Part shown: one piece after another, positions 1 to 64,000 of the stretch
Layout of the letters: each line of letters opens with the position of its first letter
Position numbering within the stretch: position 1 is the first letter of the stretch
Assembly: GCA_964500725.1 (NCBI GenBank)
Contig: CAZCNP010000006.1
Location: 3,634 to 67,633, forward strand
Reading direction: 5' to 3'
From: an uncultured Gammaproteobacteria bacterium
Lineage (GTDB): Bacteria > Patescibacteriota > Microgenomatia > Daviesbacterales > UBA10151
Length of the DNA: 64,000 nt
Notes under the pieces: generated by a model
Database searches by the model: none
What the model saw: only the letters and a program-made list of their open reading frames with translations
What the model was told of the DNA's origin: nothing
Made by a program: the position numbers and the translations under genes

Positions 1-407
1 AAACTAAACTCCTCTCCATATGTAAGTCCTGCTCTTGATCCAGGAATATTGGCGCTGTTACCGATAGTTAAAACAGAATTTGCCTTGAAATATTCACTAG
101 CTACTAGAGCTGTCATTATCTTGGTAGTAGATGCATTAGGATAGGGGGTGTTGGCATCTTTTTGATATAAAATCGTGTCAGTTGTTAAATCTTTAATTAA
201 AACTGCCCGGGCGGAAAAACTTGGAACAGGTAAATTCTTGCTAACTGGTGGGATATTATATTTTTGAACACCAGCAATTTGAGAATTATTTTGAGGAATT
301 TGTCTAATAGTTATTAATTTGTCTGTAGAAACAACAACAAAAGGCGTAACAGTTGCAATAATTACAGCAAGCAAAATTAAACCGGCAGAATATAGATAAT
401 ACTTCAT
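1..407 (-). CDS. D-alanyl-D-alanine carboxypeptidase (PBP5/6-like, S11 peptidase), 5' part only; gene runs off the window start
   Basis: Minus-strand ATG at 407, no stop before position 1. Translation MKYYLYSAGLILLAV...ASTTKIMTALVASEY carries a signal/TM segment and the SxxK active-site motif (STTK). Confidence 0.55.
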   Translation of the reverse strand, partial: MKYYLYSAGLILLAVIIATVTPFVVVSTDKLITIRQIPQNNSQIAGVQKYNIPPVSKNLPVPSFSARAVLIKDLTTDTILYQKDANTPYPNASTTKIMTALVASEYFKANSVLTIGNSANIPGSRAGLTYGEEFS

Positions 408-429
408 GAAAAATATAGGACTAATTCTT

Positions 430-1788
430 TCAAGTTTTTTGAGAAAGCCTAATATCAACCCTTTCCATATCTCTTGGGAAAAGACTAGCCTCTCTCACAT
501 TAGAAAGATTCAGAACATGCATCGTCACTCGCTCCAGTCCAAAAGAGAATCCTCCTTCTGGGGGCATACCAAATTCAAAAGCCTGAAGATACATTTTAAA
601 ACTATCAGTATTCATTCCCCTACTTTTAATACTAGCGACAAGCTGCTGATAATCATTAATTCTCTGACTACCACTTAAAATTTCCAAACCCCTGAATAAT
701 AAATCATAACTTAGACTATATTCTGGATTTTGGGGATCTGGCATGGTGTAAAAAGGTTTTGCTGCAGTAGGAAAATGGGTAATAGTAACAAAATCACTAT
801 TATGCTTATTTCTGGACCATTTACATAAATCAATTTCATCCTGTGGGGTTAAATCTTTTTCCTTTCTATTATCGCGCCCAAATTCTTTATAGATAACCTC
901 TTGAGCTTCTCTTAAACTCAGTCTTGGAATTTTTCCTGAAAGCACTTTTTCAACACTAAATTCAGTTAGAGTATCTTCACATTCTTCCTCAGCCACTTTT
1001 AACATTTTAACTGCCACCCCTTCTAGTATATCTAACAAGTCTGTAAATTTAATAAAGCCCACTTCAATATCCATCTGAGTGCTTTCTGTTAAGTGTCTTG
1101 TAGTGACTGAGGGTTCTGCCCTGTAAGCTTTAGCTATTGTAAAAACTCTTTCAAATACTGGTATAAGCATTTGTTTATACAGTTGCGGACTCTGAGACAA
1201 ATAAGCTTTATGTTCAAAGTAATCTACCTTAAAAACTTCCGCTCCACCCTCAGTTGCTCCTGCCACTATTGTCGGCACAACAATCTCCGTACAACCTAAT
1301 TCATAGGCTGCTTGTCTAAATCCGGCAAGCAAACTTGATTGGACTTTAAAAATAGCCTTTACCTTAGGATGGCGCAAAGTAAGCGAGCGATAATCAAGAA
1401 GTGTAGGTAATTGCAAATCTAACTCTTTTGCTCCCATATCAAAAGGCAATTCTGCTGCCTCAGATAATACCTCAATATTTTCTGCAGAAATTTCAATCTC
1501 ACCTGTAGGAATATTCTTATTGACCAAATGCTCGGGTCTTTTATTAACTTTACCAGTTATACAAACTACATCTTGAGGGTGCAAATCCGGAGCTATTTCC
1601 TTGGTAGCTACTACCTGTATTACAGCTGACCTATCAGATACATCCAAAAATAAAATTTTCCCATGATCCCTTCGCACTTGTACCCATCCGTAAATATTAA
1701 CCTGCTCGCCAACTTTTTTATTACAATCTAAAATTAAGGTTCTATCCATATCCTCTGCATCATAACAGGAGCGTGTATAAATTGACAA
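430..1788 (-). CDS. aspS: aspartate--tRNA ligase, archaeal/eukaryal-type class II
   Basis: LSQSPQLYKQML, motif 2 FRAE...TRHLTE and motif 3 GGFSFGLERV fit AspRS rather than AsnRS. Track start is TTG at 1788; in-frame ATG at 1749 (MDRTLILD) is the more likely start. Confidence 0.8.
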   Translation of the reverse strand: MSIYTRSCYDAEDMDRTLILDCNKKVGEQVNIYGWVQVRRDHGKILFLDVSDRSAVIQVVATKEIAPDLHPQDVVCITGKVNKRPEHLVNKNIPTGEIEISAENIEVLSEAAELPFDMGAKELDLQLPTLLDYRSLTLRHPKVKAIFKVQSSLLAGFRQAAYELGCTEIVVPTIVAGATEGGAEVFKVDYFEHKAYLSQSPQLYKQMLIPVFERVFTIAKAYRAEPSVTTRHLTESTQMDIEVGFIKFTDLLDILEGVAVKMLKVAEEECEDTLTEFSVEKVLSGKIPRLSLREAQEVIYKEFGRDNRKEKDLTPQDEIDLCKWSRNKHNSDFVTITHFPTAAKPFYTMPDPQNPEYSLSYDLLFRGLEILSGSQRINDYQQLVASIKSRGMNTDSFKMYLQAFEFGMPPEGGFSFGLERVTMHVLNLSNVREASLFPRDMERVDIRLSQKT

Positions 1789-1815
1789 GATGCAGGCTAG
1801 ATGCTAAGATTTAAA

Positions 1816-2117
1816 TACAATTAAATATTTTAAATCCGTTAATCTGGAAGGTTGGAACCAGGTAGGAGAGCAAAAGTATGCTACAGAGGCAAAACTGTAA
1901 AAGATCAGCAACATGTGTCGAAGTTTCGGAGCATGTCATGAATAAGGTTAACTTATTCCTTTTTGACATCCCTGGCGACAGGGATTTTTTAATGGCAATA
2001 AGTTAATAAAACAAGGTGGCACCGCCTAATCTTGTAAGCAGAGCTTTCCTTTTGCTTTGCACAACATAGACCCTTGTTAGATTACGAAATATCGTAGTCT
2101 GACAAGGGCTTTTTTTG
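1816..2117 (+). promoter_or_regulatory. T-box-like leader RNA (copy 1): stem III hairpin, T-box sequence, antiterminator and intrinsic terminator
   Basis: ACAAGG-UGGCACC-GCC (2011-2026) resembles T-box consensus AGGGUGGNACCGCG. AACAAGG (2010-2016) can pair CCUUGUU (2072-2078), which overlaps terminator CCCUUGU(2071-77)/ACAAGGG(2102-08)+U7. Stem III at 1970-1983. Confidence 0.5.
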
Positions 2118-2148
2118 TGGCAGAAACAAAAGGGAGGAGGTGATATTG

Positions 2149-2484
2149 ATGACAAGATGTGATATGGAACAATTTAATGAATTACTAGGTCAGACTATAG
2201 CTACAATAAATGAGAGTACCCATACTGTAACTGGTATCAATCTAAATGGCCATCCCGAACAAAGAGGAGTATACAAAGGCTTAACAAGAGAAGGCGAAAT
2301 CATTTTGATCCAAGATACTCTTGTTAATTCTCCAATAACCAGAGGTATGATTATTAGAGATAAGGTTATCGTAAAAACAGTAGGCCTAGGAAGAAGTAGG
2401 ATTTTAAGAAAAATAACTGGTATAGATCTTATGAAAGGCTTTCTTGGATGTCAGCGATATTTTCAAACAAATACAGAAGGATAA
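2149..2484 (+). CDS. hypothetical small protein; N-terminus resembles an AbrB/MazE/SpoVT swapped-hairpin motif; paralog of 26616..26828
   Basis: RBS AGGGAGGAGG at 2131-2140 then ATG at 2149 (track starts at GTG 2140). N-terminal motif EQFNELLGQTIATI is shared with the other T-box-associated ORF (MRQFDQVGQTVPTI). Confidence 0.45.
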   Translation: MTRCDMEQFNELLGQTIATINESTHTVTGINLNGHPEQRGVYKGLTREGEIILIQDTLVNSPITRGMIIRDKVIVKTVGLGRSRILRKITGIDLMKGFLGCQRYFQTNTEG

Positions 2485-2520
2485 ATCAGAAAAAATATGT
2501 TAACATAGATTCATTCTTTT

Positions 2521-4359
2521 ATGGAAAACTTGGAGAAAATTGCAAAACTTATCAGGTATTTTATTTTAGTTTCTACCACTGAGGCAGGCTCGGGGCATGT
2601 TACATCATCTTTATCTGCAACAGATCTAATGACTGTTTTGTTATTTGATGGATTTTTTAAATTTGATGTAAAAAACCCTCAAAATCCAAATAACGATAGG
2701 TTAATCTTTTCCAAAGGCCATGCCTCCCCTCTTTTCTATTCTCTCTTTGCTGCAGCTGGAGCAATTACTGAAACAGAACTTAAAACATTAAGAAAATTTG
2801 GCAGTAGGTTAGAAGGACATCCTACTATGCTGTTTCCCTTTACCGAAGCTCCTACTGGCTCTTTAGGTCAAGGTTTATCTATTGGATTAGGCATGGCACT
2901 TTCTGCAAAATATCTAGATAAATTGCCTTTTAAAACTTATGTTTTGTTAGGAGATTCCGAGATGGCAGAAGGCTCTGTCTGGGAAGCAATTCAACTAGCT
3001 GCACATTACCAATTAGATAATTTAATTGGAATTTTGGACGTTAACCGTTTAGGCCAACGAGGGCAAACAATGTATGGTCACAATATTAAAGATTATGAAA
3101 AAAGAATTGCTGCATTCGGGTGGCAGACAATAGCAATCGACGGGCACTCGCTAAAAGAAATCCGAGGAGCTTTTAAAAAAGCTCAAGGTATGAAAGGTGT
3201 TCCAATAATGATTATTGCCAAAACTTTAAAAGGCAAAGGTATTTCGTTTTTAGAAGACAAGGATGACTGGCATGGCAAAGCTTTAAAACCTGAAGAGCTA
3301 GAAAAGGCGCTAGCAGAATTAGGTCCTATTGATAAAAAGCTTACAGGAAAAATAACCATGCCCCCTAAATTTAAAGATCAGAAATTAAAAGCTAAAGTTT
3401 CAACCCAAGATTCAAAAACGAACTACCAACTAGGAGAAAACATTGCTACTAGAAAAGCTTATGGAAATGCCTTAGTTAGAATTTATCCTCAATTTCCTAA
3501 CCTGGTTGTGTTGGATGCAGAAGTCTCGAACTCTACTTTTGCAGATATATTTAAAAAAGCTTACCCGGAGAGATTTTTTGAAATGTATATTGCAGAACAA
3601 AACATGGTCGGCACGGCTTTGGGTCTAGCAAGACAAGATAAGATTCCTTTTGTTTCAACCTTTGCTGCTTTTTTTAGCAGGGCTTTTGATCAGATTCGGA
3701 TGAGTCAATACGCAGATACTAATATTAAGTTTATTGGCTCTCATGCTGGAGTATCAATTGGTGAAGATGGCGCTTCTCAGATGGGTTTGGAAGATATTGC
3801 TATATTTAGAAGCCTATTAAATAGTGTTATTTTATACCCTTCAGATGCTGTTTCCACTGAAAAATTACTTACTGAAGCTGCCAAACACAAAGGAAATGTT
3901 TATATTCGCACTACCAGAAAAGACACTCCAATTTTATATCCAAATAACGAACAATTTCCAATTGGCGGGAGCAAGATTTTAAAAAGTAGTAATAAAGATC
4001 TTGTAACTGTAATTGGAGCAGGCATAACTCTACATGAAGCTTTAGCTGCATATGAACAACTAGCTAAAGAAAATATCTTAATTAGAGTAATTGATCTTTA
4101 CAGCATCAAACCTTTAGATATTAAAACTTTAGTAAAGGCATCACAAGAAACACAAGCAATTATTACCGTTGAGGATCACTTCGAGCAAGGAGGCATAGGT
4201 GAAGCTGTTTCTTCTACTCTTTCTGGTCATAAGACAAAAGTGTATTCCTTGGCAGTTAGAAAAATGCCAAGAAGTGGAAAACCAGCTGAGCTTTTGGAAT
4301 ATGAAGAAATATCTGCAAGTGCAATTATACAAAAAGTAAAAGAAATTATTGCATTTTAA
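2521..4359 (+). CDS. tkt: transketolase
   Basis: 612 aa with GHxxSxxS TPP-binding N-terminal motif (SGHVTSSLSATDLM), GDSEMAEG, and pyrimidine-binding and C-terminal domains. Confidence 0.9.
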   Translation: MENLEKIAKLIRYFILVSTTEAGSGHVTSSLSATDLMTVLLFDGFFKFDVKNPQNPNNDRLIFSKGHASPLFYSLFAAAGAITETELKTLRKFGSRLEGHPTMLFPFTEAPTGSLGQGLSIGLGMALSAKYLDKLPFKTYVLLGDSEMAEGSVWEAIQLAAHYQLDNLIGILDVNRLGQRGQTMYGHNIKDYEKRIAAFGWQTIAIDGHSLKEIRGAFKKAQGMKGVPIMIIAKTLKGKGISFLEDKDDWHGKALKPEELEKALAELGPIDKKLTGKITMPPKFKDQKLKAKVSTQDSKTNYQLGENIATRKAYGNALVRIYPQFPNLVVLDAEVSNSTFADIFKKAYPERFFEMYIAEQNMVGTALGLARQDKIPFVSTFAAFFSRAFDQIRMSQYADTNIKFIGSHAGVSIGEDGASQMGLEDIAIFRSLLNSVILYPSDAVSTEKLLTEAAKHKGNVYIRTTRKDTPILYPNNEQFPIGGSKILKSSNKDLVTVIGAGITLHEALAAYEQLAKENILIRVIDLYSIKPLDIKTLVKASQETQAIITVEDHFEQGGIGEAVSSTLSGHKTKVYSLAVRKMPRSGKPAELLEYEEISASAIIQKVKEIIAF

Positions 4360-4488
4360 TTATTACTGCTGTATAATTTTTTAATTGTTATGAATATATT
4401 AAAACAAAGCAACTATTTTTGGTTTTATTTTACTTCCCCAAGGGAGGCTAGCTAAGGCTATTTAAAAATAAGCCAAGAGCTTGTTAAA

Positions 4489-4512
4489 CCTCCCAATTAG
4501 GGAGGTTTTTTT
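4489..4512 (+). terminator. intrinsic terminator after tkt
   Basis: CCTCCC-AATTA-GGGAGG followed by T7. Confidence 0.6.
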
Positions 4513-4535
4513 GTGAGAAAAAAGAGAAAATAAAT

Positions 4536-5357
4536 ATGTACAAAGTTGAAAGAATAGAAAGAAGCGATATAATAAGGCCAGACGAGTTTGCTGTTGCCGG
4601 TGGCCCATGTGCAATAGAAACAGAAAAACAAGCTTTCGCTGTTGCACAGTCTCTTTACGAGATGGAGATACGGATATACAGAGGACAATTATGGAAACCC
4701 CGATCAAGCAGAGATAGTTTTCAAGGCATAGGGCTTGCAGGAATACCATGGTTGAATAGAATTAAAAGAGATTTCGGTATGGTTATTGCTACAGAGATTG
4801 TAGATAAAGACCAGATAAAACCAACCATTGATGTTGTAGACATACCATGGATTGGATCAAGAAATATGCAGAATTTCGAGTTATTAAAGGCTATAGCTGA
4901 TGATGGAACAAACCGACCTGTAATATTAAAAAGAGGCGCATCTGCAACAATTAAAGAGTGGTTACAATCCGCAGATTATATAGGCAGAGAAAGAGTTATA
5001 CTGTGTGAACGTGGAGTAAGAACTTCTACAGACTCAACAAGATACACTCTAGATTTAAATGGGGCTCTGGTGGCAAAACATGATCACGGAATGCCTGTAA
5101 TAGGCGACCCTTCTCATCCGGCCGGCCGTCGTGATTTAGTTTTACCCCTTGCTCGTGCCATTGTAGCCGCTGGGCTGGATGGAATGGTAGTAGAAATACA
5201 TACCAATCCCGAACAAGCCTTATCTGACAAAGATCAACAAATTACTCCTGAGACTTTTCGTGAAATGTTAAGACAAACACGAGCAATATATAAAGTGTTA
5301 AATCCCCCGGTTTTAAATGGCCATCATACTAGACTTTTATCACCTGCATTAGCATAA
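4536..5357 (+). CDS. 3-deoxy-7-phosphoheptulonate (DAHP) synthase, class I-beta type (KDO8P synthase cannot be fully excluded)
   Basis: 273 aa, KPRSS...FQGIGL and GDPSH motifs of the I-beta DAHPS/KDO8PS fold. Adjacency to pheA favours DAHP synthase. Confidence 0.7.
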   Translation: MYKVERIERSDIIRPDEFAVAGGPCAIETEKQAFAVAQSLYEMEIRIYRGQLWKPRSSRDSFQGIGLAGIPWLNRIKRDFGMVIATEIVDKDQIKPTIDVVDIPWIGSRNMQNFELLKAIADDGTNRPVILKRGASATIKEWLQSADYIGRERVILCERGVRTSTDSTRYTLDLNGALVAKHDHGMPVIGDPSHPAGRRDLVLPLARAIVAAGLDGMVVEIHTNPEQALSDKDQQITPETFREMLRQTRAIYKVLNPPVLNGHHTRLLSPALA

Positions 5358-5362
5358 TTTTT

Positions 5363-5446
5363 ATGAATATCAAACAACAACTTACCAATATACCAAATAA
5401 GGAATTCTTCTTTTTTACTCCGCCAAAGGACGGGGGTCATTCTTAA
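5363..5446 (+). CDS. candidate Phe leader peptide (27 aa): MNIKQQLTNIPNKEFFFFTPPKDGGHS
   Basis: Small ORF directly upstream of pheA with four consecutive Phe codons (TTC TTC TTT TTT, 5405-5416), ending just before the attenuator hairpins. Confidence 0.5.
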   Translation: MNIKQQLTNIPNKEFFFFTPPKDGGHS

Positions 5447-5498
5447 CATTTAAGTTAAGAATATCAAAGAGACACCCCCGCCCAAAGCGGGGTTTTTT
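5429..5498 (+). promoter_or_regulatory. transcription attenuator (antiterminator/terminator) of pheA
   Basis: Terminator CCCCGC(5476-81)-CCAAA-GCGGGG(5487-92)+U6. Alternative pairing CGGGGGU(5431-37) with ACCCCCG(5474-80) sequesters the 5' terminator strand. Confidence 0.5.
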
Positions 5499-5507
5499 AA
5501 TAAAAAT

Positions 5508-6443
5508 ATGATTAATGAAACAGAGTTAAAAATTAATGATCATCCAATAGTAGTAAAACTTGCTCAAGACAGAACAAAACCTAGAGTAGCTTGTTTAGGA
5601 CCAGCAGGTACTTACACAGAAGCAGCCAGATATGAATTATTAAAAGATCATCTGGATAGGATGGATCAAGAATTTCTCCCTGCCAATGCTAAAGTAGTCC
5701 AACAAGTAGAAGCAGGTGATTTTGATATTGGTATTGTTCCTGTTGAGAATGCCATTGAAGGAGACGTTGTTGAAGTCTTAAGAGAACTAAACCATACCAA
5801 AGAAACTACTATATTGGGAGAAACGATTTTAGGCATCGATCATATGCTAATCGGTCAACCAGGATCTAACACAGAAGAAATCCGTTCTCATCCTCAAGCA
5901 TTAGCTCAATGCAGAAGTTTTCTTTTAGAGAATTATCCTCAAGCAAAACAAGAACCATCGCTTAGCACCACAGCTGCTGTTGAGTATGCTTTACAACATC
6001 CAAGCACGACAGCAATTGCTGGCAGAAGAGCAGCTATAGTTTATAACCTGCCTATTTTGGCGGAAAATATTGGGGATGTTAAAGGTAATTCCACCCGCTT
6101 TTTAATATTGGGCAGAGGCGAAACTGAGCCCACAGGTCAAGATAGCACCGCTTTAATCTTCGTTCCGAGAGGAGACCGCCCAGGCATTTTAGCCAGATGC
6201 TTAACTGCCCTTGCTTCTTATGGAATTAATTTAACCAAATTAGACTCCCGCCCTACTGGAGTAATGAGAGAATATGCATTTTGGATTACTTTAGATGGTC
6301 ATATCAAAGATGAAATGGTCAGGCGAGGAATAGATGATTTAAGAGATACCTATTGTTCGTCATTAAGGGTACTTGGTTCTTATAGGAAAGCAGAACTACC
6401 ACAAGGGGCGAAAGACCCCGGAGCTATCAATAATAGTGGATAA
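5508..6443 (+). CDS. pheA: prephenate dehydratase (PDT catalytic domain plus ACT domain)
   Basis: 311 aa with PDT domain, C-terminal ACT domain and the TKLDSRP motif. Confidence 0.85.
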   Translation: MINETELKINDHPIVVKLAQDRTKPRVACLGPAGTYTEAARYELLKDHLDRMDQEFLPANAKVVQQVEAGDFDIGIVPVENAIEGDVVEVLRELNHTKETTILGETILGIDHMLIGQPGSNTEEIRSHPQALAQCRSFLLENYPQAKQEPSLSTTAAVEYALQHPSTTAIAGRRAAIVYNLPILAENIGDVKGNSTRFLILGRGETEPTGQDSTALIFVPRGDRPGILARCLTALASYGINLTKLDSRPTGVMREYAFWITLDGHIKDEMVRRGIDDLRDTYCSSLRVLGSYRKAELPQGAKDPGAINNSG

Positions 6444-6532
6444 CGGTAGATAAGATTTGCTAGATTGACAAATTGACACCTAAGAGTTATTCTATTATGA
6501 GCTAAGCTTAAAAGGCTTTGCTTTTTTCTTTT

Positions 6533-6634
6533 ATGTCAAAAGTTATTGTTGTAGATTTAAAAAAAGTTGAAATTTTAGTCAGCCTCCTTATTATGCTCCT
6601 TATTGGAGCATTTCTGGGAGGTCTTTTTAGATAA
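6533..6634 (+). CDS. candidate leader peptide / small hydrophobic peptide (33 aa): MSKVIVVDLKKVEILVSLLIMLLIGAFLGGLFR
   Basis: ORF covers segments 1 and 2 of the downstream four-segment attenuator. Run of Leu/Ile codons (CTC CTT ATT ATG CTC CTT ATT) at 6584-6604. No SD. Confidence 0.35.
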   Translation: MSKVIVVDLKKVEILVSLLIMLLIGAFLGGLFR

Positions 6635-6684
6635 AGTTTATCTAAAAGAAAGGAAATTAAGGCCTCCCAAATGGGAGGTTTTTT
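6582..6684 (+). promoter_or_regulatory. four-segment attenuator (two mutually exclusive hairpin sets) ahead of a three-gene hypothetical operon
   Basis: S1 CCTCC(6583-87):S2 GGAGG(6617-21)+UCUUUUU; S3 CCTCCC(6663-68):S4 GGGAGG(6673-78)+U6. S2 GGGAGG(6616-21) can instead pair S3 CCTCCC. Possible promoter TTGACA at 6473-6478. Confidence 0.45.
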
Positions 6685-6698
6685 ATTGGGAAAAGAAT

Positions 6699-7136
6699 AT
6701 GTCAACCATAGAACAAAGGAAACTATATTTAGGAAATACTGATAAACCTGATCCAACAGTATCTGCCCTTTTTGATAAAAGGGATCAATCTCGTGCGTCT
6801 ATACATCGAGAGCAAATAGCAACTAATCAATATGATCTAGCAGAAGAACGAAGACTTGCCAGAATAAAACGCAAGAGTAGAAAATCACATATTCGTCCCT
6901 CTTCGCCTATAAAAGAAGTTCAAACACCTACTATTGTTGAACCAATCGAAGACAGAATTGCTAGAATTGGTGCACTTAATGATTTGAGTTATGCGCTGGC
7001 TATGTTAAAAGCTGGAAGAAAATCAGGAGAGTTAAGCAGAAGAGAATTTACTGACTTACATCAAATTATTGCAGGTGATTACAGACAAAAACAAAGAGAA
7101 CATATGGAGCATATGTCTAAGAAAGGAGGAAATTAA
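6699..7136 (+). CDS. hypothetical protein (146 aa)
   Basis: ATG at 6699 (MSTIEQRKLYLG) after the attenuator. Track ORF from TTG 6603 runs through the terminator hairpins and is probably an over-extension. Confidence 0.5.
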   Translation: MSTIEQRKLYLGNTDKPDPTVSALFDKRDQSRASIHREQIATNQYDLAEERRLARIKRKSRKSHIRPSSPIKEVQTPTIVEPIEDRIARIGALNDLSYALAMLKAGRKSGELSRREFTDLHQIIAGDYRQKQREHMEHMSKKGGN

Positions 7137-7137
7137 A

Positions 7138-7440
7138 ATGACTTTAGAGTCAAAAAAAGGCACCACTTCACCTATCAATGGAGTAGATCCATCAAGCGTA
7201 TTTGATTATACTTTGCGAATTTATATTCCTATAGAAGAATATGAAGATCGCCTAGAAGAAGCACGCCAAGCTAGAGAGGCTACTGAAATAGCCTTAGCTC
7301 AAGAAATAGTTTCAAGACCATCTGCAAAACATACTACCACACAGGGAAGACGAAATGGTTACCATCGAAAAAATGGGGCAGAATCAACCCGTTTACAACA
7401 GCGGGGATCAATAAAAGGTTTTCAAACACCTAAACTATAA
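7138..7440 (+). CDS. hypothetical protein (100 aa)
   Basis: GGAGGA RBS then ATG 7138 (MTLESKKGTT); 2 nt after the stop of the previous gene. Confidence 0.5.
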   Translation: MTLESKKGTTSPINGVDPSSVFDYTLRIYIPIEEYEDRLEEARQAREATEIALAQEIVSRPSAKHTTTQGRRNGYHRKNGAESTRLQQRGSIKGFQTPKL

Positions 7441-7476
7441 CTTGATTAAAAGAATTTCTGAAAGGAGGTAAGTTTA

Positions 7477-7734
7477 ATGGTTGAAGCCATAAATGGAAAA
7501 AATCACCAACCTAATATGGAAAGAGTAAGCGAGGGGTTATTTGATGTAATTAGCGGCGGGGTAAGAGTTGCCCTAGAGTTAGGCCTTCTAACAACGGAAG
7601 GGCCTTACAGACCACAAGAAATGACTACAGCATTAGTTAGAAGAATGAGTGGCCAGAATATTGATGGTTTAGAAAGACAACTTCTAGATATTCAAAGAGT
7701 AATGTCTGTTCTTAGGCAAGTTTTAGATCCTTAA
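7477..7734 (+). CDS. hypothetical protein (85 aa)
   Basis: AGGAGGT RBS then ATG 7477. Third gene of the small operon. Confidence 0.5.
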   Translation: MVEAINGKNHQPNMERVSEGLFDVISGGVRVALELGLLTTEGPYRPQEMTTALVRRMSGQNIDGLERQLLDIQRVMSVLRQVLDP

Positions 7735-9289
7735 CCTTTAGTTGTAAGGTATTATTACCATTGTAGGTATCGAATTCTAAATTAAAAGCTAGGTCTACTG
7801 GTTGGCCAGATTTTAGTGTGGTAATTAAATCTCCCATACTAAAAGCAATAAAATTTATATCATCTGCTTTACCTTTTAGGTGTTTTCCATTTCCTACGGT
7901 CCTCGAATCTGCTATATGCATATTCTTGATTACAAAAACAGGTCTTTTATTGCCAAAGCCGAAGGGCTCAAGTTTAGCTAAATCAGAAACTAATTTTTTT
8001 GTAAGACTTTTGCTATCAACCTCAGCATCAATTTCTAAAACTCTCTCCTCTACTGGTAAATCAATTACAACCTTTTCCAACCTTTGTTTAAATACCTCTA
8101 TATGCTCTCTTAAAATAGAAAACCCTGCTGCTCCAGGATGACCTCCCACATCTATTAAAATATCAGAATGAGTCCTAATCATTTCAACAATATTTACTCC
8201 ATCAACCGAACGGGCAGAACCTTTACAGACTTCTTTTCCAAGAGAAATAGCAATTGCTGGACGGGAATATTCTTCGCAAACCTTTCCTGCAATCAAACCA
8301 ATTATTCCTGATGACCATTCTTTACTGGCTAAGACGTGAATCTTCTTTTCAGTATCAATAAATGTTTTTGCTTGCTCATAAGCTTCTGTTGTCATTTTTT
8401 GGCGGGTAGTATTAGTCTCACTTAGAAGCTGCGCCAATCTCTTTGCTTTGAATGGGTCTTTTGTGCAAAGCAGTCTTAAGGAATCTATCGCATGCTCCAA
8501 CCTCCCCATGGCATTTAACCTAGGTCCTATTATGTAACCTATTTCAAAAGAACCTATATCTCCAACTTTTACTCCTGCCTGATTAAGAAGCGCCAACAAT
8601 CCCAAATTAGCAGTTTTATTTAAAACCTTTAAACCCTCATATACAAATGCCCTACCTAAACCTACCAAAGGAATTAAATCGCAAACTGTAGCAATTGCCA
8701 CAAACTGCAAAAACTCCTCTTGCAGATCTTTTTTAATTAAATCCTTTATCAAACACCAAGCAACTCCAGCACCACACATTTTAGTTGAATGAACTATTGT
8801 AAAAGCTTCAGGCTTTTCTTTTTCTGGAATATGATGATCAGTGATGATTAAATCAATTTGCAAACTCTTGGCATATTTTGCGCTCTCAAAAGCCACAATG
8901 CCATTATCTACAGTAATTAAAACTGTGGCTCCATTATTTTTGGCAAAATCTATACCTATATTTGATAGCCCATACCCTTCTTTTTCTCTATGAGGAATAT
9001 ACGGCAGTACTTTTGCCCCAATTGATGTTATTCCTTTATACAAGATTGCAGAAGCACAAATTCCATCAGCATCATAATCTCCAAAAATTACAATAAGCTC
9101 TTCTTTTTGTATTGCCTTTAATATTCTTTTATGCGCTTGTTCAAGATTAGGAATCTGTAATTCCTCAGTATAATCCGAAATCCTTGGATAGAAAAATCTT
9201 TCCTGATCCTTCTTTGTTATTATTCCACGATTAATTAATAGCTGTTTTATTAAATCATCATTTTTCTTCGGTACTACTTTCCATTTCAT
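7712..9289 (-). CDS. recJ: single-stranded-DNA-specific exonuclease RecJ (DHH/DHHA1)
   Basis: DHH motifs (VIFGDYDADG, ITDHH) and DHHA1 GGHPGAAGFS. Confidence 0.85.
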   Translation of the reverse strand: MKWKVVPKKNDDLIKQLLINRGIITKKDQERFFYPRISDYTEELQIPNLEQAHKRILKAIQKEELIVIFGDYDADGICASAILYKGITSIGAKVLPYIPHREKEGYGLSNIGIDFAKNNGATVLITVDNGIVAFESAKYAKSLQIDLIITDHHIPEKEKPEAFTIVHSTKMCGAGVAWCLIKDLIKKDLQEEFLQFVAIATVCDLIPLVGLGRAFVYEGLKVLNKTANLGLLALLNQAGVKVGDIGSFEIGYIIGPRLNAMGRLEHAIDSLRLLCTKDPFKAKRLAQLLSETNTTRQKMTTEAYEQAKTFIDTEKKIHVLASKEWSSGIIGLIAGKVCEEYSRPAIAISLGKEVCKGSARSVDGVNIVEMIRTHSDILIDVGGHPGAAGFSILREHIEVFKQRLEKVVIDLPVEERVLEIDAEVDSKSLTKKLVSDLAKLEPFGFGNKRPVFVIKNMHIADSRTVGNGKHLKGKADDINFIAFSMGDLITTLKSGQPVDLAFNLEFDTYNGNNTLQLKVKDLKLA

Positions 9290-9341
9290 ATTACAAGGGA
9301 TACAATAACATCATGAATTATATCGCGTAGCGATACAAGAA

Positions 9342-10691
9342 GTGAATGATGAAATCATGAACGATTATACACTACCCAATGAGGTAAAAAATATTCTAGG
9401 AAAATTCAAAAAAGCAAAATTCCAAATCTATATTGTGGGAGGGGCGGTTCGTGACCTTTTGATGAAAAGAGAAGTAAATGATTGGGATTTTACTACAGAT
9501 GCCAAACCTGAGGAGATTTTAAAAATATTACCCAATGGCTTCTATGATAATAAATTTGGCACAGTTGGCCTAGAAAGCAAATTAGGAATTTTAGAAATTA
9601 CTACAATGAGAAAAGAAGGTCAATATAAAGACCATCGTCACCCAACAGAAATTGGCTGGACAAATAAAGTTGAGGAAGATTTAGCCCGAAGGGATTTTAC
9701 TATCAATGCTATCGCCCTTTCAGCTAATAATCAATTGGTTGATCCTTTTAATGGATTAAATGATATCAACAATAAAATAGTCAAAGCTGTAGGCAAACCT
9801 GTCAAACGGTTTGAGGAAGATGCGCTGCGTTTAATACGAGCTATCCGGATTGCCACCCAATTAGAGTTTGAAATAGAAGCAGATACCTTTCAAGCCATAA
9901 TAAAAAATGCTGAGTTAATCAAAGAAATCGCCTGGGAAAGAATTCGAGATGAGCTGTTTAAACTACTTTCATCTGATTACCCCTACCAAGGAATAATTAA
10001 ATTAAAAGAAGCAGGACTTTTGCAGATTATCTTACCTGAGGTAGAAAAATGTTTTGGTATTGTCCAAGAAGGGCCCAGACATGATCGAACTTACGATATT
10101 GGAATACACAGCCTACTTGCTTTAAAATATACTCCCTCTACTGATCCACTAGTAAGACTGGCTGCGCTTTTGCATGATATTGGCAAGGTTGATACTGTCA
10201 AAACTGATTCAACTGGCAATGTCACTTTTTATAATCATGACGTAGCTGGTGGAAAATTAAGTTTAGAAATTGCCAAAAGGTTTAATCTATCAAAAAAACA
10301 AACTGATAAATTATACCGCCTGGTTAGATGGCATCTGTTTACAGTAGATGAAAACCAAACTGACTCTGCCATTAGAAGATTTATTAAAAACGTAGGCATA
10401 GAAAATATTGAAGACATGATGGCAGTAAGGGTTGGCGATAGGTTAGGCGGCGGTACTCAAAAGGCTGTTTCTTGGAGAATGGAAAAATTTGAGCAGAGAA
10501 TTAAAGAGGTCTTAAAAAAACCCTTTTCTATTTCTGATTTAAAAATTAATGGCAATGATGTAATGCAAGCTTTGGAAATAAAATCTGGGCCTAAAGTTGG
10601 TAAAATTTTGCAAAAACTTTTTGATGAAGTATTAGAGGATGCATCAAAAAATAATCGGGAGTACATGCTTCAAAGAATCAAAACAATCTAA
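9342..10691 (+). CDS. cca: CCA-adding tRNA nucleotidyltransferase with HD domain
   Basis: Pol-beta NTase head IYIVGGAVRDLL and HD motif LLHDIGK. ATG at 9357 is an alternative to the GTG at 9342. Confidence 0.85.
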   Translation: MNDEIMNDYTLPNEVKNILGKFKKAKFQIYIVGGAVRDLLMKREVNDWDFTTDAKPEEILKILPNGFYDNKFGTVGLESKLGILEITTMRKEGQYKDHRHPTEIGWTNKVEEDLARRDFTINAIALSANNQLVDPFNGLNDINNKIVKAVGKPVKRFEEDALRLIRAIRIATQLEFEIEADTFQAIIKNAELIKEIAWERIRDELFKLLSSDYPYQGIIKLKEAGLLQIILPEVEKCFGIVQEGPRHDRTYDIGIHSLLALKYTPSTDPLVRLAALLHDIGKVDTVKTDSTGNVTFYNHDVAGGKLSLEIAKRFNLSKKQTDKLYRLVRWHLFTVDENQTDSAIRRFIKNVGIENIEDMMAVRVGDRLGGGTQKAVSWRMEKFEQRIKEVLKKPFSISDLKINGNDVMQALEIKSGPKVGKILQKLFDEVLEDASKNNREYMLQRIKTI

Positions 10692-10693
10692 AC

Positions 10694-11578
10694 TCAATGT
10701 CCTAACTTCTCTTCCCACCAAACAAGCATGGCTGTAGCATTAAAAATTGAAGAATAAGTACCAGAAATTATCCCTATTAAAAGCGCTATTACAAACCATC
10801 TTAAAGTGTCTCCGCCAAATAAAAGCAGTGCTAGCAACACAAACACAACTGTAAGAGAGGTGTTTAAAGACCTACCCAACGTTTGAACTACAGACAAGTT
10901 AGCAACATCGATAAATTTTTTACCTATATGCTTAGTTAAATTTTCTCTAACCCTATCAAAAACAACAATAGTATCATGAACCGAAAAACCAATAATTGTC
11001 AAAAGAGCTGTAACAAAAAGCGTATCTACTTCCACCCCAAATAATTTTCCAAATATGGCAAAGGCCCCAACTATTACTAAAATATCATGAATTAATGCTA
11101 CAACTGCAGTAATGCCAAATCTCCAAGAAGCGGTTGGTTTAGGTATTTTTCTAAAAGAGTAAGCAATATACAAAACAATTACCAAAGAAGCTAAACCTAT
11201 TGCTAAAATAGCTTTTTGCCTAAGCTCAGAGCCAACAACTGGGCCTACAAACTCCACTCTTCTTTCCTCCACTTTACCTAATTTGCTATTTAAATAAGCT
11301 TTTAATTTATTTATTTTTTCTTGCTCTACAGGCTTTGTTCTAATTATATAAACATTATCCGTAGAGGGTGTTATTGTGCCTACCTCAATTCCCTGAGAAG
11401 AAACTTGTTGTTTTAAATCATCTATATTAATTTTTTTATCAAATTTATACTCAAGTAGCGCTCCTCCGGTAAAATCTATCCCTAACCGAAGCCCAGAAGT
11501 AATTAAAAAATATAATCCGGGCAAAATAATCAGTAAAGAGAAAATAAAATACCAACCTTTATATTTCATTAAATTCAT
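10694..11578 (-). CDS. secF: protein translocase subunit SecF
   Basis: GIDFTGG motif and six TM helices. Confidence 0.85.
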   Translation of the reverse strand: MNLMKYKGWYFIFSLLIILPGLYFLITSGLRLGIDFTGGALLEYKFDKKINIDDLKQQVSSQGIEVGTITPSTDNVYIIRTKPVEQEKINKLKAYLNSKLGKVEERRVEFVGPVVGSELRQKAILAIGLASLVIVLYIAYSFRKIPKPTASWRFGITAVVALIHDILVIVGAFAIFGKLFGVEVDTLFVTALLTIIGFSVHDTIVVFDRVRENLTKHIGKKFIDVANLSVVQTLGRSLNTSLTVVFVLLALLLFGGDTLRWFVIALLIGIISGTYSSIFNATAMLVWWEEKLGH

Positions 11579-11592
11579 CTTTTAGACTCCTT

Positions 11593-11943
11593 TCACTTAT
11601 TAGAATGCTTATTTCTACTCGCTTGCTTAAAAGATTTCTTAATATCCGTATGCAACTCACTTTTCAAATCTTCAGCTACTTTTTTAATTTTATCTTCAAT
11701 ATTATTAATTTTATCACTTAAAAATTTCCAAGTCTGTTGATGATCATCCTGGCTTAGATGCTGCACAAAAACTCTTTTATCGCTATCTGAAAGCTCGGAA
11801 AAAATAGCATCCAAAATAGTATGGTGGATATTTGAATCTACCAGATGAGCAAGATGTTTCTTTTGCTCTGGTGGCAAACTCAATTTATCAAGTTCTATAA
11901 TAATTGATTCAGACTCTATTAAATGTGTGTAAAAATATTTCAT
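11593..11943 (-). CDS. hypothetical protein (116 aa) inserted between secD and secF
   Basis: ORF only; charged/helical C-terminus. Confidence 0.4.
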   Translation of the reverse strand: MKYFYTHLIESESIIIELDKLSLPPEQKKHLAHLVDSNIHHTILDAIFSELSDSDKRVFVQHLSQDDHQQTWKFLSDKINNIEDKIKKVAEDLKSELHTDIKKSFKQASRNKHSNK

Positions 11944-12812
11944 GCTTGTGATTTTACCTTTACTGGTCCCAAAGGAATTTTATCCTCTGGGTCGTCAATA
12001 AAAAAATATAATACTGCTCCTTTTCTAGGACCCTCCGCAAGTCCTAATATATCCATTACTTCTGGTGACCCTCCTAAATGTTTTCCTGTCCAATCAGTAG
12101 GTCCTGCATCACCAACAACAGCCACAACAGCCTGACCAGTCTTTGGATTTACCACGAGCATTTTTCGAAATTTATAGAAATCTCGAAACTTATTAAAATT
12201 TTCTGCAAATCCAGGAGATAAGAACGTTTGCACAGCTAAATAATAGCGTTCTTTAAGTTTGTCTTTTTCGCTAAAAGTCTCTTTTGTTGGGGCAAAATAA
12301 CCCCAAGCGCCCAAACCAGAGGCAATACCAGCATCAGAATATTTGGCAAAATCTGAAGTCGTATCAGCATGAGCATATAAATTATCACCCGGGTATCTGT
12401 ATAAATGCTGTTCACCTCCAATTAAACCATAATTCCTATTAAGTCTTATACCCCTTATTTCTGCTTCTACCTTAAAACCAAAATTACTAGATAACATATC
12501 AACAATTTCCTTTTCTTCTAATAAATTAAGAGGCCTTACTTCCTTAGGTAATTCATCCGATAAAGCTTGAGCCAGCAGTATATTTTGGTCATAGCCTTTT
12601 AAAGCATCATCACGGCTGACAAGCAAATTTGGAGCTGGCAACTGCTTAGGAACTGACAAAGAGAGCAAAACTAGTCCTCCCAAAGAACCAAGGGCCATCT
12701 GTTTCAAAGAATTCCCATGCTTTTCCCAAAACTTATTTTGGGAAGAGCTATAACGTTGTGCCCATTTCTTGCTTAAATATTCGTAATGCGGGTTTTTGCT
12801 GGTAAATTGCAT
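11940..12812 (-). CDS. RlpA-like double-psi beta-barrel (DPBB/3D-like) domain protein, secreted/membrane-anchored
   Basis: N-terminal hydrophobic segment. C-terminus VVNPKTGQAVVAVVGDAGPT...GGSPEVMDILGL resembles the RlpA/expansin DPBB signature V.V.DRGP...iDLS...LG. Confidence 0.4.
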   Translation of the reverse strand: MQFTSKNPHYEYLSKKWAQRYSSSQNKFWEKHGNSLKQMALGSLGGLVLLSLSVPKQLPAPNLLVSRDDALKGYDQNILLAQALSDELPKEVRPLNLLEEKEIVDMLSSNFGFKVEAEIRGIRLNRNYGLIGGEQHLYRYPGDNLYAHADTTSDFAKYSDAGIASGLGAWGYFAPTKETFSEKDKLKERYYLAVQTFLSPGFAENFNKFRDFYKFRKMLVVNPKTGQAVVAVVGDAGPTDWTGKHLGGSPEVMDILGLAEGPRKGAVLYFFIDDPEDKIPLGPVKVKSQA

Positions 12813-12823
12813 TTAATTTTTCC

Positions 12824-14167
12824 TTACTTGATCAGTAACTTTAAAAATGTTCTAGTCACAACATAACTTGTAAACATTGAAACCATGACCCCAATTGCTA
12901 AAGTTACAGCAAATCCCCGAATTAAGGATGTACCCATTATATATAAAATAAGTGCAGTAATAAGCGAGGATACATTTGATGCCCAAATGGATGACCAGGC
13001 TCTTTTAAACCCCAGATCTAAAGCTAAAGCTTGACTCTTACCCCACCGAATTTCTTCTTTCATTCTTTCAAAAATTAAGATATTGGCATCTACAGCCATT
13101 CCAATTGATAAAATAAAACCGGCGATTCCTGCTAAAGTTAAGGTAAACTGCAGCTGTGGAATGAAAAAACCAGTCTTAAAAATTGCCAGCACCAGAAGGG
13201 TATAGATAATTAAAGCTGCATCTGCCACCAACCCTAAGAAACCGTAATATACTGCCATATAAGAAACAACCACAAAAAGCCCAATCGCTCCTGCTATCAA
13301 GCTTTTATCTATGGATTCCTGGCCTAAGGTTGGACCGATAAAGCGCTGATTTATTAATTGAATTGGCACAGGCAATGCCCCAGCATTTAATTCTATTGCT
13401 AGGCTCTTAGCCTCCTCCAAGGTAAACTGGCCAGTTATTACAGCATTTCCACCAGCGATTTCCTGCTGAACAGTAGGCGCAGAAATTGGTTGATTATCTA
13501 AAAATATTGCCAAAGGTTTGCCAATATTCCTTTTGGTAATCTCAGCAAATTTTTTACTGCCTTCAGCAGTAAATTCAATCCCCACTTGCGGTCCTACTTT
13601 AGCTCCTTGTCCTGAATCAAAAGTTACCTGAGCTTTTTTTAGATCTGCTCCAGTAAGCCCAGTTGGTCTTGCAAATAAAATCACCGGCGCGCCTGATTTA
13701 GTAGCTTCAATCTGCTCATCAGTTAACTTATCAGGCATTTCTCTAAAATCCAATTGGGCAGTTTTTCCAACCAAACTTGCAGCAGAGGATGCATCTTTTA
13801 CTCCTGGCAACTCTACCAGAATTCTTCTTTGCTGACCTATCTTAGATGTCTGCACAACAGCTTCCGATACTCCATATAAATTAACTCTCCGCTCTATTAC
13901 GCTTCTTGCTGATTCTAAAGCGCTATCCCTATTTGGGAGTTCAATCTTGTCCATTTGTGTCTCTAAAATCAGTTCTGTTCCGCCTTGTAAGTCCAAGCCT
14001 AACTTTAAAGGAAATAGGCCAAAAATATTAATCTCTTTACCAAATGCAAAAATTGAGGGTAGCTGCTTAAATTTTGGAATATCTATCCATATGGCTAGGG
14101 TAGTTAGCAAGAGGATTACCCAAATTAGAATACGTGACTGCATGAAAAGATTATATACCAGCAGCAA
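12824..14167 (-). CDS. secD: protein translocase subunit SecD
   Basis: GLDLQGG motif and C-terminal SecD/F TM bundle. Confidence 0.85.
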   Translation of the reverse strand: MLLVYNLFMQSRILIWVILLLTTLAIWIDIPKFKQLPSIFAFGKEINIFGLFPLKLGLDLQGGTELILETQMDKIELPNRDSALESARSVIERRVNLYGVSEAVVQTSKIGQQRRILVELPGVKDASSAASLVGKTAQLDFREMPDKLTDEQIEATKSGAPVILFARPTGLTGADLKKAQVTFDSGQGAKVGPQVGIEFTAEGSKKFAEITKRNIGKPLAIFLDNQPISAPTVQQEIAGGNAVITGQFTLEEAKSLAIELNAGALPVPIQLINQRFIGPTLGQESIDKSLIAGAIGLFVVVSYMAVYYGFLGLVADAALIIYTLLVLAIFKTGFFIPQLQFTLTLAGIAGFILSIGMAVDANILIFERMKEEIRWGKSQALALDLGFKRAWSSIWASNVSSLITALILYIMGTSLIRGFAVTLAIGVMVSMFTSYVVTRTFLKLLIK

Positions 14168-14168
14168 C

Positions 14169-14759
14169 CTAAATTACCACGCTGGAAAGCAGATCTTCCT
14201 CATCTCCTATAATCATTATCTTAGGCTGGGTAATAACTCGCAAAATAAAAGGGTCGCGCCTTTTTACTCTAAAATTAAATTCTGCTTCATCCATAAAAGA
14301 ATAGTTTATTTCATTTTCTCGCCTGACTTGCTCATCAGCAATGATAGCTTGTAGTTCTGGTAAAACTATCTGGCCAACTACCAAAAGATCTACATTATCA
14401 GATTGCATAGACATATTTTTAAGATAACGGGTAGCAATCATGGCATATTTAATACGACCTAACTTTCCCTTATTTTTGATAATTGTTCCGCCCAACCCAG
14501 TTGATTTGGATACTAAGCTTAGTAATTCGTGATAATAGACGTAATCTTTACGAAATCGATAAAGCCTACGGTTTGCCCTCCATTCAGAAGAAACCATGCC
14601 ATATTTTTCCATTCTAGCAAGCTCACGCCTAACAGCATTAATTTCTTCATCAACCCTTCTAACAATTTCACGAACATGAAAAAGTACATCAATAGGTGAA
14701 GATAAAAAAAGTTGTAATATTTTTACCCGGACTCTTGAGACAAAAAGTTCCTCAAGCAT
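14169..14759 (-). CDS. hypothetical protein, possible winged-helix N-terminal domain
   Basis: REIVRRVDEEINAVRRELARMEKYGMV looks like a wHTH recognition region. No firm family assignment. Confidence 0.3.
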   Translation of the reverse strand: MLEELFVSRVRVKILQLFLSSPIDVLFHVREIVRRVDEEINAVRRELARMEKYGMVSSEWRANRRLYRFRKDYVYYHELLSLVSKSTGLGGTIIKNKGKLGRIKYAMIATRYLKNMSMQSDNVDLLVVGQIVLPELQAIIADEQVRRENEINYSFMDEAEFNFRVKRRDPFILRVITQPKIMIIGDEEDLLSSVVI

Positions 14760-14789
14760 ATTAATCCTCCTTTCCGGGCAGAGTTTTTC

Positions 14790-15971
14790 TTAGTAACTTA
14801 CCTTTGATCCCTCTGGGACGGTTTGGACCCAAATCTGACCTCTGTTAAATTCTAACTCCTTACCATTCTTATCTGTAAACTTGCTCCTTGCAGTTCTAGA
14901 AAGCTTACTCCACTTACCTTCTATCACATTACCATCTTGGAAAATTAAAGCCTTACCGCTTCCTTTTGTTCCGTAAAGAAGATGAACATTTCCTGGATAA
15001 CCGTCATTTGCATTAGATTCCCTCTGAAACTGGATAATTACAACTTTTGCGTCAAGTTGAGCTTTATTATTTAAATCTGTATGCGCAGACCCTCCGTTCT
15101 TTCTTTTATAGGAGTTAGCAGCAGAATCATAACTCCAAACAACTTCATAACCTGACTGGGATTCCCAAAAAGCAACTTTAATATTATTGGTTGTACCACC
15201 CGCTTTATCATCCTTAAATTTCCAAGGAACAAACTCTTCATCCCACCTTATTCCTGCTGAATCCGTTGCTGTCCAACCTCGTTTCGCTCCAACTTGCCAG
15301 AGCTTGGCAGTAGTAGAATACATTGTGTGCTCTGTAGCAACCGGATGGCCAAGCCTTTGGTAATCTCTCCAGAAAACTGGAAAACCAATACTAAATTGGT
15401 TTAAGTCTTTGACCTCATATTTTATGATCTGGCCTAAAGAATCAGCGGGACCAGGAGTATTTGCTCCTCCAACATGAGCATACAAACCATCATATTCTCC
15501 TAACCAATCAAGAAAGTATGTTCGAGCTGATCTAACTGGCCCAACTTGAACGTCAGCCAGATTACAGTAGAATAGAGCCATAAACCTAGTAATACCACCT
15601 TCTGCGACTGCTTCGTATACAATATCAGCTGAAGATAATCCTGATTGAGGCCTTGACTCTTTATGATTCTCAATCATGACAGCCAAAGGTCTTCTCTTAT
15701 TCCAAAAGTCTGCTGCTTTCTTAGTATGCTTGCTACCGTTTAACGGGCAACTTTCTGTTTTTGGTTCGTTTGGATCTTCAACTAAAGCATTAGAAGGGGT
15801 TGGTAATGATGAGATTAAATCAGCCTTACCAGCTGGGGTCTGACTTACTCCACTCAGTAAAGTATAAGATACGCTGGCTGAGGCACCATATACGACAACC
15901 CCCAATATAATTAAAGTTAGTATTTTTTGTAGTTTAGTTAAACCCCTAAAGATTGTTATAATTTTTTGCAT
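14790..15971 (-). CDS. DUF3048 (YerB-like) domain protein, secreted/lipoprotein-like
   Basis: N-terminal TM/signal. PLAVMIENHKESRPQSGLSSADIVYEAVAEGGITRFMALF matches the DUF3048 core as recalled from memory. Confidence 0.55.
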   Translation of the reverse strand: MQKIITIFRGLTKLQKILTLIILGVVVYGASASVSYTLLSGVSQTPAGKADLISSLPTPSNALVEDPNEPKTESCPLNGSKHTKKAADFWNKRRPLAVMIENHKESRPQSGLSSADIVYEAVAEGGITRFMALFYCNLADVQVGPVRSARTYFLDWLGEYDGLYAHVGGANTPGPADSLGQIIKYEVKDLNQFSIGFPVFWRDYQRLGHPVATEHTMYSTTAKLWQVGAKRGWTATDSAGIRWDEEFVPWKFKDDKAGGTTNNIKVAFWESQSGYEVVWSYDSAANSYKRKNGGSAHTDLNNKAQLDAKVVIIQFQRESNANDGYPGNVHLLYGTKGSGKALIFQDGNVIEGKWSKLSRTARSKFTDKNGKELEFNRGQIWVQTVPEGSKVSY

Positions 15972-15975
15972 TATT

Positions 15976-16449
15976 TTAGTTATTAACCATTGCTTTTTTG
16001 ATTACTAATTCCTCTTCTTTTGATAACTGATACCTCGTACTCTTACCAAAGCTTATCTCCTTGCTAAACATTCTTGTTCCTGACCGGGCATGCAAGCTGG
16101 TTATCACAACTCCACTTCCTTCTTTATTAAGCAAACACAAAGTAAAGCTTTGGTCTCCCCCAGTGTCATTATAAGGATTGTAACGCAAAAGTTCCACTCT
16201 TTGTATATGCTGCAATCCTTGTTGTCTAATTACCTCAAGCCCTTCTCCTAAATCATTAAGCTCACTTTTAAAACTTGCCACCGTCTCTATTATCTCTGTA
16301 AGCTTTTTTCTAAAATCTCTTTCCCCTGATTTAGGCAAAAGGATTTTAAAAAACTTATTTTGCTTTCTAGTAGTATAAGTTAAACCCACCAGCCAAATAA
16401 AAACTGCCGCTATCGCAACTATAGCGAAAACGGCCCCATCCGAATACAT
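15976..16449 (-). CDS. DUF4446-like small membrane-anchored protein
   Basis: N-terminal TM. YNPYNDTGGDQSFTLCLLNKEGSGVVITSLHARSG resembles DUF4446 as recalled from memory. Confidence 0.45.
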   Translation of the reverse strand: MYSDGAVFAIVAIAAVFIWLVGLTYTTRKQNKFFKILLPKSGERDFRKKLTEIIETVASFKSELNDLGEGLEVIRQQGLQHIQRVELLRYNPYNDTGGDQSFTLCLLNKEGSGVVITSLHARSGTRMFSKEISFGKSTRYQLSKEEELVIKKAMVNN

Positions 16450-16498
16450 ATGTTACTCTTTGAATATACTTGAAAACTTATTATATTGTCAACTATAT

Positions 16499-17179
16499 CT
16501 ATTCTTCAATATCAGTAAGTATTGTAGTTTTTGCAGGAGATTTAACATAAAAACAGGCGGGGAATTTTTTCTGATCTTTTTCTTCAAGCATTCTTTCAAG
16601 GATATCTCTCTTGCTTTCTCCAAAAACTAAAACTATAAATTCATCAATTTTGTCTAAAGCTTCAATAGTTAAAGTTATTCTACTTCCAAATAACCCATCT
16701 TTATCCTCATATCCTGCTACAAATTTAGTATGGTCATATTCTAAGTCTGGTTTTATACCAGCCGTATGTCCATCTGTTCCAATCCCCATTATTGCTACCT
16801 TTTTTGCAAAATTCTTTATAAAATCCCTAACTACTTTTTCATACTCCACTTGGGTCTCTTTCAAATTTCTATCTCTTAATATTTTAAAAATTGGAATCCC
16901 TGCATTTTCTAAATATCTTGTTAGCCCTGTATTAAAAATCATTTTTTCATTACTATTATCATGCATTTGCTTACCGAACCTCTCATCAATTAAGGCAACT
17001 GCACCAGGTTTTAAAGTGCTATTTTGGGCAATCAATTTATATAATAAACCTGGCGAACTACCTCCTGATAATAATAGCAACGTACCAGAATCTACGCCTT
17101 TTAACACTAGACTTAAAGCTTTTTCCGAAGCTTCTTGTTTATCTTGACACCTGATAATCTTGATATTTTTTCTGTTCAT
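16499..17179 (-). CDS. pgl: 6-phosphogluconolactonase (NagB/RpiA/Pgl fold)
   Basis: 226 aa with IMGIGTDGHTAGI motif typical of Pgl/DevB. Confidence 0.6.
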   Translation of the reverse strand: MNRKNIKIIRCQDKQEASEKALSLVLKGVDSGTLLLLSGGSSPGLLYKLIAQNSTLKPGAVALIDERFGKQMHDNSNEKMIFNTGLTRYLENAGIPIFKILRDRNLKETQVEYEKVVRDFIKNFAKKVAIMGIGTDGHTAGIKPDLEYDHTKFVAGYEDKDGLFGSRITLTIEALDKIDEFIVLVFGESKRDILERMLEEKDQKKFPACFYVKSPAKTTILTDIEE

Positions 17180-17268
17180 ATGTTCTCAATATAACACAAA
17201 ATTATTTTGACCTATAACAATAGGCTTGATTGGTGCTTGACAGGCTCGCTTTCACATGTTAGGCTCAA

Positions 17269-17553
17269 TTGAGCGTCGGTGCTTATATTGTAATGGCTAT
17301 CCAACAAACTAAGAAACAATCAGATTTGGAAAAACGCCTACAGCTGTTACGTAAACAAGTTTATGGCAAAGAATCTTCAAGTCAAAAAAACCACTACTCA
17401 TTTAACTCCTCCAACGAGACAAAAACTAGTGACATTACTTACCTTCGACACGACCTATTCAAAATTCTCACTTTCTCATCTATAGCCATTGGAATTCAAG
17501 TGATATTATTCTTTCTTTTGAAAAATCACATTTTGACTTTAAAACTGTTTTGA
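17269..17553 (+). CDS. hypothetical small protein with C-terminal TM helix
   Basis: Track start is TTG; ATG at 17293 (MAIQQTKK) is more likely. Perfect palindrome GCTCAATTGAGC (17262-17273) sits at or just before the TTG start. Confidence 0.4.
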   Translation: MSVGAYIVMAIQQTKKQSDLEKRLQLLRKQVYGKESSSQKNHYSFNSSNETKTSDITYLRHDLFKILTFSSIAIGIQVILFFLLKNHILTLKLF

Positions 17554-17571
17554 AGGGAGGTGAATTAAATT

Positions 17572-17712
17572 ATGGCACAAATGTATTGTGTTAAATGCCG
17601 CCAAAAAAGAGATGCTGAAAATGTACAAGAGGTAACTATGAAAAATGGTAAAAAAGCCTCAAAAGGTACTTGTCCAGTGTGTAGTACCTCTATGTTTAAA
17701 ATTGGTGGCTAA
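17572..17712 (+). CDS. small zinc-ribbon protein (46 aa, CxxC...CxxC), missing from the ORF track because it is under 60 aa
   Basis: GAAGGGAGGTG RBS, then ATG 17572 and TAA 17710. MAQMYCVKCRQKRDAENVQEVTMKNGKKASKGTCPVCSTSMFKIGG. Followed by a hairpin terminator. Confidence 0.5.
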   Translation: MAQMYCVKCRQKRDAENVQEVTMKNGKKASKGTCPVCSTSMFKIGG

Positions 17713-17751
17713 AAACCTGAATCCCTTAAAGTTTAAGGGATCACCATTTTG

Positions 17752-17789
17752 AAAAATCCCACAACGCCTTAGGCAAAGTGGGATTTTTC
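17752..17789. terminator. bidirectional intrinsic terminator (A-tract/hairpin/T-tract) shared by the zinc-ribbon gene and RNase P RNA
   Basis: AAAAATCCCAC...GTGGGATTTTT 11-bp stem flanked by A- and T-runs. An additional hairpin ATCCCTTAAA-G-TTTAAGGGAT lies at 17721-17741. Confidence 0.6.
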
Positions 17790-17791
17790 GT

Positions 17792-18068
17792 GGGTGCCTA
17801 GGAAGTTAGTAAGCCAGATTCTGTTTCTCGATGATCATTTATCTAACGCTCCTTACTTCAACAAATGGGCAAGCAGCCCTGTTGGTTCTAGGATTGCAGC
17901 GGGGAGGATTGCCACGTTTCACCCGAGCATGACCCCGGTTCGTCACTGTTGCTCTAACTAGGCCTTACGGCTTCCAGCTTATGCTGGACACCCTGCTCTA
18001 TGCTGTCTGGACTTTCCTCTTAAGTAGTTTAAAGCTTCTTAAGCGATCATCCTTCTTCCTAGGCAGGT
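17792..18068 (-). ncRNA. rnpB: RNase P RNA (bacterial type-A-like, compact, about 277 nt)
   Basis: Minus strand GAGGAAAGUCCAGACAGCAUAGAGCAGGGUGUCCAGC (CR-I) ... GGGUGAAACGUGG ... ACAGAAUCUGGCUUACUAAC (CR-V). P1 is GCCUAGGAAG/CUUCCUAGGC. Confidence 0.85.
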
Positions 18069-18079
18069 ATATTATACAA

Positions 18080-19066
18080 CTATACTCTTTTCTCTTCAAT
18101 TATTCGGGTTGCAACAATTTGTATAACTACAGTCATTGGGACCGCCAAAAGCGCTCCTGCTATACCCAATAGTCTGCTGCCTATGGCTATTGCAAGAATT
18201 ACCATCAGTGGGTTTAACCCAACTGCTCTTTTCATTACTTGGGGCACAATTAAATTATTCTCCAATTGCTGAATAATAAAATACATCGCAGCTACTCCTA
18301 AACTTAAAACCGGAGAAATAGTCAATGTTATAAGCACTGATGGTATAGCAGAAATAATTGGTCCAATAACTGGCACGACCTCTAGTATCCCCGCCACTAC
18401 TGCCAATGGTAAGGCATAAGGAACTCCAAGAATAAGTAGCCCTATATAAGTTAAACTTCCAATAATTAAGCTTAAAAAGAGCTGTCCTCTTAACCAATTA
18501 CCCAACTTTTCTTCAATTTGCACAATTGCCCGCTTTATTTTTTCTTCTCTACATACAAACAGAGATGCTAACTTATCTTCTAAGCTTTCCCTCTCCAGCA
18601 ATAAGTAAAATGTAACAACCAATAAAAAAATGATAGTTAAAAAGTTATCAAACAGGGATAAAGTAATTGAGAAAATATTTTTTGATAAATCAGACAATTG
18701 AGCCTGTAATACTGATTTATCAATTGCTGCAATCTCTAAGACCGAATCGAGATAAGGAGGCAGAGTCAAAATAAGCTTTCTAGTCTCATCCACTAATGGA
18801 GGAACTACAATAGCCAATAATGCCGACAGAATGCCTATTATAATAATGTAGGTAAGCGCAATTCCAAGAGATTTAGGAACTTTAAACCTATGCAAAAATT
18901 TCACTATAGGGAAAATAGCTGACATTAAAATCAAGGCTACAAACAAAATTATCAGAAGATCCAATATCAAATAGATTAACCATATCCCTAGAATAAATAC
19001 TGCCACAAAAATAATTGTTTTATGAGAAATATCAATTTTTCTATTCATACTTCCATATAATACCAT
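18080..19066 (-). CDS. AI-2E family transporter (PerM/YhhT-like permease)
   Basis: 328 aa with eight TM helices and the AI-2E family pattern. Confidence 0.75.
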   Translation of the reverse strand: MVLYGSMNRKIDISHKTIIFVAVFILGIWLIYLILDLLIILFVALILMSAIFPIVKFLHRFKVPKSLGIALTYIIIIGILSALLAIVVPPLVDETRKLILTLPPYLDSVLEIAAIDKSVLQAQLSDLSKNIFSITLSLFDNFLTIIFLLVVTFYLLLERESLEDKLASLFVCREEKIKRAIVQIEEKLGNWLRGQLFLSLIIGSLTYIGLLILGVPYALPLAVVAGILEVVPVIGPIISAIPSVLITLTISPVLSLGVAAMYFIIQQLENNLIVPQVMKRAVGLNPLMVILAIAIGSRLLGIAGALLAVPMTVVIQIVATRIIEEKRV

Positions 19067-20004
19067 TTGCTCATCAATTTCACTACTTTAGATTGATAAT
19101 TTTGATCGGTAATATCAAACCATTTAATATTTTTCTCTTTTTTAAACCAGGTAATTTGTCTGCGGGCATAACCATGAATTTTATTCTGCAGAATTTTAAT
19201 TAGTTCATCTTTATCTGAGATTCTCCCAGATATATAGTCTGCTAACACTCCATACTCTAATCCTAATTGCTTCATTCTCTGTAAAGCTAAACCCTTGCTG
19301 TGTAAATCCTTTGTCTCAGTTATCATACCTTGGTTTATCCTACTGATCACCCTTTCATCAATTCTTTGATATAAAATTTGTCTTGGAGCAGTCAAGCCAA
19401 TCTTTAAAATATTCCAGCTTTTCAATTTTGAGTCTAAAATGTTATTTTTTTTCTGTTTTTGTCCTCCCATTATTATTTCTATTGCTCTCAGAAGACGGCG
19501 AGGATTCTGTTTATCTGATTCATTAAGTTTATTCCATTTATCAGGAGAGATTTTTTTCATTTTTTTTTGTAAGCTCTCTCTAGACAACTTCTCTAGTTTT
19601 TTCCTTAAACTTATATTTATTGGAATTGTCAAAGAGGGAATCCCTTCCAGCAAAACGTTAAGATAAAATCCTGTTCCCCCCACTATAATTGGCAGCTTTT
19701 TTCTATTGCTAATCTCCTCGATTACCCTGCTTGCATCTTTTACATAATCTGCAACTGTGTATTGCTTATTTGGGTCTGCCACATCATACATCCAAATCTT
19801 TACCCCATCCAACTCCCAATAACCTTTGCTTTTTTTTACTTTTACTATCTGTCCTGGCAATTTGCCCGTCCCAATATCTAAACTTTTGTAAACTTGTCTT
19901 GAGTCACAAGCAACTAATTCTCCATCAAATTTCTTTGCCAAGCTTATAGCCAAATCAGTTTTACCAGTTGATGTTGGGCCTAAAACAATTAGTAATCTAT
20001 TCAT
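19045..20004 (-). CDS. miaA: tRNA dimethylallyltransferase
   Basis: P-loop LIVLGPTSTGKTDLAI and the ACDSRQVYK motif. Confidence 0.85.
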   Translation of the reverse strand: MNRLLIVLGPTSTGKTDLAISLAKKFDGELVACDSRQVYKSLDIGTGKLPGQIVKVKKSKGYWELDGVKIWMYDVADPNKQYTVADYVKDASRVIEEISNRKKLPIIVGGTGFYLNVLLEGIPSLTIPINISLRKKLEKLSRESLQKKMKKISPDKWNKLNESDKQNPRRLLRAIEIIMGGQKQKKNNILDSKLKSWNILKIGLTAPRQILYQRIDERVISRINQGMITETKDLHSKGLALQRMKQLGLEYGVLADYISGRISDKDELIKILQNKIHGYARRQITWFKKEKNIKWFDITDQNYQSKVVKLMSKWYYMEV

Positions 20005-20016
20005 TTTTTTATGCTA

Positions 20017-21120
20017 TTAAATTGCATATATATTTAATTTATTTATCATAATAACTCCCCAAGCATTAACAAGAATACTTAAGACCCAAAGAAGATAAAA
20101 TATTTTACTTGGCTTGTTACCAATACCGATAGCTAAAAGAATAAGCAGAAACGGCATAAAATCTTGAGCAAACCTATATCCAAATTGGGCAAACCCTACT
20201 CCTCCCCATAAAGAGACAACTAGTAATGTTGCAATTATCGCCACCCAGCATGCTACCGTCAACAATGATTTCTTTGCTTTGAAAATATAGATGAATGCCG
20301 GGCTAGTAAACCAGAGTGCTGTGCTATAAAGGGATGGAATTAAAAAAGGCCAGGTAGATTGGACTTGTGGTAGCCTTAAAAGAATTGCCTCTATATGTCT
20401 TGGGATATAGGCTATATTCATAAATCCCTGCTGGAAAATCGGATCGTTTACTATTCCAGGGATTAACTGGTAAGGAGATAGTGGACTAAAATTATTAAAT
20501 CTTAAAAAATTGTATAAAGCATCTAGTAAGAATCTTTTCTTACCAGATACCTCAAATAGCGCAAGTAAGAGAAAAAATAAAGCGGTAATATGAGCTATAA
20601 ACCAAGCTGATCCAACACTAGCTAAGTACCAATGGTTAGTTCCAAAAGCAAAGAAAATAGTAACAAAAAAAGAAGTTTTATTGGAAAAATTTAGCCTCTT
20701 AAATAACAAATAAACTAAAACTACGTTAATCGCGCCTAAAATAATTGAGAATATAGTTTGAGAGAAATATTGACCAAGTAAAAATACAGATGGCAATAAA
20801 ACTATTGCTGGCATTGGCGGATAGACAATATAATATTTGCCTCCAATAGCTATCAGCTCATTTAACCAGGAAGGATGATCTGTAATATACAGCTTTCCGT
20901 CAAGCAAGCTTGCTGAAAGTCTAGTAAAATAATTATATGGAGTTTCTCCAGGTGAGGATAATAAATAAATGAAAAGTGTTGCTAAAAAAATAATCACCAA
21001 GAGTTTCATATTATTTATTCTAATTTTACTTGGTTTAGTAATAAGGTTTCTACTATCTCCTTTACCTGGTTTCAAAATAGATGTTGACGACTGGTTTGCT
21101 TGGGCAGTTAGACTCAGCAA
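20017..21120 (-). CDS. polytopic membrane protein, possible GT-C-type glycosyltransferase or polymerase
   Basis: More than 10 TM helices. Start uncertain: TTG at 21120, or ATG at 21009 (MKLLVIIFLATLF). 5' end overlaps the divergent gene at 20969. Confidence 0.4.
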   Translation of the reverse strand: MLSLTAQANQSSTSILKPGKGDSRNLITKPSKIRINNMKLLVIIFLATLFIYLLSSPGETPYNYFTRLSASLLDGKLYITDHPSWLNELIAIGGKYYIVYPPMPAIVLLPSVFLLGQYFSQTIFSIILGAINVVLVYLLFKRLNFSNKTSFFVTIFFAFGTNHWYLASVGSAWFIAHITALFFLLLALFEVSGKKRFLLDALYNFLRFNNFSPLSPYQLIPGIVNDPIFQQGFMNIAYIPRHIEAILLRLPQVQSTWPFLIPSLYSTALWFTSPAFIYIFKAKKSLLTVACWVAIIATLLVVSLWGGVGFAQFGYRFAQDFMPFLLILLAIGIGNKPSKIFYLLWVLSILVNAWGVIMINKLNIYAI

Positions 21121-22207
21121 TTTTGATTTTGCCCACTTTTACTCCAAGGATGTTTTTACTGATTATACCCCTGGATACTTATATATTCTTAGTGTCCTTG
21201 GTTTTTTAAAGAATGTATTAATGCTGGAGAATAATTTTTTTTATATCATCTTAAAACTTCCTGCAATACTTTCTGACTTAATAATCGGAATATTTGTATA
21301 TCAAGAAATCAAAAAAATAGTTTCTTCAAAGATAGCTTTATTTGCCATGTTTTTAATTATATTTAACCCAGTAGCTATCTTTAACAGTTCTATTTGGGGA
21401 CAAATTGATAGTGTTTTATCGCTGTTGATGTTACTTACTGTTATTGCTTTAAGGAAAAATAATTTAATCGCCAGTTCAGCTTTTTTTGGACTGGCACTTT
21501 TAGTCAAACCACAAGCTTTAGCGCTAATCCCTTTATTAACGCTCTTTCTAATAAAACATTTTAATCTTGCTAACTTATTCAAACTAGCTGTACCTGGCAG
21601 TTTAGTCATTTTTGTCTTAACCTTTCCTTTCTTCCCCAATCAAACACTAATAAACCTAGCTCAACATATTGCCAAAACTGCAGGGGAATATCCTTATATT
21701 TCACTAAATGCATATAATTTCTGGGGGGGTGTAGGATTTTGGATCTCAGATCAAACAATTTGGAATAGCTTATCTTTTCAACAATGGGGGTATATTTTAT
21801 TTGCAATATATTGGCTTATAATAATCTATTTTTATTTTAGTAAAAAGATTTCCATTTATGCCTTAGCAACGCTTGCTACTTTAGGTTTTTTCTTTCTCCC
21901 AACTAAAGTTCACGAAAGGTACCTTTATCCTGCAATAATTTTTCTTATACTTCTTATTTCTCAATACAAATCTAAAACCCTGCTTATCTTAACCAGCGCT
22001 TTAAGCTTATTACATCTTTTTAACTTATATTACGTCTATGTTTACTACAATGAAGTTTACTTTAAATTACCAAAACTACTTTTTAACCCAATTTTTTATA
22101 ACTTTTTGGCTGAGCAAGCTAGGAGCTTATCATTGATTTCTACAATCATTTTTATTTTAATTAGTATTACTGTAATTAGTTATGAATTATCTCAAAAAAA
22201 AGATTAG
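20969..22207 (+). CDS. GT-C fold membrane glycosyltransferase (GT39/ArnT-like)
   Basis: GAGGA RBS 11 nt upstream. Polytopic, with VDDWF in the first periplasmic loop. Confidence 0.55.
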   Translation: MKSVAKKIITKSFILFILILLGLVIRFLLSPLPGFKIDVDDWFAWAVRLSNFDFAHFYSKDVFTDYTPGYLYILSVLGFLKNVLMLENNFFYIILKLPAILSDLIIGIFVYQEIKKIVSSKIALFAMFLIIFNPVAIFNSSIWGQIDSVLSLLMLLTVIALRKNNLIASSAFFGLALLVKPQALALIPLLTLFLIKHFNLANLFKLAVPGSLVIFVLTFPFFPNQTLINLAQHIAKTAGEYPYISLNAYNFWGGVGFWISDQTIWNSLSFQQWGYILFAIYWLIIIYFYFSKKISIYALATLATLGFFFLPTKVHERYLYPAIIFLILLISQYKSKTLLILTSALSLLHLFNLYYVYVYYNEVYFKLPKLLFNPIFYNFLAEQARSLSLISTIIFILISITVISYELSQKKD

Positions 22208-23402
22208 CTCAAAACAAATACTTATATTAATTCTGCTCCTGACTGCTTTCCTGCGCTTTTTTCGCCTAGATTTTCCTAACAAATACGTCTTCGATGAAGT
22301 CTATCATGCCTTCACCGCTAAAGAATATTTAGCAGGACACAAAGAGGCTTGGGAATGGTGGACAACACCGCCGCCTGGGGTAGCATACGAATGGACACAT
22401 CCACCTTTGGCTAAAGAAATAATGACTATATCGATGTTTATACTAAACACCCGAGAAACCTGGGCTTATAGATTACCAGGAGCACTACTTGGAATCCTGT
22501 CTGTTTATTTAGTTTACCTGCTAGGGCTTAAACTATTAAATAATCAAACTGCTTCCTTGCTAGCCGCGTTTGTCTTTTCTTTAGATGGATTAAATTTTGT
22601 TCAATCGCGTACAGGAATGAATGATATTTATTATGTTACCTTTTTACTGGGGAGTCTATTATTGCTGCTTAACAAAAGATTTATTCTTTCTGCAGTTTTA
22701 GCAGGACTTGCTCTTTCTTCTAAATGGGCAGCCGTTTATTCTTATCTGATATTTATTCCATTATTACTTTACAGTAAACAATACCGCTTCATTGGCTATT
22801 TTATAATCATTCCACCCATTATTTATTTTTTAAGTTATCTGCCATTTTTTCTACTTGGACATTCTCCGACACAATTTATACAACTACAACAACAAATGTG
22901 GTGGTATCATACCAGCCTTAAAGCTACTCATGATTATACTTCACCATGGTGGTCTTGGCCGCTCAATTTATATCCTGTTTGGTATTTTGTAGATTATCAA
23001 AAAGAAAGGGTTGCAAATATTTTTGCTTCCGGTAACCCAATACTTTTTTGGGTTGGCAGCATCGCCGTTATTCTAACTGTCATAGAATCAGTTAAGAAAA
23101 AAGTCATAAATCTATTCTTAATTTCTTTAGGATTTTTTGTATTTTGGTTACCATGGGCGCTTTCTCCTAGGATTATGTTTTTGTATCATTTCAGTCCTTC
23201 TATACCTTTCTTAAGCCTTGCATTAGGATATCAATTAAGTAATTTATTAAAACATAGAAACGAAAGAAGGCTAGCTTTTGTAATTCTTCTGCTGATAATT
23301 GTAACTTTTGCTCTGCTCTACCCCTTTATTACAGCTATTCATATTCCAAGGGAGTATGTTAAAGCATTCTTCTTATTTAATCTATCAAAAAATCCTTTTT
23401 AG
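22182..23402 (+). CDS. dolichyl-phosphate-mannose-protein mannosyltransferase-like (GT39/PMT family) membrane glycosyltransferase
   Basis: FDEVYHAFTAKEY (loop-1 DE motif) plus WTHPPLAKE; 406 aa polytopic. Confidence 0.7.
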   Translation: MNYLKKKISSKQILILILLLTAFLRFFRLDFPNKYVFDEVYHAFTAKEYLAGHKEAWEWWTTPPPGVAYEWTHPPLAKEIMTISMFILNTRETWAYRLPGALLGILSVYLVYLLGLKLLNNQTASLLAAFVFSLDGLNFVQSRTGMNDIYYVTFLLGSLLLLLNKRFILSAVLAGLALSSKWAAVYSYLIFIPLLLYSKQYRFIGYFIIIPPIIYFLSYLPFFLLGHSPTQFIQLQQQMWWYHTSLKATHDYTSPWWSWPLNLYPVWYFVDYQKERVANIFASGNPILFWVGSIAVILTVIESVKKKVINLFLISLGFFVFWLPWALSPRIMFLYHFSPSIPFLSLALGYQLSNLLKHRNERRLAFVILLLIIVTFALLYPFITAIHIPREYVKAFFLFNLSKNPF

Positions 23403-24181
23403 CTGCTGGCTGAAGAGTAATTTTTTAGAGCAAGTTCCCAGGCTTTATAAGAAAAATAAAATAAAATAAGGGTAAATGAAATTGCGTAAGCAATGAGCCC
23501 AGGAGAAAGTAGTCCCATTAAAGCTTTAGCTGGAAATGTCATCATAATACCCACAGGAATAATAAAAGTAATCAAACTTCTTATTGGTTCAACATAAACA
23601 TCAATAGGAACTCTACCCATCCCCACCAAATCTCTATAAACTAAAATTGCACTATCTATCTCAGTTGTTAATACTGCTAAAGATAGCACCAGTATATGAA
23701 AAGAAAGAATAATGAGAAACCCTAATAAGAGCATGAAGATATACTCACCAATATTTAATATATTGAGCGAATTTAATTTATTTACAAAATAAACAATAGC
23801 AGCAATTAGAGGGATTAACGTAATAAAATCCAACAAATCTGGTCCTGTTAGCAAAGATCTAAATAAAGGACTGATGGGTTTTATCAAATAAAAATCAAAC
23901 GTCCCAGATAAAACCTTGGGTCTAAATCTATAAACTTCACGAAATAGAAGTTGGGATAAAATATCTAGAAAATTAAAGGAGAGAAAAAATAATAAAACCT
24001 GATCTAAAGTATACCCTGCTAATACTTTTGTACTTTGTAATAAAATTACCAGTAAAAATATAAAGGTAGTAAACCTTAATATCTTTGCCAGCAAAAATAT
24101 TATTAGCCCCCACCTTATATTAAGTTGTATTTGAAAAGCAGCTGATGCAAATAACCACCAAAGTTTTAAATATCTTTTCAC
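23399..24181 (-). CDS. ABC-2 family transporter permease
   Basis: 260 aa, six TM helices, downstream of the ATPase. Confidence 0.6.
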   Translation of the reverse strand: MKRYLKLWWLFASAAFQIQLNIRWGLIIFLLAKILRFTTFIFLLVILLQSTKVLAGYTLDQVLLFFLSFNFLDILSQLLFREVYRFRPKVLSGTFDFYLIKPISPLFRSLLTGPDLLDFITLIPLIAAIVYFVNKLNSLNILNIGEYIFMLLLGFLIILSFHILVLSLAVLTTEIDSAILVYRDLVGMGRVPIDVYVEPIRSLITFIIPVGIMMTFPAKALMGLLSPGLIAYAISFTLILFYFSYKAWELALKNYSSASS

Positions 24182-24183
24182 TA

Positions 24184-24990
24184 TTAATTTCCTTCTGCGC
24201 TAAAATGACGAAATCCGCTACTAATCATTAGTTTCGTTAGAATAATAAGAGTTATAATCCAGGCAGAAATTATTGAAAACCCATACAAAATTTCTGCATT
24301 TCTCATTCCTCCTAAATATATTTTAGAAGGAAAATATATTAGATAAGGGAATGGTGTTATCATCAAAATATTAAATATTTCTCTTGGTAAGATATCTAAG
24401 GGAAACAATCCTCCACCTAAAGTTTCCAGTAATACCCCAATCAAAAATAATGGCCCCCAAGAATTTTCCATCCAAAAAGCTGTCAAAGAAATTAAAAAAT
24501 TTATACAAAAATAGATAACGAGCCCCCCAGCAATTGCAAAAATAAAATATGCTAAAACTTGTATATTTGTTTGAATTATAACTGCAGGCTTTAATAGAAA
24601 AACTAATACGGAAACTTCCCCAATATAAAATAGGATATTAAAAAGCTTATCAGCTATATCCCGCGCTAAATAATATTTTACAAACCCAAGTGGCTTTATT
24701 AAAAAGTTAACTACACTCCCACTATTTATTGAGTCTATTAAATCCGTTACTCTTGTAGATAAAACAATTGCCCGAATCAAAGCAGCAATTAAAATATAAG
24801 TCAGTATAGATGAAGCAGTGTAGCCGAAGATTTGCTTTTGAGACTGAAAAACACTCCACCAGATAAAATACACTAAAAGAAGTTGCATCACAGACCTAAA
24901 TCTCCACAAAACAAAATTAAGTCTATATATTAGATTTTGCTGCCAAGCTATTCTAAAAACAGATATATATTTACCCATCAGATTTACCAA
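24184..24990 (-). CDS. ABC-2 family transporter permease
   Basis: 268 aa, six TM helices. Confidence 0.6.
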   Translation of the reverse strand: MVNLMGKYISVFRIAWQQNLIYRLNFVLWRFRSVMQLLLVYFIWWSVFQSQKQIFGYTASSILTYILIAALIRAIVLSTRVTDLIDSINSGSVVNFLIKPLGFVKYYLARDIADKLFNILFYIGEVSVLVFLLKPAVIIQTNIQVLAYFIFAIAGGLVIYFCINFLISLTAFWMENSWGPLFLIGVLLETLGGGLFPLDILPREIFNILMITPFPYLIYFPSKIYLGGMRNAEILYGFSIISAWIITLIILTKLMISSGFRHFSAEGN

Positions 24991-25291
24991 ATACCCAAGG
25001 TGTTTCCTTTTTATCTTTTTGCACCTTTGGACGATACTTTAATATCTTGTTAACCCTTACCACAGTATCTGTCCCAACACCAACCATTTTTGCAATTTTT
25101 CTAACCGGTAACCCCTTCTCTAAGAGACTTCTAATTTGAAACCGGTTCCTTAGCATCTTCCATTCTGATAAGGTTAATAATTCCTTTAAAATTTCTGTTG
25201 GCACTTCAATATCTTTACCCTGCCCTGGCTTACTCACAGCTAAGTTACCTTTCTTCTTTATTACTGAATATTTGTCTGACGATATCCTCAA
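24971..25291 (-). CDS. TrpR-like YerC/YecD family HTH protein
   Basis: LTLSEWKMLRNRFQIRSLLEKGLPVRKIAKMVGVGTDTVVRV matches the YerC/YecD signature. Track start is TTG at 25291; GTG at 25239 would avoid the 47-nt overlap with the ATPase. Confidence 0.5.
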   Translation of the reverse strand: MRISSDKYSVIKKKGNLAVSKPGQGKDIEVPTEILKELLTLSEWKMLRNRFQIRSLLEKGLPVRKIAKMVGVGTDTVVRVNKILKYRPKVQKDKKETPWVFGKSDG

Positions 25292-26234
25292 TTGCAGGCT
25301 CTTCTATTGTAAGATCAGCAATTTCAAATTGAGATAAAAGCTGGCTGGTTTTATCAGCAATTTTGCTCTTTTCTACTTCCAGGCTTACCTGATCCTCAAA
25401 GTGTTGTACTATTTTACCAATATTTTTTAACTTATTTAAATCAAATCCTTCTCTTATATCAGCTTTTATTAACTTATAAGGCGCAAATTTATTAACTATT
25501 TTTTCTAACGAACCATCATATATTATCTTACCCTTATTAATAACAATGACCCTTTTGCAAAGCTTTTCTACATCTCCCATGTAATGAGAGGTTAGTATTA
25601 TCGTTGCTTTAAACTCTTCATTATAATCTTTTATAAAATCCCGCATATTTTGCTGAGCTATTACATCAAGACCTATTGTTGGTTCATCTAAAAATAAAAC
25701 CTTTGGAGAGTGAAGTAGTGCTGCTATCAATTCGCATTTCATCCTCTGCCCTAAAGATAGCTTTCTAACAGGAACCGTTAAAATATCCTCCACTCTGAGC
25801 ATTTCTGACAACTTCTTAACATTGTCTCTAAAAGATTCCTCATCAATTTCATAAATCTCCTTATTTAGAATAAAACTATCCATCGCAGGCAAATCCCACC
25901 ATAATTGATTTTTCTGACCCATGATTAAAGAAATATTTTTCTGAAATTCTTTTTCTCTTTTAAAGGGTTCTTTACCAAAAACCTCTATTTGTCCTGAGGA
26001 AGGATATAAAAGACCTGATAGAACTTTTAAGGTTGTTGTTTTGCCAGCCCCGTTAGGTCCAATAAAACCAACCAACTCTCCCTCTTCTATGGTAAACGAA
26101 ACTCCATCTACAGCTTTAACATCGCTGTATTTTCTACTTATTAAAGATTTTAAAGATCCTAACAGTCCTGGCTCTTTTTGAAATATAGAATAATACTTTT
26201 TTAAATTATTAACAGAAATAATAGATTTGGACAT
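25245..26234 (-). CDS. ABC transporter ATP-binding protein
   Basis: Walker A GPNGAGKTT, signature LSLGQRMK, Walker B LFLDEPT. Confidence 0.85.
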   Translation of the reverse strand: MSKSIISVNNLKKYYSIFQKEPGLLGSLKSLISRKYSDVKAVDGVSFTIEEGELVGFIGPNGAGKTTTLKVLSGLLYPSSGQIEVFGKEPFKREKEFQKNISLIMGQKNQLWWDLPAMDSFILNKEIYEIDEESFRDNVKKLSEMLRVEDILTVPVRKLSLGQRMKCELIAALLHSPKVLFLDEPTIGLDVIAQQNMRDFIKDYNEEFKATIILTSHYMGDVEKLCKRVIVINKGKIIYDGSLEKIVNKFAPYKLIKADIREGFDLNKLKNIGKIVQHFEDQVSLEVEKSKIADKTSQLLSQFEIADLTIEEPAIEDIVRQIFSNKEER

Positions 26235-26291
26235 AGTCTAATTTTAGTCTAGTAAGAAAATTAAAACAACAAAAGAAGACTTTTTTGGAGG

Positions 26292-26564
26292 TTATTTAAT
26301 TAATCTTTTTAAGGTTTTACCTGCAGTAAACCCTGGAGTTTTTTTGTTAGGGATTTGAATAGTTTCACCAGTTTGAGGATTTCTTCCTCTTCTTGCTGCT
26401 CGGGATCTTATCAGAAATGTACCAAACCCTGTAATAACTACCTTCTCTCCTCTTACCAAACCATCTCTGATTAAATTAAAGGTAGCATTGACTGCATCAA
26501 CTGAGGCTCTTTTTGTTAAATTTGCTTTCTTGGCAACTTTTTCTATTAATTCATTTTTTGTCAT
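26292..26564 (-). CDS. hup: DNA-binding protein HU
   Basis: MTKNELIEKVAKKANLTKRASVDAV...GFGTF...RAARRGRNPQTGE. ATG at 26564; the track version is extended at the 5' end. Confidence 0.85.
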   Translation of the reverse strand: MTKNELIEKVAKKANLTKRASVDAVNATFNLIRDGLVRGEKVVITGFGTFLIRSRAARRGRNPQTGETIQIPNKKTPGFTAGKTLKRLIK

Positions 26565-26615
26565 ATGAATATGGATAAATTTACCAAATGTTCTCCTGTT
26601 TAGCAAGCCCCAAAT

Positions 26616-26828
26616 CTATATTCCTTGCATCTTCTCTTTAAGTTTAAACTCCAGAAACTCTCTCACTCTTTTATCGGGTTGATCCTCTTTACCAAAGGCT
26701 TTAACTAATGCATAAGTAAATGTCTCAACTCTATCTGCAGGGACGCCCAATCTTTCCACCAAACTTTCAATTGTGGGAACAGTTTGACCAACCTGATCAA
26801 ATTGTCGCATTCCATTTCTTTCTAACAT
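26616..26828 (-). CDS. small AbrB/MazE/SpoVT-like protein (70 aa), directly downstream of T-box-like leader copy 2
   Basis: GAGGAGG RBS then ATG 26828 (track start 26849 abuts the terminator U-tract). MRQFDQVGQTVPTIESLVERLGV parallels AbrB RKVDELGRVVIPIELRRTLGI. Confidence 0.45.
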   Translation of the reverse strand: MLERNGMRQFDQVGQTVPTIESLVERLGVPADRVETFTYALVKAFGKEDQPDKRVREFLEFKLKEKMQGI

Positions 26829-26849
26829 TTTTCCTCCTCTCTTTGACAT

Positions 26850-27113
26850 AAAAAAGCCCTTGTAAATCCCTAAGATATTCTTAGAAACTTACAAGGGCCT
26901 TCAAAAGGCGGTGCCACCTTGCTTTAAGTTTTTACATAAAAAATCCTCCAATTACGGAGGAGTACTGTAGAAACTTAATCTTACAGCGCTCCGTTGCCGA
27001 CACGCTTATTGTATTTATACAGTTCAATTTCTGTCACAGTATTTCTTTGCCGACTGACCTGTGCAGCTTGTCTATTGCGATAGACTCAAACGCTTTTAAA
27101 ATATTTAATTGTT
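26850..27113 (-). promoter_or_regulatory. T-box-like leader RNA (copy 2) with canonical antiterminator (A1 / UGGNACC bulge / A2) overlapping an intrinsic terminator
   Basis: Minus strand CAAGG-UGGCACC-GCC-UUUUGAA-GGC-CCUUGU (26921-26891), then terminator GCCCUUGUAA...UUACAAGGGC+U6 (26898-26850). Stem III CCUCCGUAAUUGGAGG at 26959-26944. Confidence 0.55.
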
Positions 27114-27144
27114 GATAATAGTATAACAGGAGAAAGTTAGAGTG

Positions 27145-28500
27145 TCAAACAGTCATGGTACTTTCAGTATAACGTGTTTCTCTAACTGCTGTTATTTTAA
27201 CAGCTCCTGGCACCATTACTTCTTTAGAAATTCGCTCAGCTATATCATGAACAAGCTTTGGCAGCTCATCATCTGAAATTCTCTCTGGAATAACAATAAC
27301 TCTTACTTCTCTTCCTGCTTGCACTGCAAAAGCTTTCTCCACTGCATCAAAAGAATTAGCAATATTTTCTATATCACCCATTCTTTTTATATAATCTCCA
27401 ACATTCTCATGTCTGGCTCCGGGCCTTCCTCCAGATATAGAATCAGCAATATATACTAAGATTGACTCCACAGCAGAAAAAGGCTTATCTTCATGATGCT
27501 CTGCTATACAATTGATTACCTTCTCCGGCAGATTAAATTTCTTAGCAAGCTGTACTCCTTTTTCAACATGAGTACCTTCATCTCCTTCTGTCACAACTTT
27601 TCCTATATCATGTAGCAAGCATCCAAGCCTTACCACATTCACATCTGCTCCAATCTCCTTTGCCAAAGCAATACCAATTTGGGTTTCCTCTTGAGTATGC
27701 AAAATTAAATTCTGTCCATAAGAGTATCTGTATTTAAATCTACCAATAATATCAATAAGCTCTACTGGCAAATTATAAACTCCTACATCATGACACAGCT
27801 TTTCTCCTGCCTCTCTCATTAACTTGTTAATATCCTCTTGCGTTTTTTCAACAATTTCTTCTATTCTTTGAGGTTGAATTCTGCCATCTTCCATCAACCT
27901 TTCTAAAGAAACTTTGGCAATCTCACGCCTTACTGGATCAAAGGAAGAAAGTATTAAAGTATCTGGAATTTCATCATCCATTACTACATCAACACCTGTA
28001 GCCTGCTCAAAAGTTCTCACATTTCTACCTTCTTTACCAATAATCCTGCCTTTCATTTCTTCATCAGGCAGTTTTACTTTTGAGGTAGTAAACTCTGAAA
28101 TATAATCTGTAACTCCATGTCGCATTGCATCTGCTAAAATATCTTTAGCTTTTTCATCAGCCGTTATTTTTATTTCTTCCTCAGCTTCTTTAATCTTTTT
28201 GGAAATTTCACCAGCAAGTTCCTGGTCTAAATTTTCCAAAAGAATCTTTTGAGCTTCATCTTTTGATAAGGAGGAGGCTTTTTCTAGTTTAGAAACTAAC
28301 TCTTTCCTTGTTTTCTCAAGTTGCTCTAATTTATCATCAATTAATTTTTGTTTTTCAGAAATTTGCCTTTCTCTTTCTTCTAAAATACCTTCTCTTTTTG
28401 CTAGCTCTGCTTCTTTCCTAACAAAATCTCCTCCTGCTGAAGGACTAGTTTGTTGATATGATTGCTGGCTAGACGAAATCGGCTTAAATGTTCTCTGCAT
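27145..28500 (-). CDS. rny: ribonuclease Y (KH + HD domains; no N-terminal TM)
   Basis: N-terminal coiled-coil region, KH domain, and HD motif LLHDIGK. Confidence 0.8.
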   Translation of the reverse strand: MQRTFKPISSSQQSYQQTSPSAGGDFVRKEAELAKREGILEERERQISEKQKLIDDKLEQLEKTRKELVSKLEKASSLSKDEAQKILLENLDQELAGEISKKIKEAEEEIKITADEKAKDILADAMRHGVTDYISEFTTSKVKLPDEEMKGRIIGKEGRNVRTFEQATGVDVVMDDEIPDTLILSSFDPVRREIAKVSLERLMEDGRIQPQRIEEIVEKTQEDINKLMREAGEKLCHDVGVYNLPVELIDIIGRFKYRYSYGQNLILHTQEETQIGIALAKEIGADVNVVRLGCLLHDIGKVVTEGDEGTHVEKGVQLAKKFNLPEKVINCIAEHHEDKPFSAVESILVYIADSISGGRPGARHENVGDYIKRMGDIENIANSFDAVEKAFAVQAGREVRVIVIPERISDDELPKLVHDIAERISKEVMVPGAVKITAVRETRYTESTMTV

Positions 28501-28617
28501 ATTTGTTTTGGAAAAATCAGAAAAAAGCCTTCAATTACTCGAAGCTTAGAGGGAGGATTAAATTGTTGAGAATTATATTCATCATTATTTACTCACCCTA
28601 TCTGATTCTCTAGTTAG

Positions 28618-28646
28618 ATTATATTACTTTCTTACGTGTTTTTCAA
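28618..28646 (-). promoter_or_regulatory. candidate sigma70-type promoter for rny
   Basis: Minus strand TTGAAA (28646-28641), 17-nt spacer, TATAAT (28623-28618). Confidence 0.4.
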
Positions 28647-29291
28647 TTGATCTGAAATTATCTTTCGGGCTATTTCATAATCAAATCCTTTTCTGAGTAA
28701 AAATTCTATTGATTTTTGGTAAAGTTTTTTCGGATCTAAGTTCTTCCAATATTTCAACTTCTTTCCCAAAGCTTGCTTTGCTAACTCCTCTTCACTGTTA
28801 ACTCTTAACTGTTCACTGATAACTTCTTCTATAATTTCTTTATCTATTCCTTTTTGATAAAGCTCTGCTTTTATTGCCCTTATTCCTTTTTGTTTACTTT
28901 TTCTCCGAGCCTGTACCCAAGCTTTAGCAAATTCTAAATCATTAACCATTCCTTTTCTCTTTAAAGTTTCTACTAGAGCATCTATTGTTAGCTCACTAAT
29001 CTCTTCTTTTTCTTTAACTTTTGCTTCCAGATTTTTAATTTTAAAGTAATCTCTAACTTCTTTTTCTGAATGTTGCCTTAAAGCAAACCAGCGATACATT
29101 CTCTCCATCAACTTACCTACTTCTGCTTCAAATAATATTTTTTCTAAGTCCTCTGGACTTATAACCTTTCCTACTACCAATCTTCTATTAACTACTAAAT
29201 CTTCATCTACCCCAAAGGCAAATTCACCATCTAGGAAAATGTTAAACCTTTTAGGATTTTTCTTTTGAGGTTCTACCTGAGTAATTTTCAC
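28632..29291 (-). CDS. recX: recombination regulator RecX
   Basis: Immediately downstream of recA. Helical-repeat protein with W/Y-rich RecX pattern. Confidence 0.7.
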   Translation of the reverse strand: MKITQVEPQKKNPKRFNIFLDGEFAFGVDEDLVVNRRLVVGKVISPEDLEKILFEAEVGKLMERMYRWFALRQHSEKEVRDYFKIKNLEAKVKEKEEISELTIDALVETLKRKGMVNDLEFAKAWVQARRKSKQKGIRAIKAELYQKGIDKEIIEEVISEQLRVNSEEELAKQALGKKLKYWKNLDPKKLYQKSIEFLLRKGFDYEIARKIISDQLKNT

Positions 29292-29312
29292 CGGAAAGAT
29301 TATACTAAATTA

Positions 29313-30377
29313 CTAATCAGCTTCTTCTAAAGACCCTTTTTCTTCTTCTTGGCCTACTACAATTTTTTCCTTACCCTTTTTTTGTTTACTCCAAGCATCT
29401 CTAACTTCTTTTTCTAACTTTTCAGCTTCTTTTTTATTCTCTTTTAAGTAGGCCGACGATGCAGCTCTCCCTTGTCCCAGCATCTTTTCACCCCATCTTA
29501 TAAATGCTCCAGATTTAGTGATAATCCCAAGCTCTATGCCTACATCAAGAAGTTCTCCTTGGTGTGATATACCATCTTCGTTCATATCGAACTCTGCAAT
29601 TCTAAATGGGGGAGCCACTTTATTTTTCACCACCTTTACTCTATGTCTTGAACCCACTACCAGATCCCCTTCTTTAATATTTTCAATCTTCCTAATATCT
29701 AGCCTTACAGAAGAATAGAACTTCAGAGCCAGCCCTCCTGGAGTAGTTTCAGGATTACCAAACATCACTCCAATTTTTTGCCTTAGTTGGTTAGTAAAGA
29801 TAACAATTGTATTAGTATTAGAAACAGCTCCTGTTAATTTTCTTAAAGCTTGAGACATTAAACGGGCCTGCATACCCATGACAGAATCACCCATTTCTCC
29901 TTCTAACTCAGCTCTGGGAACTAGGGCTGCTACAGAATCTATCACCAAAACATCTATTCCACCTGAACGGATTAAAGCTTCAGCAATTTCTAGGGCTTGC
30001 TCACCAGTGTCTGGTTGAGAAATTAACAAATCATCTAAATTAACTCCAATCTTTTGTGCTCTTTGAGGATCTAAAGCATGCTCTGCATCAACAAATGCAG
30101 CTGTCCCTCCTTTTTTTTGAGCTTCAGCAATTACATGAAGGCAAACGCTGGTTTTCCCACTAGCCTCGGGGCCGAAAATTTCAATAATTCTGCCTTTTGG
30201 CAAACCGCCAACACCTAAAGCTAGATCTAGGGCAATAGAACCAGTAGGGATTGTTTCTGTAGTAAACTTTTCAACCCGCTCACCCAAACGCATGATAGAA
30301 CCTGTTCCATATTGTTTTTGAATTTGTGCCATAGCTGTGGAAATTGCAGCTTTTTTAGCATCATCATTTTGGGCCAT
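29313..30377 (-). CDS. recA: recombinase RecA
   Basis: GPEASGKTS Walker A and RecA L1/L2 regions. 354 aa with acidic C-terminal tail. Confidence 0.95.
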
Positions 30378-30566
30378 ATATTAAAGATACCAAATATTTC
30401 CCAAAGGTCAATACCCCAAAATTATCCTGTTTGGATGTATGGATACATGTCGGGGATGGGAGAATTAAACTCCCGATTCCGCACCCCCAGCGCGGCGTGT
30501 TGTCACTATACTAATCCCCGTAGCTGCCTAGTATTTTATCACTGCTGCTTATATAATTCCATTTAT

Positions 30567-30836
30567 ATGAAAAAGCATTTAAATATTAGAATTCACGGCT
30601 TAGTTCAGGGAGTATTCTTTAGAGCTAGCGCTAAAGAACAAGCTGAAAAGCTAAACATCACAGGTTTTGCCAGAAATGAATCAGATGGTTCAGTTTATAT
30701 TGAAGCAGAAGGAGAAGAACAGAATTTAGATAGATTTATAAAATGGTGTAATACTGGGCCATCCATGGCTCAAGTAGAAAAAGTAGATACTTCTGAAGGC
30801 TTATTAAAACAATTTGAGGGTTTTGAGATTCAGTAA
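30567..30836 (+). CDS. acyP: acylphosphatase
   Basis: ATG at 30567 (MKKHLNIRIHGLVQGVFFRASAKEQA). VQGVFFR and GFARN motifs. Track ORF is extended upstream into intergenic DNA. Confidence 0.8.
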   Translation: MKKHLNIRIHGLVQGVFFRASAKEQAEKLNITGFARNESDGSVYIEAEGEEQNLDRFIKWCNTGPSMAQVEKVDTSEGLLKQFEGFEIQ

Positions 30837-30839
30837 AAA

Positions 30840-31952
30840 TTAGACTATCTTTTCCCAGGGGAATTCATCACGGCCAAAGTGCCCGTAGCTGGCTGTTGGA
30901 AGATATATTGGCCTTTGCAAATCTAGGCCTTTTAAGATTCCTGAAACTGATGTATCTAAGATTTTCTGCATGAAAGATAAAATCACTTTGTGAGATTTTT
31001 TATTAGTTCCAAAAGTTTCAACATCCTGCATGGTAGGGCTTTTTGCTCCAATAAAATAAGCAAGTCTTACCTCTGCCCTGTCTGCCAGTTTTGCAGCAAC
31101 TATGTTTTTTGCCAAAAACCTGGCTGCATATGCTCCAGACCTGTCTACTTTTGTTGGATCTTTTCCAGAAAAAGCCCCTCCACCAACCCTAGCGTATCCT
31201 CCATACCCATCAACAACTATTTTTCTACCAGTTAGGCCACAATCAGAAGCAGGACCACCATTATGCCAAACCCCTGTCCCATTAACTATTAATTGATCCT
31301 TTTTAATTTTAAATCCATAAACATCTAAAACAGGAATTACTACGGACTCATATATATCATCTTTAACTTGACTTAATTTAACAGATTCCTCGTGCGGGAT
31401 AGCAATTACTACTTGAGTTACTTTATAAGGCTTTCCATCTCTATACTCAATTGTAACTTGGGATTTCCCATCAGGTCTTAAATATTTAATTATTTTCTCT
31501 TCTCTGGCCTGATCCATTCTTTTTGTTAAAGAATGAGCCATAGCAATAGGGAGGGGCATCAAGCTAGCTGTTTCTGTGCAGGCATATCCAAACATCATTC
31601 CTTGATCTCCAGCTCCTTTTTTATCTACACCAACTCCAATTTCAGGTGATTGCTCGTGAAGATGAACTTCCAGGGGAGATTTATCAGAAAAATTATAGTT
31701 AGAATCTGTATAACCTAATCTCCTAATTTGTTGTCTTGCTACCTCGGCAAAGTCTACTTTAGCATTAGCAGTAATTTCTCCGGAAATGATTACCCTATTA
31801 AAACCAGCCAGCACCTCACAAGCAACATGGCCAAACCTATCCTGAGTTAAAACTGCATCTACAATTGCATCAGAGATTGCATCGCAGATTTTATCTGGAT
31901 GACCAGAGCAAACTGATTCTGATGTAAAAGTTGTAATACCGTTACTTTTCAT
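30840..31952 (-). CDS. metK: S-adenosylmethionine synthetase
   Basis: ATG 31952 (MKSNGITTFTSESVCSGHPDKICD). Track start 32015 lies inside the riboswitch/terminator. Confidence 0.9.
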   Translation of the reverse strand: MKSNGITTFTSESVCSGHPDKICDAISDAIVDAVLTQDRFGHVACEVLAGFNRVIISGEITANAKVDFAEVARQQIRRLGYTDSNYNFSDKSPLEVHLHEQSPEIGVGVDKKGAGDQGMMFGYACTETASLMPLPIAMAHSLTKRMDQAREEKIIKYLRPDGKSQVTIEYRDGKPYKVTQVVIAIPHEESVKLSQVKDDIYESVVIPVLDVYGFKIKKDQLIVNGTGVWHNGGPASDCGLTGRKIVVDGYGGYARVGGGAFSGKDPTKVDRSGAYAARFLAKNIVAAKLADRAEVRLAYFIGAKSPTMQDVETFGTNKKSHKVILSFMQKILDTSVSGILKGLDLQRPIYLPTASYGHFGRDEFPWEKIV

Positions 31953-32095
31953 AAAAAAACCTCTCAAACTATATGAGAGGTTTAAAGTTTTCCTGTACCA
32001 GACGGTACGGGACACATCTTCCTCTCAGGAATCTGGCACCTTAGGCTTTAAGGTTGCCGGCGTCCGGTAAAACCGGAGCACTCTTGATGTATTTT
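31953..32095 (-). promoter_or_regulatory. SAM-I (S-box) riboswitch with terminator, upstream of metK
   Basis: Minus strand AUCAAGAGUGCUCCGG...CCGGCAACC...AAGGUGCCAGAUUCCUGAGAGGAAGAUG. Terminator CCUCUCA...UGAGAGG+U7 at 31980-31953. Confidence 0.8.
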
Positions 32096-32139
32096 TTATT
32101 GCGTTTGCAACAAGCTTGTCTTATTTAACCATAACTAAT

Positions 32140-33540
32140 TTACTTTGACAAGTCCTCAAATTTAGCATGTTTTTTGATAACTTCCATTACTTTCTTTTTC
32201 TTTTCTTCTACAATTCCATCGGCCTCTGCCTCAATATTAAGCCTAAGCAGCGGTTCTGTGTTAGAAGACCTTAAAGACAATCTCCAATCAGCGAAGGTAA
32301 TGGCTACCCCATCTAGCTCATTAACCTCTCCATCAACAAATTCCGTTTTAATAATATCAATTATTTCAGGAGCATTCTGCACTTTAAAGTTAATTTCTCC
32401 TGATTCATGACTTCTCTTAATATCCCCAATTACTTCTGACAAAGTTTTATTCTCTTCACTTAAGGTCTTTAACACAATCAAAATAATTGGCAGCTGTGAT
32501 TCAGCATTACCTGTTTCTCTAAAAAAGTAATGTGCTGATGATTCACCAGCAAAAATTGCTCCTGTTTCATGCAGTTTTTCAGTAATAAAGGCATGACCAA
32601 CTTTTGTAATTACGAAAGTTCCACCCAATTCCTCAACAATTTTTTGAGGAGTTAAGATATAACGAATATCAGCTATTACTTTCTCGCCTGTATGTTTTCT
32701 CAACAAATCCCTTGCTACTAAAGCAGTGATATGAGATGCAGGAACAGTCTCTCCTTTTTCATTAATAAAAAACAGCCTATCTCCATCACCATCTGTGGCA
32801 ATTCCTAAATCAGCCTTTTCTTCAATAACCTTTTTCTGTAAATCAGCTACATTCTCCGGCTCCAAAGGATCAGCAGGATGCGCTGGGAATGTTCCATCCA
32901 ACTTAAAATTCATTTTTACTAGCTCACCTGGAATATGTTTAAATAACTCCTCAATATACAAAGCTGCCATAGCATTTGCTGTATCAGCGACTACTTTTAA
33001 AGGCTTTATTTGAGGGTTACCTGCAATTCTTAAGGCATTTTTAACCTCATCAACTACCATACCCTCTTTTTTGGTAATTTGCCCTCCACTTTTACTTTCA
33101 ACTTTTACCCCTGCCAAAGCCAAGTTTTTAATCTCCTCCATGCCGGTACTTTTACCAATTTTTATCAAGCCTTGAGGAGTATACTTTACAATTTTTAAAC
33201 CATTATAATCTTTAGGATTATGCGAGGCTGTTATCTGAATTCCACTGTCATATTTACCACTAAATACAGCAAAGTAAAATGTTGTAGTTGAAACAAGCCC
33301 TAAATCAATAACCTGGGCACCTAGATCAACTAGGGTGCTACTTAAAGCTTGAAAAATGGCTGGGGAAGAGAGTCTCATATCTTGTCCCACAACTACTGAT
33401 AAAGACTCTTTATTTGGAGTTTGATCTAAAAGGAATTTATAGATAGCTTTAGTAACAGGAATGACATTTTCTTCATTTATCTCAGAAGGGTAAATTCCTC
33501 TTATATCATAGCTTTTGAAAATCTTGGAAGGTATATCCAT
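32140..33540 (-). CDS. phosphoglucomutase/phosphomannomutase family protein
   Basis: Active-site TASHNPKDYNG, Mg loop DGDGDR, and four-domain architecture. Confidence 0.75.
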   Translation of the reverse strand: MDIPSKIFKSYDIRGIYPSEINEENVIPVTKAIYKFLLDQTPNKESLSVVVGQDMRLSSPAIFQALSSTLVDLGAQVIDLGLVSTTTFYFAVFSGKYDSGIQITASHNPKDYNGLKIVKYTPQGLIKIGKSTGMEEIKNLALAGVKVESKSGGQITKKEGMVVDEVKNALRIAGNPQIKPLKVVADTANAMAALYIEELFKHIPGELVKMNFKLDGTFPAHPADPLEPENVADLQKKVIEEKADLGIATDGDGDRLFFINEKGETVPASHITALVARDLLRKHTGEKVIADIRYILTPQKIVEELGGTFVITKVGHAFITEKLHETGAIFAGESSAHYFFRETGNAESQLPIILIVLKTLSEENKTLSEVIGDIKRSHESGEINFKVQNAPEIIDIIKTEFVDGEVNELDGVAITFADWRLSLRSSNTEPLLRLNIEAEADGIVEEKKKKVMEVIKKHAKFEDLSK

Positions 33541-33594
33541 AAACAGTAAAACTTACTATAGCTAATCTTGAAACTAAATTCAACTAGTTGAAAA

Positions 33595-33984
33595 TTACCT
33601 CTTTGGAGATTGTTTTTTGGCTCTGGCTTTTTGGGCATTACCATATTTTCTTCTCTCTTTTGCTCTAGCATCACGGGTCAACATGCCTTCTTTTTTTAAA
33701 GTAGTTCGGAGTTCTGGACTAATTTTTGCAATAGCTCTTGCGATACCATGAATAACTGCCCCCAGTTGTGCAACCTGCCCCCCGCCCTCTACTTTTACTG
33801 AAATTGTGTATTTACCTGAAGTTTTGGTAATATCTAAAGGTTTATAGTATTGTTTTTGGGCAACTAAACCTAAAAAGTATTCTGAAACAGGCTTTCCATT
33901 AACAGTCAGCTGACCATTACCTTCTGATAACCTAACTCTAGCTATAGCTTCTTTTCTTCTACCTACTGTAGCAATTGTATTCAT
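33595..33984 (-). CDS. rpsI: 30S ribosomal protein S9
   Basis: GRRKEAIARV ... ends KR. Confidence 0.95.
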   Translation of the reverse strand: MNTIATVGRRKEAIARVRLSEGNGQLTVNGKPVSEYFLGLVAQKQYYKPLDITKTSGKYTISVKVEGGGQVAQLGAVIHGIARAIAKISPELRTTLKKEGMLTRDARAKERRKYGNAQKARAKKQSPKR

Positions 33985-34376
33985 TATTTTGCCTCTCCTG
34001 CAAAAACTTTTAACTTTTTAATCATCTGCCTGCCCAGTTTATTATGAGGCAACATTCCCTTTACTGCATGCTCAATAATAGATTCAGGCTTTCTTAAAAG
34101 CACTTTATCAAAGGTTTCTACCTTTAATCCTCCTGGGTAACCAGAGTGGCGGGTATAAACCTTATCTTGCATCTTTTTGCCTGTAACTTTAACCTGGCTG
34201 GCATTAGTTACCACTACGTAATCTCCTGCATCTAGATAAGGCACAAAACTAGGTTTATTTTTACCCATTAAAATCTTGGCAATTTCGGTTGCTAGTCTAC
34301 CTAAAACTTTTCCACCAGCATCTATTGTATGCTTTTCTCTTTTTATATCTTTTGCTGATACTACATTAGTACTCAT
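33984..34376 (-). CDS. rplM: 50S ribosomal protein L13
   Basis: Conserved L13 N-terminus. Confidence 0.95.
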
Positions 34377-34858
34377 ATTTTCTTCCTTGAAGATGCTTTT
34401 ACTTTTTTGACTGCTTTTTTAGCTGGAGCTGCTTTTTTTTCTGCTGGTTTTACCTCAACTTTTTTTTCTTCTAACTGTTTTAATTCTTTTTTAAGGGGTT
34501 TCAACTGCTCCGCTCCAATCAAGCTCATCTTAACAATATTGGTTTGATCACCTTGTCTTGGACCAATTCTCACAACCTTAGTATAACCAGAGGTTCTATT
34601 TCCCAACTTAGGAAGAACTTCCTTAACTAATCTATCTTGCAAGTCCTTATCTACAATATAAGACCTTAATTTCCTTGGGGTATTTTTACCTTTTGCTGAA
34701 GTAATAATTTCATCAACTAAACCTTTTATTGCTTTGGCTTTAGTTTCAGAAGTCTGAATAGTGCCATGCAGAAAAAGAGACTGCACTAATGTTTTAAAGA
34801 GTGCTTGGCGTTGACCTTCGTTTCTTCCCAGGTGTTTACCATAAACCCTATGCCTCAC
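34373..34858 (-). CDS. rplQ: 50S ribosomal protein L17 (with Lys/Ala-rich C-terminal extension)
   Basis: [20 protein letters not shown]. Confidence 0.9.
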
Positions 34859-35753
34859 TAAGAGTCAACCCCCTCTCAACTAGCTTATCCGATATTAAAC
34901 TGATTGATTTGGCACCTAAATTCTTAGCCTTTAAAAGCGCTGTACGAGGAGTATTAATCAAATCCTCAATAGTATTAATTTCTATAGCTTTTAGGGCATT
35001 GGTTATTCTAACTGGCAAATCAAGTTCTTCAATAGTAAGTTTTAAGGTTTCCTCAGAAATCTTAGGTCCTGCATCTTCTACCACTTCTTCTTGATCTGGT
35101 TCATAAACTTTACGGAAAGAATCCGATAAGATTTTAGCAGCTGCATTAACAGCCTCAAGCGGAGAAAGAGCCCCTGTAGTTGTGATGTCTAAAGTTAATT
35201 TATCAAAATCTGTTCTTCTTCCAACTCTAGTAGGCTCTACGTTGTAATTTACTGACAAAACTGGACTAAACAAAGCATCTATAGGCATAACACCAATATC
35301 ATTTCCTTTGCGTTCCTCAGCCACAGAGTAACCTTTACCCTGAGCAGCTTCCAGTTCAATATTCAATTTAGATTTTGCATCTGTTAAAGTAGCGATGTGT
35401 TGCTCAGGAGTAACAACTTCTCCATCTCCTTCTATTTCCAGATCTTTAGCTTTAATCTCTTTTTTACCAGAGGCTTTAAGAGTAAGCTTAATTGGTTTGT
35501 CAGAGAAAACATTCAAACGAATCTTTTTAATATTTAAGATAATCTCAATTACATCTTCTAAAACTCCCTCTATTGCTGAAAATTGATGGGCTACTCCGTC
35601 AATCTTGACAGAGGTGATAGCTGACCCTGGCAGAGAAGCCAGGAGCACTCGTCTTAAACTATTACCCAAAGTGTGACCAAAACCTGCCTCAAGAGGCTCT
35701 ATGGCTACAGTTGCAAAATTTTCTCTTTCATCTAACGTTTTCACTTTAAACAT
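34848..35753 (-). CDS. rpoA: DNA-directed RNA polymerase subunit alpha
   Basis: N-terminal domain motifs and alpha-CTD. Confidence 0.95.
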   Translation of the reverse strand: MFKVKTLDERENFATVAIEPLEAGFGHTLGNSLRRVLLASLPGSAITSVKIDGVAHQFSAIEGVLEDVIEIILNIKKIRLNVFSDKPIKLTLKASGKKEIKAKDLEIEGDGEVVTPEQHIATLTDAKSKLNIELEAAQGKGYSVAEERKGNDIGVMPIDALFSPVLSVNYNVEPTRVGRRTDFDKLTLDITTTGALSPLEAVNAAAKILSDSFRKVYEPDQEEVVEDAGPKISEETLKLTIEELDLPVRITNALKAIEINTIEDLINTPRTALLKAKNLGAKSISLISDKLVERGLTLSEA

Positions 35754-35761
35754 AAATTTCC

Positions 35762-36364
35762 TTATCTTGAATAATACTCTACAATCAACTGCTCATCAAC
35801 TAATTGTTCCATCTCATCCCGTTCCGGAATTCTTAAAACCTTGCCTACGGTAGCTTGCTTCTCAAGCCATCCTGGCAAGGTCTGAGATTCCTCTAAACTC
35901 TTTTTAACCTGTGTATTATCTCTCATTTTATCAGAAATTTCAATAGTCTGATCTACACGCACCTGGAAGGAGGGAATAGTCATTTTTCTGCCACTTACTT
36001 TGATATGTCCATGACTGACCATTTGCCTGGCTTCTGCTCTGCTAGCAGCAAACCCAAGCTTATAAACGACATTGTCTAACCTTGTCTCCAAAGCTTGCAG
36101 CAATGCGAGACCTGTTGCGCCTTTGACTTTTGAGGCAGCATCAAAATATTTCTTAAACTGTCTTTCCAAAAGACCAAAAATTCTTTTGGCTTTTTGTTTT
36201 TCTCGCAGTTGCAAACCATAATCTGATGTTCGGCGCCTTCTACCTAAACCATGCTGACCTGGTGGTATAACTCCTTTTCTTTCCAAAGCCTTTGCATCTT
36301 TTGCAAAAAGCGCTACTCCTTCACGTCTTGATAATCTTCTTTTAGGACCAGTATATCTTGCCAT
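35762..36364 (-). CDS. rpsD: 30S ribosomal protein S4
   Basis: [16 protein letters not shown]. Confidence 0.95.
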   Translation of the reverse strand: MARYTGPKRRLSRREGVALFAKDAKALERKGVIPPGQHGLGRRRRTSDYGLQLREKQKAKRIFGLLERQFKKYFDAASKVKGATGLALLQALETRLDNVVYKLGFAASRAEARQMVSHGHIKVSGRKMTIPSFQVRVDQTIEISDKMRDNTQVKKSLEESQTLPGWLEKQATVGKVLRIPERDEMEQLVDEQLIVEYYSR

Positions 36365-36759
36365 TAGACTCTTCTCCTTTTCTTAGGTCTTGGGCCGTTA
36401 TGCGGGATAGGTGTAACATCAGCAATCATTGTGATATTAATACCTGCCCCTCTTAAAGCTTTTATAGTTGCATCCCTGCCTGGCCCTGGACCTTTAATAT
36501 AAACCTCAACTGCACTAATTCCAATTTCCTTACCTTTTTGCGCCACTTTTTCCATTGCAGAAATAGCAGCAAAAGGAGTAGCTTTTCTAGCACCTTTAAA
36601 ACCTGATGCACCAGATGTTCCCCAAGTTAACACATTACCTGAAGTATCTGTTAAAGTAACTAGAGTGTTATTAAAAGTTGCAGTAACATACACTCTGCCT
36701 GCGCTAATCTTTTTTTCCACTTTTTTTACAGCTTTTGTTTTGATTTGTCTTTTAGCCAC
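36364..36759 (-). CDS. rpsK: 30S ribosomal protein S11
   Basis: S11 core. Confidence 0.95.
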
Positions 36760-37156
36760 CTTTTCCTCCTTCTCCTGTCTTGGCTACCACTTCTTTTCTA
36801 ACAGTTCCAACAGTCTTTCTTTTACCTCTTTTGGTTCTAGCGTTAGACCTGGTTCTTTGGCCCCTTGAAGGCAAACCTTTGCGATGCCTTAAACCTCTAT
36901 AGCTGCCAATTTCTTCAAGTCTTTTAACATTTTGCTCAACCTCTTGCCTTAAATCTCCTTCTACTTTAAATTGCTCAATTGCTTTTTGTATTTTATTTAC
37001 TTCTTCCTCGGTTAGATCTTTTATTCTTTTTTCTGGGGCTACTTGTGATTGGGCGATTATTTTAATCACATTTGAGCGCCCTATCCCAAAGATATAGGTT
37101 AAGCCGATATCAACTCTTTTATTTTCTGGTAAATCTACTCCTGCAATTCTTGCCAT
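36752..37156 (-). CDS. rpsM: 30S ribosomal protein S13
   Basis: [10 protein letters not shown]. Confidence 0.95.
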
Positions 37157-37159
37157 ATT

Positions 37160-37276
37160 CTATCCTTGCCTTTGTTTATGTCTTGGATCACGTGGGCAAA
37201 TTATATATAACATACCCTCGCGTTTAACAACTTTACAAAATTTGCACCTAGTTTTTATTGATGCTTGTACTTTCAT
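37160..37276 (-). CDS. rpmJ: 50S ribosomal protein L36 (38 aa; not in the ORF track)
   Basis: [38 protein letters not shown]. Start overlaps the infA stop by 1 nt. Confidence 0.9.
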
Positions 37277-37521
37277 TATTTTAGTCTAAACGTAATCCTT
37301 CCTTTGTCCAAATCATACTTTGGACTCATTTCTATTCTTACCCGATCACCTTCTAAAAGCCTTATATAATGCATTCTCATCTTACCCGAAATATGACACA
37401 AAATTATGCGTCCAATAAGCTCAGGCACATCAACACTTCTATCAATCTCTACCCTAAATAAAGTATTCGGCAAAACCTCTTTAATTTTACCTTCTACTTC
37501 AATAACGTCTTTAACATTCAT
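37276..37521 (-). CDS. infA: translation initiation factor IF-1
   Basis: ATG 37521 ([25 protein letters not shown]). Carries an internal approximately 9-aa insertion relative to E. coli IF-1. Confidence 0.85.
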
Positions 37522-37585
37522 AAGCAGTTTAGGCCACAAGATATTTTATCAGACCTAGCTTCATATTACAACCCATAGGGTTGCT

Positions 37586-38350
37586 TTATATTTTTCGCCA
37601 GTCAGTTAATACCTCAGCCTTCTTTTCTCCCGCAATTACAGTCATCTCAAACAATCCTCCCCAAGACTTATCTGAAGAAAAAAAAGTCCAACCATCTTCT
37701 CCCAAAATCACATCTGGGCTTCCTTTAGTATAAATTACTTCTATTGCTAAAGTCATGCCGCTTTTTATTACTGGCCCAGTTCCAGATACTCCAACACCAG
37801 GTATTTCTGGATCTTCATGTAAGCTTCTTCCTACCCCATGCCCGACCAAACTTCTGACTACACTATAACCTGCCCCTTCAACTTTAGATTGAATGGCATG
37901 GGATATATCTCCGATTCTGTTGCCATCTACAGCTTGGTCTATGCCTAACCACAAAGCTTCTTCTCCTACTCGCAAAAACCTCTCTTTTTCCTTATCTTTA
38001 CCTACTAACACACTCCAGGCGCAATCTGTATGCCAACCTTTATACATAACTGCCAAATCAACGCTTACTAAATCTCCATTTACAAATTTTCTATTGGTTG
38101 GTATTCCGTGCACCACTTCATCGTTTACTGTAATACAAGTGGCATAATTGTATCCAGGTACAGTTTTATATGATAAATCCCCCCCTTGTTTATAAATCTC
38201 TTTTTCGACTGCTTTATCAACATCAATCTCTGAAACATCTGCCTTAACTGACTCCATCGCTCTTTTCAATGCCCTCGCTGAAATTTCACCTGATCTATAC
38301 ATCAGTTTCAGTTCATATTGATTTCTTGATTTCATCTTGAACCTTTTCAA
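37586..38350 (-). CDS. map: type I methionine aminopeptidase
   Basis: Metal ligands in DLVSVD, HGIP, and HGVGRSLHE. Confidence 0.9.
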   Translation of the reverse strand: MKRFKMKSRNQYELKLMYRSGEISARALKRAMESVKADVSEIDVDKAVEKEIYKQGGDLSYKTVPGYNYATCITVNDEVVHGIPTNRKFVNGDLVSVDLAVMYKGWHTDCAWSVLVGKDKEKERFLRVGEEALWLGIDQAVDGNRIGDISHAIQSKVEGAGYSVVRSLVGHGVGRSLHEDPEIPGVGVSGTGPVIKSGMTLAIEVIYTKGSPDVILGEDGWTFFSSDKSWGGLFEMTVIAGEKKAEVLTDWRKI

Positions 38351-38843
38351 TATCTCCTAATCCTTTAATTTCAACCAATTTGCCACTTTTTCGATAATGA
38401 TCTAGCAAAGCTGCAGTTTGTTTGTAATATAAGTCTAGGCGTCTTTTGATAAGTTCATAAGTATCATCTGCTCTACCCCTATTTAAAAGTCTTTTAATAA
38501 CTTCTTCCTCCGGAACATCTAGATAAATTACTTTATCAAAACCAGGATCGAAAATTTGTTGCTGCTCCACAGTTCTAGGATAACCATCCATCACAAACCC
38601 ATTTTGACAATCTTCCTCGCTCAATCTCTTTTTAACCACCTCTGCAGCTGTTTGATCATCTACCAGATGGCCTTGCCCTACAATGTTTCTGATCCTTTGC
38701 CCTTCTGGGCTATCTTCTTGTGATAGTTTTCTAAAAATATCACCTAAAGCAATCTTAGGTAAGTTTAAAAATTCTGCCAATAGATCTGCCTGGGTGGATT
38801 TACCGGAACCTTGAGGACCAATGAGTAGTATTTTCATAATCAT
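38313..38843 (-). CDS. adk: adenylate kinase (short form)
   Basis: P-loop GPQGSGKST; 176 aa. Confidence 0.9.
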
Positions 38844-40132
38844 CTTTTGGTAAATACCTCATAACTTCTTTCAATCAACTTACTCTCAAATTGCTTGGCT
38901 GTATCTAAAATGACTGATACTACAATTAAAAGTCCTGTTCCTCCCAATACTAAGGTTTGCAGGCCAGTAACCGAGGAGGCAATTGAAGGCAACACTGCAA
39001 TTGCTCCCAAAAAGAGCGCTCCAGCTAAAGTAATTCTTACCATAATATAGTTTAGAAAAGCTGCAGTCTGAGTACCAGGCCTGATTCCTGGAATAAATCC
39101 GCCATATTTTTTTATTTCATCTGAAACTTTAGTAGGATTAAAAATTACGGCTGTATAAAAAAAAGTAAAACCAACTACTAAAATAAAGTAAGTTGCATTG
39201 TATACAAAACTATTTGGATTAAAGTTCGTAGTTAAAAATCTACCAATAGAAGCTAGTTGTTGCTGAGGTAACCCAGCCAAATATGAACCGGCAAACGAAG
39301 GCACCAGCACTAACGAAACAGCAAAAATAATTGGGATCACTCCAGCTTGATTAACTCTTAAGGGAAGATAGGTCTGGGCTCCAGCTCCTCCCTCCCGGCC
39401 TCCTGTAAACCTTCTGGCATAAGCTACCTGAATCTGCCTCCTACCTTCATTTATAAATACCACTCCTGCCACCACCAGCACAGACAAGGCTGTAAAGATT
39501 AAAATATTTAACATCTGAGTTTGATCTACTACTGAGGCGGTTTGGGTTAATACAATCGGAACTCTGGAAACAATTCCAGCAAAAATCAGCAGAGAGATTC
39601 CATTACCAATACCATACTCCGTAATCAGCTCACCAATCCACATCAGGAAAATTGTTCCAGCAGTCATCCCTACAATAATGGCCATAATTTGCAAAGGGGT
39701 AACCTGAGTAATAATCCCCTGGTTTTTAAGCAATACAAACATTCCAATTGCCTGCAAAATTGCCAAGGGCACAGTTAAGTATCTGGTGTATTGATTGATA
39801 AGCTGTCTGCCCATCTCACCTTCTTTGGATAAAGCTTCCAGTTTTGGACTAATCATAGTCAAAAGCTGAAAAATTATTGAGGCATTAATATAAGGATTAA
39901 GACCTAAAGAAATAACTGAGAAGTTAGCCAGTGTTCCTCCGGAAAAAATATCCAAAAGCCCTAAAAATTGATTAGATGAGAAAAGTTCCTGCAATCCCTG
40001 CAGCTCTACCCCAGAAACAGGGATATGCGCGGCAATTCTAAAAATAATAACTAGGATAATGGTGACAATAATTTTTCTTCGCAGCTCTGCGATTTTGAAG
40101 GCATTTATAATCGGAGCAAAGATATTAGGCAT
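38840..40132 (-). CDS. secY: preprotein translocase subunit SecY
   Basis: Ten TM helices and SecY signature. Confidence 0.95.
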
Positions 40133-40565
40133 TTTCTACTTTCCCACCCGCTTTTTCAATCTTTTTTTGGGCAGATCCTGAAACAGGAAGTTTAATTGTT
40201 AATGCAGCAGATATCTCCCCTCCACCTAAAATTTTTACTCCTTTTGCTGCATCTTTGGCGGAAATAATTTTTACCTCAAGCAGCTTTGCCATGTCAACAA
40301 CTTCTTTACCTTTGAAAATATTGAGCTGACTAAGTGTTAAAGTTTTTGGCTTTGCTGATATTTTTGGATTACCCTTTCCCCGTCTTAAAGGTAATTTTCT
40401 GTAGAGCGAAAGACTGCCGGTGAAAGTAGCTGGAATTGTGCCTCTGGCTTTTTGACCTTTAGTTCCACGTCCAGCAGTTTTTCCCTTACCAGAGCCCAAA
40501 CCCTGTCCAACTCTTTTTTTAGTTTTTGTTTTTACTTTTAATAATTGATGTAGTTTCATTTCCAT
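40125..40565 (-). CDS. rplO: 50S ribosomal protein L15
   Basis: [22 protein letters not shown]. Confidence 0.9.
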
Positions 40566-40999
40566 ACCTTTCTTAATTTACCTAATGCCTCCAAGGTAGC
40601 ATAAACATTAGAAGCTCTGTTTTTAGTACCCAATATTTTGGAGACAATATCATGTATCCCGGCAGCCTCTACCACAACCCTGACTGCTCCACCAGCGATT
40701 ACTCCTGTACCCACTGGAGCAGGCTTTAACAATACTTTGGCTGCGCCATTTTTTATAAATACTTGGTGGGGGATAGTTCTTCCTTTTAAAGGCACCTCAA
40801 TTAAATGTTTTTTTGCATAAGACGTAGCTTTCCTGACTGCAGACTGCACCTCGGCTGCTTTTCCTAAGCCTACTCCTACCTTTCCTTTTCTGTCTCCTAC
40901 CACTACCAAAACAGACAGGGATCTTTTATCCCCACCTTTAGTTTTTTTCGATACTCTGTTAACCTGAACTACTCTTTCAAAAAACTCCTGTGGTTCCAT
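40556..40999 (-). CDS. rpsE: 30S ribosomal protein S5
   Basis: S5 dsRBD and C-terminal domain. Overlaps the rplO start, so there is no L30 gene between them. Confidence 0.95.
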   Translation of the reverse strand: MEPQEFFERVVQVNRVSKKTKGGDKRSLSVLVVVGDRKGKVGVGLGKAAEVQSAVRKATSYAKKHLIEVPLKGRTIPHQVFIKNGAAKVLLKPAPVGTGVIAGGAVRVVVEAAGIHDIVSKILGTKNRASNVYATLEALGKLRKVWK

Positions 41000-41334
41000 T
41001 AAAATTCTAAACCTCCTTCTCTTGCGCCTTTACTAAGCTCTGCTATTCTACCATGGTATAAAAATCCTCCCCTGTCAAATACTACTTTTTTTACTTTTAA
41101 TTTTAAGGCTTTCTCAGCCAATTGTTTACCTACCTCATAGGCCTTTTTTGTTTTTTGCACTTTTGCTAGCTTAAGATCGTTTGTAGCTGCTAAGGTTTTA
41201 CTGGCTTGGTCATCAATAATTTGGGCATAGATATGTTTGCCAGAACGAAATACTGCCAACCTTGGGCGGTCTTTAGTTCCAACTATCTTTTTTCTCACTT
41301 TTTGATGTTTTCTTTCCCTTAACTCTTTTATCAT
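40999..41334 (-). CDS. rplR: 50S ribosomal protein L18
   Basis: L18 core. Confidence 0.9.
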
Positions 41335-41349
41335 AATATTTTAGATTTA

Positions 41350-41916
41350 TTATTTACCTCCTCCAGCTGCGCCAGTTCCTACTTTAGCACTCTTACCTAC
41401 TTTCTTTCTGATATACTCTCCTGCGTATCTTATTCCCTTACCCTTATACACATCTGGCACTCTGACTTTTTTAACATTAGCAGCTACTTGTCCAACCAGC
41501 TGCCTGTCTATCCCCGATACTTTAATCTTAGTATTTTCTACTACCTCAAAAGTTACCCCTTCCGGAGCAACTACCTCAACAGGATGAGAATAACCCACAT
41601 TTAGTATTAGCTTACTTCCCGCTGCCTGAGCCCTAAATCCCACCCCCACTAGCTCTAAATCTTTACTCCATAAACTTGTCACCCCTGTTACCATGTTGGC
41701 AATAAGACTGTTTGTTAAACCGTGTAAAGCTTTTACTCTTTTTTGCTCACTGCCTCTTTTGACTATAACTTTACCTCCTTCAACTTCTACCTCAATCGAA
41801 GGATCCACGCTTAGTGTTAAAGTACCTTTTGGTCCGTTGACACTAACCATCCTTCCAGTTTTTGAAACCGTAACTCCTGCAGGTATATCAATCAGTGCAT
41901 TTCCTATTCTACTCAT
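41350..41916 (-). CDS. rplF: 50S ribosomal protein L6
   Basis: MSRIGNALIDIP. Confidence 0.95.
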   Translation of the reverse strand: MSRIGNALIDIPAGVTVSKTGRMVSVNGPKGTLTLSVDPSIEVEVEGGKVIVKRGSEQKRVKALHGLTNSLIANMVTGVTSLWSKDLELVGVGFRAQAAGSKLILNVGYSHPVEVVAPEGVTFEVVENTKIKVSGIDRQLVGQVAANVKKVRVPDVYKGKGIRYAGEYIRKKVGKSAKVGTGAAGGGK

Positions 41917-41923
41917 ATGTTGT

Positions 41924-42298
41924 TTACCAAACTAAGGCAACTACCTCTCCTCCTACTTTTGATTTGCGTGCATCAGTATCAGTCATAAGACCCTTAGGAG
42001 TGGAGATAATTGCAACACCTAAACCATTTAGCACTGATGGCAACTCTTTGACTCCTTTATAGATTCTCAAGCCCGGCTTAGAAACTCTTTTAACATCAGT
42101 TAATGCTGGGATTCTGGAGTTGTATTTCAAGGTAACTACAATTTCTCTTTCTTTTTTATCAGCACTTTCAAGATACCCTTCTTTTTTCAAAAGCTCTGTT
42201 AGTTTCCAAACTAGGTTGGAAAATCTTAATGGAACCGTAGTTTTACCTACTTGGTAACCATTTTTTATTCTAATTAATGCATCAGCAACGGTATCCAT
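41924..42298 (-). CDS. rpsH: 30S ribosomal protein S8
   Basis: MDTVADALIRIKNG. Confidence 0.95.
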   Translation of the reverse strand: MDTVADALIRIKNGYQVGKTTVPLRFSNLVWKLTELLKKEGYLESADKKEREIVVTLKYNSRIPALTDVKRVSKPGLRIYKGVKELPSVLNGLGVAIISTPKGLMTDTDARKSKVGGEVVALVW

Positions 42299-42301
42299 TT
42301 T

Positions 42302-42481
42302 TTACCAGCTCGCTTTCTTCACACCTGGCAATAGACCAAGATGCGCCAATTCTCTAAAACAGAGCCTGCAAAGTCCAAATTTCCTGATGTATCCTCGTGG
42401 TCTACCACATCGCATACAGCGGCTTTTCTTTTGAACTTCATATTTAAAATTATCTTTAACAATATTACTTACTTTAGCCAT
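42302..42481 (-). CDS. rpsZ: 30S ribosomal protein S14 type Z (59 aa, zinc-binding; not in the ORF track)
   Basis: [59 protein letters not shown]. Confidence 0.9.
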
Positions 42482-42572
42482 ATTAGTCGCTCCGCTCCAA
42501 TGTATAATTGAAAATGTAAAATGTAAAATTATTTTTCATAGTTTTTAATTGTAAATTGTACATTGTAAATTA

Positions 42573-43112
42573 TTAATTTCTAAATGGCATTCCTAAATAT
42601 TCCAACAGCTTTCTGCCTTCCTCTTTAGTCTTTGCAGTAGTTGCAATAGTAATTGCCAAACCCCTTGTTTTATCTACACTCTTATAGTCAACCTCAGGAA
42701 AAATAATCTGTTCCCTCAAACCAATATTTAAATTTCCATTACTGTCAAAAGAGTTAGGAGAAATACCTTTAAAGTCCCTAACCTTAGGCAAAACAATATT
42801 AACTAACTTATCTAAGAAAGCATACATTTTATCACCTCTTAAAGTCACCATCATCCCAATAGGTTGACCTTTTGAAACTTTAAAAGAAGCAATTGATTTT
42901 TTAGCCTTAGTAACTACAGGGTTTTGACCAGCTAGTTGAGATAAATAAACTTTTACCTTATCTAACACCCCGGCATTTTCTTTAGCCTCGCCCAAACCAA
43001 TACTAATAACAGCCTTTTCCACCGTTGGAACTGCCATACTATTTTTAAAACTAAACTCTTTTTGCAATTTTTCTCTAACTTCTTTTAGATATTTTTCTTT
43101 AAGCCTTTGCAT
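42573..43112 (-). CDS. rplE: 50S ribosomal protein L5
   Basis: L5 core. Confidence 0.95.
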
Positions 43113-43422
43113 TGGTTATCTCCTTTTTGCACTTATGACAAACTCTTACTTTTTCATTTCCTACTAACTTAAATCCTACTCTGGTAACTTTATTGCAGTT
43201 AGGACAAATTAAAGCAACATTTGATATATCCATAGGTTTAGGGATATCAATAATCCCACCCTGCATATCTTTGTACTTTCTAACATGCCTTTTGTAAAGA
43301 TTTGCCCCGCCAACAAAAATTTTACTTTCTTTGCCTCGCACATGTTCAACCTTGCCTTCTTTGCCTCGATCTTTACCTAAAAGTATTTTTACCTTGTCAC
43401 CTTTTTTTATCTTCATTACCAT
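43099..43422 (-). CDS. rplX: 50S ribosomal protein L24 (C-terminal CxxC...CxxC zinc-ribbon-like tail)
   Basis: [20 protein letters not shown] ... [12 protein letters not shown]...VCHKCKKEI. Confidence 0.9.
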
Positions 43423-43784
43423 ACCTCCTGGGCAAGTGAAATAATTTTTGTATAGCCTGCATCTCGCACTTCTCTGGCAATAGGACCAAAAATACGAGTA
43501 GCCCTTAAATTCCCATCATTATCAATGATAACGCCTGCGTTATCATCAAACTTGATATAGGAACCATCAACCCTTCTTACTTCTTTTTTAGTCCTGACAA
43601 TGACAACTTTTACTATCTCATGATCTTTTACCTGTCCATTAGGATCTGCTCCTTTAACCACCCCGACCACTTTTTGTCCTAAAGTAGCCTTTCTTTTGCC
43701 TGATCCTCCTAAAGGCTGAATCACAGCAATTGATTTTGCTCCACTATTGTCTGCAACTGTTAATCTTGTTCTGTGTTGAACCAT
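43416..43784 (-). CDS. rplN: 50S ribosomal protein L14
   Basis: [17 protein letters not shown]. Confidence 0.95.
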
Positions 43785-43786
43785 AC

Positions 43787-44188
43787 CTATTTAGTCTCCT
43801 TTTTCTTTCTAGCCTGCTTTTTTGGCGCTTCAGAAATTTCTTTTACCGGTTCTGCAGAAGCTTCCTGAGCGACTATTTCTTTTTGATCTTCTTTCTCTTC
43901 CGGCATTACTTCAGCTATAACTTTTTCAGCTGCTTCTTTTTGTTGCGCTTCGACAATTTCTGCTAAGTTTTTACCTACTACTTTGACAATGCTCCAATGT
44001 TTATTTTTCGAAATTGGTCTTACCTTGACTATTTCCACTATATCTCCCATCTTTACCCCAATTGAATCATGAACCAATATATTTTTAGATCTTAAGAAAG
44101 TCTTTTTATATAAAGGATGTACTGCTACCCTTTCTATTAAAACTGTAGCTGTTTTTTGAGCTTTTGCTGATATGACTCTTCCTATCAT
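43787..44188 (-). CDS. rpsQ: 30S ribosomal protein S17 (with roughly 50-aa acidic/Lys-rich C-terminal extension)
   Basis: S17 OB-fold, then the tail [23 protein letters not shown]... Confidence 0.9.
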
Positions 44189-44466
44189 TTTTTCTCCTTT
44201 TCTACTTTAGACCCTGTGGTTACTTTTTTGGTCTCTGTTTTGCTTTCAGCTTTTGACTCCAATTGAGCTAGCAACTCTTTTTGTCTGATCATAGTCAAAA
44301 TCTGAGCTAAATCTTTTTTCTTTTTTGCAATCACTTTGACATCTTTTAGCTTTTTCATATTTTTATCCAAAACCAAAGCAGCAATTCCTTCTCTCAAAGG
44401 TTTTACTTTAAGCTTTAATTGCTCTAAATCTAATCCTTTAATTTCTACAAATTCGTTTTTTTTCAT
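44185..44466 (-). CDS. rpmC: 50S ribosomal protein L29 (C-terminally extended)
   Basis: L29 helical core plus Lys-rich tail. Confidence 0.85.
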
Positions 44467-44876
44467 ATTCTCTCCACAAATTTAGTATCTACTGGCAACT
44501 TATGTGAAGCAAGTCTCAATGCTTCTTCTGCTATTTCTTTGGCAACAGCTCCCATCTCAAATATTAAGCTACCTGGTTTTACCACTGCCACATACCCTTC
44601 CACATCACCTTTTCCAGAACCCATTCTAGATTCAGCAGGATGTTTGGTAATTGGCTTATCAGGAAAAACTCTAATCCAAATACGTCCACCTCTTTGGGTA
44701 AAATGAGCCATAGCTCGCCTGGCTGATTCCAGCTGTCTGGCTGTAATAAACCCAGCCTCCATTGATTTTAGACCAAAAGCACCAAAGGCTAAGCTGTTTC
44801 CTCTGGTAGCTACACCACCTCTGGTGCCTTTAAAAGTTTTTCTATATTTAGTTCGTTTTGGTTGTAGTAGTGCCAT
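44463..44876 (-). CDS. rplP: 50S ribosomal protein L16
   Basis: L16 core. Confidence 0.95.
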
Positions 44877-44877
44877 A

Positions 44878-45519
44878 TTATATCTCCACCTCTCCTTTGT
44901 TAATCCAAACCTTTACTCCGACATACCCAGATTTAGTCAAAGCAGGGTAAGCTGCAAAGTCTATATCAGCTCTGAGTGTATGTAAAGGCATAGATCCAGC
45001 AGCTTTCCACTCTCTTCTTGCAATTTCAGCTCCACCAATTCTACCAGACAAAACAACTCTGACTCCTTTTGCTCCAGACCTCATTGCTCTTTCGATTGCC
45101 TGATTCATCACTCTTTGTGCAGGCAATCTTCTAGCCAATTGTTCCGCTACTGATTGAGCAACTAAATAGGCAACAGCGTCTGCTGACTTTAACTCCATCG
45201 GAGCCACCTCTAAACCGTTATCGCTTTTGATTTTTAATTCCTTCATTAAATATTTTTTAATTTCAGTTAAACCTGTTCCGCCTCGTCCAATTAAGACTCC
45301 GGGGCGGGAAACATAAATTAATACTTTTAATTTATTAACAGCTCTTTCGATTTCAACAGAACCAATACCTGCTTTGGCTAATTTTTTCATCAAAAGATCG
45401 CGAATCTTTAAATCCTCCAAGACATATTGTTGGTACTTTGCGCCACGAGCAAACCATCGGGACTTCCAAGTTGCCCCTATGCCCATTCTAAAACCTACTG
45501 GATGTATCTTTTGTCCCAT
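44878..45519 (-). CDS. rpsC: 30S ribosomal protein S3
   Basis: [13 protein letters not shown] and KH domain. Confidence 0.95.
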
Positions 45520-45914
45520 TATTTTTTCTCCTTTATTTCTGTTTTTTCAGTCTTAACATCAGTTTTGATTTTTGAATTTTGAATTTTATCATCCGTTAGG
45601 ATGATCTTAATATGGCTCATTCTTCTTTTATATGGTTTAACCCTTCCTCTGGTACCTGCTCTGAAACGGCGCATCTTTGTACTTTCATTTATTTCAATTT
45701 TCTGAAAAATAATCTTTTGCAAATTCACACCTTGTTGTTTGGCATTTGCTAACACTGTTTGTATTGCCTTTTGCAAATCACGGGCTGCAGCTTGCGGTGT
45801 AATTTCCAAAACAGAGATTGCCTTTTCAGGGGCCATTTTTCTTACCATATCAGCCACCAACCTAAGTTTTCTAGGGCTGGTATGCATATATTTTTGTATT
45901 GTCGTAATTTCCAT
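45519..45914 (-). CDS. rplV: 50S ribosomal protein L22
   Basis: L22 core. Confidence 0.9.
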   Translation of the reverse strand: MEITTIQKYMHTSPRKLRLVADMVRKMAPEKAISVLEITPQAAARDLQKAIQTVLANAKQQGVNLQKIIFQKIEINESTKMRRFRAGTRGRVKPYKRRMSHIKIILTDDKIQNSKIKTDVKTEKTEIKEKK

Positions 45915-45920
45915 ATAATT

Positions 45921-46205
45921 TTATGTCTTTGCTGTACTTTTCTCTGTTACCTTTCCATGACCTCTAAATATTCTGGTAGGAGCAAATTCGCCTAATCTGT
46001 GTCCTACCATTGATTCGCTTACATACACTGTTACAAAGTTTTTACCTTGATGAACCAAAAAAGTATGTCCCACAAACTCAGGTGGAATTTGTGATTTCCT
46101 GGCCCAAGTTTTAATTGGGTTTTTTGGACCACTAGCCTTTTGGGCTTGCACTTTTTTCATTAACTTTTCATCAATAAACGGTCCTTTTTTTGTTGATCTT
46201 GCCAT
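45921..46205 (-). CDS. rpsS: 30S ribosomal protein S19
   Basis: [12 protein letters not shown]. Confidence 0.95.
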
Positions 46206-46966
46206 TATTTTCTCCTTTTAACTATATATTTACTTGTCCACTTCTTTTTATTTCTGGTTTTACCGACAGCAGGACGGCCATATTTGGTCATTGGTCTTTT
46301 TCTTCCAATTCCGCTTCTTCCTTCTCCTCCTCCATGAGGATGAGAATCAGGATCCTGAGCCACACCTCTGACAGTTGGTTTAATACCCATATGACGGGAT
46401 CTGCCCGCTTTTCCTAAAACTCTTTGCCTGATTTCTTCATTACCTAAAACACCAACTGTTGCCATCGACTCCAAAGGAACCATTCTAACCTCTCCTGATG
46501 GCATTTTCAAATGGGCAAATTCTCCCTCTTTGGCAAGCAATTGTATAGCCATTCCAGCGCTGCGCCCTAATTGCCCGCCTCGGCCAGGTCGGAGCTCCAC
46601 ATTATGCACCAAAGCTCCAACTGTTATATTTTTAAGCTTCATGCTATTGCCAGTCTTTGCCTCAACTTTATCTCCAGAAATAACTTTATCTCCAAGGGAA
46701 ATTCCTTTTGGAGCCAAAATGTATCTGTATTCACCGTCTGCATATTTTATAAGGGCAATATCAACATTTCTGTTAGGATCGTATTCTAAAGAGGCTACCT
46801 CACCCGAAACCCCAAACTTATCTCTTTTAAAATCAATTTCTCTGTAGTATCTCTTGTGCCTTCCTCCCTGGCCACGAACAGTCACCACTCCTCCAGAGCG
46901 TCCTGAATGCTTTTTTAATAATCTTTTTAGTCCTCTTGTGCCGTTAACAGACAATGCTTGATTCAT
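46205..46966 (-). CDS. rplB: 50S ribosomal protein L2
   Basis: L2 core and GGGEGR motif. Confidence 0.95.
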
Positions 46967-46967
46967 A

Positions 46968-47396
46968 TTATTTGCCAGTAATAACCTTTCTTTGGGTTGT
47001 TGGGGCAGCCCCTACTGCGCTTTTTTCTACTTTAACTTTAGTTCTTCCTAAAATATCTTTCTTCTCTTTCAATTTTATTGGTTCTCCTTCAGCTGTTGTG
47101 ACTGTTACCTCTTCTTTTGGTGTTTCAAAAATGGCAATCTTTTGACCCCTCCCAACTTGAACTAAAGCTTTTTTCAAACCTGATGTTTTAAAAGTTTTTC
47201 TCACTCTTTTCTGCGATTTTGTTTTACCTTTTACGTTTATTACTTTGACTTTTAAAACTTTCACATTAAATCTTTGGGCCACTTCTTTTGCAACTTGTGG
47301 TTTAGTAGCATCTTTGTCTACCTCAAAGGTGTATAAACCACCTTGAGCTAGTTTCATAGATTTTTCAGTAATAAGAGGTTGTTTTATAATAATCAT
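46968..47396 (-). CDS. rplW: 50S ribosomal protein L23 (C-terminally extended, 142 aa)
   Basis: N-terminal L23 fold plus roughly 45-aa extension. Confidence 0.85.
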   Translation of the reverse strand: MIIIKQPLITEKSMKLAQGGLYTFEVDKDATKPQVAKEVAQRFNVKVLKVKVINVKGKTKSQKRVRKTFKTSGLKKALVQVGRGQKIAIFETPKEEVTVTTAEGEPIKLKEKKDILGRTKVKVEKSAVGAAPTTQRKVITGK

Positions 47397-48094
47397 TTTT
47401 GCGCTCCTTTAACAGCCTTAACCTTACCAGCTGCAGATTCTTCTGCTGGCTTGCCAATTTTTTCCACTGCTTCTTTAGCAATAAATAGGAAGTTATGCTT
47501 TAAAACCTCATAAGCATTAATTAAGTTCACAGGCAAAACATTTATTCCTGGAATATTTCTGGCAGCCCTTACCACATTATCTTGCTTTTCTCCAGTCACA
47601 ATTAAGGCGCTAGTTTGTTTTTTATCTCCTTTGTATACACTGGTTAATATTTTGGCTACCAAACCAGCCATTTCTTTAGTCTTACCTGAAGCTTTATCCA
47701 AGCCAGCTAAACCGATGGTATTTTGTTCAGCTGCTTTGGCAGAAAGGGCTGCAATGAGAGCAGCTTTTTTCATCTTTTTTGGCAAATCTAATCTGATTTT
47801 TCTAGGTTTAGGACCAAACACAATACCTCCACCAACAAATATAGGGGCACGAATTGCACCATGTCTTGCTCTACCAGTTCCTTTTTGTCTATAGATTTTG
47901 GCGGTAGAACCTACAACCTCACCGCGAGTCTTTGTGGAAGCGTTCAAGCTTTTTTGATTAGTTAGATAAACTCTGGCTGCTTGGGCTAATAAATCTTTAT
48001 TAACTTTTTGGCCAAAAATTTCTTTTGGTAAAGCCAAAGTCCCAGTTTCTTTACCTGTTAAAGAATAGACAGGAATGGATAAATTAACTGGCAT
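47393..48094 (-). CDS. rplD: 50S ribosomal protein L4
   Basis: L4 core. Confidence 0.9.
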   Translation of the reverse strand: MPVNLSIPVYSLTGKETGTLALPKEIFGQKVNKDLLAQAARVYLTNQKSLNASTKTRGEVVGSTAKIYRQKGTGRARHGAIRAPIFVGGGIVFGPKPRKIRLDLPKKMKKAALIAALSAKAAEQNTIGLAGLDKASGKTKEMAGLVAKILTSVYKGDKKQTSALIVTGEKQDNVVRAARNIPGINVLPVNLINAYEVLKHNFLFIAKEAVEKIGKPAEESAAGKVKAVKGAQK

Positions 48095-48797
48095 TTTCTT
48101 TTGACTCCTCTTGCTTTTGTTCTACGGAAACATTTTCTTGGTTTTCTTCTGGTTTTTCCTCAGGTGGAGGAGTATAACCTTTCACTCTTCCTAACTTGGT
48201 TACTGTTACCAACCCGCCTACTGGTCCAGGGACTGCGCCTTTTACTAAAAGTAGATTATTTGCTCTATCAACACCTACTACTTCTAAATTCTTAACGCTC
48301 ACTGCCTCTGCTCCCATGTGTCCTGCCATCTTTTTGCCTTTATAAACTCTACCTGGGGTAGTACCAGAACCAATAGCACCTGGGGCTCTTAGTCTATCTG
48401 ACTGACCGTGGGTCTTTGGGCCACCATGAAAACCATGACGTCTGACTCCGCCTTGAAAGCCTTTACCTTTGGAAATGCCACTTACTTTAACTGAGTCTCC
48501 TCTAGAAAAAACCTGGTTCAGTTTAATTTCTGTTCCAGGTTTTAAATCTTGTTGTTCCTCTGTTGCCTTAACTTCTCTAAACCATCTAATCTTTTGGTCA
48601 AGACCAGCTTTTTTGGCATGTCCAATTTGAGGTTTTTTAACAGACTTTTTAGTACCAAACCCGAGTTGGACAGAAGCTGGATTAAGTTGGGTAACAAAAT
48701 TTGGAGAAATTTCCACCGCAGTTGCTCCCACCCTTCTGCCACGGGAATCATATGTGCTGGTCATTTCCTTTTTAATTCCTAATAAGCTATTTATCAT
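48084..48797 (-). CDS. rplC: 50S ribosomal protein L3 (acidic C-terminal extension)
   Basis: Probable ATG 48797 (MINSLLGIKKEMTSTY; compare E. coli MIGLVGKKVGMTRIF). Track start 48842 is an upstream extension. Confidence 0.9.
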   Translation of the reverse strand: MINSLLGIKKEMTSTYDSRGRRVGATAVEISPNFVTQLNPASVQLGFGTKKSVKKPQIGHAKKAGLDQKIRWFREVKATEEQQDLKPGTEIKLNQVFSRGDSVKVSGISKGKGFQGGVRRHGFHGGPKTHGQSDRLRAPGAIGSGTTPGRVYKGKKMAGHMGAEAVSVKNLEVVGVDRANNLLLVKGAVPGPVGGLVTVTKLGRVKGYTPPPEEKPEENQENVSVEQKQEESKENAS

Positions 48798-48948
48798 ATT
48801 TAATCCAACAAAAAGAGTGAGGCCCATTACTGGAACTCTCACTCAGTATTTCGCTTTTTCGAACCGCCGTATCGTTTTTAGACGCGCGATCTACTGAAAA
48901 TCTAACTAATGTTAAATTAACCTGACTTTAATGTCATGCTCTCAAGAG

Positions 48949-48978
48949 ATTCTAACACAAGCTCATGCCTAAATGCAA
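48949..48978 (-). promoter_or_regulatory. candidate promoter for rplC and downstream genes (S10 operon split here)
   Basis: Minus strand TTGCAT (48978-73), 17-nt spacer, TTAGAAT (48955-49). Confidence 0.35.
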
Positions 48979-48996
48979 GCTAGCTTAAATAGGGTA

Positions 48997-49026
48997 TTGA
49001 CATTAGGGTTTTATTAGGGTATAAAT
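48997..49026 (+). promoter_or_regulatory. candidate sigma70-type promoter for the DUF3276 gene
   Basis: TTGACA (48997-49002), 17-nt spacer, TATAAAT (49020-26). AAGGGGGTG RBS precedes ATG 49070. Confidence 0.5.
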
Positions 49027-49069
49027 ATTTTTAGGTACGAGTAACTTAGGAAGGGGGTGAGCAAAAGAT

Positions 49070-49303
49070 ATGGAAAAGAGTAACAGACAAACTGTCAAAT
49101 CCTCAATGCTTCGAGCAGGTAAAAGAACTTTCTTTTTTGATGTAAAGGTAGCCTCAAATAGTAAGAAGTATCTAAAAATTACTGAATCAAGCTTTGAAGG
49201 AGAAGGTAAAGAGAGAAGATATAATTCTTTCTTGCTTTGGCCAGAAAATTTAACTGATTTTCAACAAAGATTAACAGAAGTCAGTAGTGTTCTGGTTAAG
49301 TAA
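49070..49303 (+). CDS. DUF3276-like (PUR-alpha-like) small nucleic-acid-binding protein
   Basis: RAGKRTFFFDVK...KYLKITES...ERRYNSFLLWPE. Inserted on the opposite strand between rpsJ and rplC. Confidence 0.55.
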   Translation: MEKSNRQTVKSSMLRAGKRTFFFDVKVASNSKKYLKITESSFEGEGKERRYNSFLLWPENLTDFQQRLTEVSSVLVK

Positions 49304-49327
49304 TCTAAATGCACGCCGGCGTGCAAG

Positions 49328-49636
49328 TTACATCTTAACTTCAATGTCAACTCCTGCTGGAATTTCAAGATGCATTAGGGAATCTATAGTTTTTGGAGTG
49401 GGTTCGACAATATCAATCATTCTTTTGTGAGTTTTTATCTCAAATGCTTCTCTGGAATTTTTATCTGTATGAGGAGAAGTTAAAACTGTGATTTTTTGAG
49501 TTTGTGTAGGAAGGGGGATGGGACCAACAATTTTAGCTCCCGTTCTAAGGGCTGTATCCAATAAGGACTCGCAGGTGTTGTCTAACACCCTATGATCATA
49601 ACTTTTTAGTTTTACTCTAATTCGTCCTCTTGGCAT
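49328..49636 (-). CDS. rpsJ: 30S ribosomal protein S10
   Basis: MPRGRIRVKLKSYDHRVLD. Confidence 0.95.
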   Translation of the reverse strand: MPRGRIRVKLKSYDHRVLDNTCESLLDTALRTGAKIVGPIPLPTQTQKITVLTSPHTDKNSREAFEIKTHKRMIDIVEPTPKTIDSLMHLEIPAGVDIEVKM

Positions 49637-49733
49637 AATCGGAGTCCGGTTCTACCGGACGAGATCGCTTGCAAAAAATGTCTAAATGACATTTTTTGAC
49701 AAGGGCACTACCTTTCAATGTGCATTATACACT

Positions 49734-49754
49734 AAAAAAGGGGCTTTCGCCCCA
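49734..49754 (-). terminator. intrinsic terminator after tuf
   Basis: Minus strand GGGGCGAAAGCCCC followed by U6. Confidence 0.6.
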
Positions 49755-49775
49755 ATTTAAACTTACTAAAAACCC

Positions 49776-50960
49776 TTAAGCAATAATTTTAGTTATTACT
49801 CCAGCTCCAACAGTTTTACCACCTTCTCTGACAGCAAAACGAAGGCCTTCTTCCATAGCAACTGGGGTTATAAGTTTTCCTTTAACATTAACTGTGTCTC
49901 CTGGCATAGCCATTTCAACCCCTTCAGGAAGCTGGACTTCACCAGTCACATCTGTAGTTCTAACATAAAACTGTGGTCTGTAACCTTTGAAAAATGGGGT
50001 ATGTCTTCCACCTTCTTCTTTTGAAAGAACATAAACTTCAGCTTCAAATTCAGAGTGAGGTGTAATTGAACCTGGTTTGGCCAAAACCTGCCCCCTTTCA
50101 ACATCAGTCTTTTCAATACCTCGAAGCAATATTCCAGCGTTATCTCCAGCTTGGCCTTCATCCAACATTTTGTGGAACATCTCAATTCCAGTTACCACAC
50201 TTTTCTTTGTAGGTCTAATTCCAACAATTTCTATTTCTTCATTAACTTTTACTCTTCCTCTTTCAATCCTTCCAGTAACAACTGTTCCCCTGCCTTTAAT
50301 AGAGAAAACATCCTCAACAGCCATCAAAAAAGGCTTATCCACATCTCTTACTGGAGTTGGAATCCATTCATCAACTTTGTTCATTAACTCTTCAACAGCC
50401 TTTACTGCCTCTGCATCACCTTCTAAAGCTTTTTTAGCAGAACCTCTAATTATTGGGGAATTTGGATCATATTCATATTTTTTAAGCAAATCTCTTACTT
50501 CTTCTTCAACCAAATCCAGAAGTTCTGGATCATCAACCATATCAACTTTATTGAGGAATACTACAATTGCTGGGACTCCTACCTGACGGGCTAAAAGTAA
50601 ATGCTCTCTGGTTTGAGGCATTGGTCCATCTGGAGCAGAAACAACCAAAATTGCTCCATCAGTTTGAGCAGCACCAGTAATCATGTTTTTGATGTAATCT
50701 GCATGACCAGGCATATCTATATGAGCATAGTGTCTTTTTTCAGTTTCGTATTCTTGGTGAGAAATATTGATTGTAATACCGCGGGCTTTTTCCTCAGGAG
50801 CATTATCAATCTGATCAACTGATCTTTTTTCTGCAAGCCCTTTAGCAGCCAATACATTAGTAATTGCTGCAGTTAAGGTTGTCTTACCATGGTCAACATG
50901 ACCCATGGTTCCAACATTAACATGTGGTTTACTTCTATCAAATTTTTTCTGATCTGCCAT
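49776..50960 (-). CDS. tuf: elongation factor Tu
   Basis: [15 protein letters not shown]-type motifs; 394 aa. Confidence 0.97.
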
Positions 50961-51048
50961 ATTTTTACCTCTAAAATCCAGCTAGCTCAGCTGGAACATT
51001 TATAATGTACCGTATTTGCAAAATAAATGCAATAGTTAAATTTTGATG

Positions 51049-51300
51049 TTATTTGTAAACTCCTTGTCTATGCTCAACTTCAACTACTGTTAAAATATTC
51101 TCCTTTGTAGAAAAAATATAAATTACTCTGTAAGGCCAAGCATAAAGTTTGTATTGTCCTGCAAATTCACCCTTCAATTTTTCTCCAGCAAGCGGGTTAC
51201 TGGCTAATTTTTCAATAGCTTTGGCGATTTTCTTTTTAGCAGCTACTGGCAATTTTAAAAAAGACTTCTCAGCTGTCTTGGTAAAAATTACTTGCACCAT
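51049..51300 (-). CDS. type II toxin, RelE/ParE/YoeB family
   Basis: 83 aa. Overlaps the upstream antitoxin gene by 1 nt and has a RelE-like C-terminal pattern (..YRVIY....ILTVVEVEHR). Confidence 0.65.
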   Translation of the reverse strand: MVQVIFTKTAEKSFLKLPVAAKKKIAKAIEKLASNPLAGEKLKGEFAGQYKLYAWPYRVIYIFSTKENILTVVEVEHRQGVYK

Positions 51301-51563
51301 TAGAGACCCGCTTTTTTCTTAACCTCTTCCCAGGATACTACTCTGCCTTTTTTAATATCTTCGAGTCCCTTTTTAATCCCCATCACTAGTTTTTTATCAG
51401 ACATCACTTCCATGGTAGCCTCCCAGGAAGCAAGCTCTTCAGCGCTTATCAAAACAGCTTTTGTCTCACCTTTATTGGTAATAGCAATCTTTTTGCCACT
51501 GGAGGCCTCTTCAAGTAAATCATACAATGTATTTCGTGCGGTTGTTGCAGAAACTGTAATCAT
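51300..51563 (-). CDS. type II antitoxin, Phd/YefM family
   Basis: 87 aa. MITVSATTARNTLYDLLEEA...KAVLISAEELASWEATMEV is a typical YefM/Phd N-terminus. Confidence 0.7.
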   Translation of the reverse strand: MITVSATTARNTLYDLLEEASSGKKIAITNKGETKAVLISAEELASWEATMEVMSDKKLVMGIKKGLEDIKKGRVVSWEEVKKKAGL

Positions 51564-51617
51564 AAATTAACTGTACGCTTTTACGTACGTCTTGTCAAGA
51601 AGTAAATTTAAAATGAA

Positions 51618-53756
51618 TTAATGCTCAACTCTACCAGTAAAGCCTGAAGTTTCAATAATCTTTTGAGTAATATTTGAAGGCACTGGTTCATAGTGGTCTG
51701 CTTCCATATAATAGGTAGCTCTTCCTTGAGACATAGACCTTATAGCTGTTGCATATCCATGCATTTCTGCCAAAGGCACTAAAGCCATAACTACCCTGGC
51801 ATTACCTCTTGTTTCAGAAGATAAAATTTGAGCCCTTTTTGAAGACAGATCACCAATTATTTCTCCCAAAAATTCCTCAGGGGTGGTTACTTCCACCTTC
51901 ATAATAGGTTCAAGTAAAATCATATCTGCTTTTTTAGCTGCCTCAGACAAACCTAAAGAAGCAGCAATCTTAAAGGCTATCTCAGAGGAATCAACATCAT
52001 GGAATGAACCATCATAAACAGTAACTTTAATATCTGTTACAGGGTAGCCTGCCAAAATACCTGTATCTTCTTTTTCAATAACACCCTTTTCAATAGGAGG
52101 AATAAATTCCCTGGGAATAGCTCCACCCACAATTGCTGAGACAAATTCCCTGCCCTGTCCACGGGGCAGAGGTTCAATCTTGAGTAAACAATGGCCATAT
52201 TGACCACGTCCACCAGTTTGTCTTATGTATTTACCCTCACCTTCTGCAAATTTGGTAATAGTTTCTTTATAAGCAACTTGAGGCTGACCCACATTTGCCT
52301 CCAGCTTGAATTCTCTTTTCATTCTGTCAACCAGAATTTCAAGCTGTAGCTCGCCCATTCCAGCAATAATAGTTTGGCCAGTTTCAGCATCTGATTTAAC
52401 CCTAAAGGTTGGATCTTCTTCAGCTAGTCTTTGCAAGGCAAATCCTAATTTTTCCTGGTCAGATTTTGTTTTTGGCTCAATTGCCAAGGAAATAACTGGA
52501 TCAGGGAAGGAAATAGATTCTAAAATAATTGGAGCTGACTCGTCACACAAAGTATTACCCGTAATCGTGTCTTTTAATCCTACTGCTGCCACAATTTCTC
52601 CCGCGAAAGCCTCATCAATTTCCTCTCTATCATTAGCATGCATTAAAAGAAGTCTTCCGACTCTTTCGTTGACTTGCTTGGTAGAGTTATAAACGTAAGA
52701 ACCGCTCTTTAATGTTCCTGAATAAACTCTTATATAGGTCAACTTACCTACATGAGGGTCAACTTGAATTTTAAATGCCAAAGCAGCTAAAGGAGCGGCA
52801 GGATCACCCTTTCTTTCTTCTGACCCGCCTGTTTTTGGATTTATTCCACTTGTAAGATACACATCCTGAGGGGAAGGTAAATATTCAACAACAGCATCAA
52901 GCATCGGTTGAACACCTTTGTTCCGCAGAGAAGATCCAGCAAAAACTGGTACAATTTTGTTGGCAATAACAGCCTTTCTTAAGGCTTCTTTGAGCTCTGT
53001 AACTGTAATCTCTTCTCCGTTTAAATACTTTTCCATCAACACATCATTAGATCCTGCAATCTCTTCTACTAGTTTCTCGCGAGCAGCCTTAACCTCATCT
53101 GCCATCTCAACAGGAATTTCCACTTCATTAAACTTAGCGCCTGTTTGATCACCCTCCCAAATCAATGCTTTTTGAGTTAATAAATCTACTATGCCTTTAA
53201 AATCATTTTCTTTGCCTATCGGAAGATTGTAGGCTATAGCATTTGCTCCTAACCTGTCTCTCGCCGATTGAATAGTAGCTTGGAAATCAGCTCCTACTAC
53301 ATCCATTTTGTTAGAAAAGGCAATCAAAGGAACCTTATATTTATTAGCCTGTCTCCAAACTGTTTCTGTTTGAGACTGAACACCAGACGAAGAATCCAAA
53401 ACAATTACAGCTCCATCTAAAACCCTTAGAGACCTTTCTACTTCAGCTGTAAAATCAACGTGGCCTGGGGTATCAATTAAGTTAATTCTAATTTCATTAC
53501 CTTCAAAAAGTCCTCTTTTGACTGTCCAAAAAGCAGTGATAGCTGCAGAAACAATAGTAATTCCTCTTTCTCTTTCCTGCTCCATCCAGTCAGTAACTGT
53601 GGTTCCTTCGTCAATATTTCCAATTTTATAAGTTCTACCGGTGTAAAATAGAATTCTTTCTGTTGTGGTAGTTTTCCCAGCATCAATATGGGCAATAATC
53701 CCAATATTTCTAATTCTATCAAGCGGGAAGTCCCTTTTAGTCTTTTGTATAGCCAT
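51618..53756 (-). CDS. fusA: elongation factor G
   Basis: AHIDAGKTT and five-domain EF-G; 712 aa. Confidence 0.97.
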
Positions 53757-53983
53757 TATTTTCCTCCCTTTTCTAAATCTCTAATTATCTTTTTTATCTC
53801 TTCAATCCTAACTCTAGCAGTCTCTGCATCCTCTATGGCCATAGTATAGGCTGCATTTTCAGAAAGATCCCCTTCTTGGGCTGCCTGACCTTTTTTAAGG
53901 TAAATTGCCTCTAGATCACTCTCCAACTGCTTTAAGTTATCCTTCCACATTTTCAATTTTTCTTGTCTTAATTTGTCATCCAT
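53756..53983 (-). CDS. GreA N-terminal coiled-coil domain-only protein (about 75 aa)
   Basis: GDLSENAAY...[15 protein letters not shown] matches the GreA/GreB NTD signature. No FKBP-like CTD. Stop overlaps the fusA ATG (TAATG). Track start is TTG 54025; ATG 53983 sits just after a terminator hairpin. Confidence 0.55.
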
Positions 53984-53993
53984 ATTTTTTAAC

Positions 53994-54019
53994 AAAAAAC
54001 CTCCCTCAAACTTGGGAGG
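53994..54019 (-). terminator. intrinsic terminator-like hairpin between rpsG and the greA-N/fusA unit
   Basis: Minus strand CCUCCC-AAGUUUGA-GGGAGG followed by U6. Confidence 0.5.
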
Positions 54020-54044
54020 CCACAAGTAGATATTGTACTATGAA

Positions 54045-54248
54045 TTAGTCTACGTTTCCAGCAGCAATGGCTGCACGGTCACTTCTGACAATATCTGCAG
54101 GATTTAATACTCTAGCCAAAATTGCAGCTGAAATAGGATCCATACGCTCAAAAGCATCAAGCCTATCTACAATATCAGATCCATCAAGAATTCCCACCGC
54201 CGCTGCTAAATCTACTATTGGTCTTAAAACAGAATTTTCTACTGCCAT
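54045..54248 (-). CDS. hypothetical Ala-rich small protein (67 aa); weak support
   Basis: ORF only. No SD, but composition is protein-like. Located between rpsG and the terminator. Confidence 0.25.
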   Translation of the reverse strand: MAVENSVLRPIVDLAAAVGILDGSDIVDRLDAFERMDPISAAILARVLNPADIVRSDRAAIAAGNVD

Positions 54249-54283
54249 ATACTTATATTACCACCCGAAGTCAAGAGAGAAAT

Positions 54284-54760
54284 TTACCAGCGGAAGTGAG
54301 AAAATGCCCTATTGGCATTTGCAATTTTTTGAGTATCTTCTTTTTTCTTTATTGCCAGTCCAGTATTATTGGCAGCATCCATTAATTCTGCTGCCAGCTT
54401 TTTATCAAATGAATGATATTCTTTATTGGATTTTGATCTTGCTCCAGCTAAAATCCATCTGATTGCCAAGGCTTCTTTTCTATCACCACGCACTTCAACA
54501 GGCACTTGATAAGATGCCCCTCCTACTCTCCTTGGCCTTACCTCCATCTTTGGAGAAACATTTGCTATAGCTTTTTCCAAAACAGCTAGTGGCTCTTGTT
54601 TGGATTGTTCTTTTATTACCTCTAAAGCCTGATAGACTAATTTTTCTGCCACTGATTTCTTACCACTTACCATAATTTTATTAATCATTCTATTTATCAG
54701 CTTTGAGCCATAAACAGGATCTTCAACTAATATTCTTTTTTCTGCTTTTTTGCTTCGCAT
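54284..54760 (-). CDS. rpsG: 30S ribosomal protein S7
   Basis: S7 core. Confidence 0.95.
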   Translation of the reverse strand: MRSKKAEKRILVEDPVYGSKLINRMINKIMVSGKKSVAEKLVYQALEVIKEQSKQEPLAVLEKAIANVSPKMEVRPRRVGGASYQVPVEVRGDRKEALAIRWILAGARSKSNKEYHSFDKKLAAELMDAANNTGLAIKKKEDTQKIANANRAFSHFRW

Positions 54761-54781
54761 GCTTTTATCTACTCCTAAACT

Positions 54782-55246
54782 TTATGCTGTTGGGGCTGCT
54801 GGTTGTGGAACTGCTGCAGCTCTTGGCGCCGGCCCGCCGCCACCCTTTTTAGTACCATATCTTGATCTGCCTCGTTTCCTGCCTACCACACCTGCTAAAT
54901 CAAATTTACCTCTGACTAAATGATATTTAACTCCAGGCAAATCTTTCACCCTGCCACCTCTTACTAAAACTATTCCATGCTCTGCCAAAGAATGTCCCTC
55001 TCCTTGAATATAGGCTGTTACCTCAGTTCTGTTAGACAACCTTACCCTGGCTACTTTTCTCAAAGCTGAGTTAGGCTTTTTAGGAGTCATTGTTTTAACC
55101 AAAGTTACCACGCCCCGTTTTTGTGGATTAAAATCTTGAGTGTACCGTCTATCTTTAGCATTAAAGCTGCGTCGCAGAGCTGTAGCTTTAATCTTTTTTG
55201 CTAAATTTTTTCTACCTTTTCTTACCAATTGATTAATTGTAGGCAT
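54782..55246 (-). CDS. rpsL: 30S ribosomal protein S12 (internal insertion and Gly/Pro/Ala-rich C-terminal tail)
   Basis: [11 protein letters not shown] ... [10 protein letters not shown] ... plus tail [20 protein letters not shown]. Confidence 0.95.
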
Positions 55247-55248
55247 CT

Positions 55249-58200
55249 TTAACTTTCCATCTTAGCCCTTTCTGTACTAGTTGGGATAAGTCGGCCAATT
55301 ATAACATTTTCTTTCAAACCAATCAGCTTATCAACCTTGCCTGAAATAGCTGCATCTGACAGTACTGAGGTAGTTTCTTGGAATGAAGCAGCAGAAAGGA
55401 AGCTTTCTGTTTGCAGAGAAGCCCTGGTGATTCCTAAAATTACCACCTCTGCTGTTGCAGCTTCGCCACCGCTTGCCAATACCCGTTTATTTTCCTCTTC
55501 AAAACGGATTTTATCCACAATTTCACCCGGCAGCAGATTGGTATCTCCTTGAGTTTCTACCCTGACTTTATCTGACATTTTTCTAACTATTACCTCAAAA
55601 TGCTTTTCGTTAATAGGCACACCTTGAGATTCGTAAACTGATCTTACTTCATCAACAATATAGCGTTGCGCTGATCTTAATCCCTGAATCCTTAAGATTT
55701 CTTTGACATCAATATGGCCTGAGGCTAAAATTGTTCCTGCATCAATCAGTTGGCCTTCCTCAACTAGTAATGCTGAGGTAGCAGGGATAATATATTCTCT
55801 TTCTTCGTGTGGCTTTTGTGTAGTTTTAACCCTAACTCTGGTTCCGAGCTCAGTTTCTAATACTGAAACCTTACCAGCAATCTCTGACATTGGAGAGGCC
55901 ACCTTAGGAATACGGGCTTCAAATAATTCTTCCACTCTTGGTAAACCTTGAGTAATATCCAAACCAATAATTCCTCCTGTGTGGAAAGTGCGCATGGTAA
56001 GTTGTGTGCCTGGCTCACCGATTGCTTGAGCAGCTACTACCCCTACAGGGGTACCAATTTTAACAAGTTGTCTGGTAGTCAAATCAAAACCATAACAGGT
56101 GCTACAAATCCCGTAGCGGGCTTCACAAGTCAAAGGCGAACGGGCGGAGACTTTGGTTACTCCTGCTTTCAAAATCTGAGAGACAACCTCTTCAGCTAAA
56201 AAGACACCTTTTTTAATCATTACTTTTCTAGTTTTTGGTTCTAAAATATTATCTGCTACCATTCTACCCAAGAGTTTCTCTCTGGCTGTAGTAAAGCTGT
56301 TTTTGGATAAGTCGTAGTCTAATGATAGATCAGTTCCGCAATCCTCTATTCTAACAATGACATCATGCGCAACATCAACCAGTCTTCGGGTCAAATAACC
56401 TGCATCAGCTGTTTTCAAAGCTTTATCTGCCACACCTTTTCTGGCTCCTCTAGCTGAAGTAAAGTATTCAAATACTGACAAGCCTTGTCTGTAATTTGAT
56501 TTAGTGGGTAGGTCAACAATTTTTCCTGTTGGATCAGTAGATAAACCTCTCATAGCAGAAAGCTGTTTTGCTTGATCTCTAGATCCTCTTGCTCCTGCCT
56601 CAACCATCATTCTGATTGGATTTTGCATACCTAAGTAGTCCCAGGTAGCGTTTGCCAGCTCTTCTGTGACTTTAATCCATACCATTTGTGAAAGCTGGGA
56701 TTTTTCTTGTGGAGTAATTAAACCTTTGGCTGTATTTGCCTCGATCTTTTCAATCTCTTGAACAGCCTTATCTAAATATTCCTGCTTATTAGGTACCACT
56801 TTTGCATCAAAGATAGAAATTGAAATACCAGCAATAGTGGCCCCCCAAAAACCGATAGTCTTAATGTTATCAATAAGCTCAGTAGCTTTTTCTTTACCTA
56901 AAGACTCCATAGCTTTGAGGATAATATCTCTAATGGTAAATCCTTTGATAACCGAGTTGATAAACTGCATCTTTTCAGGCAGCACCTGATTAAACAAAAT
57001 TCTACCCACAGATGTTTCGATAACCTCATTATTAATTCTCGTTTGGATTTTTTGTTGAACCCTAATTTTACCCAAGGCAAAAGCACGAACAGCATCTTCT
57101 GGAGTAATAAAGAATTTAGGTTTATCATTTCCGCTGTTCTCCTCCAGCGAGGTTAAGTAATAACATCCTAAAGCCATCTCTCTATTTGGTACGGTAATTG
57201 GCTGGGCATTAGCAGGACCAAAAATATTTTCTTTGGCCATCATCAAATTTTTGGCCTCTTCTTGAGCCTTAGTGGATAAAGGCACATGGATTGCCATTTG
57301 ATCTCCATCAAAATCAGCATTAAACCCTGCGCAAATACAAGGATGGATCGCGATAGCATTACCATCAACCAAGACCGGGTAGAATGCCTGAATACCCAAC
57401 CTATGCAAAGTAGGAGCACGGTTGATTAATATTGGGTGGCCAGTAATAATTTCTTCCAAAATATCCCAAACTTCAGAAGGTCGAAGCTCCAAAACATTTT
57501 TTGCACCCTTTACATTAGATGCCAAACCTCTGGCTATCATTTCCCTCAAAACAAAAGGCTTAAACATTTCCAAAGCCATCTCTTTAGGAAGTCCTACCTG
57601 ATCCAGTCTTAATCTTGGTCCAACAACTATAACTGATCTTCCTGAATAATCCACTCTTTTACCTAACAGATTCTGCCTAAATCGCCCTTGCTTACCGCGT
57701 AACATATCTGACAGAGAACGCAGAGCGTGAGCCACCACCGGACCGCCCCGTCTTGAAGTTCTAGATGAAGCATCAATCAAGCTATCAACAGCTTCTTGTA
57801 ACATTCTTTTTTCATTTCTTAAAATTATCTCCGGAGCGCCAAGATTAATTAATTTATTCAAACGGTTGTTTCTATTTATAACTCTTCGGTAAAGATCATT
57901 CAGGTCTGAAGTAGCAAACCTGCCTCCTGGCAGTTGTACCATTGGTCTTAAATCTGGAGGTAAGACTGGCAAAACACGCAACACTAACCAGTCGGGATTA
58001 ATTCCTGACGAACGCATTCCTTCAATTACTCTCAATCTTTTAGTAGCTTTAATATGTTTTTGTCCTGTGGATTTTCTAACCTCTTCCCTTAAATTGGCAG
58101 CCAGTTTATCCAGATCTAACTTTTGCAGAATGTCCAGCAAAGCTTCTGCTCCCATGCCAACCTTAACAAAATCTGAAACTCCATATTCTGAGAGCTTATA

Positions 58201-58941
58201 GTACTCTTCCTCTGACAATAGCTTCATAGGCACTACAGATTTAACAAGATCAGAAACTACCTTATAAATTCCTTCCAACTGACCACTTTCTATTACTAAA
58301 CCGTCTCTCATCTTTTGAATTGCGCGTCTACCTTTTAGTTGCATCTCAGAAGCTTCTAGTTCAAATTTTTCTTTTTCCAATTTCTTCTTCAGGCCTTCAA
58401 TATCTTTTTTCAGTTGAGCCTCAAAACCTTTAATATTCTTTTCCAGATTCGCTTTAGCTTCCTCCTGCTTTGCTTGTAAATCTTTTTCTAACTTTTGCAA
58501 AGCTTCAGTTTTACCATTTGGATCAATAGCAGTAACCACATAAGAGGCAAAATAAACCACCGCTTCTAAATTCTTAGGAGAAATATCCAATATCAAAGAA
58601 AGTTTTGAAGGAGCGCCTTTAACAAACCAGCTATGGGCAACTGGCGCAGCCAAAGTAATATGACCCATCCTCTCGCGTCTGACTTTACTTTGGGTAACCT
58701 CAACTCCACATTTATCACAAATCACACCTCTGAACCTAATTCTTTTGTATTTACCACAATAACACTCATAATCTTTAGTTGGACCAAAGATATTTTCTGA
58801 AAACAATCCATCTTTTTCTGCTTTTAGGGTTCGATAATTTATAGTTTCTGGTTTCGTGACTTCACCAAAAGACCAGCTTCTTATTTGTTCTGGAGAAGCA
58901 ACTGTCAATCTTAGTGATTCAAAATCTAGTAAATCATTCAT
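55249..58941 (-). CDS. rpoC: DNA-directed RNA polymerase subunit beta'
   Basis: Zn finger CxxC...CxxC and NADFDGD; 1230 aa. Confidence 0.97.
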
Positions 58942-61900
58942 TTTGTCTCCTTTTCTTCCATCTGAGCACTTGCATCTATTACTTCAAAAGAGCTATCTGG
59001 AGCTTCCAGTTCTGCTTCCTCGGCAGTCGACTTCATCCCCAAAGCCTCCCCCAGTTGAGCTACTTCTGCAGTAATTTCTTTTTTCTCTTCTGTCTCCTGG
59101 ACCTCTTGCACAATCTTGGCTCCCAGAGTCTCCACATTTAGATTTAGAGCCTGCAATTCTTTGACCAAAACCTTAAAAGATTCTGGAATCAAAGCTTGAG
59201 GAATATCAATTCCTTTAACAATGGCTTCAAAAGCCTTTGCCCTACCAACCACATCATCTGATTTAATAGTCAACATTTCTTGTAAAATATTGGCAGCTCC
59301 ATATGCTTCTAGCGCCCAAACTTCCATCTCTCCCAAACGCTGACCTCCCATTTGGGCCTTACCGCCAAGTGGCTGTTGAGTAACTAGGGAGTAAGGACCA
59401 GTGGAACGAGCGTGAATCTTTTCTTCCACCATGTGGATCAATTTCAAGATGTAATTTATGCCTACAACAATAGGATTTCCGAATGGCTCTCCTGTTCTAC
59501 CATCATAAAGTTGAGTTTTACCGTCAGCAGAATAACCAGCTTTTTTAAGCTCTTCGATTAACTTATCTTCAGGGATTTTCTCAAAAACAGGAGCAGCTAT
59601 CTTATATCCTAATTTCTTGCCGGCAAATGCCCAGTGAGTTTCCAAAAGCTGCCCTAAGTTCATTCTGGATAAAACTGATAGGGGAGAAATAATAATATCA
59701 ATAGGTGTACCGTCTTTAAGATGAGGCATATCAGCAACTGGTACTATTCTGGAAATAACTCCCTTATTACCATGACGGCCAGCTAATTTGTCTCCGGCAG
59801 TCACTTTTCTAAGCTGCGCAACTTTGACTTTAATTCTCATCAATGTCCCTGTATCAAGCTCATCTCCTTCATCACGCGAAAGAATTTGCACCCCAATTAC
59901 TGTGCCTCGCTCGCCATGAGGAACACGAAGCGATGTGTCTCTAACTTCTTTGGCTTTTTCTCCAAAAATGGCTCTAAGTAGTCTTTCCTCAGCAGTAAGC
60001 TCTGTTTCTCCTTTAGGCTGGACTTTACCTACCAAGATATCATTTGGCCCTACTTCTGCTCCAATTCTGACAATTCCTTTATCATCCAAATTTACCAAAG
60101 CCTCCTCTGACACATTTGGAATATCGGAAGTAAGCTCTTCTGGCCCTAATTTAGTCTCTACTACATCAACCTCATATTCTTCAATATGAATTGAGGTTAA
60201 AACATCATCTTTAACTAATCTATCTGAAATAACAATAGCATCCTCATACCCCAAACCATCAAAACTCATGTAAGCAATCAACAAATTCTGACCTAAAGCT
60301 AACTCCCCATTTTCGCAGGCTGCGCCATCAACTAATAAATCACCTTTTTTCACTTTATTCCCCACATTTACTACTGGTCTTTGAGAATAGCAAGTGCCTT
60401 GAGGTGAATGAACGAACTTTTTAATATCAATTTTAATTTCTTCCTTTTTGGTCTTTAAGATAATATTTTTTCCGTCTGCATATTTGATTACCCCGTCATC
60501 AGAAGCTCTAACTACTCTGCCCATATTATCAGCAACTACTCTTTCCATACCTGTACCAGAAATAGGCGCAGAAGGTCTGAGCAGGGGAACTGCCTGACAC
60601 TGCATTTGGGTACCCATCAAAGCTCTGTTGGCATCATCATTGGCCAAAAACGGAATCAAAGATGCTGAGGTACCAAAAATTTGTTGTGGGGAAATATCAA
60701 TTAGGGAAATATCTTTAGTCGGACCTTCAAAAAAGCTACCTTGATAACGGGTTGGGACTCTATCATCCAAAATATATCCTTTATCGTCTATACTTATAGT
60801 TGCCTCAGTAATATGATAGTCCTCCTCATCATCTGCAGTCAGATATGTTACCTCATCAGTTACCTTAGGTTTATCTTTTTGCATTACCACTTTTCGGTAT
60901 GGCGTTTCCAAGAAACCATATTCGTTAATTCGGGCATAAAGAGCCAGATAGGTAACCAGTCCTATGTTTTGACCCTCAGGGCTTCTGATAGGATCAATTC
61001 TACCGTATTGAGAATGATTAATATCACGAACTGAAAAAGAAGCTCTATCCCTGGTAATCCCACCTGCTCCCATAACAGAAAGTCTTCTTAAATGATCTAG
61101 TTCAGACAAAGGATTTACCTGATCTAAAATTGATGAAAGTTGGGAAGAACGGAAAAACTCATTAATTGCAGCAATGACTGGTTTAGCATTAATCAAACCT
61201 CCAGGTGAAACTTCTTGATCAACAGCGGTTAAACTCATTCTTTCCTTAATAATACGCTCAAGTCTTAAGACTCCAATTCTAAAAGCATTCTGTTGAACTA
61301 ACTCTCCTGCGCATCTGACACGTCTGTTTGCCAGATGATCTATATCATCCAGCCTTCCTTCCCCTTTGCTTAACTTAATTAGGTATATTAAAGTGGCAAT
61401 AATATCTTCTTTGGTTAAAATCCAATTTTCAGGTACATTAGGTAAATCTAAATTCAATCTTTTGTTAACTTTATATCTACCAACCTTTATAAGGTTATAT
61501 CTTCTGGGGTTAAAAAACATTCCATCAAGCAAAGCTTTTGCATTATCTAAGACTACTGGATCCCCTGGGCGCATTTTTCTAAAAATTTCCAAAAGCGCTT
61601 CCTCTGTATTAGCAGTTGGATCTTTAGCAAGGGTTGTCTCAATAAATTTATCCTCACCGTTATCAACATCTTTAAATAAGTTGGCAATTGACTCATTATC
61701 AGAAAAGCCTAAAGCACGAAGTAGTGTGGTAGCGGCAAATTTCCTTCTTCTATCAATTTTAGCTGTTAATACTCCACCTCGGGTGATAGAAAATTCCAAC
61801 CATGATCCTCTGTAAGGACGAATCTCTGCCGAGAATAGTCTTCTTCCAGTAATTGGATCATCAGATGCTTGGAAAAATACTCCTGGTGAGCGGACTAGTT

Positions 61901-62306
61901 GATTAATGATAACCCTCTCTACACCATTGATAATAAATGTACCTTTATCAGTCATCTGAGGAATATCGCCTAAAAAGACATCTTGTTTGTATCTTTGTCC
62001 TGTTTGTTTGTTAGTTAAAATTGCCTCAATTTTTAAAGGAGCATCATAGGTGATACCTTTTTCTTTAGCTGCCTCAGAAGTATACTTAGCTTTACCGAAA
62101 TAAAAAGACCCTAGCTCTAGGGTCCAATTTTTGCCTGTAAAATCCTCAACAGGAGAAATTTCTTTTAAGACTTCAGCGATTCCAGTTTGCAAAAACCAAT
62201 TGTATGAGTCTAATTGAATTTGAATTAAATTAAGTTCAGGAACTAAAAAAGGTGCTTTGCTCCAATATTTACGTATATTTGTTACATTAGATGCGCTAAT
62301 CGACAT
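58938..62306 (-). CDS. rpoB: DNA-directed RNA polymerase subunit beta
   Basis: 1122 aa with conserved rif-region and active-site blocks. Overlaps rpoC (ATGA). Confidence 0.97.
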   Translation of the reverse strand: MSISASNVTNIRKYWSKAPFLVPELNLIQIQLDSYNWFLQTGIAEVLKEISPVEDFTGKNWTLELGSFYFGKAKYTSEAAKEKGITYDAPLKIEAILTNKQTGQRYKQDVFLGDIPQMTDKGTFIINGVERVIINQLVRSPGVFFQASDDPITGRRLFSAEIRPYRGSWLEFSITRGGVLTAKIDRRRKFAATTLLRALGFSDNESIANLFKDVDNGEDKFIETTLAKDPTANTEEALLEIFRKMRPGDPVVLDNAKALLDGMFFNPRRYNLIKVGRYKVNKRLNLDLPNVPENWILTKEDIIATLIYLIKLSKGEGRLDDIDHLANRRVRCAGELVQQNAFRIGVLRLERIIKERMSLTAVDQEVSPGGLINAKPVIAAINEFFRSSQLSSILDQVNPLSELDHLRRLSVMGAGGITRDRASFSVRDINHSQYGRIDPIRSPEGQNIGLVTYLALYARINEYGFLETPYRKVVMQKDKPKVTDEVTYLTADDEEDYHITEATISIDDKGYILDDRVPTRYQGSFFEGPTKDISLIDISPQQIFGTSASLIPFLANDDANRALMGTQMQCQAVPLLRPSAPISGTGMERVVADNMGRVVRASDDGVIKYADGKNIILKTKKEEIKIDIKKFVHSPQGTCYSQRPVVNVGNKVKKGDLLVDGAACENGELALGQNLLIAYMSFDGLGYEDAIVISDRLVKDDVLTSIHIEEYEVDVVETKLGPEELTSDIPNVSEEALVNLDDKGIVRIGAEVGPNDILVGKVQPKGETELTAEERLLRAIFGEKAKEVRDTSLRVPHGERGTVIGVQILSRDEGDELDTGTLMRIKVKVAQLRKVTAGDKLAGRHGNKGVISRIVPVADMPHLKDGTPIDIIISPLSVLSRMNLGQLLETHWAFAGKKLGYKIAAPVFEKIPEDKLIEELKKAGYSADGKTQLYDGRTGEPFGNPIVVGINYILKLIHMVEEKIHARSTGPYSLVTQQPLGGKAQMGGQRLGEMEVWALEAYGAANILQEMLTIKSDDVVGRAKAFEAIVKGIDIPQALIPESFKVLVKELQALNLNVETLGAKIVQEVQETEEKKEITAEVAQLGEALGMKSTAEEAELEAPDSSFEVIDASAQMEEKETK

Positions 62307-62433
62307 TTGTAGATGGCCTTTTTATCCTGTTAAGCAGTAACAGGAGTCAATCAACAAAAGGAAGCATACGTATCCGTACGCCTCCATTTTTTGTATTGAA
62401 TTATGTTAAATTTAGCATAAATGATCCTCTTAG

Positions 62434-62808
62434 TCAAGTAGTCAAAAGTGGGGACAAAAAGTATGCTCGAGCTTCTCTTTCATCCTGCTTCATTTGTCTT
62501 ATAAGATCATTCGCGGATCTAAATTGCTGATTTTCGCGAATCTTCTTAATTAATTTAACAGATATCCAATGATTATAAATATTCTGGTTGAAATCCAGAA
62601 TATAAGTTTCTGATAAGAACTTTTTTTCATCAAAAGTTTTAACTGTACCAATAAAAGTAAGTGAAAAATATATGTTATTTTTAATTTTAGTTTTGGAAAT
62701 ATATACACCTTCTGGAATTTTTTTACTTAAATTTACATTAGCTGTAGGAAATCCTAATTTTTTTCCTCTAAGATTTGCTTTTCTGACTTTCCCCCAAAAC
62801 CTATACAT
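62434..62808 (-). CDS. riboflavin kinase (monofunctional; RibF C-terminal-domain-like)
   Basis: GKVRKANLRGKKLGFPTANV matches the flavokinase signature. Confidence 0.6.
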   Translation of the reverse strand: MYRFWGKVRKANLRGKKLGFPTANVNLSKKIPEGVYISKTKIKNNIYFSLTFIGTVKTFDEKKFLSETYILDFNQNIYNHWISVKLIKKIRENQQFRSANDLIRQMKQDEREARAYFLSPLLTT

Positions 62809-62809
62809 A

Positions 62810-63766
62810 TTATGGATTATTGGCTACATTTTGGTCATGTTCTTCCAAAGTTTTAGCATAATATGAGTTTCCTTTTAAATTATGATAATAATATAAATAA
62901 GGAGTATTTGGATTAGCATTAGCCACCGCTTCTAAAGAAGACAGCGAGGGATTAGCAATAGGGGCAGGCGGTAAACCCTTATATAAATAGGTATTAAAGG
63001 GGGATTCTATTTTTTTATCCTCTAGGGTTAAATGCCTTTTCCACCAGCTTTTTTCTTGTGGTTGATATCCTAGAATATATTGCAGGGTAGCATCAGCATT
63101 TAAACCCATATCAATCTTAAACCTTTTCAGCAATATACTAGCCACCTCTGTTCTAACTTTGTCTGACCTGGCTTCCCTCTCAACAATCGAGGCTAAAATT
63201 ACTCCTTGGGCTTCAGTTAATCCTTTAGAACGAATTTGCAACCTCAACTCCTCTGTAAATCTTTTATCAAATGTCTTTTTTAAAATATTTACAACATATT
63301 CTACAGTTGCCTCTTTAGGGAACAGATAGGTATCAGGAAACATATATCCTTCTTTGGCAGTTTTTAGAAATTCTTTTTTGTCAATTTTTAGCTCTTTATT
63401 TAATTTATCTGCCATCTCCTCAATACGCCAACCCTCAATTAAAGTCACCCAAATATCTTCACTGCCTGTTTGCAAAGCTTCTATTAACTTAGGCACAGAC
63501 ATTGAGGGAGAAAGCTTATGAGATCCCGCCTGGAGTTTACTTGTTAAATTATTCTGTTTGACATAAACTTTAAATACCAGTTCTGACCTGATCAAACCCT
63601 CATCTTTTAATTTTTTGGCAATAGTAGAAACCCCAGCCCCTTTTTCTATAACAAAAACTTTAGAAGACGCATCAGTTGAAACTGCAGATAATTGAGCATC
63701 CCACCAACCTCTTATCAAAAAGAATAAAATTATCAAAATTAAAAAACCCCAAATTATTTTTTTCAT
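62810..63766 (-). CDS. mltG: endolytic murein transglycosylase MltG (YceG-like)
   Basis: N-terminal TM and PFNTYLYKGLPPAPIANP YceG motif. Confidence 0.8.
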   Translation of the reverse strand: MKKIIWGFLILIILFFLIRGWWDAQLSAVSTDASSKVFVIEKGAGVSTIAKKLKDEGLIRSELVFKVYVKQNNLTSKLQAGSHKLSPSMSVPKLIEALQTGSEDIWVTLIEGWRIEEMADKLNKELKIDKKEFLKTAKEGYMFPDTYLFPKEATVEYVVNILKKTFDKRFTEELRLQIRSKGLTEAQGVILASIVEREARSDKVRTEVASILLKRFKIDMGLNADATLQYILGYQPQEKSWWKRHLTLEDKKIESPFNTYLYKGLPPAPIANPSLSSLEAVANANPNTPYLYYYHNLKGNSYYAKTLEEHDQNVANNP

Positions 63767-64000
63767 TGACTCGGTAAGGAATCCAAATAATCCTGTAAAA
63801 TTATAGCAGCAGCAGTATCATCATTGATATGGCGCTTAAGCTTAGGAGTATTGAGCTTAATTAGTTGATCAAGCGCTCTTTTGGAGGATAAAGTTTCATC
63901 AGCAGACGTAACATCAAATCCTCTTTTTTTCAAAGCATTAACAAATCCATTAATATATTTACCAATTTTGCCTTCTGGCAAGCCAATAATTATTTTTTGG
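63763..64000 (-). CDS. ruvX: Holliday-junction resolvase-like RuvX/YqgF (3' part; gene starts beyond the window end)
   Basis: IIGLPEG...SSKRALDQL...DDTAAAIILQDYL. The frame stays open to position 64000. Confidence 0.7.
   Translation of the reverse strand, partial: QKIIIGLPEGKIGKYINGFVNALKKRGFDVTSADETLSSKRALDQLIKLNTPKLKRHINDDTAAAIILQDYLDSLPSQ

Follow-up and report, generated by a model that had tools for sequence, protein, structure and literature searches.

On the minus strand of the 64,000-nucleotide stretch of DNA analysed here (the window), 295 nucleotides separate the stop codon of rny (27147-27145) from the first ATG, at 26849, of the longest version of a small open reading frame that precedes hup. 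The gap holds the signature of a T-box leader, the textbook example of an RNA that tells which tRNA has bound and whether it carries an amino acid, which raises the question of why such a switch should stand ahead of a small hypothetical protein and the gene for HU. The features that an earlier note had described at 26850-27113 are all present on the minus strand, and what they compose is a genuine T-box leader, unusually built, in a Daviesbacteria genome of the candidate phyla radiation (CPR). The best account of the interval, to which we give a probability of about 0.85, is a functional, transcription-attenuating T-box riboswitch that would be specific for tRNA-Arg. Its elements are collected in Table 1.

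Table 1. Elements of the leader, of the genes next to it and of a second leader (copy 1) in the 64-kb window.
Element	Positions	Strand	Description
Promoter-like site	27120-27148	-	TTGACA 27148-27143; 17-nt spacer; extended -10 TGnTATACT 27128-27120
5' tail	27095-27111	-	CAAUUAAAUAUUUUAAA; identical between both window copies
Ultrashort Stem I	27066-27093	-	K-turn-like base GC-GUUU-GA ... AA-GC; 6-bp hairpin GUCUAU/AUAGAC; apical loop CGCA
Specifier CGC (Arg) and conserved purine A27076	27076-27079	-	Codon 27079-27077, in the apical loop
Stem II	27035-27063	-	CACAG ... CUGUG; purine-rich loop GCAAAGAAAUA; position and A-rich 3' loop conserved
Stem IIA and IIB pseudoknot	27008-27034	-	ACAG/CUGU 27034-27019; loop AUUG 27028-27025 pairs with linker CAAU 27011-27008
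Extra linker hairpin	26985-27006	-	AGC-GUGUCG-GCAA-CGGAGC-GCU; invariant UGU/GAG internal motif; GNRA loop
Discriminator, 5' part	26924-26982	-	AAG 26982-26980 (RAG purines); two-tier Stem III; U6 bulge and AUG 26943-26935
Stem III, two-tier	26978-26924	-	Outer helix UUAAGUUU/AAACUUAA; inner hairpin 26961-26944
Antiterminator	26892-26921	-	A1 CAAGG (26921-26917)/CCUUG (26896-26892); bulge UGGCACC 26916-26910; A2 GCCUU-UUG-AAGGC 26909-26897
Intrinsic terminator	26850-26898	-	Hairpin of about 20 bp, 26898-26856, and U6 26855-26850; 5' arm reuses the A2 and A1 3' strands
Controlled gene (70-aa protein MLERNG...)	26616-26828	-	Ribosome-binding site GGAGG 26837-26833
hup promoter-like sequence	26565-26612	-	UUUGGGGCUUGCUAAA-N-UGGUAAAUU; conserved upstream of hup
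Copy 1, paralogous T-box of the same type	1783-2116	+	Promoter 1783-1811; leader about 1818-2116
Copy 1 Stem I	1853-1855 (specifier)	+	UCUGG-AAGGUUGGAA-CCAGG; specifier UGG (Trp)
Copy 1 T-box sequence	2012-2026	+	CAAGGUGGCACCGCC
Copy 1 terminator	about 2071-2116	+	U7 end

The promoter-like site matches 11 of 12 consensus positions and has the additional TG, and its TTGACA overlaps the rny stop codon. The same layout recurs in copy 1 and in the relatives L002, L177 and L181, and the predicted start of transcription is near 27113. The 5' tail, of the form ACAAUU...AAAGCG, is common to many relatives, among which a covarying partner for it was sought and none found. At the other end, the description of the terminator as abutting the ATG of the small reading frame holds for the first ATG, which is not conserved. 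Because a GGAGG precedes the second ATG (26828-26826) and alignment of the protein family begins at M-[VIL]-E-R, the second is most likely the true start codon, and the terminator does not abut it; the ribosome-binding site, 13 nucleotides past the U-run, is left unsequestered.

The leader as a whole folds with a z-score of -5.3. Assignment of its 3' part to helix A1, the 7-nt UGGNACC bulge, helix A2 and a terminator, made previously from the letters alone, was right: across 39 sequences 98% of the cells in A1 and A2 are paired and seven of nine pairs show changes on both sides, values reached in none of 500 shuffles, while slid controls are at most 56% paired. Antiterminator and terminator have the CCUUG and GGC strands in common and are thus mutually exclusive, as a check of the fold bore out. 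The terminator, at -29.4 kcal/mol, is predicted to be far stronger than the antiterminator, at -7.6 to -8.7 kcal/mol, so the default state would be off. The same layout of the two structures is found in all relatives examined.

A search with the Rfam T-box model RF00230, suggested in the earlier note as a check, did return it as the top match in a 701-nt region and over the full model length (E = 0.0021), but at 24.7 bits the match is far under the 93-bit gathering score. At gathering thresholds Rfam reports no T-box in the 64-kb window, and only permissive mode recovers the leader. Its relatives reach 97.2 bits in L163, which is over the gathering score, 64.9 in L122, 49.7 in L095, 41.9 in L082, 41.2 in L159, 38.9 in L115, 33.2 in L132 and about 26 in L119 and L141, and form a continuum of scores linking the leader to canonical T-boxes. 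Because the scores fall below the Rfam threshold, leaders of this kind have probably been missed in the annotation of CPR genomes.

Among 80 loci fetched through rny the leader occurs in L002 only; synteny was insufficient for comparison, and a DNA pattern scan of metagenomes was therefore used. The pattern by which most of the relatives were found fixes CGGAGC, UUUUUNAUG and RGGUGGNACC, so that the conservation of these blocks is partly an effect of collection. With an HMM made from three copies, about 76-78 full-length homologues were recovered in metagenome contigs; an HMM of the window-like copies alone also matches L163, and seven more loci, reached through the downstream protein and independently of the DNA pattern, all carry the leader. 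The comparison of homologues rests on nhmmer and the Rfam model. A MAFFT alignment was out of register for Stem I, most of Stem II and IIB, and these elements were assessed by script; Stem I was compared by anchored extraction, an automatic hairpin finder having picked AT-rich promoter hairpins. Covariation is present in A1, A2 and Stem I, where the earlier note had called for it, and also in Stem IIA, the IIB pseudoknot, the linker hairpin and Stem III.

Stem II and the IIA/B pseudoknot (F-box) are both found upstream of the antiterminator. In Stem IIA, pair 80-92 is GC in 19 sequences and AU in nine, and the ACAG/CUGU stem is followed by AUAA; for IIB, 15 distinct complementary combinations of loop and linker occur among the relatives. 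The linker hairpin, whose outer stem covaries, has no position in the Rfam T-box model; when L163 and L122 are aligned to RF00230, it shows up as an insertion. T-boxes that were reached without the search pattern (L177, L178, L181, L093:431 and L125:1712) carry it too. A K-turn assignment for this hairpin was dropped, its bulged strand having no GA. In all 39 sequences examined the same layout of RAG purines, two-tier Stem III and U-bulge is seen, with a different outer helix in each of the 39 and with 21 versions of the 5-bp inner stem; both tiers covary and the RAG purines are conserved. Stem III is preceded by AAG and followed by AG ahead of CAAGG, and the stem-III-like hairpin pointed out earlier, CCUCC-GUAAUU-GGAGG at 26960-26945, is its inner part.

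Stem I of the leader is ultrashort. The layout GC-GUUU-GA...AA-GC at its base, with a 4-nt bulge and a 3' strand AA that is GA in most relatives, fits a K-turn, an assignment of layout rather than of three-dimensional structure. The pairs at the foot of Stem I covary (GC:22, CG:2, AU:1), as does the hairpin in relatives that share this loop (GUUUAC/GUAAAC, GUGCCC/GGGUAC, GUCUAC/GUAGAU). Neither window copy has the long Stem I that bears an S-turn and the distal interdigitated double T-loop platform (AGAGA bulge and UGxRA loop), and it is missing in most of about 64 classified non-redundant relatives, 17 of which were scored long; long-Stem-I members of the same set, such as L163, L110 and L149, do have the elbow-docking platform. 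The long Stem I platform marks the canonical transcriptional subclass and not the T-box family as a whole. A long Stem I formed by pairing of the 5' AGCG with a distal CGCU was considered and dropped; the local GUGUCG...CGGAGC hairpin covaries instead.

What would such a leader control? The product of the first gene had been taken for an AbrB/SpoVT-like protein, an assignment that does not stand. Pfam at E <= 1 returns nothing for the 70-aa protein except a 12.6-bit match to Sigma70_r3, AlphaFold2 predicts an all-alpha three-helix bundle (mean pLDDT 75.5), and a Foldseek search of the PDB gives no match with E below 1; members of the AbrB/SpoVT family would have AbrB/MazE-type Pfam domains and a swapped-hairpin beta fold, AbrB N-domains being beta-rich. 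A word-indexed protein search returned the query alone, and an exhaustive phmmer search places the protein in a small family of hypothetical proteins, matches over short stretches of very long proteins (879-5542 aa) being discarded as noise from repeats or low-complexity sequence. An Arg-type T-box precedes each family member for which the upstream DNA was looked at. In relatives the same leader and small reading frame sit directly upstream of ornithine carbamoyltransferase (OTCase, argF), which argues against a regulon outside amino-acid metabolism.

The reading put forward in the earlier note, whereby the T-box mainly places an AbrB-like DNA-binding regulator and HU under the control of tRNA charging, is unlikely on this evidence. 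The small protein is hypothetical and could have a regulatory role, and no terminator was found between its gene and hup, so that transcripts probably extend into hup. However, hup has a promoter-like sequence of its own, which is conserved in about 20 Daviesbacteria loci that have no leader and which in L177 falls within the 3' end of argF, so hup would be at most a read-through passenger; in L108 and L178, moreover, OTCase and not hup follows the small reading frame.

The comparison with L177, which keeps OTCase between the small reading frame and hup where the window, L002 and L181 do not, indicates that argF has been lost from the locus in this genome, and OTCase was found nowhere in the 64-kb window. 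The leader might then be a relic of an rny/T-box/small-ORF/argF/hup arrangement, in which deletion of argF has left behind a constitutive terminator without regulatory role and the small reading frame is drifting. A IIB pairing of only 4 bp and an apical loop of only 4 nt would accord with such decay. We regard it as quite improbable, since all modules are intact and every helix is complementary, the promoter keeps its near-consensus sequence, and the differences between the window and L002 leaders are compensatory, not disruptive. The small reading frame is likewise intact, with a ribosome-binding site and the invariant residues of its family, in all three lineages lacking argF.

The ligand of the leader is most likely tRNA-Arg, because relatives with a CGC loop precede argB, argF, argG and argH. 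Loops of the form CGC-R occur upstream of argB and OTCase in L100, of OTCase in L108, L133, L177 and L178, of argG in L141 and of argH-like genes in L142 and L127. Similarly, UGG-R loops go with trpE, trpB, trpS and tRNA-Trp, and CCY-R loops with ProRS, ornithine cyclodeaminase and proB-like and proC-like genes, such that codon and following purine agree with the class of the downstream gene for Arg, Trp and Pro; in long-Stem-I relatives a UAC specifier goes with tRNA-Tyr and tyrS. The reading frame is fixed at loop positions 1-3 by the Pro analogue L116, whose CCUA loop (CUAU-CCU-A-AUAG) precedes ProRS. An apical loop is an atypical place for a T-box specifier, the usual one being an internal loop, and because the CGCA loop has only 4 nt, the U-A and A-U pairs that close it would need to break for the codon to be presented.

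In CGCA and in the GUCGCGA loops of relatives alike, a GCR with a purine after it can also be read in frame, as GCA in the window and as GCG in GUCGCGA, and the 7-nt Pro loops carry their codon at positions 4-6, where GUCGCGA reads GCG, so that the leader could be imagined as a T-box for tRNA-Ala. This is very unlikely, and the Ala specifier was rejected: the downstream genes are those for arginine just listed and never alaS or alanine genes, and L116, the analogue with a 4-nt loop, sets the codon at positions 1-3, which in the window is CGC. The variable base of the bulge is, across the class, C in about half and U in the rest, which suits tRNA-Arg, with discriminator A73 or G73, better than tRNA-Ala, with A73.

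In the window that base is C26913, and the UGGC to which it belongs would pair with a host tRNA-Arg that has G73 as its discriminator. The proposal that UGGC calls for a G73 is borne out in relatives with a visible tRNA gene: tRNA-Trp with G73 accompanies UGGC leaders in L099, L122, L124 and L129, tRNA-Trp with A73 accompanies UGGU in L125, and tRNA-Tyr and tRNA-Pro with A73 also go with UGGU, the exceptions being L146 (a G-U pair) and L158 (UGGA). The candidate amino acids drawn from that logic (Asp, Asn, Glu, Gln, Trp, Ser and others) omitted Arg, the best-supported specificity. No tRNA-Arg gene was found in the 64-kb window or in the relatives' loci examined. Chance resemblance, namely an ordinary intrinsic terminator after rny that happens to contain UGGCACC, could draw on the low Rfam score and on the 20 matches to GGTGGNACC with one mismatch in the window against 16 expected from shuffled sequence, no excess, but is refuted by the comparative data: more than 80 loci show homology over the full leader length, a pseudoknot and five separate helices covary, a consensus promoter lies between the stop codon of rny and the leader, and codons agree with downstream genes.

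Set beside the class I T-boxes (RF00230; tyrS and glyQS of Bacillus subtilis), the leader shares a K-turn layout, in its case K-turn-like, at the base of Stem I, the specifier with its purine, Stem II, the IIA/B pseudoknot with an F-box-like CNGUAA, the RAG purines, a 7-nt UGGNACC bulge flanked by A1 and A2, an exclusive intrinsic terminator with a U-run, and control of amino-acid-related genes, and its set includes L163, which attains the Rfam gathering score. It differs from class I in that Stem I is a 6-bp hairpin without S-turn, AG bulge or distal loop (IDTM) and carries the specifier in its apical loop instead of an internal one, and its set has the extra linker hairpin with UGU/GAG motif and GNRA loop and a two-tier Stem III with a bulge of U5-7. 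Arg-specific T-boxes of Firmicutes, before argS and arginine genes and with a canonical long Stem I, are reportedly covered in surveys by Vitreschak in 2008 and Gutierrez-Preciado in 2009. The leader resembles them in amino-acid specificity and in that arginine-related genes would be on when tRNA-Arg is uncharged, and differs in that the first gene here encodes a small hypothetical protein and the linked argF is missing from the locus. A further departure from class I is the A2 pair beside the bulge, which is G-C in the window and mostly G-C, not G-U, among the relatives; a G-U wobble at this place has been described as a steric sensor (review PMC7583486).

The closer structural parallel is with the short or 'ultrashort' Stem I T-boxes of actinobacterial ileS, which likewise have no elbow platform, have their specifier within an apical loop and still contain Stem II and IIA/B. 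In that class, according to the passages of PMC7583486 and PMC11297988 that draw on Sherwood, Grundy and Henkin (2015), these two elements make up for the absent contact with the elbow; the same passages describe action on translation, with an antisequestrator and sequestrator controlling the Shine-Dalgarno sequence. Unlike these, the leader ends in a 20-bp intrinsic terminator and U6 and leaves the ribosome-binding site free, belongs to the Microgenomates/CPR, occurs in a set with Arg, Trp and Pro specificities, and has the extra linker hairpin. Transcriptional T-boxes are held generally to require the elbow-binding platform of a long Stem I, by which the tRNA is caught before RNA polymerase reaches the terminator (PMC7583486 section 6.2; PMC11297988), and apical-loop, short-Stem-I versions have been described for the slower, translational actinobacterial class (PMC7583486, PMC11297988). 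The leader is best classed among transcriptional T-boxes, as one whose specifier sits in an apical loop; its extra conserved parts have been met so far only in this CPR/metagenomic leader set.

The comparison shows how the leader is built, that its helices covary and that in relatives the codon of the apical loop matches the gene that follows; that the leader binds tRNA and switches is our inference. Transcription would start near 27113, from the promoter overlapping the rny stop codon, and the nascent RNA would fold in the order ultrashort Stem I, Stem II, IIA/B pseudoknot, linker hairpin and two-tier Stem III. The anticodon of tRNA-Arg (GCG or ICG) would pair with CGC, and, by analogy with the short-Stem-I actinobacterial T-boxes, the codon-anticodon duplex would be shored up by Stem II and the pseudoknot, since the leader lacks a distal platform for holding the tRNA elbow. 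If the tRNA-Arg is uncharged, its 3'-GCCA end would pair with the UGGC of the 7-nt bulge and stabilise the weak antiterminator formed by A1 and A2, and RNA polymerase would read into the 70-aa reading frame. As no terminator separates this frame from hup, the polymerase would probably carry on into hup as well. With the tRNA charged or missing, the terminator, by far the stronger of the two structures, would form and end transcription at 26855-26850.

A wider proposal, tentative and a little short of even odds in our judgement, is that these leaders are a distinct, so far undescribed CPR/Microgenomates subclass of transcription-attenuating T-box without an elbow platform, whose codon is displayed in the apical loop of a Stem I of 5-6 bp and in which the linker hairpin and U-bulged Stem III compensate, in stability or in kinetics, for example through a new contact with the tRNA or a programmed pause of the polymerase. 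The Arg version in the window would then control a small orphan protein of three helices and nothing else. As the gene for this protein is normally transcribed together with that for OTCase, this would point to an accessory or regulator of arginine metabolism that responds to the charging of tRNA-Arg. Dozens of natural Arg, Trp and Pro leaders join an apical-loop specifier to a strong intrinsic terminator, a pairing that the reviews treat as disfavoured; such short-stem terminator leaders offer a direct test of the kinetic argument for a long Stem I, with the linker hairpin and U-bulged Stem III as candidate compensating parts. They also suggest that genome-reduced CPR bacteria retain tRNA-sensing control over the few amino-acid genes they have kept, and they tie a small family of hypothetical proteins genetically to arginine control.

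Copy 1, on the plus strand of the window, is a Trp (UGG) T-box ahead of aromatic-pathway genes: a 111-aa reading frame, transketolase, DAHP synthase and prephenate dehydratase lie downstream, and relatives with UUGGRA loops precede trpE, trpB, trpS or a tRNA-Trp gene. A BLASTP comparison of the two small reading frames of the window is not significant; the two visibly share a 17-aa N-terminal motif.

The 295 nt from the rny stop codon to the next ORF's first ATG hold the hairpin, the antiterminator and the terminator listed in the table, and the leader folds far more stably than shuffled sequence (z = -5.3). Each item that the earlier note had read in this gap (hairpin, helix A1, bulge and helix A2 of the antiterminator, terminator) was located on the minus strand, and its structural reading, a T-box-type leader, was correct.

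Features of the rny-locus leader and of copy 1, the second T-box leader in the window
Feature	Position	Strand	Remark
rny (PF12072, HD + KH domains)	stop 27147-27145	-	Pfam
Consensus-like promoter TTGACA-17-TGnTATACT	27148-27120	-	overlaps rny stop codon
Hairpin CCUCC-GUAAUU-GGAGG	26960-26945	-	read in sequence
Antiterminator CAAGG / UGGCACC / GCCUU-UUG-AAGGC / CCUUG	26921-26892	-	
Terminator hairpin (~20 bp), then U6	26898-26856 (hairpin)	-	
Copy 1, paralogous leader	~1783-2116	+	same plan as 26850-27113 element

At gathering thresholds, Rfam matches across the whole window comprise RNase P and one tRNA only, with no T-box. The RF00230 search that the earlier note proposed does return a match, the top one for the region in permissive mode and covering the full model length, but its 24.7 bits (E = 0.0021; 701 nt searched) fall well short of the gathering score, 93. 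Alignment is good in the 3' T-box block but poor in Stem I, and the verdict was therefore left to comparative data. The host is a Candidatus Daviesbacteria (Microgenomates, CPR), with an RNase Y 70-92% identical to that of Daviesbacteria MAGs. In about 20 Daviesbacteria loci hup directly follows rny, with a conserved promoter-like sequence before hup, and among the rny-matched loci only L002 (L-numbers denote the metagenome and genome loci compared) carries a leader and small ORF between the two genes. Scanning metagenome contigs with the pattern CGGAGC-N30-60-UUUUUNAUG-N8-25-RGGUGGNACC yielded 96 loci, of which ~78 are recognised over their full length by an HMM built from three known copies; 79 elements were extracted (72 non-identical), with U (44), C (34) or A (1) as the variable bulge base. 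T-boxes of matching architecture were also found independently of the pattern, at seven loci to which the downstream protein led and at two more on relatives' contigs. When the Rfam T-box model was run on 20 of the pattern-found loci, L163 scored 97.2 bits, exceeding the gathering score, and others 64.9, 49.7, 41.9, 41.2, 38.9, 33.2 and ~26 bits. Because these scores form a continuum up to L163, the window element lies at the divergent extreme of a single, unbroken homologous family to which canonical T-boxes also belong.

For A1 and A2 in 39 sequences, in which three blocks are fixed by the search pattern and the A1 3' strand was located via its complementarity, 98% of cells are paired and both sides have changed in seven of nine pairs (A1: CAAGG/CCUUG, CGAGG/CCUCG, UAAGG/CCUUA; A2: GCC/GGC, ACG/CGU, GUG/CAC). 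None of 500 shuffles reached these values and slid controls were at most 56% paired, supporting the covariation anticipated for these helices. Pair 80-92 of Stem IIA is GC in 19 sequences and AU in nine, the outer stem of the linker hairpin covaries, and the IIB pseudoknot occurs among relatives in 15 distinct complementary loop/linker combinations, including AUUG/CAAU (window), UUGG/CCAA, GUC/GAC, GCUUA/UAAGC and GGAU/AUCC. Stem III has the same layout in 39 of 39 sequences: RAG purines, then an outer helix (39 distinct versions) inside which lie an inner hairpin, its 5-bp stem occurring in 21 distinct versions, and a U5-7 bulge. The 26850-27113 (-) leader is a genuine T-box, and its ligand is most likely tRNA-Arg.

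Specificity can be read from Stem I. In some 17 family members Stem I is long and canonical: it has an AGAGA bulge, its distal loop is GGUUGGUG and its specifier UAC, and in several cases tRNA-Tyr and tyrS lie downstream. Most others, both window copies included, have an ultrashort Stem I, in which a 5-6-bp hairpin stands on a K-turn-like base (GC-GUU-GA ... GA-GC). The apical loop of this ultrashort group presents a triplet plus purine, and the triplet predicts the operon. Loops with UGG (UUGGAA, UUGGGA) precede trpE/G/D/C, trpB/A, trpS or a tRNA-Trp gene; those with CCY (CAUCCUA, UUUCCCG, CCUA) precede ProRS, ornithine cyclodeaminase, proB-like and proC-like genes; and those with CGC (GUCGCGA, CGCA) precede argB plus ornithine carbamoyltransferase (OTCase; L100), OTCase (L108, L133, L177, L178), argininosuccinate synthase (L141) or argH-like lyases (L142, L127). 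The window loop, GUCUAU-CGCA-AUAGAC, has a Pro counterpart in L116, CCUAU-CCUA-AUAGG, which stands before ProRS and therefore places the codon at loop positions 1-3. In this register the window specifier is CGC (Arg) rather than GCA (Ala). Stems around the matching loop covary (GUUUAC/GUAAAC, GUGCCC/GGGUAC, GUCUAC/GUAGAU). Where the contig carries a tRNA gene, the bulge base mostly agrees with the discriminator, UGGC occurring with tRNA-Trp G73 and UGGU with A73 tRNAs (tRNA-Trp of L125, tRNA-Tyr, tRNA-Pro); L146 (a G-U pair) and L158 (UGGA) are exceptions. The host tRNA-Arg is predicted to carry G73.

On ten metagenome contigs a tRNA gene of the specifier's own specificity lies ~10-150 nt past the T-box terminator: tRNA-Tyr GUA behind UAC (L110, L117, L149, L156, L160, L175), with the matching synthetase gene farther downstream, and tRNA-Trp CCA behind UGG (L124, L125, L146, L158). 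We know of no description of a T-box gating transcription of its own ligand's gene. L124 also has a group I intron match at 1456-1650 (67 bits; gathering score 50).

Two strands, GGC and CCUUG, belong to both the terminator (-29.4 kcal/mol) and the antiterminator (about -7.6 to -8.7 kcal/mol). Termination is thus the predicted default state, as in known T-boxes, and read-through would need the antiterminator to be stabilised by the 3' end of uncharged tRNA.

The element has the T-box-defining modules. According to a review, transcriptional T-boxes "generally require" an elbow-docking platform; the same review reports an apical-loop specifier in translational actinobacterial T-boxes, whose Stem I is short (PMC7583486, sections 3 and 6.2; PMC11297988). 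Unlike the transcriptional archetype, the window element lacks such a platform and carries its specifier in the apical loop; it shares the latter with the actinobacterial T-boxes but ends in a strong intrinsic terminator. Neither its conserved linker hairpin, in which the UGU/GAG motif is invariant, nor its U-bulged two-tier Stem III has positions in the Rfam model. The hairpin (26985-27006 (-); also, for example, L125:1712, L177, L178, L181) has 5'-UGU/3'-GAG tandem non-canonical pairs and usually a GNRA loop. In every T-box of the set, long-Stem-I members included, it follows the IIA/B pseudoknot and precedes Stem III, and in L093:431 it appears to stand in for the whole of Stem III. Full-text searches with partial literature coverage returned no paper that connects T-boxes to the candidate phyla radiation or to Patescibacteria.

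The earlier note's regulon, an AbrB-like protein and hup, was only partly right. The small ORF most likely starts at 26828 behind GGAGG (26837-26833) and encodes 70 aa. Its product is not AbrB-like, because a Pfam search gave no match, AlphaFold2 models a three-helix bundle (mean pLDDT 75.5) and Foldseek against the PDB found nothing; its family has ~11 members, all labelled hypothetical, in a 5.8-billion-protein database. In L177 the small ORF follows rny, a promoter as in the window and an Arg T-box; its end overlaps the start of OTCase, and hup comes last. L108 and L178 likewise have T-box, small ORF and OTCase. The window, L002 and L181 have rny, T-box, small ORF and hup with OTCase absent, and none is found anywhere in the 64-kb window. 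The window arrangement is thus derived, argF having been lost and the T-box and an intact small ORF retained. As for hup, it keeps its own conserved promoter-like sequence; it may receive some read-through transcription, since no terminator was found between it and the small ORF. Nearby, 24971-25291 (-) encodes a 106-aa Trp-repressor-family protein (PF01371, YerC/YecD-like) directly downstream of an ABC-transporter ATPase gene.

Copy 1, of Trp type, has a promoter and repeats GGTGGCACC exactly (2015-2023 (+)). Both window leaders contain ACAGAnnnnnAACUGUA, GUGUCG, CGGAGC, UUUUUwAUG and uAAArCAAGGUGGCACCGCC, as well as an identical 17-nt 5' tail, CAAUUAAAUAUUUUAAA (1816-1832; 27111-27095), and copy 1 shares the terminator plan, CCCUUGU...ACAAGGGC-U7. 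The small ORFs behind them, otherwise unrelated, have a 17-aa N-terminal motif in common (MEQFNELLGQTIATINE and MRQFDQ-VGQTVPTIES; 2164-2214 (+), 26810-26763 (-)) with synonymous differences. The Arg leader's Stem I is of the CGCA type, found elsewhere upstream of argG and argH, whereas its syntenic relatives L002, L177 and L181 carry the GUCGCGA type. The shared motif, the identical tail and the out-of-synteny Stem I hint that T-box cassettes recombined with each other inside the genome. Divergent from the copy-1 promoter region, a class II AspRS/AsnRS-type synthetase gene (PF00152 plus OB anticodon-binding domain; 430-1788 (-)) is without its own T-box.

Within the operon headed by copy 1, a Phe_leader match (RF01859; 51.1 bits, gathering score 55) at 4397-4514 (+) lies between transketolase (stop 4359) and the DAHP synthase gene (4536-5357, PF00793). 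A TATAAT box is present, as is a 21-codon ORF with an aromatic run, MNILKQSNYFWFYFTSPREAS; next come CUUCCCC / GGGAGG / CCUCCC / GGGAGG-U7, the classic leader-peptide attenuator layout. Aromatic-pathway genes of a CPR genome would then be under ribosome-mediated attenuation. A weak second match (26 bits; 6571-6688 (+)), downstream of prephenate dehydratase, spans a 33-codon hydrophobic ORF and a CCUCCCAAAUGGGAGG-U6 terminator, and may be driven by the terminator only. A SAM-I/IV riboswitch match at 31975-32095 (-) falls below threshold (34 bits; gathering score 41.1). The bacterial class A RNase P RNA at 17794-18062 (-) scores 125 bits, and its length, 269 nt against a 367-position model, suggests a reduced RNA.

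Follow-up and report, generated by a model that had tools for sequence, protein, structure and literature searches.

The genes of the elongation factors EF-G (fusA) and EF-Tu (tuf) are normally adjacent. In the Daviesbacteria DNA analysed here, a stretch of 64 kb (the window), two small genes that encode a toxin-antitoxin pair are placed between them. The locus raises the question of whether this pair belongs to the design of the str operon and follows its transcription, as a preliminary description of the sequence had proposed, or whether it is a passenger with expression signals of its own. The evidence presented below favors the latter. The pair is probably a functional, self-contained type II toxin-antitoxin cassette, a mobile passenger that entered a hotspot and moves by recombination, and not an element of operon design.

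The toxin-antitoxin pair and its neighborhood

The gene order on the minus strand begins with rpoB, rpoC, rpsL, rpsG, an ORF of 67 aa, a protein of 89 aa that contains the GreA N-terminal domain only, and fusA. These are followed by the ORFs of 87 aa and 83 aa, tuf and rpsJ (Table 1). Past rpsJ there is a DUF3276 gene on the opposite strand, and then rplC, rplD, rplW, rplB, rpsS onward. The EF-G and the toxin of the window are each 100% identical to an NCBI entry, both from one contig of Candidatus Daviesbacteria, and the assignment of the window to this group is based on these proteins. The fusA-tuf gap measures 657 nt, compared with mostly 30-220 nt in the loci from other bacteria in which tuf is next to fusA, which indicates an insertion between the two genes, as had been proposed; larger gaps are found in many Patescibacteria. 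The same is indicated by the relative L172 (EF-G 93% identical to that of the window), in which the junction is empty and has 160 nt.

The cassette is about 0.55 kb long from the promoter through the toxin stop. The fusA stop lies 54 nt from the antitoxin ATG and 19 nt from the -35 box of the cassette, and the toxin stop lies 16 nt from the -35 box of tuf. The two ORFs overlap by 1 nt, base 51300, in the sequence TAATG, which contains the TAA stop of the antitoxin and the ATG of the toxin. The antitoxin precedes the toxin on the same strand, and the order is identical in all related loci. The TAATG overlap suggests that translation of the toxin is coupled to that of the antitoxin. ORF coordinates, overlap and Pfam matches all agree with the preliminary description of an 87-aa Phd/YefM-like and an 83-aa RelE/ParE-like protein overlapping by 1 nt between fusA and tuf.

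Table 1. Features of the fusA-tuf region, with positions in the window
Feature	Positions	Strand	Support
fusA (EF-G, 712 aa)	51618..53756	minus	all EF-G domains matched (Pfam)
Cassette promoter: -35 TTGACA (51593-51598), 17-nt spacer, -10 TACAGT (51570-51575)	51570..51598	minus	10/12 consensus match
Operator (predicted): CGTACG (51584-51589) and CGTACA (51572-51577)	51572..51589	minus	paired hexamers
Phd/YefM-family antitoxin (87 aa)	51300..51563	minus	PF02604, TIGR01552
RelE-type toxin, RelE/ParE superfamily (83 aa; type predicted)	51049..51300	minus	PF05016, fold model
tuf promoter: -35 TTGCAT (51027-51032), 17-nt spacer, -10 TACATT (51004-51009)	51004..51032	minus	conservation
Stem-loop UCCAGCUG-AGC-UAGCUGGA (50977-50995) and UUUU (50973-50976)	50973..50995	minus	8-bp stem, MFE and centroid
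tuf (EF-Tu, 394 aa), rpsJ next	49776..50960	minus	full domain set (Pfam)

The antitoxin is matched by PF02604 PhdYeFM_antitox over residues 1-58 (E=2e-13, 50.3 bits, cut-off 29.8) and by TIGR01552 phd_fam (3e-12, 45.6 bits, cut-off 20.8). Its N-terminal part is predicted to be the DNA-binding domain of the Phd/YefM family, and its C-terminal part is presumed to be the toxin-binding region. Among its relatives with solved structures, M. tuberculosis RelB1 (9g12_C, 9e-10) ranks best, followed by the YefM-like Rv3357, Phd and Rv2865. RelB1 is the partner of RelE1 in the 9g12 complex, and RelE1 is among the top relatives of the toxin. An orphan Phd-like family is found 5' of tuf elsewhere; its comparison with the antitoxin family of the window gave an hhalign probability of only 11%, and the fold search of a model with pLDDT 68, made in the same comparison, was non-significant.

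The toxin is matched by PF05016 ParE_toxin (E=2.4e-10, 41.3 bits, cut-off 23), so that PF02604 and PF05016, two of the Pfam families against which the preliminary description had proposed to check the pair, both score above their cut-offs. The NCBI entry identical to the toxin already carries the name 'type II toxin-antitoxin system RelE/ParE family toxin', and its homologues amount to more than 100 cluster representatives with 41-100% identity. A family profile of 36 homologues was compared with the PDB. All eight sequence matches at E<=0.01 are RelE-type, with no ParE chain among them, and they include M. tuberculosis Rv2866 (1.7e-10), T. thermophilus RelE, M. tuberculosis RelE1 (9g12), E. 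coli RelE and P. horikoshii RelE. The residues K51, R58 and R78 align on K54, R61 and R81 of E. coli RelE. Y82 occupies the position of its Y87 and matches, by alignment position, the tyrosine of Rv2866 and RelE1. Across 33 aligned toxin sequences R58, R78 and Y82 never vary and K51 is kept in at least 90%. E. coli RelE K52 has no counterpart in its alignment with the family. The C-terminal HRQGxYK motif is also found and is conserved among the homologues. The AlphaFold model (pLDDT 86) has the alpha-beta fold of RelE/ParE toxins. Its six best fold matches are all RelE and include M. tuberculosis RelE1 and RelE2, T. thermophilus RelE and E. coli RelE. There are 41 PDB matches at E<=0.001, and all those recognized are toxins of the RelE/ParE superfamily (RelE, YoeB, ParE, HigB2, YafQ).

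These matches bear on the cellular target, since a ParE-type toxin would poison gyrase instead of cutting mRNA and would leave translation aside. Such an activity would fit the name of the best Pfam model, ParE_toxin, the score above threshold for PF15781 ParE-like_toxin and the ParE structures among the fold matches (E about 2e-4). It would also fit the score against NCBIfam TIGR02385 RelE_StbE (22.8 bits), which is under the cut-off of 27.9, so that the toxin is not filed in the RelE/StbE subfamily. On the other hand, PF05016 spans the whole RelE/ParE superfamily, the eight PDB sequence matches are without exception RelE-type, and the ParE structures rank under the six RelE in the fold search. 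Moreover, the toxin carries the C-terminal HRQGxYK motif, with R78 and Y82 on the positions of RelE R81 and Y87, and ParE proteins are not known to have this motif. A gyrase poison is highly improbable. The toxin is assigned to the RelE-like branch that M. tuberculosis RelE1 and RelE2 represent, and the conclusion drawn from sequence and model is that the pair combines a YefM-fold antitoxin with a predicted RelE-type mRNA endonuclease, in the style of M. tuberculosis RelBE1/RelBE2. The translation-targeting toxin of the preliminary description is supported in this sense by the PDB matches, the catalytic residues and the fold model.

In comparisons with three related cassettes, dN/dS was 0-0.035 in the antitoxin gene and 0.09-0.13 in the toxin gene, next to 0.02-0.04 in tuf and fusA. 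In the short contig L001 the antitoxin protein is identical to that of the window despite 29 synonymous differences. These substitution patterns indicate that both genes are real and under purifying selection. The features of a Phd/YefM-RelE type II module that were examined were all found, with the exception of the cut-off of one subfamily model. PADLOC returned no defense-system match for the pair and the neighboring cargo, which leaves a role in defense without support.

Expression signals of the cassette and of tuf

The preliminary description had proposed to look for a promoter ahead of position 51563, and one is predicted there from the sequence. It is sigma-70-like and represents the second-best promoter-like site within the 7.5 kb scanned. 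Its -10 box is separated from the antitoxin ATG by just 6 nt (TAATTT), without a Shine-Dalgarno sequence. From this arrangement we infer a leaderless or near-leaderless cassette mRNA that starts at or next to the ATG.

The promoter also contains a predicted operator, formed by two hexamers that are 6 bp apart (12 bp centre to centre), lie between the -35 and -10 boxes and overlap the latter. The operators of YefM and Phd are paired GTAC-core palindromes 12 bp apart, with a criterion of 11-13 bp at a promoter (PMC1802561), and the operator of the window has this geometry. The paired-hexamer motif was found once in the 64 kb of the window, with 0 occurrences expected by chance. The promoter-operator unit is placed 5' of the antitoxin in all 24 related loci listed, with 6-9 nt from the -10 box to the ATG, and in a pattern search 34 loci each gave a single copy at this position. 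The gene upstream of it may be fusA, that of GAPDH, that of a DUF6259 protein or another. Since the unit is conserved whatever the upstream gene, there is no sign that the cassette relies on the str operon for its expression. No terminator was found in the window between the fusA stop and the cassette, and the fusA terminator hairpin of the empty-site relative L172 is missing. Because of this lack of a terminator, read-through from fusA may occur and with it some transcriptional coupling.

The tuf gene has a 5' element of its own. Its promoter is kept as TTGCAT-17-TATATT in L001, L082, L087, L111, L114, L171, L172 and L173, and nine Daviesbacteria-type loci, including the window, carry TTGCAT-17-TAYATT 5' of tuf. 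With a consensus match of 8/12 it was not listed by the consensus scan, so that its assignment rests on conservation. The stem-loop starts about 9 nt past the -10 box. Its CCAGC...GCTGG arms and T-run are conserved and its loops are variable, in relatives with and without the cassette. Promoter and stem-loop are found with the cassette at a distance of 3.8 kb (L087), with other cargo in the junction (L171, L173) and with an empty site (L172). The occurrence of both in relatives that lack the pair assigns them to tuf itself, at the 5' end of its mRNA. Consequently, the hairpin and U-tract, which had been described as following the pair, are not a feature of the cassette. The stem-loop, which has only four T, was not called a terminator by the scan, and the whole toxin-tuf spacer folds no better than shuffled sequence (z = -0.84), so that only the local hairpin is supported, by its conservation. 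This stem-loop may also stop transcripts arriving from the cassette. The AGAGG described as a fresh ribosome-binding site of tuf is present at 50968-50972; its proposed role gains nothing from the relatives, in which it is not conserved.

By analogy with the two protein families, the antitoxin dimer, alone or bound to the toxin, would repress the cassette promoter via the two GTAC-core hexamers. The transcript would begin at or beside the antitoxin ATG. The toxin would then be translated through the TAATG coupling and would be kept inactive by the C-terminal region of the antitoxin. Upon loss of the labile antitoxin, the RelE-type toxin would enter the ribosomal A site and cut the mRNA, and translation would stop. 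The tuf gene would keep its own promoter and 5' stem-loop 3' of any insert.

Relatives, gene-end copies and proposed movement of the cassette

An unbiased sample of Daviesbacteria was picked through EF-G and comprises the window and L171, L172, L173, L174 and L002 (n=6). The YefM-RelE pair occurs in 2/6 of these genomes, the window counted, and is neither a lineage-wide nor a housekeeping component of the cluster. L171, the closest relative found (EF-G 96% identical), has a different toxin-antitoxin pair, HTH_17-PIN_3, together with two unknown ORFs between fusA and tuf. In L173 (92%) the junction contains an ORF of 96 aa and GpsA, and in L174 (92%) a GIY-YIG protein, an ORF of 62 aa and DUF5615-DUF433. 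In L002 (79%) fusA is followed by a histidine kinase, a DUF6259 protein and then the YefM-RelE pair, about 4 kb 3' of fusA; tuf is outside the locus seen. Among the loci found via the toxin, the pair comes directly after fusA in L082-L087, L104, L111 and L114, and just 5' of tuf in L001. L115 and L116 contain cassettes flanked by a fusA remnant, on contigs too short to show the neighboring genes. Pfam gave no match for the cargo genes of 484, 170 and 127 aa in L087, 136 aa in L002 and 174 aa in L114. The DNA homology between the window and L171 (about 88%) ends 7 nt past the fusA stop (51611) and restarts 9 nt before the toxin stop. By these comparisons of gene content, the fusA-tuf junction in Daviesbacteria is a hypervariable insertion hotspot. 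The pair recurs in other genomes of the lineage without being common to all of them. The placement had been called unusual, which it is across bacteria; within this lineage it is recurrent. In the literature, no report was found of a toxin-antitoxin pair between fusA and tuf, nor of cassettes with gene-end repeats.

A further pair of L171, Gp49/HTH_3 (HigBA-like), lies between rpsG and the GreA_N gene. An ORF of 115 aa located 5' of tuf in the same relative was considered as a decayed toxin and rejected, as no similarity was found.

In most relatives a short stretch that repeats the 3' end of a housekeeping gene comes directly after the cassette. A copy of the fusA 3' end, which encodes about 17 residues preceded by an optional N, begins 0-10 nt past the toxin stop in L001, L002, L082-L087, L104 and L114-L116. 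The cassette tree also has a sister clade in which the pair stands behind the GAPDH gene (gap) and is followed by a copy of the gap 3' end at the equivalent boundary. The gene-end copies measure 50-80 nt overall and those of gap 70-80 nt. L087 has three cargo blocks, each with a fusA 3' copy after it, and L174 has one copy, after the DUF433-DUF5615 block. Repeats of the target-gene 3' end on both sides of the insert, as expected of att sites, are present in all the loci just listed for fusA, L174 included. The window contains just one fusA 3' end and has no distal repeat. The cassette of the window is compact, similarly to that of L111, and the distal repeat was either lost or never there. For this reason, mobility is argued from the relatives only, in which the gene-end copy right after the cassette points to movement by recombination.

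The copies diverge as coding sequences do. Third codon positions account for 44/59 of the differences that separate resident gene end and copy for fusA (75%) and for 30/48 for gap, and also for 196/309 of the pairwise differences among copies. The copies are 86% alike to each other and 83% to their own resident ends. The 75% at third positions, together with the 86% against 83%, led to the rejection of neutrally decaying target-site duplications as the sole explanation. The fusA remnant as a translated extension of the toxin was also rejected, as its reading frame, counted from the toxin stop, is not constant among the loci. When cassette and tuf are compared within one genome pair, dS is 0.5-0.8 for the former and higher, 1.67, for the latter. 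Nothing assignable to a recombinase family turned up among the fusA-tuf genes of the window, L002, L082, L087, L114 and L171-L174; several cargo genes there are without any family and may include a recombinase of an unrecognized kind. The enlarged fusA-tuf gaps of other Patescibacteria and L166 contain no fusA 3' remnants above shuffled controls, and no motif common to the fusA and gap 3' ends was seen.

The preferred reading of the repeats is that the moving unit consists of the cassette plus the gene-end copy, which would integrate by a homologous single crossover at the conserved gene end. More specifically, and tentatively, the cassettes may represent a family of integrase-less toxin-antitoxin mini-cassettes that use the 50-80-nt 3' copy of a housekeeping gene (fusA or gap) as homology arm. 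In related genomes, a circle of cassette and arm would integrate by one crossover at the 3' end of the gene, which would restore the gene and place the other copy immediately behind the toxin stop. Over successive cycles cargo arrays would grow between fusA and tuf, with the arm refreshed from functional gene copies. Such refreshing would explain the coding-like divergence of the remnants. The toxin-antitoxin pair would punish loss through recombination between the repeats.

The main alternative to movement by a homology arm is that the fusA and gap 3' copies are att scars of larger, decayed islands borne by an integrase, of which the pair is the surviving cargo. Tandem cargo with partial 3' copies of the target is the classic outcome of serial site-specific integration at tRNA genes, and the three blocks of L087 and the single one of L174, each with a partial copy of the target-gene 3' end, resemble it. 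The archaeal EF-2 gene has also been reported to harbor casposons at its 3' end (PMC9939771). On the other hand, no integrase or recombinase family was seen in any locus examined, and one and the same cassette boundary, with the repeat 0-10 nt past the toxin stop, is combined with two unrelated targets, fusA and gap. An att core should also stay conserved in its nucleotides, whereas the remnants vary mostly at synonymous sites. This origin is accordingly rated as rather unlikely.

Alternatively, the pair could be wired into the str operon, so that it would be transcribed with fusA and tuf, its levels would track those of the translation factors and it would exert a feedback on translation. RelE acts on translating ribosomes, which would suit such a role, as would the 54 nt between the fusA stop and the antitoxin ATG without a terminator and the absence of the hairpin that L172 has at this place. 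However, the cassette promoter and operator are equally conserved behind the GAPDH gene and unrelated genes, tuf has a promoter of its own, and the pair is missing or replaced at this junction in close relatives. In addition, an antitoxin ATG without a Shine-Dalgarno sequence would be expected to be translated poorly from a long read-through transcript. The coupling to str-operon transcription that the preliminary description had suggested does not agree with a promoter, an operator and a Shine-Dalgarno-less ATG that are kept in 34 loci in any context. No evidence was found that the pair is adapted to regulate the str operon, and this explanation is very unlikely.

The pair itself adds little, as it is one more YefM-RelE module with a standard function, already so named by NCBI. 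The interest comes from the hotspot and from the repeat structure in the relatives. In the small genomes of Patescibacteria (about 1 Mb), the supposedly rigid str/S10 cluster is broken at gene junctions by variable cargo, much of which consists of toxin-antitoxin pairs, and the core gene blocks each seem to keep their own promoter. The partial copies of the fusA and gap 3' ends provide testable evidence on how small cargo spreads between uncultured lineages with no recombinase in view. If the model of a homology arm is true, gene flow would be simple and dependent on recombination, with the most conserved genes as landing pads and toxin-antitoxin pairs stabilizing the insert.

Comparison with known systems

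The closest counterparts are M. tuberculosis RelBE1 (Rv1247c/Rv1246c, PDB 9G12) and RelBE2/RelFG (Rv2865/Rv2866, PDB 3G5O), which likewise combine a YefM-fold antitoxin with a RelE-fold toxin. They are the best or near-best solved relatives of both proteins of the window, and the C-terminal HR...Y is common to the toxins. The identity in structural alignments is just 24-30%. The pair of the window also differs from them in its YefM-type GTAC operator, in its apparently leaderless promoter, in the mobility argued for above and in its location next to the 3' end of fusA in a member of the Patescibacteria. With E. coli RelBE the toxin fold is shared, and equivalents of RelE K54, R61, R81 and Y87 are found in the toxin of the window; unlike RelE, it has no equivalent of K52 and is shorter (83 versus 95 aa). 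E. coli RelB is a ribbon-helix-helix protein and does not belong to the Phd/YefM family.

The chromosomal superintegrons of Vibrio contain small toxin-antitoxin cassettes that bear their own promoters, in arrays of variable cargo with repeats, and these cassettes are thought to stabilize the array. In the loci described here the repeats are 3' copies of host genes instead of attC, and the loci examined contain no integron integrase. E. coli YefM-YoeB and P1 Phd-Doc share with the window a Phd/YefM antitoxin and two GTAC-core hexamers placed 6 bp apart and overlapping the promoter (PMC1802561). The hexamers of the window are CGTACG and CGTACA instead of TGTACA, its operator is predicted from the sequence, and its toxin is placed on the RelE branch, not with YoeB or Doc. 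Finally, casposons offer a loose precedent, as the 3' end of the EF-G/EF-2 gene is likewise their insertion target (PMC9939771). Casposons are large and encode Cas1 and PolB, whereas the units described here measure 0.6-4 kb, no recombinase is seen in them, and their 50-80-nt repeats accumulate differences in the manner of coding sequence.

Toxin-antitoxin pairs within the str cluster

The closest relative found (L171, EF-G 96% identical) carries one toxin-antitoxin pair between rpsG and the gene of a GreA_N protein and another between fusA and tuf. Therefore, several str-cluster junctions collect toxin-antitoxin pairs in the Daviesbacteria lineage. More distant members of the toxin family of the window, 46-51% identical, are encoded at the loci L166 and L118, from genomes with an EF-G identity of only 57%. 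In both of them the pair is also placed within the str cluster, in L166 at 0.6 kb 5' of tuf and followed by an MGMT-like DNA_binding_1 gene, and in L118 between rpsL and rpsG. No fusA remnants are found in L166 or L118, and the str-cluster position of these two pairs could be due to chance, since long loci are so few.

Cargo and gene-end copies in relatives

In the relatives L087 and L174 the fusA-tuf interval is an array of cargo blocks, each followed by a partial fusA 3' copy. Read as protein, these copies still give the C-terminal peptide of EF-G. Among the cargo are a DUF433-DUF5615 pair and two proteins, of 484 and 170 aa, that gave no family match.

A sister clade of the cassette (L092-L095, L098, L099 and L101-L103) lies behind the GAPDH gene in several loci. 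After these cassettes comes a copy of the gap 3' end that is 70-80 nt long and begins 1-7 nt past the toxin stop codon; in L106/L108 and L107 only a truncated piece of this copy is left and the neighbourhood is different. A further cassette copy (L088, toxin 72% identical) is surrounded by LAGLIDADG endonuclease genes and a gene for a 23S_rRNA_IVP protein, and may be located near an intron-bearing rRNA operon. No gene-end copy is present downstream of it.

Several Daviesbacteria loci have, close to a cassette promoter or a tuf promoter, a recurring short sequence that resembles GTTGTGACAGTTTTTACAACGATCGT. It may serve as a binding site or represent a small repeat element.

Positions of the features in the window and in the loci compared
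Feature	Locus and positions	Strand	Setting or match
DUF3276 protein, 77 aa	window 49070-49303	+	between rpsJ and rplC; PF11680, 4.7e-11
GreA/GreB N-terminal coiled-coil domain protein	window 53756-54025	-	PF03449, 1.3e-7
Alanine-rich ORF, 67 aa	window 54045-54248	-	between rpsG and GreA_N gene
Bacterial RNase P RNA class A	window 17794-18062	-	Rfam, 125 bits
tRNA	window 30450-30520	-	Rfam
GreA_N-only gene, relatives	L002:5255-5485; L082:455-685; L087:170-394; L171:4778-4999; L172:4777-5001
Gp49 (HigB-like) + HTH_3 pair	L171:3825-4381		between rpsG and GreA_N gene
HTH_17 + PIN_3 pair	L171:7581-8260		between fusA and tuf
Distant members of window toxin family	L166:7652-8246; L118:7682-8243
Partial fusA 3' copies	L087:3136-3189, 4775-4813, 6332-6408; L174:4095-4151
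GAPDH-linked sister clade, example	L093:2162-2241 and 2812-2890
Cassette copy and neighbouring genes	L088:2344-2913, 8624-9106, 12396-12785
GTTGTGACAGTTTTTACAACGATCGT-like sequence	L001:60-100; L114:9060-9130; L082:3150-3180; L106 about 600-635
Acidic protein upstream of tuf	L008:8124-8432; L014:8081-8413; L018:3897-4319; L020:9923-10291; L025:10797-11075; L042:8108-8317; L073:4052-4456; L175:3501-3851; L178:3501-4067

Other genes and structured RNAs

Directly 5' of fusA is the gene of a 73-89-aa protein whose sole domain is the PF03449 coiled coil. Its stop and the start of fusA overlap in the window. All Daviesbacteria loci seen keep the gene in this position, L172 included, where nothing is inserted between fusA and tuf. 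The 67-aa ORF has no match in Pfam, NCBIfam or PADLOC, and in L171 and L173 an ORF of 67-69 aa is predicted in the same place. The DUF3276 gene, on the strand opposite to rpsJ and rplC, occupies the same place in L171 and L172; in relatives, the rpsJ-rplC junction also has a gene for a GDSL lipase of 1027 aa or for a small Sigma70_r4 protein.

The Rfam scan of the window detected nothing beyond the RNase P RNA, whose match covers only 269 nt of a model of 367 positions, and one tRNA.

A small acidic protein upstream of tuf

In all nine loci sampled from other Patescibacteria (Uhrbacteria, Falkowbacteria, Magasanikbacteria, Minisyncoccales and others), tuf is directly preceded by a gene that encodes a small and acidic protein (69-188 aa, 'hypothetical') and has its own promoter and, in these nine loci, no toxin partner. 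At least 336 proteins belong to this family. Phd/YefM (PF02604) is the top Pfam match, below threshold (E 1e-4 to 1e-2), for six of the seven proteins scanned, and a precomputed PF02604 match exists for about one fifth of the family members listed. The hhalign probability between this Phd-like family and the antitoxin of the window is only 11%, and a fold search with the protein model (pLDDT 68) returned no significant match. The protein may be a tuf-linked regulator, an antitoxin-like orphan that has been domesticated.

Follow-up and report, generated by a model that had tools for sequence, protein, structure and literature searches.

Gre factors and the str operon

Factors of the RNA polymerase (RNAP) secondary channel have been reviewed as sharing a coiled coil and an RNAP-binding globular domain (PMC4598747). 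The GreA tip residues D41 and E44 bind the catalytic Mg2+, its C-terminal domain docks on the beta' rim helices (PMC7527559; PMC4598747), and the antipause and cleavage function has been assigned to the N-terminal domain (PMC7527559). In Escherichia coli, specific binding to RNAP was reported to require both GreA domains, and over-expression of the N-terminal domain by itself is without the lethal effect of over-expressed GreA (PMC7527559). An isolated E. coli GreA N-terminal domain, encoded by plasmid pHM1885 with a stop after codon 75, is credited to Koulich et al. (1997/1998, as cited in PMC7527559). Gre-type coiled coils with acidic tips are also present in Gfh1 (Thermus/Deinococcus) and Rv3788 (Mycobacterium tuberculosis), which inhibit catalysis although their tips have stayed acidic, bind with high affinity through the C-terminal domain, the source of their potency, and, in the case of Gfh1, are switched by a pH-dependent reorientation of that domain (PMC4598747). 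Upstream of greA in E. coli, the GraL leader runs for 19 nt before a terminator at which two-thirds of transcripts end, and mediates GreA autoregulation (PMC2836576, PMC6829880). No Gre-type protein of a coiled-coil-only form was found in the literature searched, nor any paper naming GreA together with the Patescibacteria or Microgenomates.

The locus described here belongs to a group in which the gene order of the classical str operon (rpsL-rpsG-fusA-tuf) is kept, with the addition of a short Gre-type gene before fusA, a promoter-terminator module, and variable cargo after rpsG. On the minus strand of the window (the whole 64-kb stretch of DNA analyzed), the order was rpsL, rpsG encoding ribosomal protein S7 (54284..54760), a 67-aa open reading frame termed orf67 (54045..54248), a hairpin followed by T6, the short gene, and fusA encoding the 712-aa EF-G (51618..53756). 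The short gene, given the working name greN, occupied 53756..53983 (-) including its stop codon and encoded a 75-aa protein with the Gre N-terminal coiled coil only. A gene of this kind between rpsG and fusA had been proposed in an earlier note on the DNA, and the profile searches and the structural model described below agreed with it.

Domain content and predicted fold of GreN

The open reading frame containing greN (54025..53756, -) opens at a TTG codon and is 89 aa long. Because the homologues all begin MD.KL, the ATG at 53983 was assigned as the real start, giving 75 aa. The GreA/GreB coiled-coil signature previously read from the letters was borne out by the Pfam model GreA_GreB_N (PF03449), which matched profile positions 5-68 of 71 with E = 1.3e-7 and 32.1 bits against a gathering cut-off of 24.5 bits, and by the tip sequence GDLSENAAY. 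An HMM constructed from full-length GreA sequences matched over positions 5-70 with E = 1.7e-19, and the NCBIfam greA models aligned by their N-terminal halves only, scoring at most 36 bits against cut-offs of 139-234. The claim that the FKBP-like C-terminal domain is missing held as well, the Pfam search returning no match in GreN to PF01272 (Gre C-terminal domain), and neither the window nor 34 related loci contained a coding remnant of this domain in any reading frame. GreN also had no Pfam or NCBIfam match to the DksA/TraR zinc finger (PF01258).

GreN was modeled by AF2 as an antiparallel two-helix coiled coil, the fold that the earlier note had expected, with helices at residues 3-36 and 44-71 joined by a turn at 37-43 (EGDLSEN) and a pLDDT of 83.8. 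The best Foldseek matches in the PDB were E. coli GreA 1grj (top) and 9a7t_B, with an rmsd of 1.3 A over 60-62 columns and query-normalised TM scores of 0.72-0.74; the E-value for 1grj was 0.11, which is not significant, seryl-tRNA synthetase arms matched GreN too, and a DksA2 structure appeared among the matches only as a generic helical hairpin.

Codons 36-42 (QEGDLSE; 53857..53877, -) lie in the inter-helix turn and supply the tip acids D39 and E42, which correspond to D41 and E44 in the alignment of GDLSENAAY with GDLKENAEY of E. coli GreA. Residues E37 to Y46 were invariant in an alignment of 25 diverse members of the family. Compared with GreA/GreB (PF03449 plus PF01272), the coiled coil is thus homologous and the GDLxENAxY tip retains both acidic residues, whereas the linker and the globular domain that binds the beta' rim helices (PMC7527559; PMC4598747) are absent. 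The GreN C-terminus falls within a few residues of the end of the E. coli GreA N-terminal domain (about residue 75), and the boundaries of the engineered construct are essentially those of GreN, although the former is an artificial fragment and the latter is naturally encoded and strongly constrained by purifying selection. A K[LI]xxW motif, which reads K-L-K-M-W in GreN and lies where helix 1 has its base, was common to all short forms and missing from full-length GreA. Two divergent members had no DxxE tip, namely P0136 (NLGDDSA; locus L072, with the str-operon position kept) and P0141 (GEDEDSA), so that the catalytic tip is not universally required.

A Gre C-terminal domain was found neither in the 64-kb window nor in approximately 14 kb of additional contig (about 78 kb in total), nor in the 34 related loci. 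The related Microgenomates lineage Shapirobacteria encodes a full-length 149-aa GreA at another locus, whereas greN has a fixed place in the str operon, overlapping fusA; no synteny with the Shapirobacteria greA neighborhood was found in the window. Homologue searches from full-length CPR GreA gave Parcubacteria-type and Shapirobacteria-type proteins, with no Daviesbacteria-named protein among the best 120 matches listed for each search. The RNAP beta and beta' subunits are encoded within the window, and on the contig a sortase gene lies about 1.9 kb upstream of rpoB, with no greA adjoining.

Conservation of greN and its overlap with fusA

Searches with GreN returned 378 homologues. The gene was positioned directly upstream of fusA in 28 Daviesbacteria-type species genomes and in metagenome loci, and the same adjacency was observed in the divergent loci L034, L072, and P0172. 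Other short Gre-type subfamilies occur at unrelated loci, one after ppa and one beside a CBASS operon. Across 351 pairs, the median pN was 0.15 against a pS of 0.78, giving an omega of about 0.08 with synonymous sites saturated. Therefore, greN is a conserved gene under strong purifying selection, and its homologue count and its synteny in about 30 genomes are far beyond chance. Its small size and its NCBI label of hypothetical protein are what could be expected of a decaying remnant of full-length greA or of a spurious ORF, and we consider this explanation refuted and its truth barely conceivable: besides the omega value, the 120 homologues listed were uniformly short (73-103 aa), the position was kept in about 30 species including lineages at just 43-49% identity, and the C-terminal domain had left no detectable remnant. 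The earlier note had named a frameshifted full-length greA in relatives as the sign of degradation, and no relative carried one at this site.

The reported overlap of the greN stop with the fusA start was present in the sequence as TAATG, the last A of the greN TAA (53758-53756) being the first A of the fusA ATG (53756-53754), a 1-nt overlap. The fusA Shine-Dalgarno (SD) sequence GGGAGG (53763..53768, -) is located inside the final greN codons, 6 nt before the ATG; most SD spacings among the window genes are 5-9 nt. The gap between greN and fusA measured -1 to +4 nt in 26 of the 32 related loci. EF-G is typically among the most abundant bacterial proteins.

A predicted promoter and terminator-like hairpin preceding greN

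The terminator-like hairpin noted before greN was confirmed at 54021-53994 (-) as GGCCUCCC-aaguuuga-GGGAGGUU plus U6, lying 23 nt past the orf67 stop and 10 nt ahead of the greN ATG. It has an 8-bp stem with five G-C pairs, a loop of 8 nt, and T6 directly after the stem, with a minimum free energy of -13.4 to -13.8 kcal/mol (z = -2.1 versus shuffles). Its G+C-rich stem-loop, its U-tract, and its position downstream of orf67 on the same strand are the structural features of an intrinsic terminator. The window contained three occurrences of the pattern CCTCCC-N(3-12)-GGGAGG where chance predicts 0.01, and stems of the CCUCC/GGAGG type recurred in other terminator candidates of the window, making this the standard, generic terminator type of the genome. 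No Rfam family matched the region, either at the gathering threshold or with E-values up to 10 allowed, and a leader terminator was not consistently present upstream of full-length Microgenomates greA.

The hairpin was kept in 29 loci, its folding energy ranging from -9.5 to -16 kcal/mol, and a run of 4-7 T followed the stem in every one. Two stem variants were present, CCUCCC/GGGAGG and GCCUCCU/AGGGGGC, which MAFFT sets one column out of register, and inspection by eye identified one compensatory change from C-G to U-A and one change from U-A to U-G. In 27 related loci, a predicted sigma-70-type promoter, TTGACT-17-TAATAT, precedes the hairpin by 9-11 nt. Weaker, positionally homologous versions were TGGAAA-17-TATAAT in locus L030 and TGGAAA-17-TACAAT in the window (54032..54060, -), the latter with its -10 element 10 nt upstream of the hairpin and its -35 element inside the last orf67 codons. 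Promoter and hairpin were kept together in the 29 loci and missing together in four. A metagenome scan with the promoter-spacer motif yielded mostly chance 16-mer matches, and at least 11 of 120 loci also had the hairpin; these 11 were all greN-type, the greN start (ATG GAx) being visible in 10 of them (L160 the exception). A regulon-wide operator role for the motif was rejected, as hairpin-bearing metagenome matches occurred only at greN-type loci among the matches listed.

The conserved promoter immediately upstream in 27 relatives makes the hairpin a putative terminator in the 5' leader of greN-fusA as a transcription unit of its own. This arrangement resembles GraL in that a strong promoter (predicted in the case of greN) lies only a few nucleotides ahead of an intrinsic terminator, both of them preceding a gre gene. 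It differs from GraL in that the greN leader is shorter, has no visible sequence similarity to it and no Rfam match, uses the generic CCUCC/GGAGG terminator of the genome, and belongs to a unit that also carries fusA. The terminator had previously been suggested to attenuate read-through from rpsG to fusA; stopping such upstream transcription is retained in our proposal, whereas the promoter lying between the upstream genes and the hairpin does not fit a simple attenuator. A promoter placed before an efficient terminator would starve fusA and tuf, implying that termination is partial or that the hairpin has another role.

Such a role might be that of a 5' stem-loop protecting the greN-fusA-tuf mRNA against 5'-end-dependent decay, or of a CCUCC/GGAGG element masking the greN ribosome binding site, with termination then serving only against upstream read-through. 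We regard this as possible but doubtful. In relatives, only about 4 nt separate the stem from the predicted transcription start, the need for high expression of fusA and tuf argues against efficient termination, about half of the loci have the GGGAGG 3' arm at 9-14 nt from the greN ATG, where it could be the greN SD, and elsewhere in the window hairpins of this type likewise closely precede start codons. Neither a stabilizer nor an SD mask needs the 4-7 T found in all 29 loci, however, and the hairpin is 20-147 nt from the ATG in many of them; in the window, where greN is without a well-placed SD, the GGAGG lies 16 nt from the ATG against the 5-9 nt typical of the genome. Since the hairpin can be as close to the ATG as 3 nt or as far as 147 nt, depending on the locus, SD sequestration was judged secondary among its roles. 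The terminator, stabilizer, and SD-mask roles are not mutually exclusive.

Proposed function of GreN

The explanation we favor, on a chance slightly better than even, is that GreN is a minimal secondary-channel Gre factor that stimulates cleavage and is co-expressed with EF-G. As a free-standing antiparallel coiled coil it would enter the RNAP secondary channel, where its D39/E42 tip would reach the active site and stimulate the cleavage of backtracked RNA, restarting arrested complexes. Its intrinsic affinity for RNAP should be low since it has no globular domain with which to dock on the beta' rim and, as binding of E. coli GreA requires both domains, GreN must presumably compensate somehow. 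The low affinity would probably be offset by high expression through co-transcription and translational coupling with fusA, and by the family-specific K-[LI]-x-x-W motif. In most relatives, greN and fusA would be transcribed from their own promoter through a terminator that starts about 4 nt into the transcript and would also block read-through from upstream genes. Feedback control of the GraL kind may act at this leader, but Gre-dependent autoregulation is speculation by analogy with E. coli.

An acidic tip is not proof of cleavage activity, because Gfh1 and Rv3788 keep such tips and inhibit (PMC4598747). The earlier note had suggested a Gfh/DksA-like competitor, and this stands as one of two open readings only, as the GreN tip motif is that of the cleavage-stimulating Gre factors. 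GreN would then be a non-catalytic occupant that tunes initiation or elongation by plugging or remodeling the secondary channel, for example linking RNAP behavior to the synthesis of translation factors, with Gfh1 and Rv3788 as its possible analogues. A switch of the Gfh1 type by reorientation of the C-terminal domain (PMC4598747) is impossible in GreN. The degenerate tips of P0136, which still occupies the str-operon position, and of P0141 are in line with such a function, as is the Shapirobacteria GreA at its separate locus, which indicates that a canonical factor may coexist with greN and free it for regulation. We nevertheless think this rather improbable: the GDLSENAAY signature of cleavage factors is exact in the core family without exception, the known competitors derive their potency from the C-terminal domain (PMC4598747) that GreN does not have, and no full-length GreA was found in the roughly 78 kb of contig. 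A role outside transcription, as a chaperone-like protein or as a coiled coil that partners EF-G or the ribosome, would take the fusA linkage as a sign of a function in translation. The sole invariant genomic link is indeed to fusA and not to rpoBC, the rpsG-greN distance varying from 27 nt to 3.5 kb across related loci, and helical hairpins are generic enough for the structural matches to include synthetase arms at Foldseek E-values without significance. A ribosomal role would leave unexplained why the invariant tip is the Gre motif that acts at the RNAP active site; the Pfam and NCBIfam matches are specific to Gre factors, and the other short subfamilies, after ppa and beside a CBASS operon, occupy unrelated loci, all of which renders such a role very improbable.

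The conservation of a coiled-coil-only form under strong selection suggests that one bacterial lineage at least may do without the anchoring domain, and raises the question of whether specificity and affinity come from abundance, from a new motif, or from a change in the rim of the channel. The position of greN and its overlap with fusA tie a putative transcription-fidelity or restart factor to the expression of a translation elongation factor, an unusual form of transcription-translation coupling, and GreN adds a lineage-specific trait to the poorly characterized transcription machinery of the CPR/Patescibacteria. As a naturally minimal protein, GreN may also serve as a scaffold in structural and engineering studies of the secondary channel. 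In a bolder version, which we put forward tentatively and consider unlikely as a whole, GreN would be the only Gre-type factor of the Daviesbacteria, cleaving without an anchoring domain, docking via K-L-K-M-W, kept abundant by its coupling to EF-G, and subject to feedback through a Gre-sensitive leader, such that one promoter would set both proofreading/restart and translation elongation capacity.

A probable small gene between rpsG and greN

The reality of the 67-aa frame upstream of the hairpin had been doubted, a doubt that the comparison with relatives did not sustain. An intact orf67 of equal length was identified in two diverged relatives, L030 (66% identity) and L011 (39-41%), with a dN/dS of 0.46-0.66 and the second codon position the most conserved, and its HMM gave weak matches to small ORFs that occupy the equivalent position in L016, L019, L015, and L031. 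The NCBI record lists orf67 as a gene, and it had no Pfam or NCBIfam match. orf67 is thus probably a real gene for a fast-evolving small protein. An extended -10 element (TGgTAATAT; 54255..54263, -) is located 6 nt upstream of its ATG, and this arrangement (TGnTAATAT, 6 nt, ATG) is kept in the window, L030, and L011. As the element is so close to the start codon, the orf67 mRNA is predicted to be leaderless, and no SD was found upstream of the gene.

Comparison of TAAatttctctcTTGACTT in the window with TAAatttctatTTGACTTTTAGG in L017 placed the TTGACT just past the rpsG stop (54269..54274, -) collinear with the -35 element of the greN promoter of relatives, which suggests that orf67 sits within a formerly contiguous greN promoter. 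Farther along the operon in the window, fusA is separated from tuf by a toxin-antitoxin pair.

Genomic context of greN

On the reverse strand of the window, rpoB (62306..58938), rpoC (58941..55249), rpsL (55246..54782), and rpsG (54760..54284) are followed by a 67-aa ORF (54248..54045), a T6-tailed hairpin (54021..53994), greN (53983..53756; 75 aa), and fusA (53756..51618), with tuf and rpsJ further on. The greN stop TAA runs into the fusA ATG by one base (TAATG), the overlap that the earlier note had claimed, and the fusA Shine-Dalgarno GGGAGG lies within the last greN codons 6 nt 5' of the ATG, inside the 5-9 nt spacing typical of window genes.

A scan of one genome per species yielded greN in 28 Daviesbacteria-type genomes, some of which carry the wrong label "uncultured Gammaproteobacteria", and in a divergent locus (L034, 49% identity); in every one it is directly upstream of fusA. 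The same arrangement was present on metagenome contigs and for the more distant homologues P0136 (locus L072, 43% identity) and P0172. The distance from rpsG to greN varied from 27 nt to ~3.5 kb, against a greN-fusA gap of -1 to +4 nt for 26 of the 32 loci, so the invariant linkage is greN-fusA rather than rpsG-greN.

The space between rpsG and greN is a hot spot for insertions (loci L008, L009, L010, L015, L019, L021, L022, L024, L027, L028, and L032), whose cargo includes small ORFs, a recurrent histidine-phosphatase-family gene (~175 aa, PF00300), and toxin-antitoxin pairs of the Gp49/HTH and Phd/ParE types. A conserved 118-141 nt insert rich in TTTTCAA-like repeats, which could be a small mobile element or RNA, parts greN from fusA in three genomes and breaks the usual start/stop overlap (L008 4229-4369, L011 3118-3235, and L016 4229-4348).

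A Gre N-terminal domain without its C-terminal partner

The greN product matched Pfam GreA_GreB_N over nearly the whole profile (32.1 bits against a curated cut-off of 24.5), and the Pfam scan gave no match to the C-terminal domain PF01272, in agreement with the proposal of an N-terminal-domain-only gene. Only the N-terminal halves of the NCBIfam greA models aligned, with scores far under their cut-offs, and in a multiple alignment the protein and the E. coli GreA N-terminal domain ended no more than a few residues apart. The coiled coil anticipated from the sequence was recovered in an AlphaFold2 model from a 25-sequence alignment (mean pLDDT 83.8), with one helix at residues 3-36, another at 44-71, and a turn between them at 37-43 (EGDLSEN). 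E. coli GreA (1grj) and a GreA model bound to RpoB were its best Foldseek matches in the PDB (rmsd 1.3 A), with E-values that were not significant, as expected of a helical hairpin, and with other coiled coils matching too. Residues D39/E42 aligned with D41/E44 of E. coli GreA, which touch the catalytic Mg2+ of RNAP (PMC7527559, PMC4598747), and the 10-residue tip segment was invariant across 25 diverse members.

An identical protein is on deposit as a hypothetical protein of Candidatus Daviesbacteria (CPR/Microgenomates group), and 378 homologues were identified in the protein database. The best 120 of these were all 73-103 aa, mostly 74 aa, with the N-terminus MD.KL, which places the greN start at the ATG and not at the upstream TTG of an 89-aa ORF. 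Pairwise comparisons (n = 351) gave a median pN of 0.15 and a saturated median pS of 0.78, with omega ~0.08 where estimable; greN is a real gene, and a pseudogene is unlikely. A degraded remnant of full-length greA, which the earlier note named as a refuting outcome, is ruled out, as searching every frame of the window with an HMM from full-length GreA sequences revealed no C-terminal domain and full-length GreA HMMs, including one from 120 Microgenomates GreA sequences, gave N-terminal-domain matches only in 34 related loci. Most genomes also have no room for a C-terminal domain because of the proximity of the fusA start to the greN stop.

The short-Gre family and full-length GreA

Among 1.84 billion cluster representatives, a profile search returned only 51 proteins at E up to 0.001, of which roughly the best thirty were short and full-length GreA (~150 aa) first appeared at E ~1e-5, indicating that the short greN-like proteins are a narrow, distinct family. 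Early in helix 1, a K-[LI]-x-x-W motif was common to all short forms, including distant subfamilies, and absent from full-length GreA. Some family members are already labelled "GreA/GreB family" by JGI.

A separate N-terminal-domain-only subfamily of 77-91 aa with the tip GDWHENAEFEDAE comprises P0137 (L201 668-901), P0138, P0140, P0146, and P0147; in the one locus seen (L201), this GDWHENAEF-type form overlaps the end of an inorganic pyrophosphatase gene. Outside the str operon, a tandem pair of greN-like genes, one of 77 aa (51% identity to greN) and one of 74 aa (40%), was identified at L074 4746-5225 and L075 3121-3600, neighbored by a CD-NTase/Cap15 (CBASS-like) operon, an HTH gene, and a PLD-family gene. 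The homologues P0136 and P0141 are without the DxxE tip, GDLSEN being replaced by NLGDDSA and GEDEDSA, respectively, and are possibly non-catalytic derivatives; P0136 (L072 5001-5219) keeps the rpsG-x-greN-fusA position and the promoter-hairpin module.

Other CPR groups encode ordinary full-length GreA, and the related Shapirobacteria have a 149-aa GreA family (1,804 proteins) away from the str operon. No full-length greA was found in ~78 kb of the window's contig, and among the best 120 matches listed in full-length GreA searches there was no Daviesbacteria-named protein and no contig shared with greN. In two other Microgenomates contigs a full-length greA lies a few kb from a sortase gene (L202 8961-11333), and a sortase gene is also found upstream of rpoB in the window; this may be coincidence.

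Promoter and terminator in the greN-fusA leader

The hairpin upstream of greN, GGCCUCCC-aaguuuga-GGGAGGUU with a U6 tail, has a folding energy of -13.4 to -13.8 kcal/mol and was also detected by a terminator scan. It is of the type that is standard for terminators in this genome: of the roughly ten perfect-stem candidates in the window, about half have CCUCC/GGAGG arms, and candidates with these or CCUCUC/GAGAGG arms occur at 4489-4512 (+), 6583-6628 (+), 6663-6684 (+), 26938-26960 (-), and 31957-31983 (-). In these hairpins an anti-SD-like 5' arm pairs with an SD-like 3' arm before a U-tract, and several lie just upstream of the next start codon, where the 3' arm may double as the ribosome-binding site of the next gene.

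Hairpins of the same kind with 4-7 T (-9.5 to -16 kcal/mol) precede greN in 29 loci as two stem variants linked by a compensatory C-G to U-A change. An unexpected near-consensus sigma-70-type promoter, TTGACT-17-TAATAT with the conserved spacer TTTAGGATCAAAA, ends 9-11 nt upstream of the stem in 27 of the 29. The predicted transcription start falls 2-6 nt before the stem, which places the terminator within the 5' leader that greN and fusA share. The two elements go together: 29 loci have both, and four (L006, L023, L029, and L033), where greN directly follows rpsG or the module is missing, have neither. A metagenome scan with the promoter-spacer 16-mer found a downstream hairpin in 11 of the 120 loci listed, with the greN start (ATG GAx ...) visible in 10 and a longer leader in L160; the other 109 are probably chance matches.

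The earlier suggestion of a terminator attenuating rpsG-to-fusA readthrough holds as to the terminator-type hairpin, but its position is the greN-fusA leader, behind a predicted promoter in 27 loci. The E. coli greA leader has the same arrangement of promoter then terminator, in which two-thirds of transcripts from strong promoters terminate and active GreA raises termination via the GraL element (PMC2836576, PMC6829880). Partial termination in the leader is the favored role, and the terminator would also insulate greN-fusA from variable upstream cargo; functions as a 5'-stabilizer, or as an SD mask at short-spacing loci, may coexist with termination.

The 67-aa ORF

The 67-aa ORF, previously considered of doubtful reality, had no Pfam or NCBIfam match and is intact at the same length in L030 (66% identity) and L011 (39-41%). 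Its omega was 0.46-0.66, with codon position 2 most conserved in distant pairs. The best non-seed matches of a three-sequence HMM against 4,621 ORFs were small ORFs, all but one occupying the corresponding place ahead of greN in other genomes. All three copies have an extended -10 element (TGnTAATAT) exactly 6 nt before the ATG and no Shine-Dalgarno, together a leaderless mRNA signature. These features suggest that it is probably a real, fast-evolving small protein, and the hairpin 23 nt past its stop is predicted to double as its terminator.

The 3' end of this ORF takes the place of the -35 part of the greN promoter both in the window, leaving TGGAAA-17-TACAAT, and in the close relative L030, leaving TGGAAA-17-TATAAT. 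A TTGACT just past the rpsG stop in the window is collinear with the -35 element of relatives, suggesting that the ORF lies within a once-contiguous promoter.

A candidate minimal Gre factor

The best-supported reading is that greN encodes a minimal secondary-channel Gre factor, in which the coiled coil would insert into RNAP and the D39/E42 tip would support cleavage of backtracked RNA. The beta' rim helices are bound by the globular C-terminal domain of Gre factors (PMC7527559, PMC4598747), and both domains are reported as necessary for specific RNAP binding in E. coli (PMC7527559). As this docking domain is missing, the affinity of greN for RNAP should be low. Two features could plausibly offset this low affinity: the Trp motif specific to the family, and co-expression hard-wired to that of EF-G, which is typically very abundant. 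The chief alternative is that greN acts as a non-catalytic competitor or modulator like Gfh1 and Rv3788, Gre-like inhibitors that also retain acidic tips (PMC4598747). A role in translation, despite the fusA linkage, is unlikely.

The Gre N-terminal coiled-coil domain itself is already known. The secondary-channel factors reviewed in PMC4598747 are described as having a globular binding domain in common, and none of them is a conserved Gre protein of one domain with a fixed place in the str operon; a literature search found no paper pairing GreA with Patescibacteria or Microgenomates. The minimal factor would be of greater interest if it were the sole Gre-type factor in these organisms.

Other features of the window

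Between fusA and tuf, the str operon contains a toxin-antitoxin pair (51049-51563, -), just downstream of a promoter-like TTGACA-17-TACAGT (51598..51570, -). Its antitoxin is of the Phd/YefM type (51563..51300, PF02604, E = 2e-13), and the 83-aa ORF that overlaps it (51300..51049) looks like a putative RelE/ParE-type toxin. Ribosomal protein S12 (54782-55246, -) has a Gly/Pro/Ala-rich C-terminal extension of ~20-25 aa, and the L034 S12 has a similar but different tail. Upstream of rpoB, sortase, ruvX, yceG, and riboflavin kinase genes (62434-63766, -) stand in place of the usual rplKAJL cluster. The RNase P RNA (17794-18062, -; bacterial class A, 125 bits) spans only 269 nt of sequence where its model has 367 positions, as would fit a reduced RNA of the CPR type.
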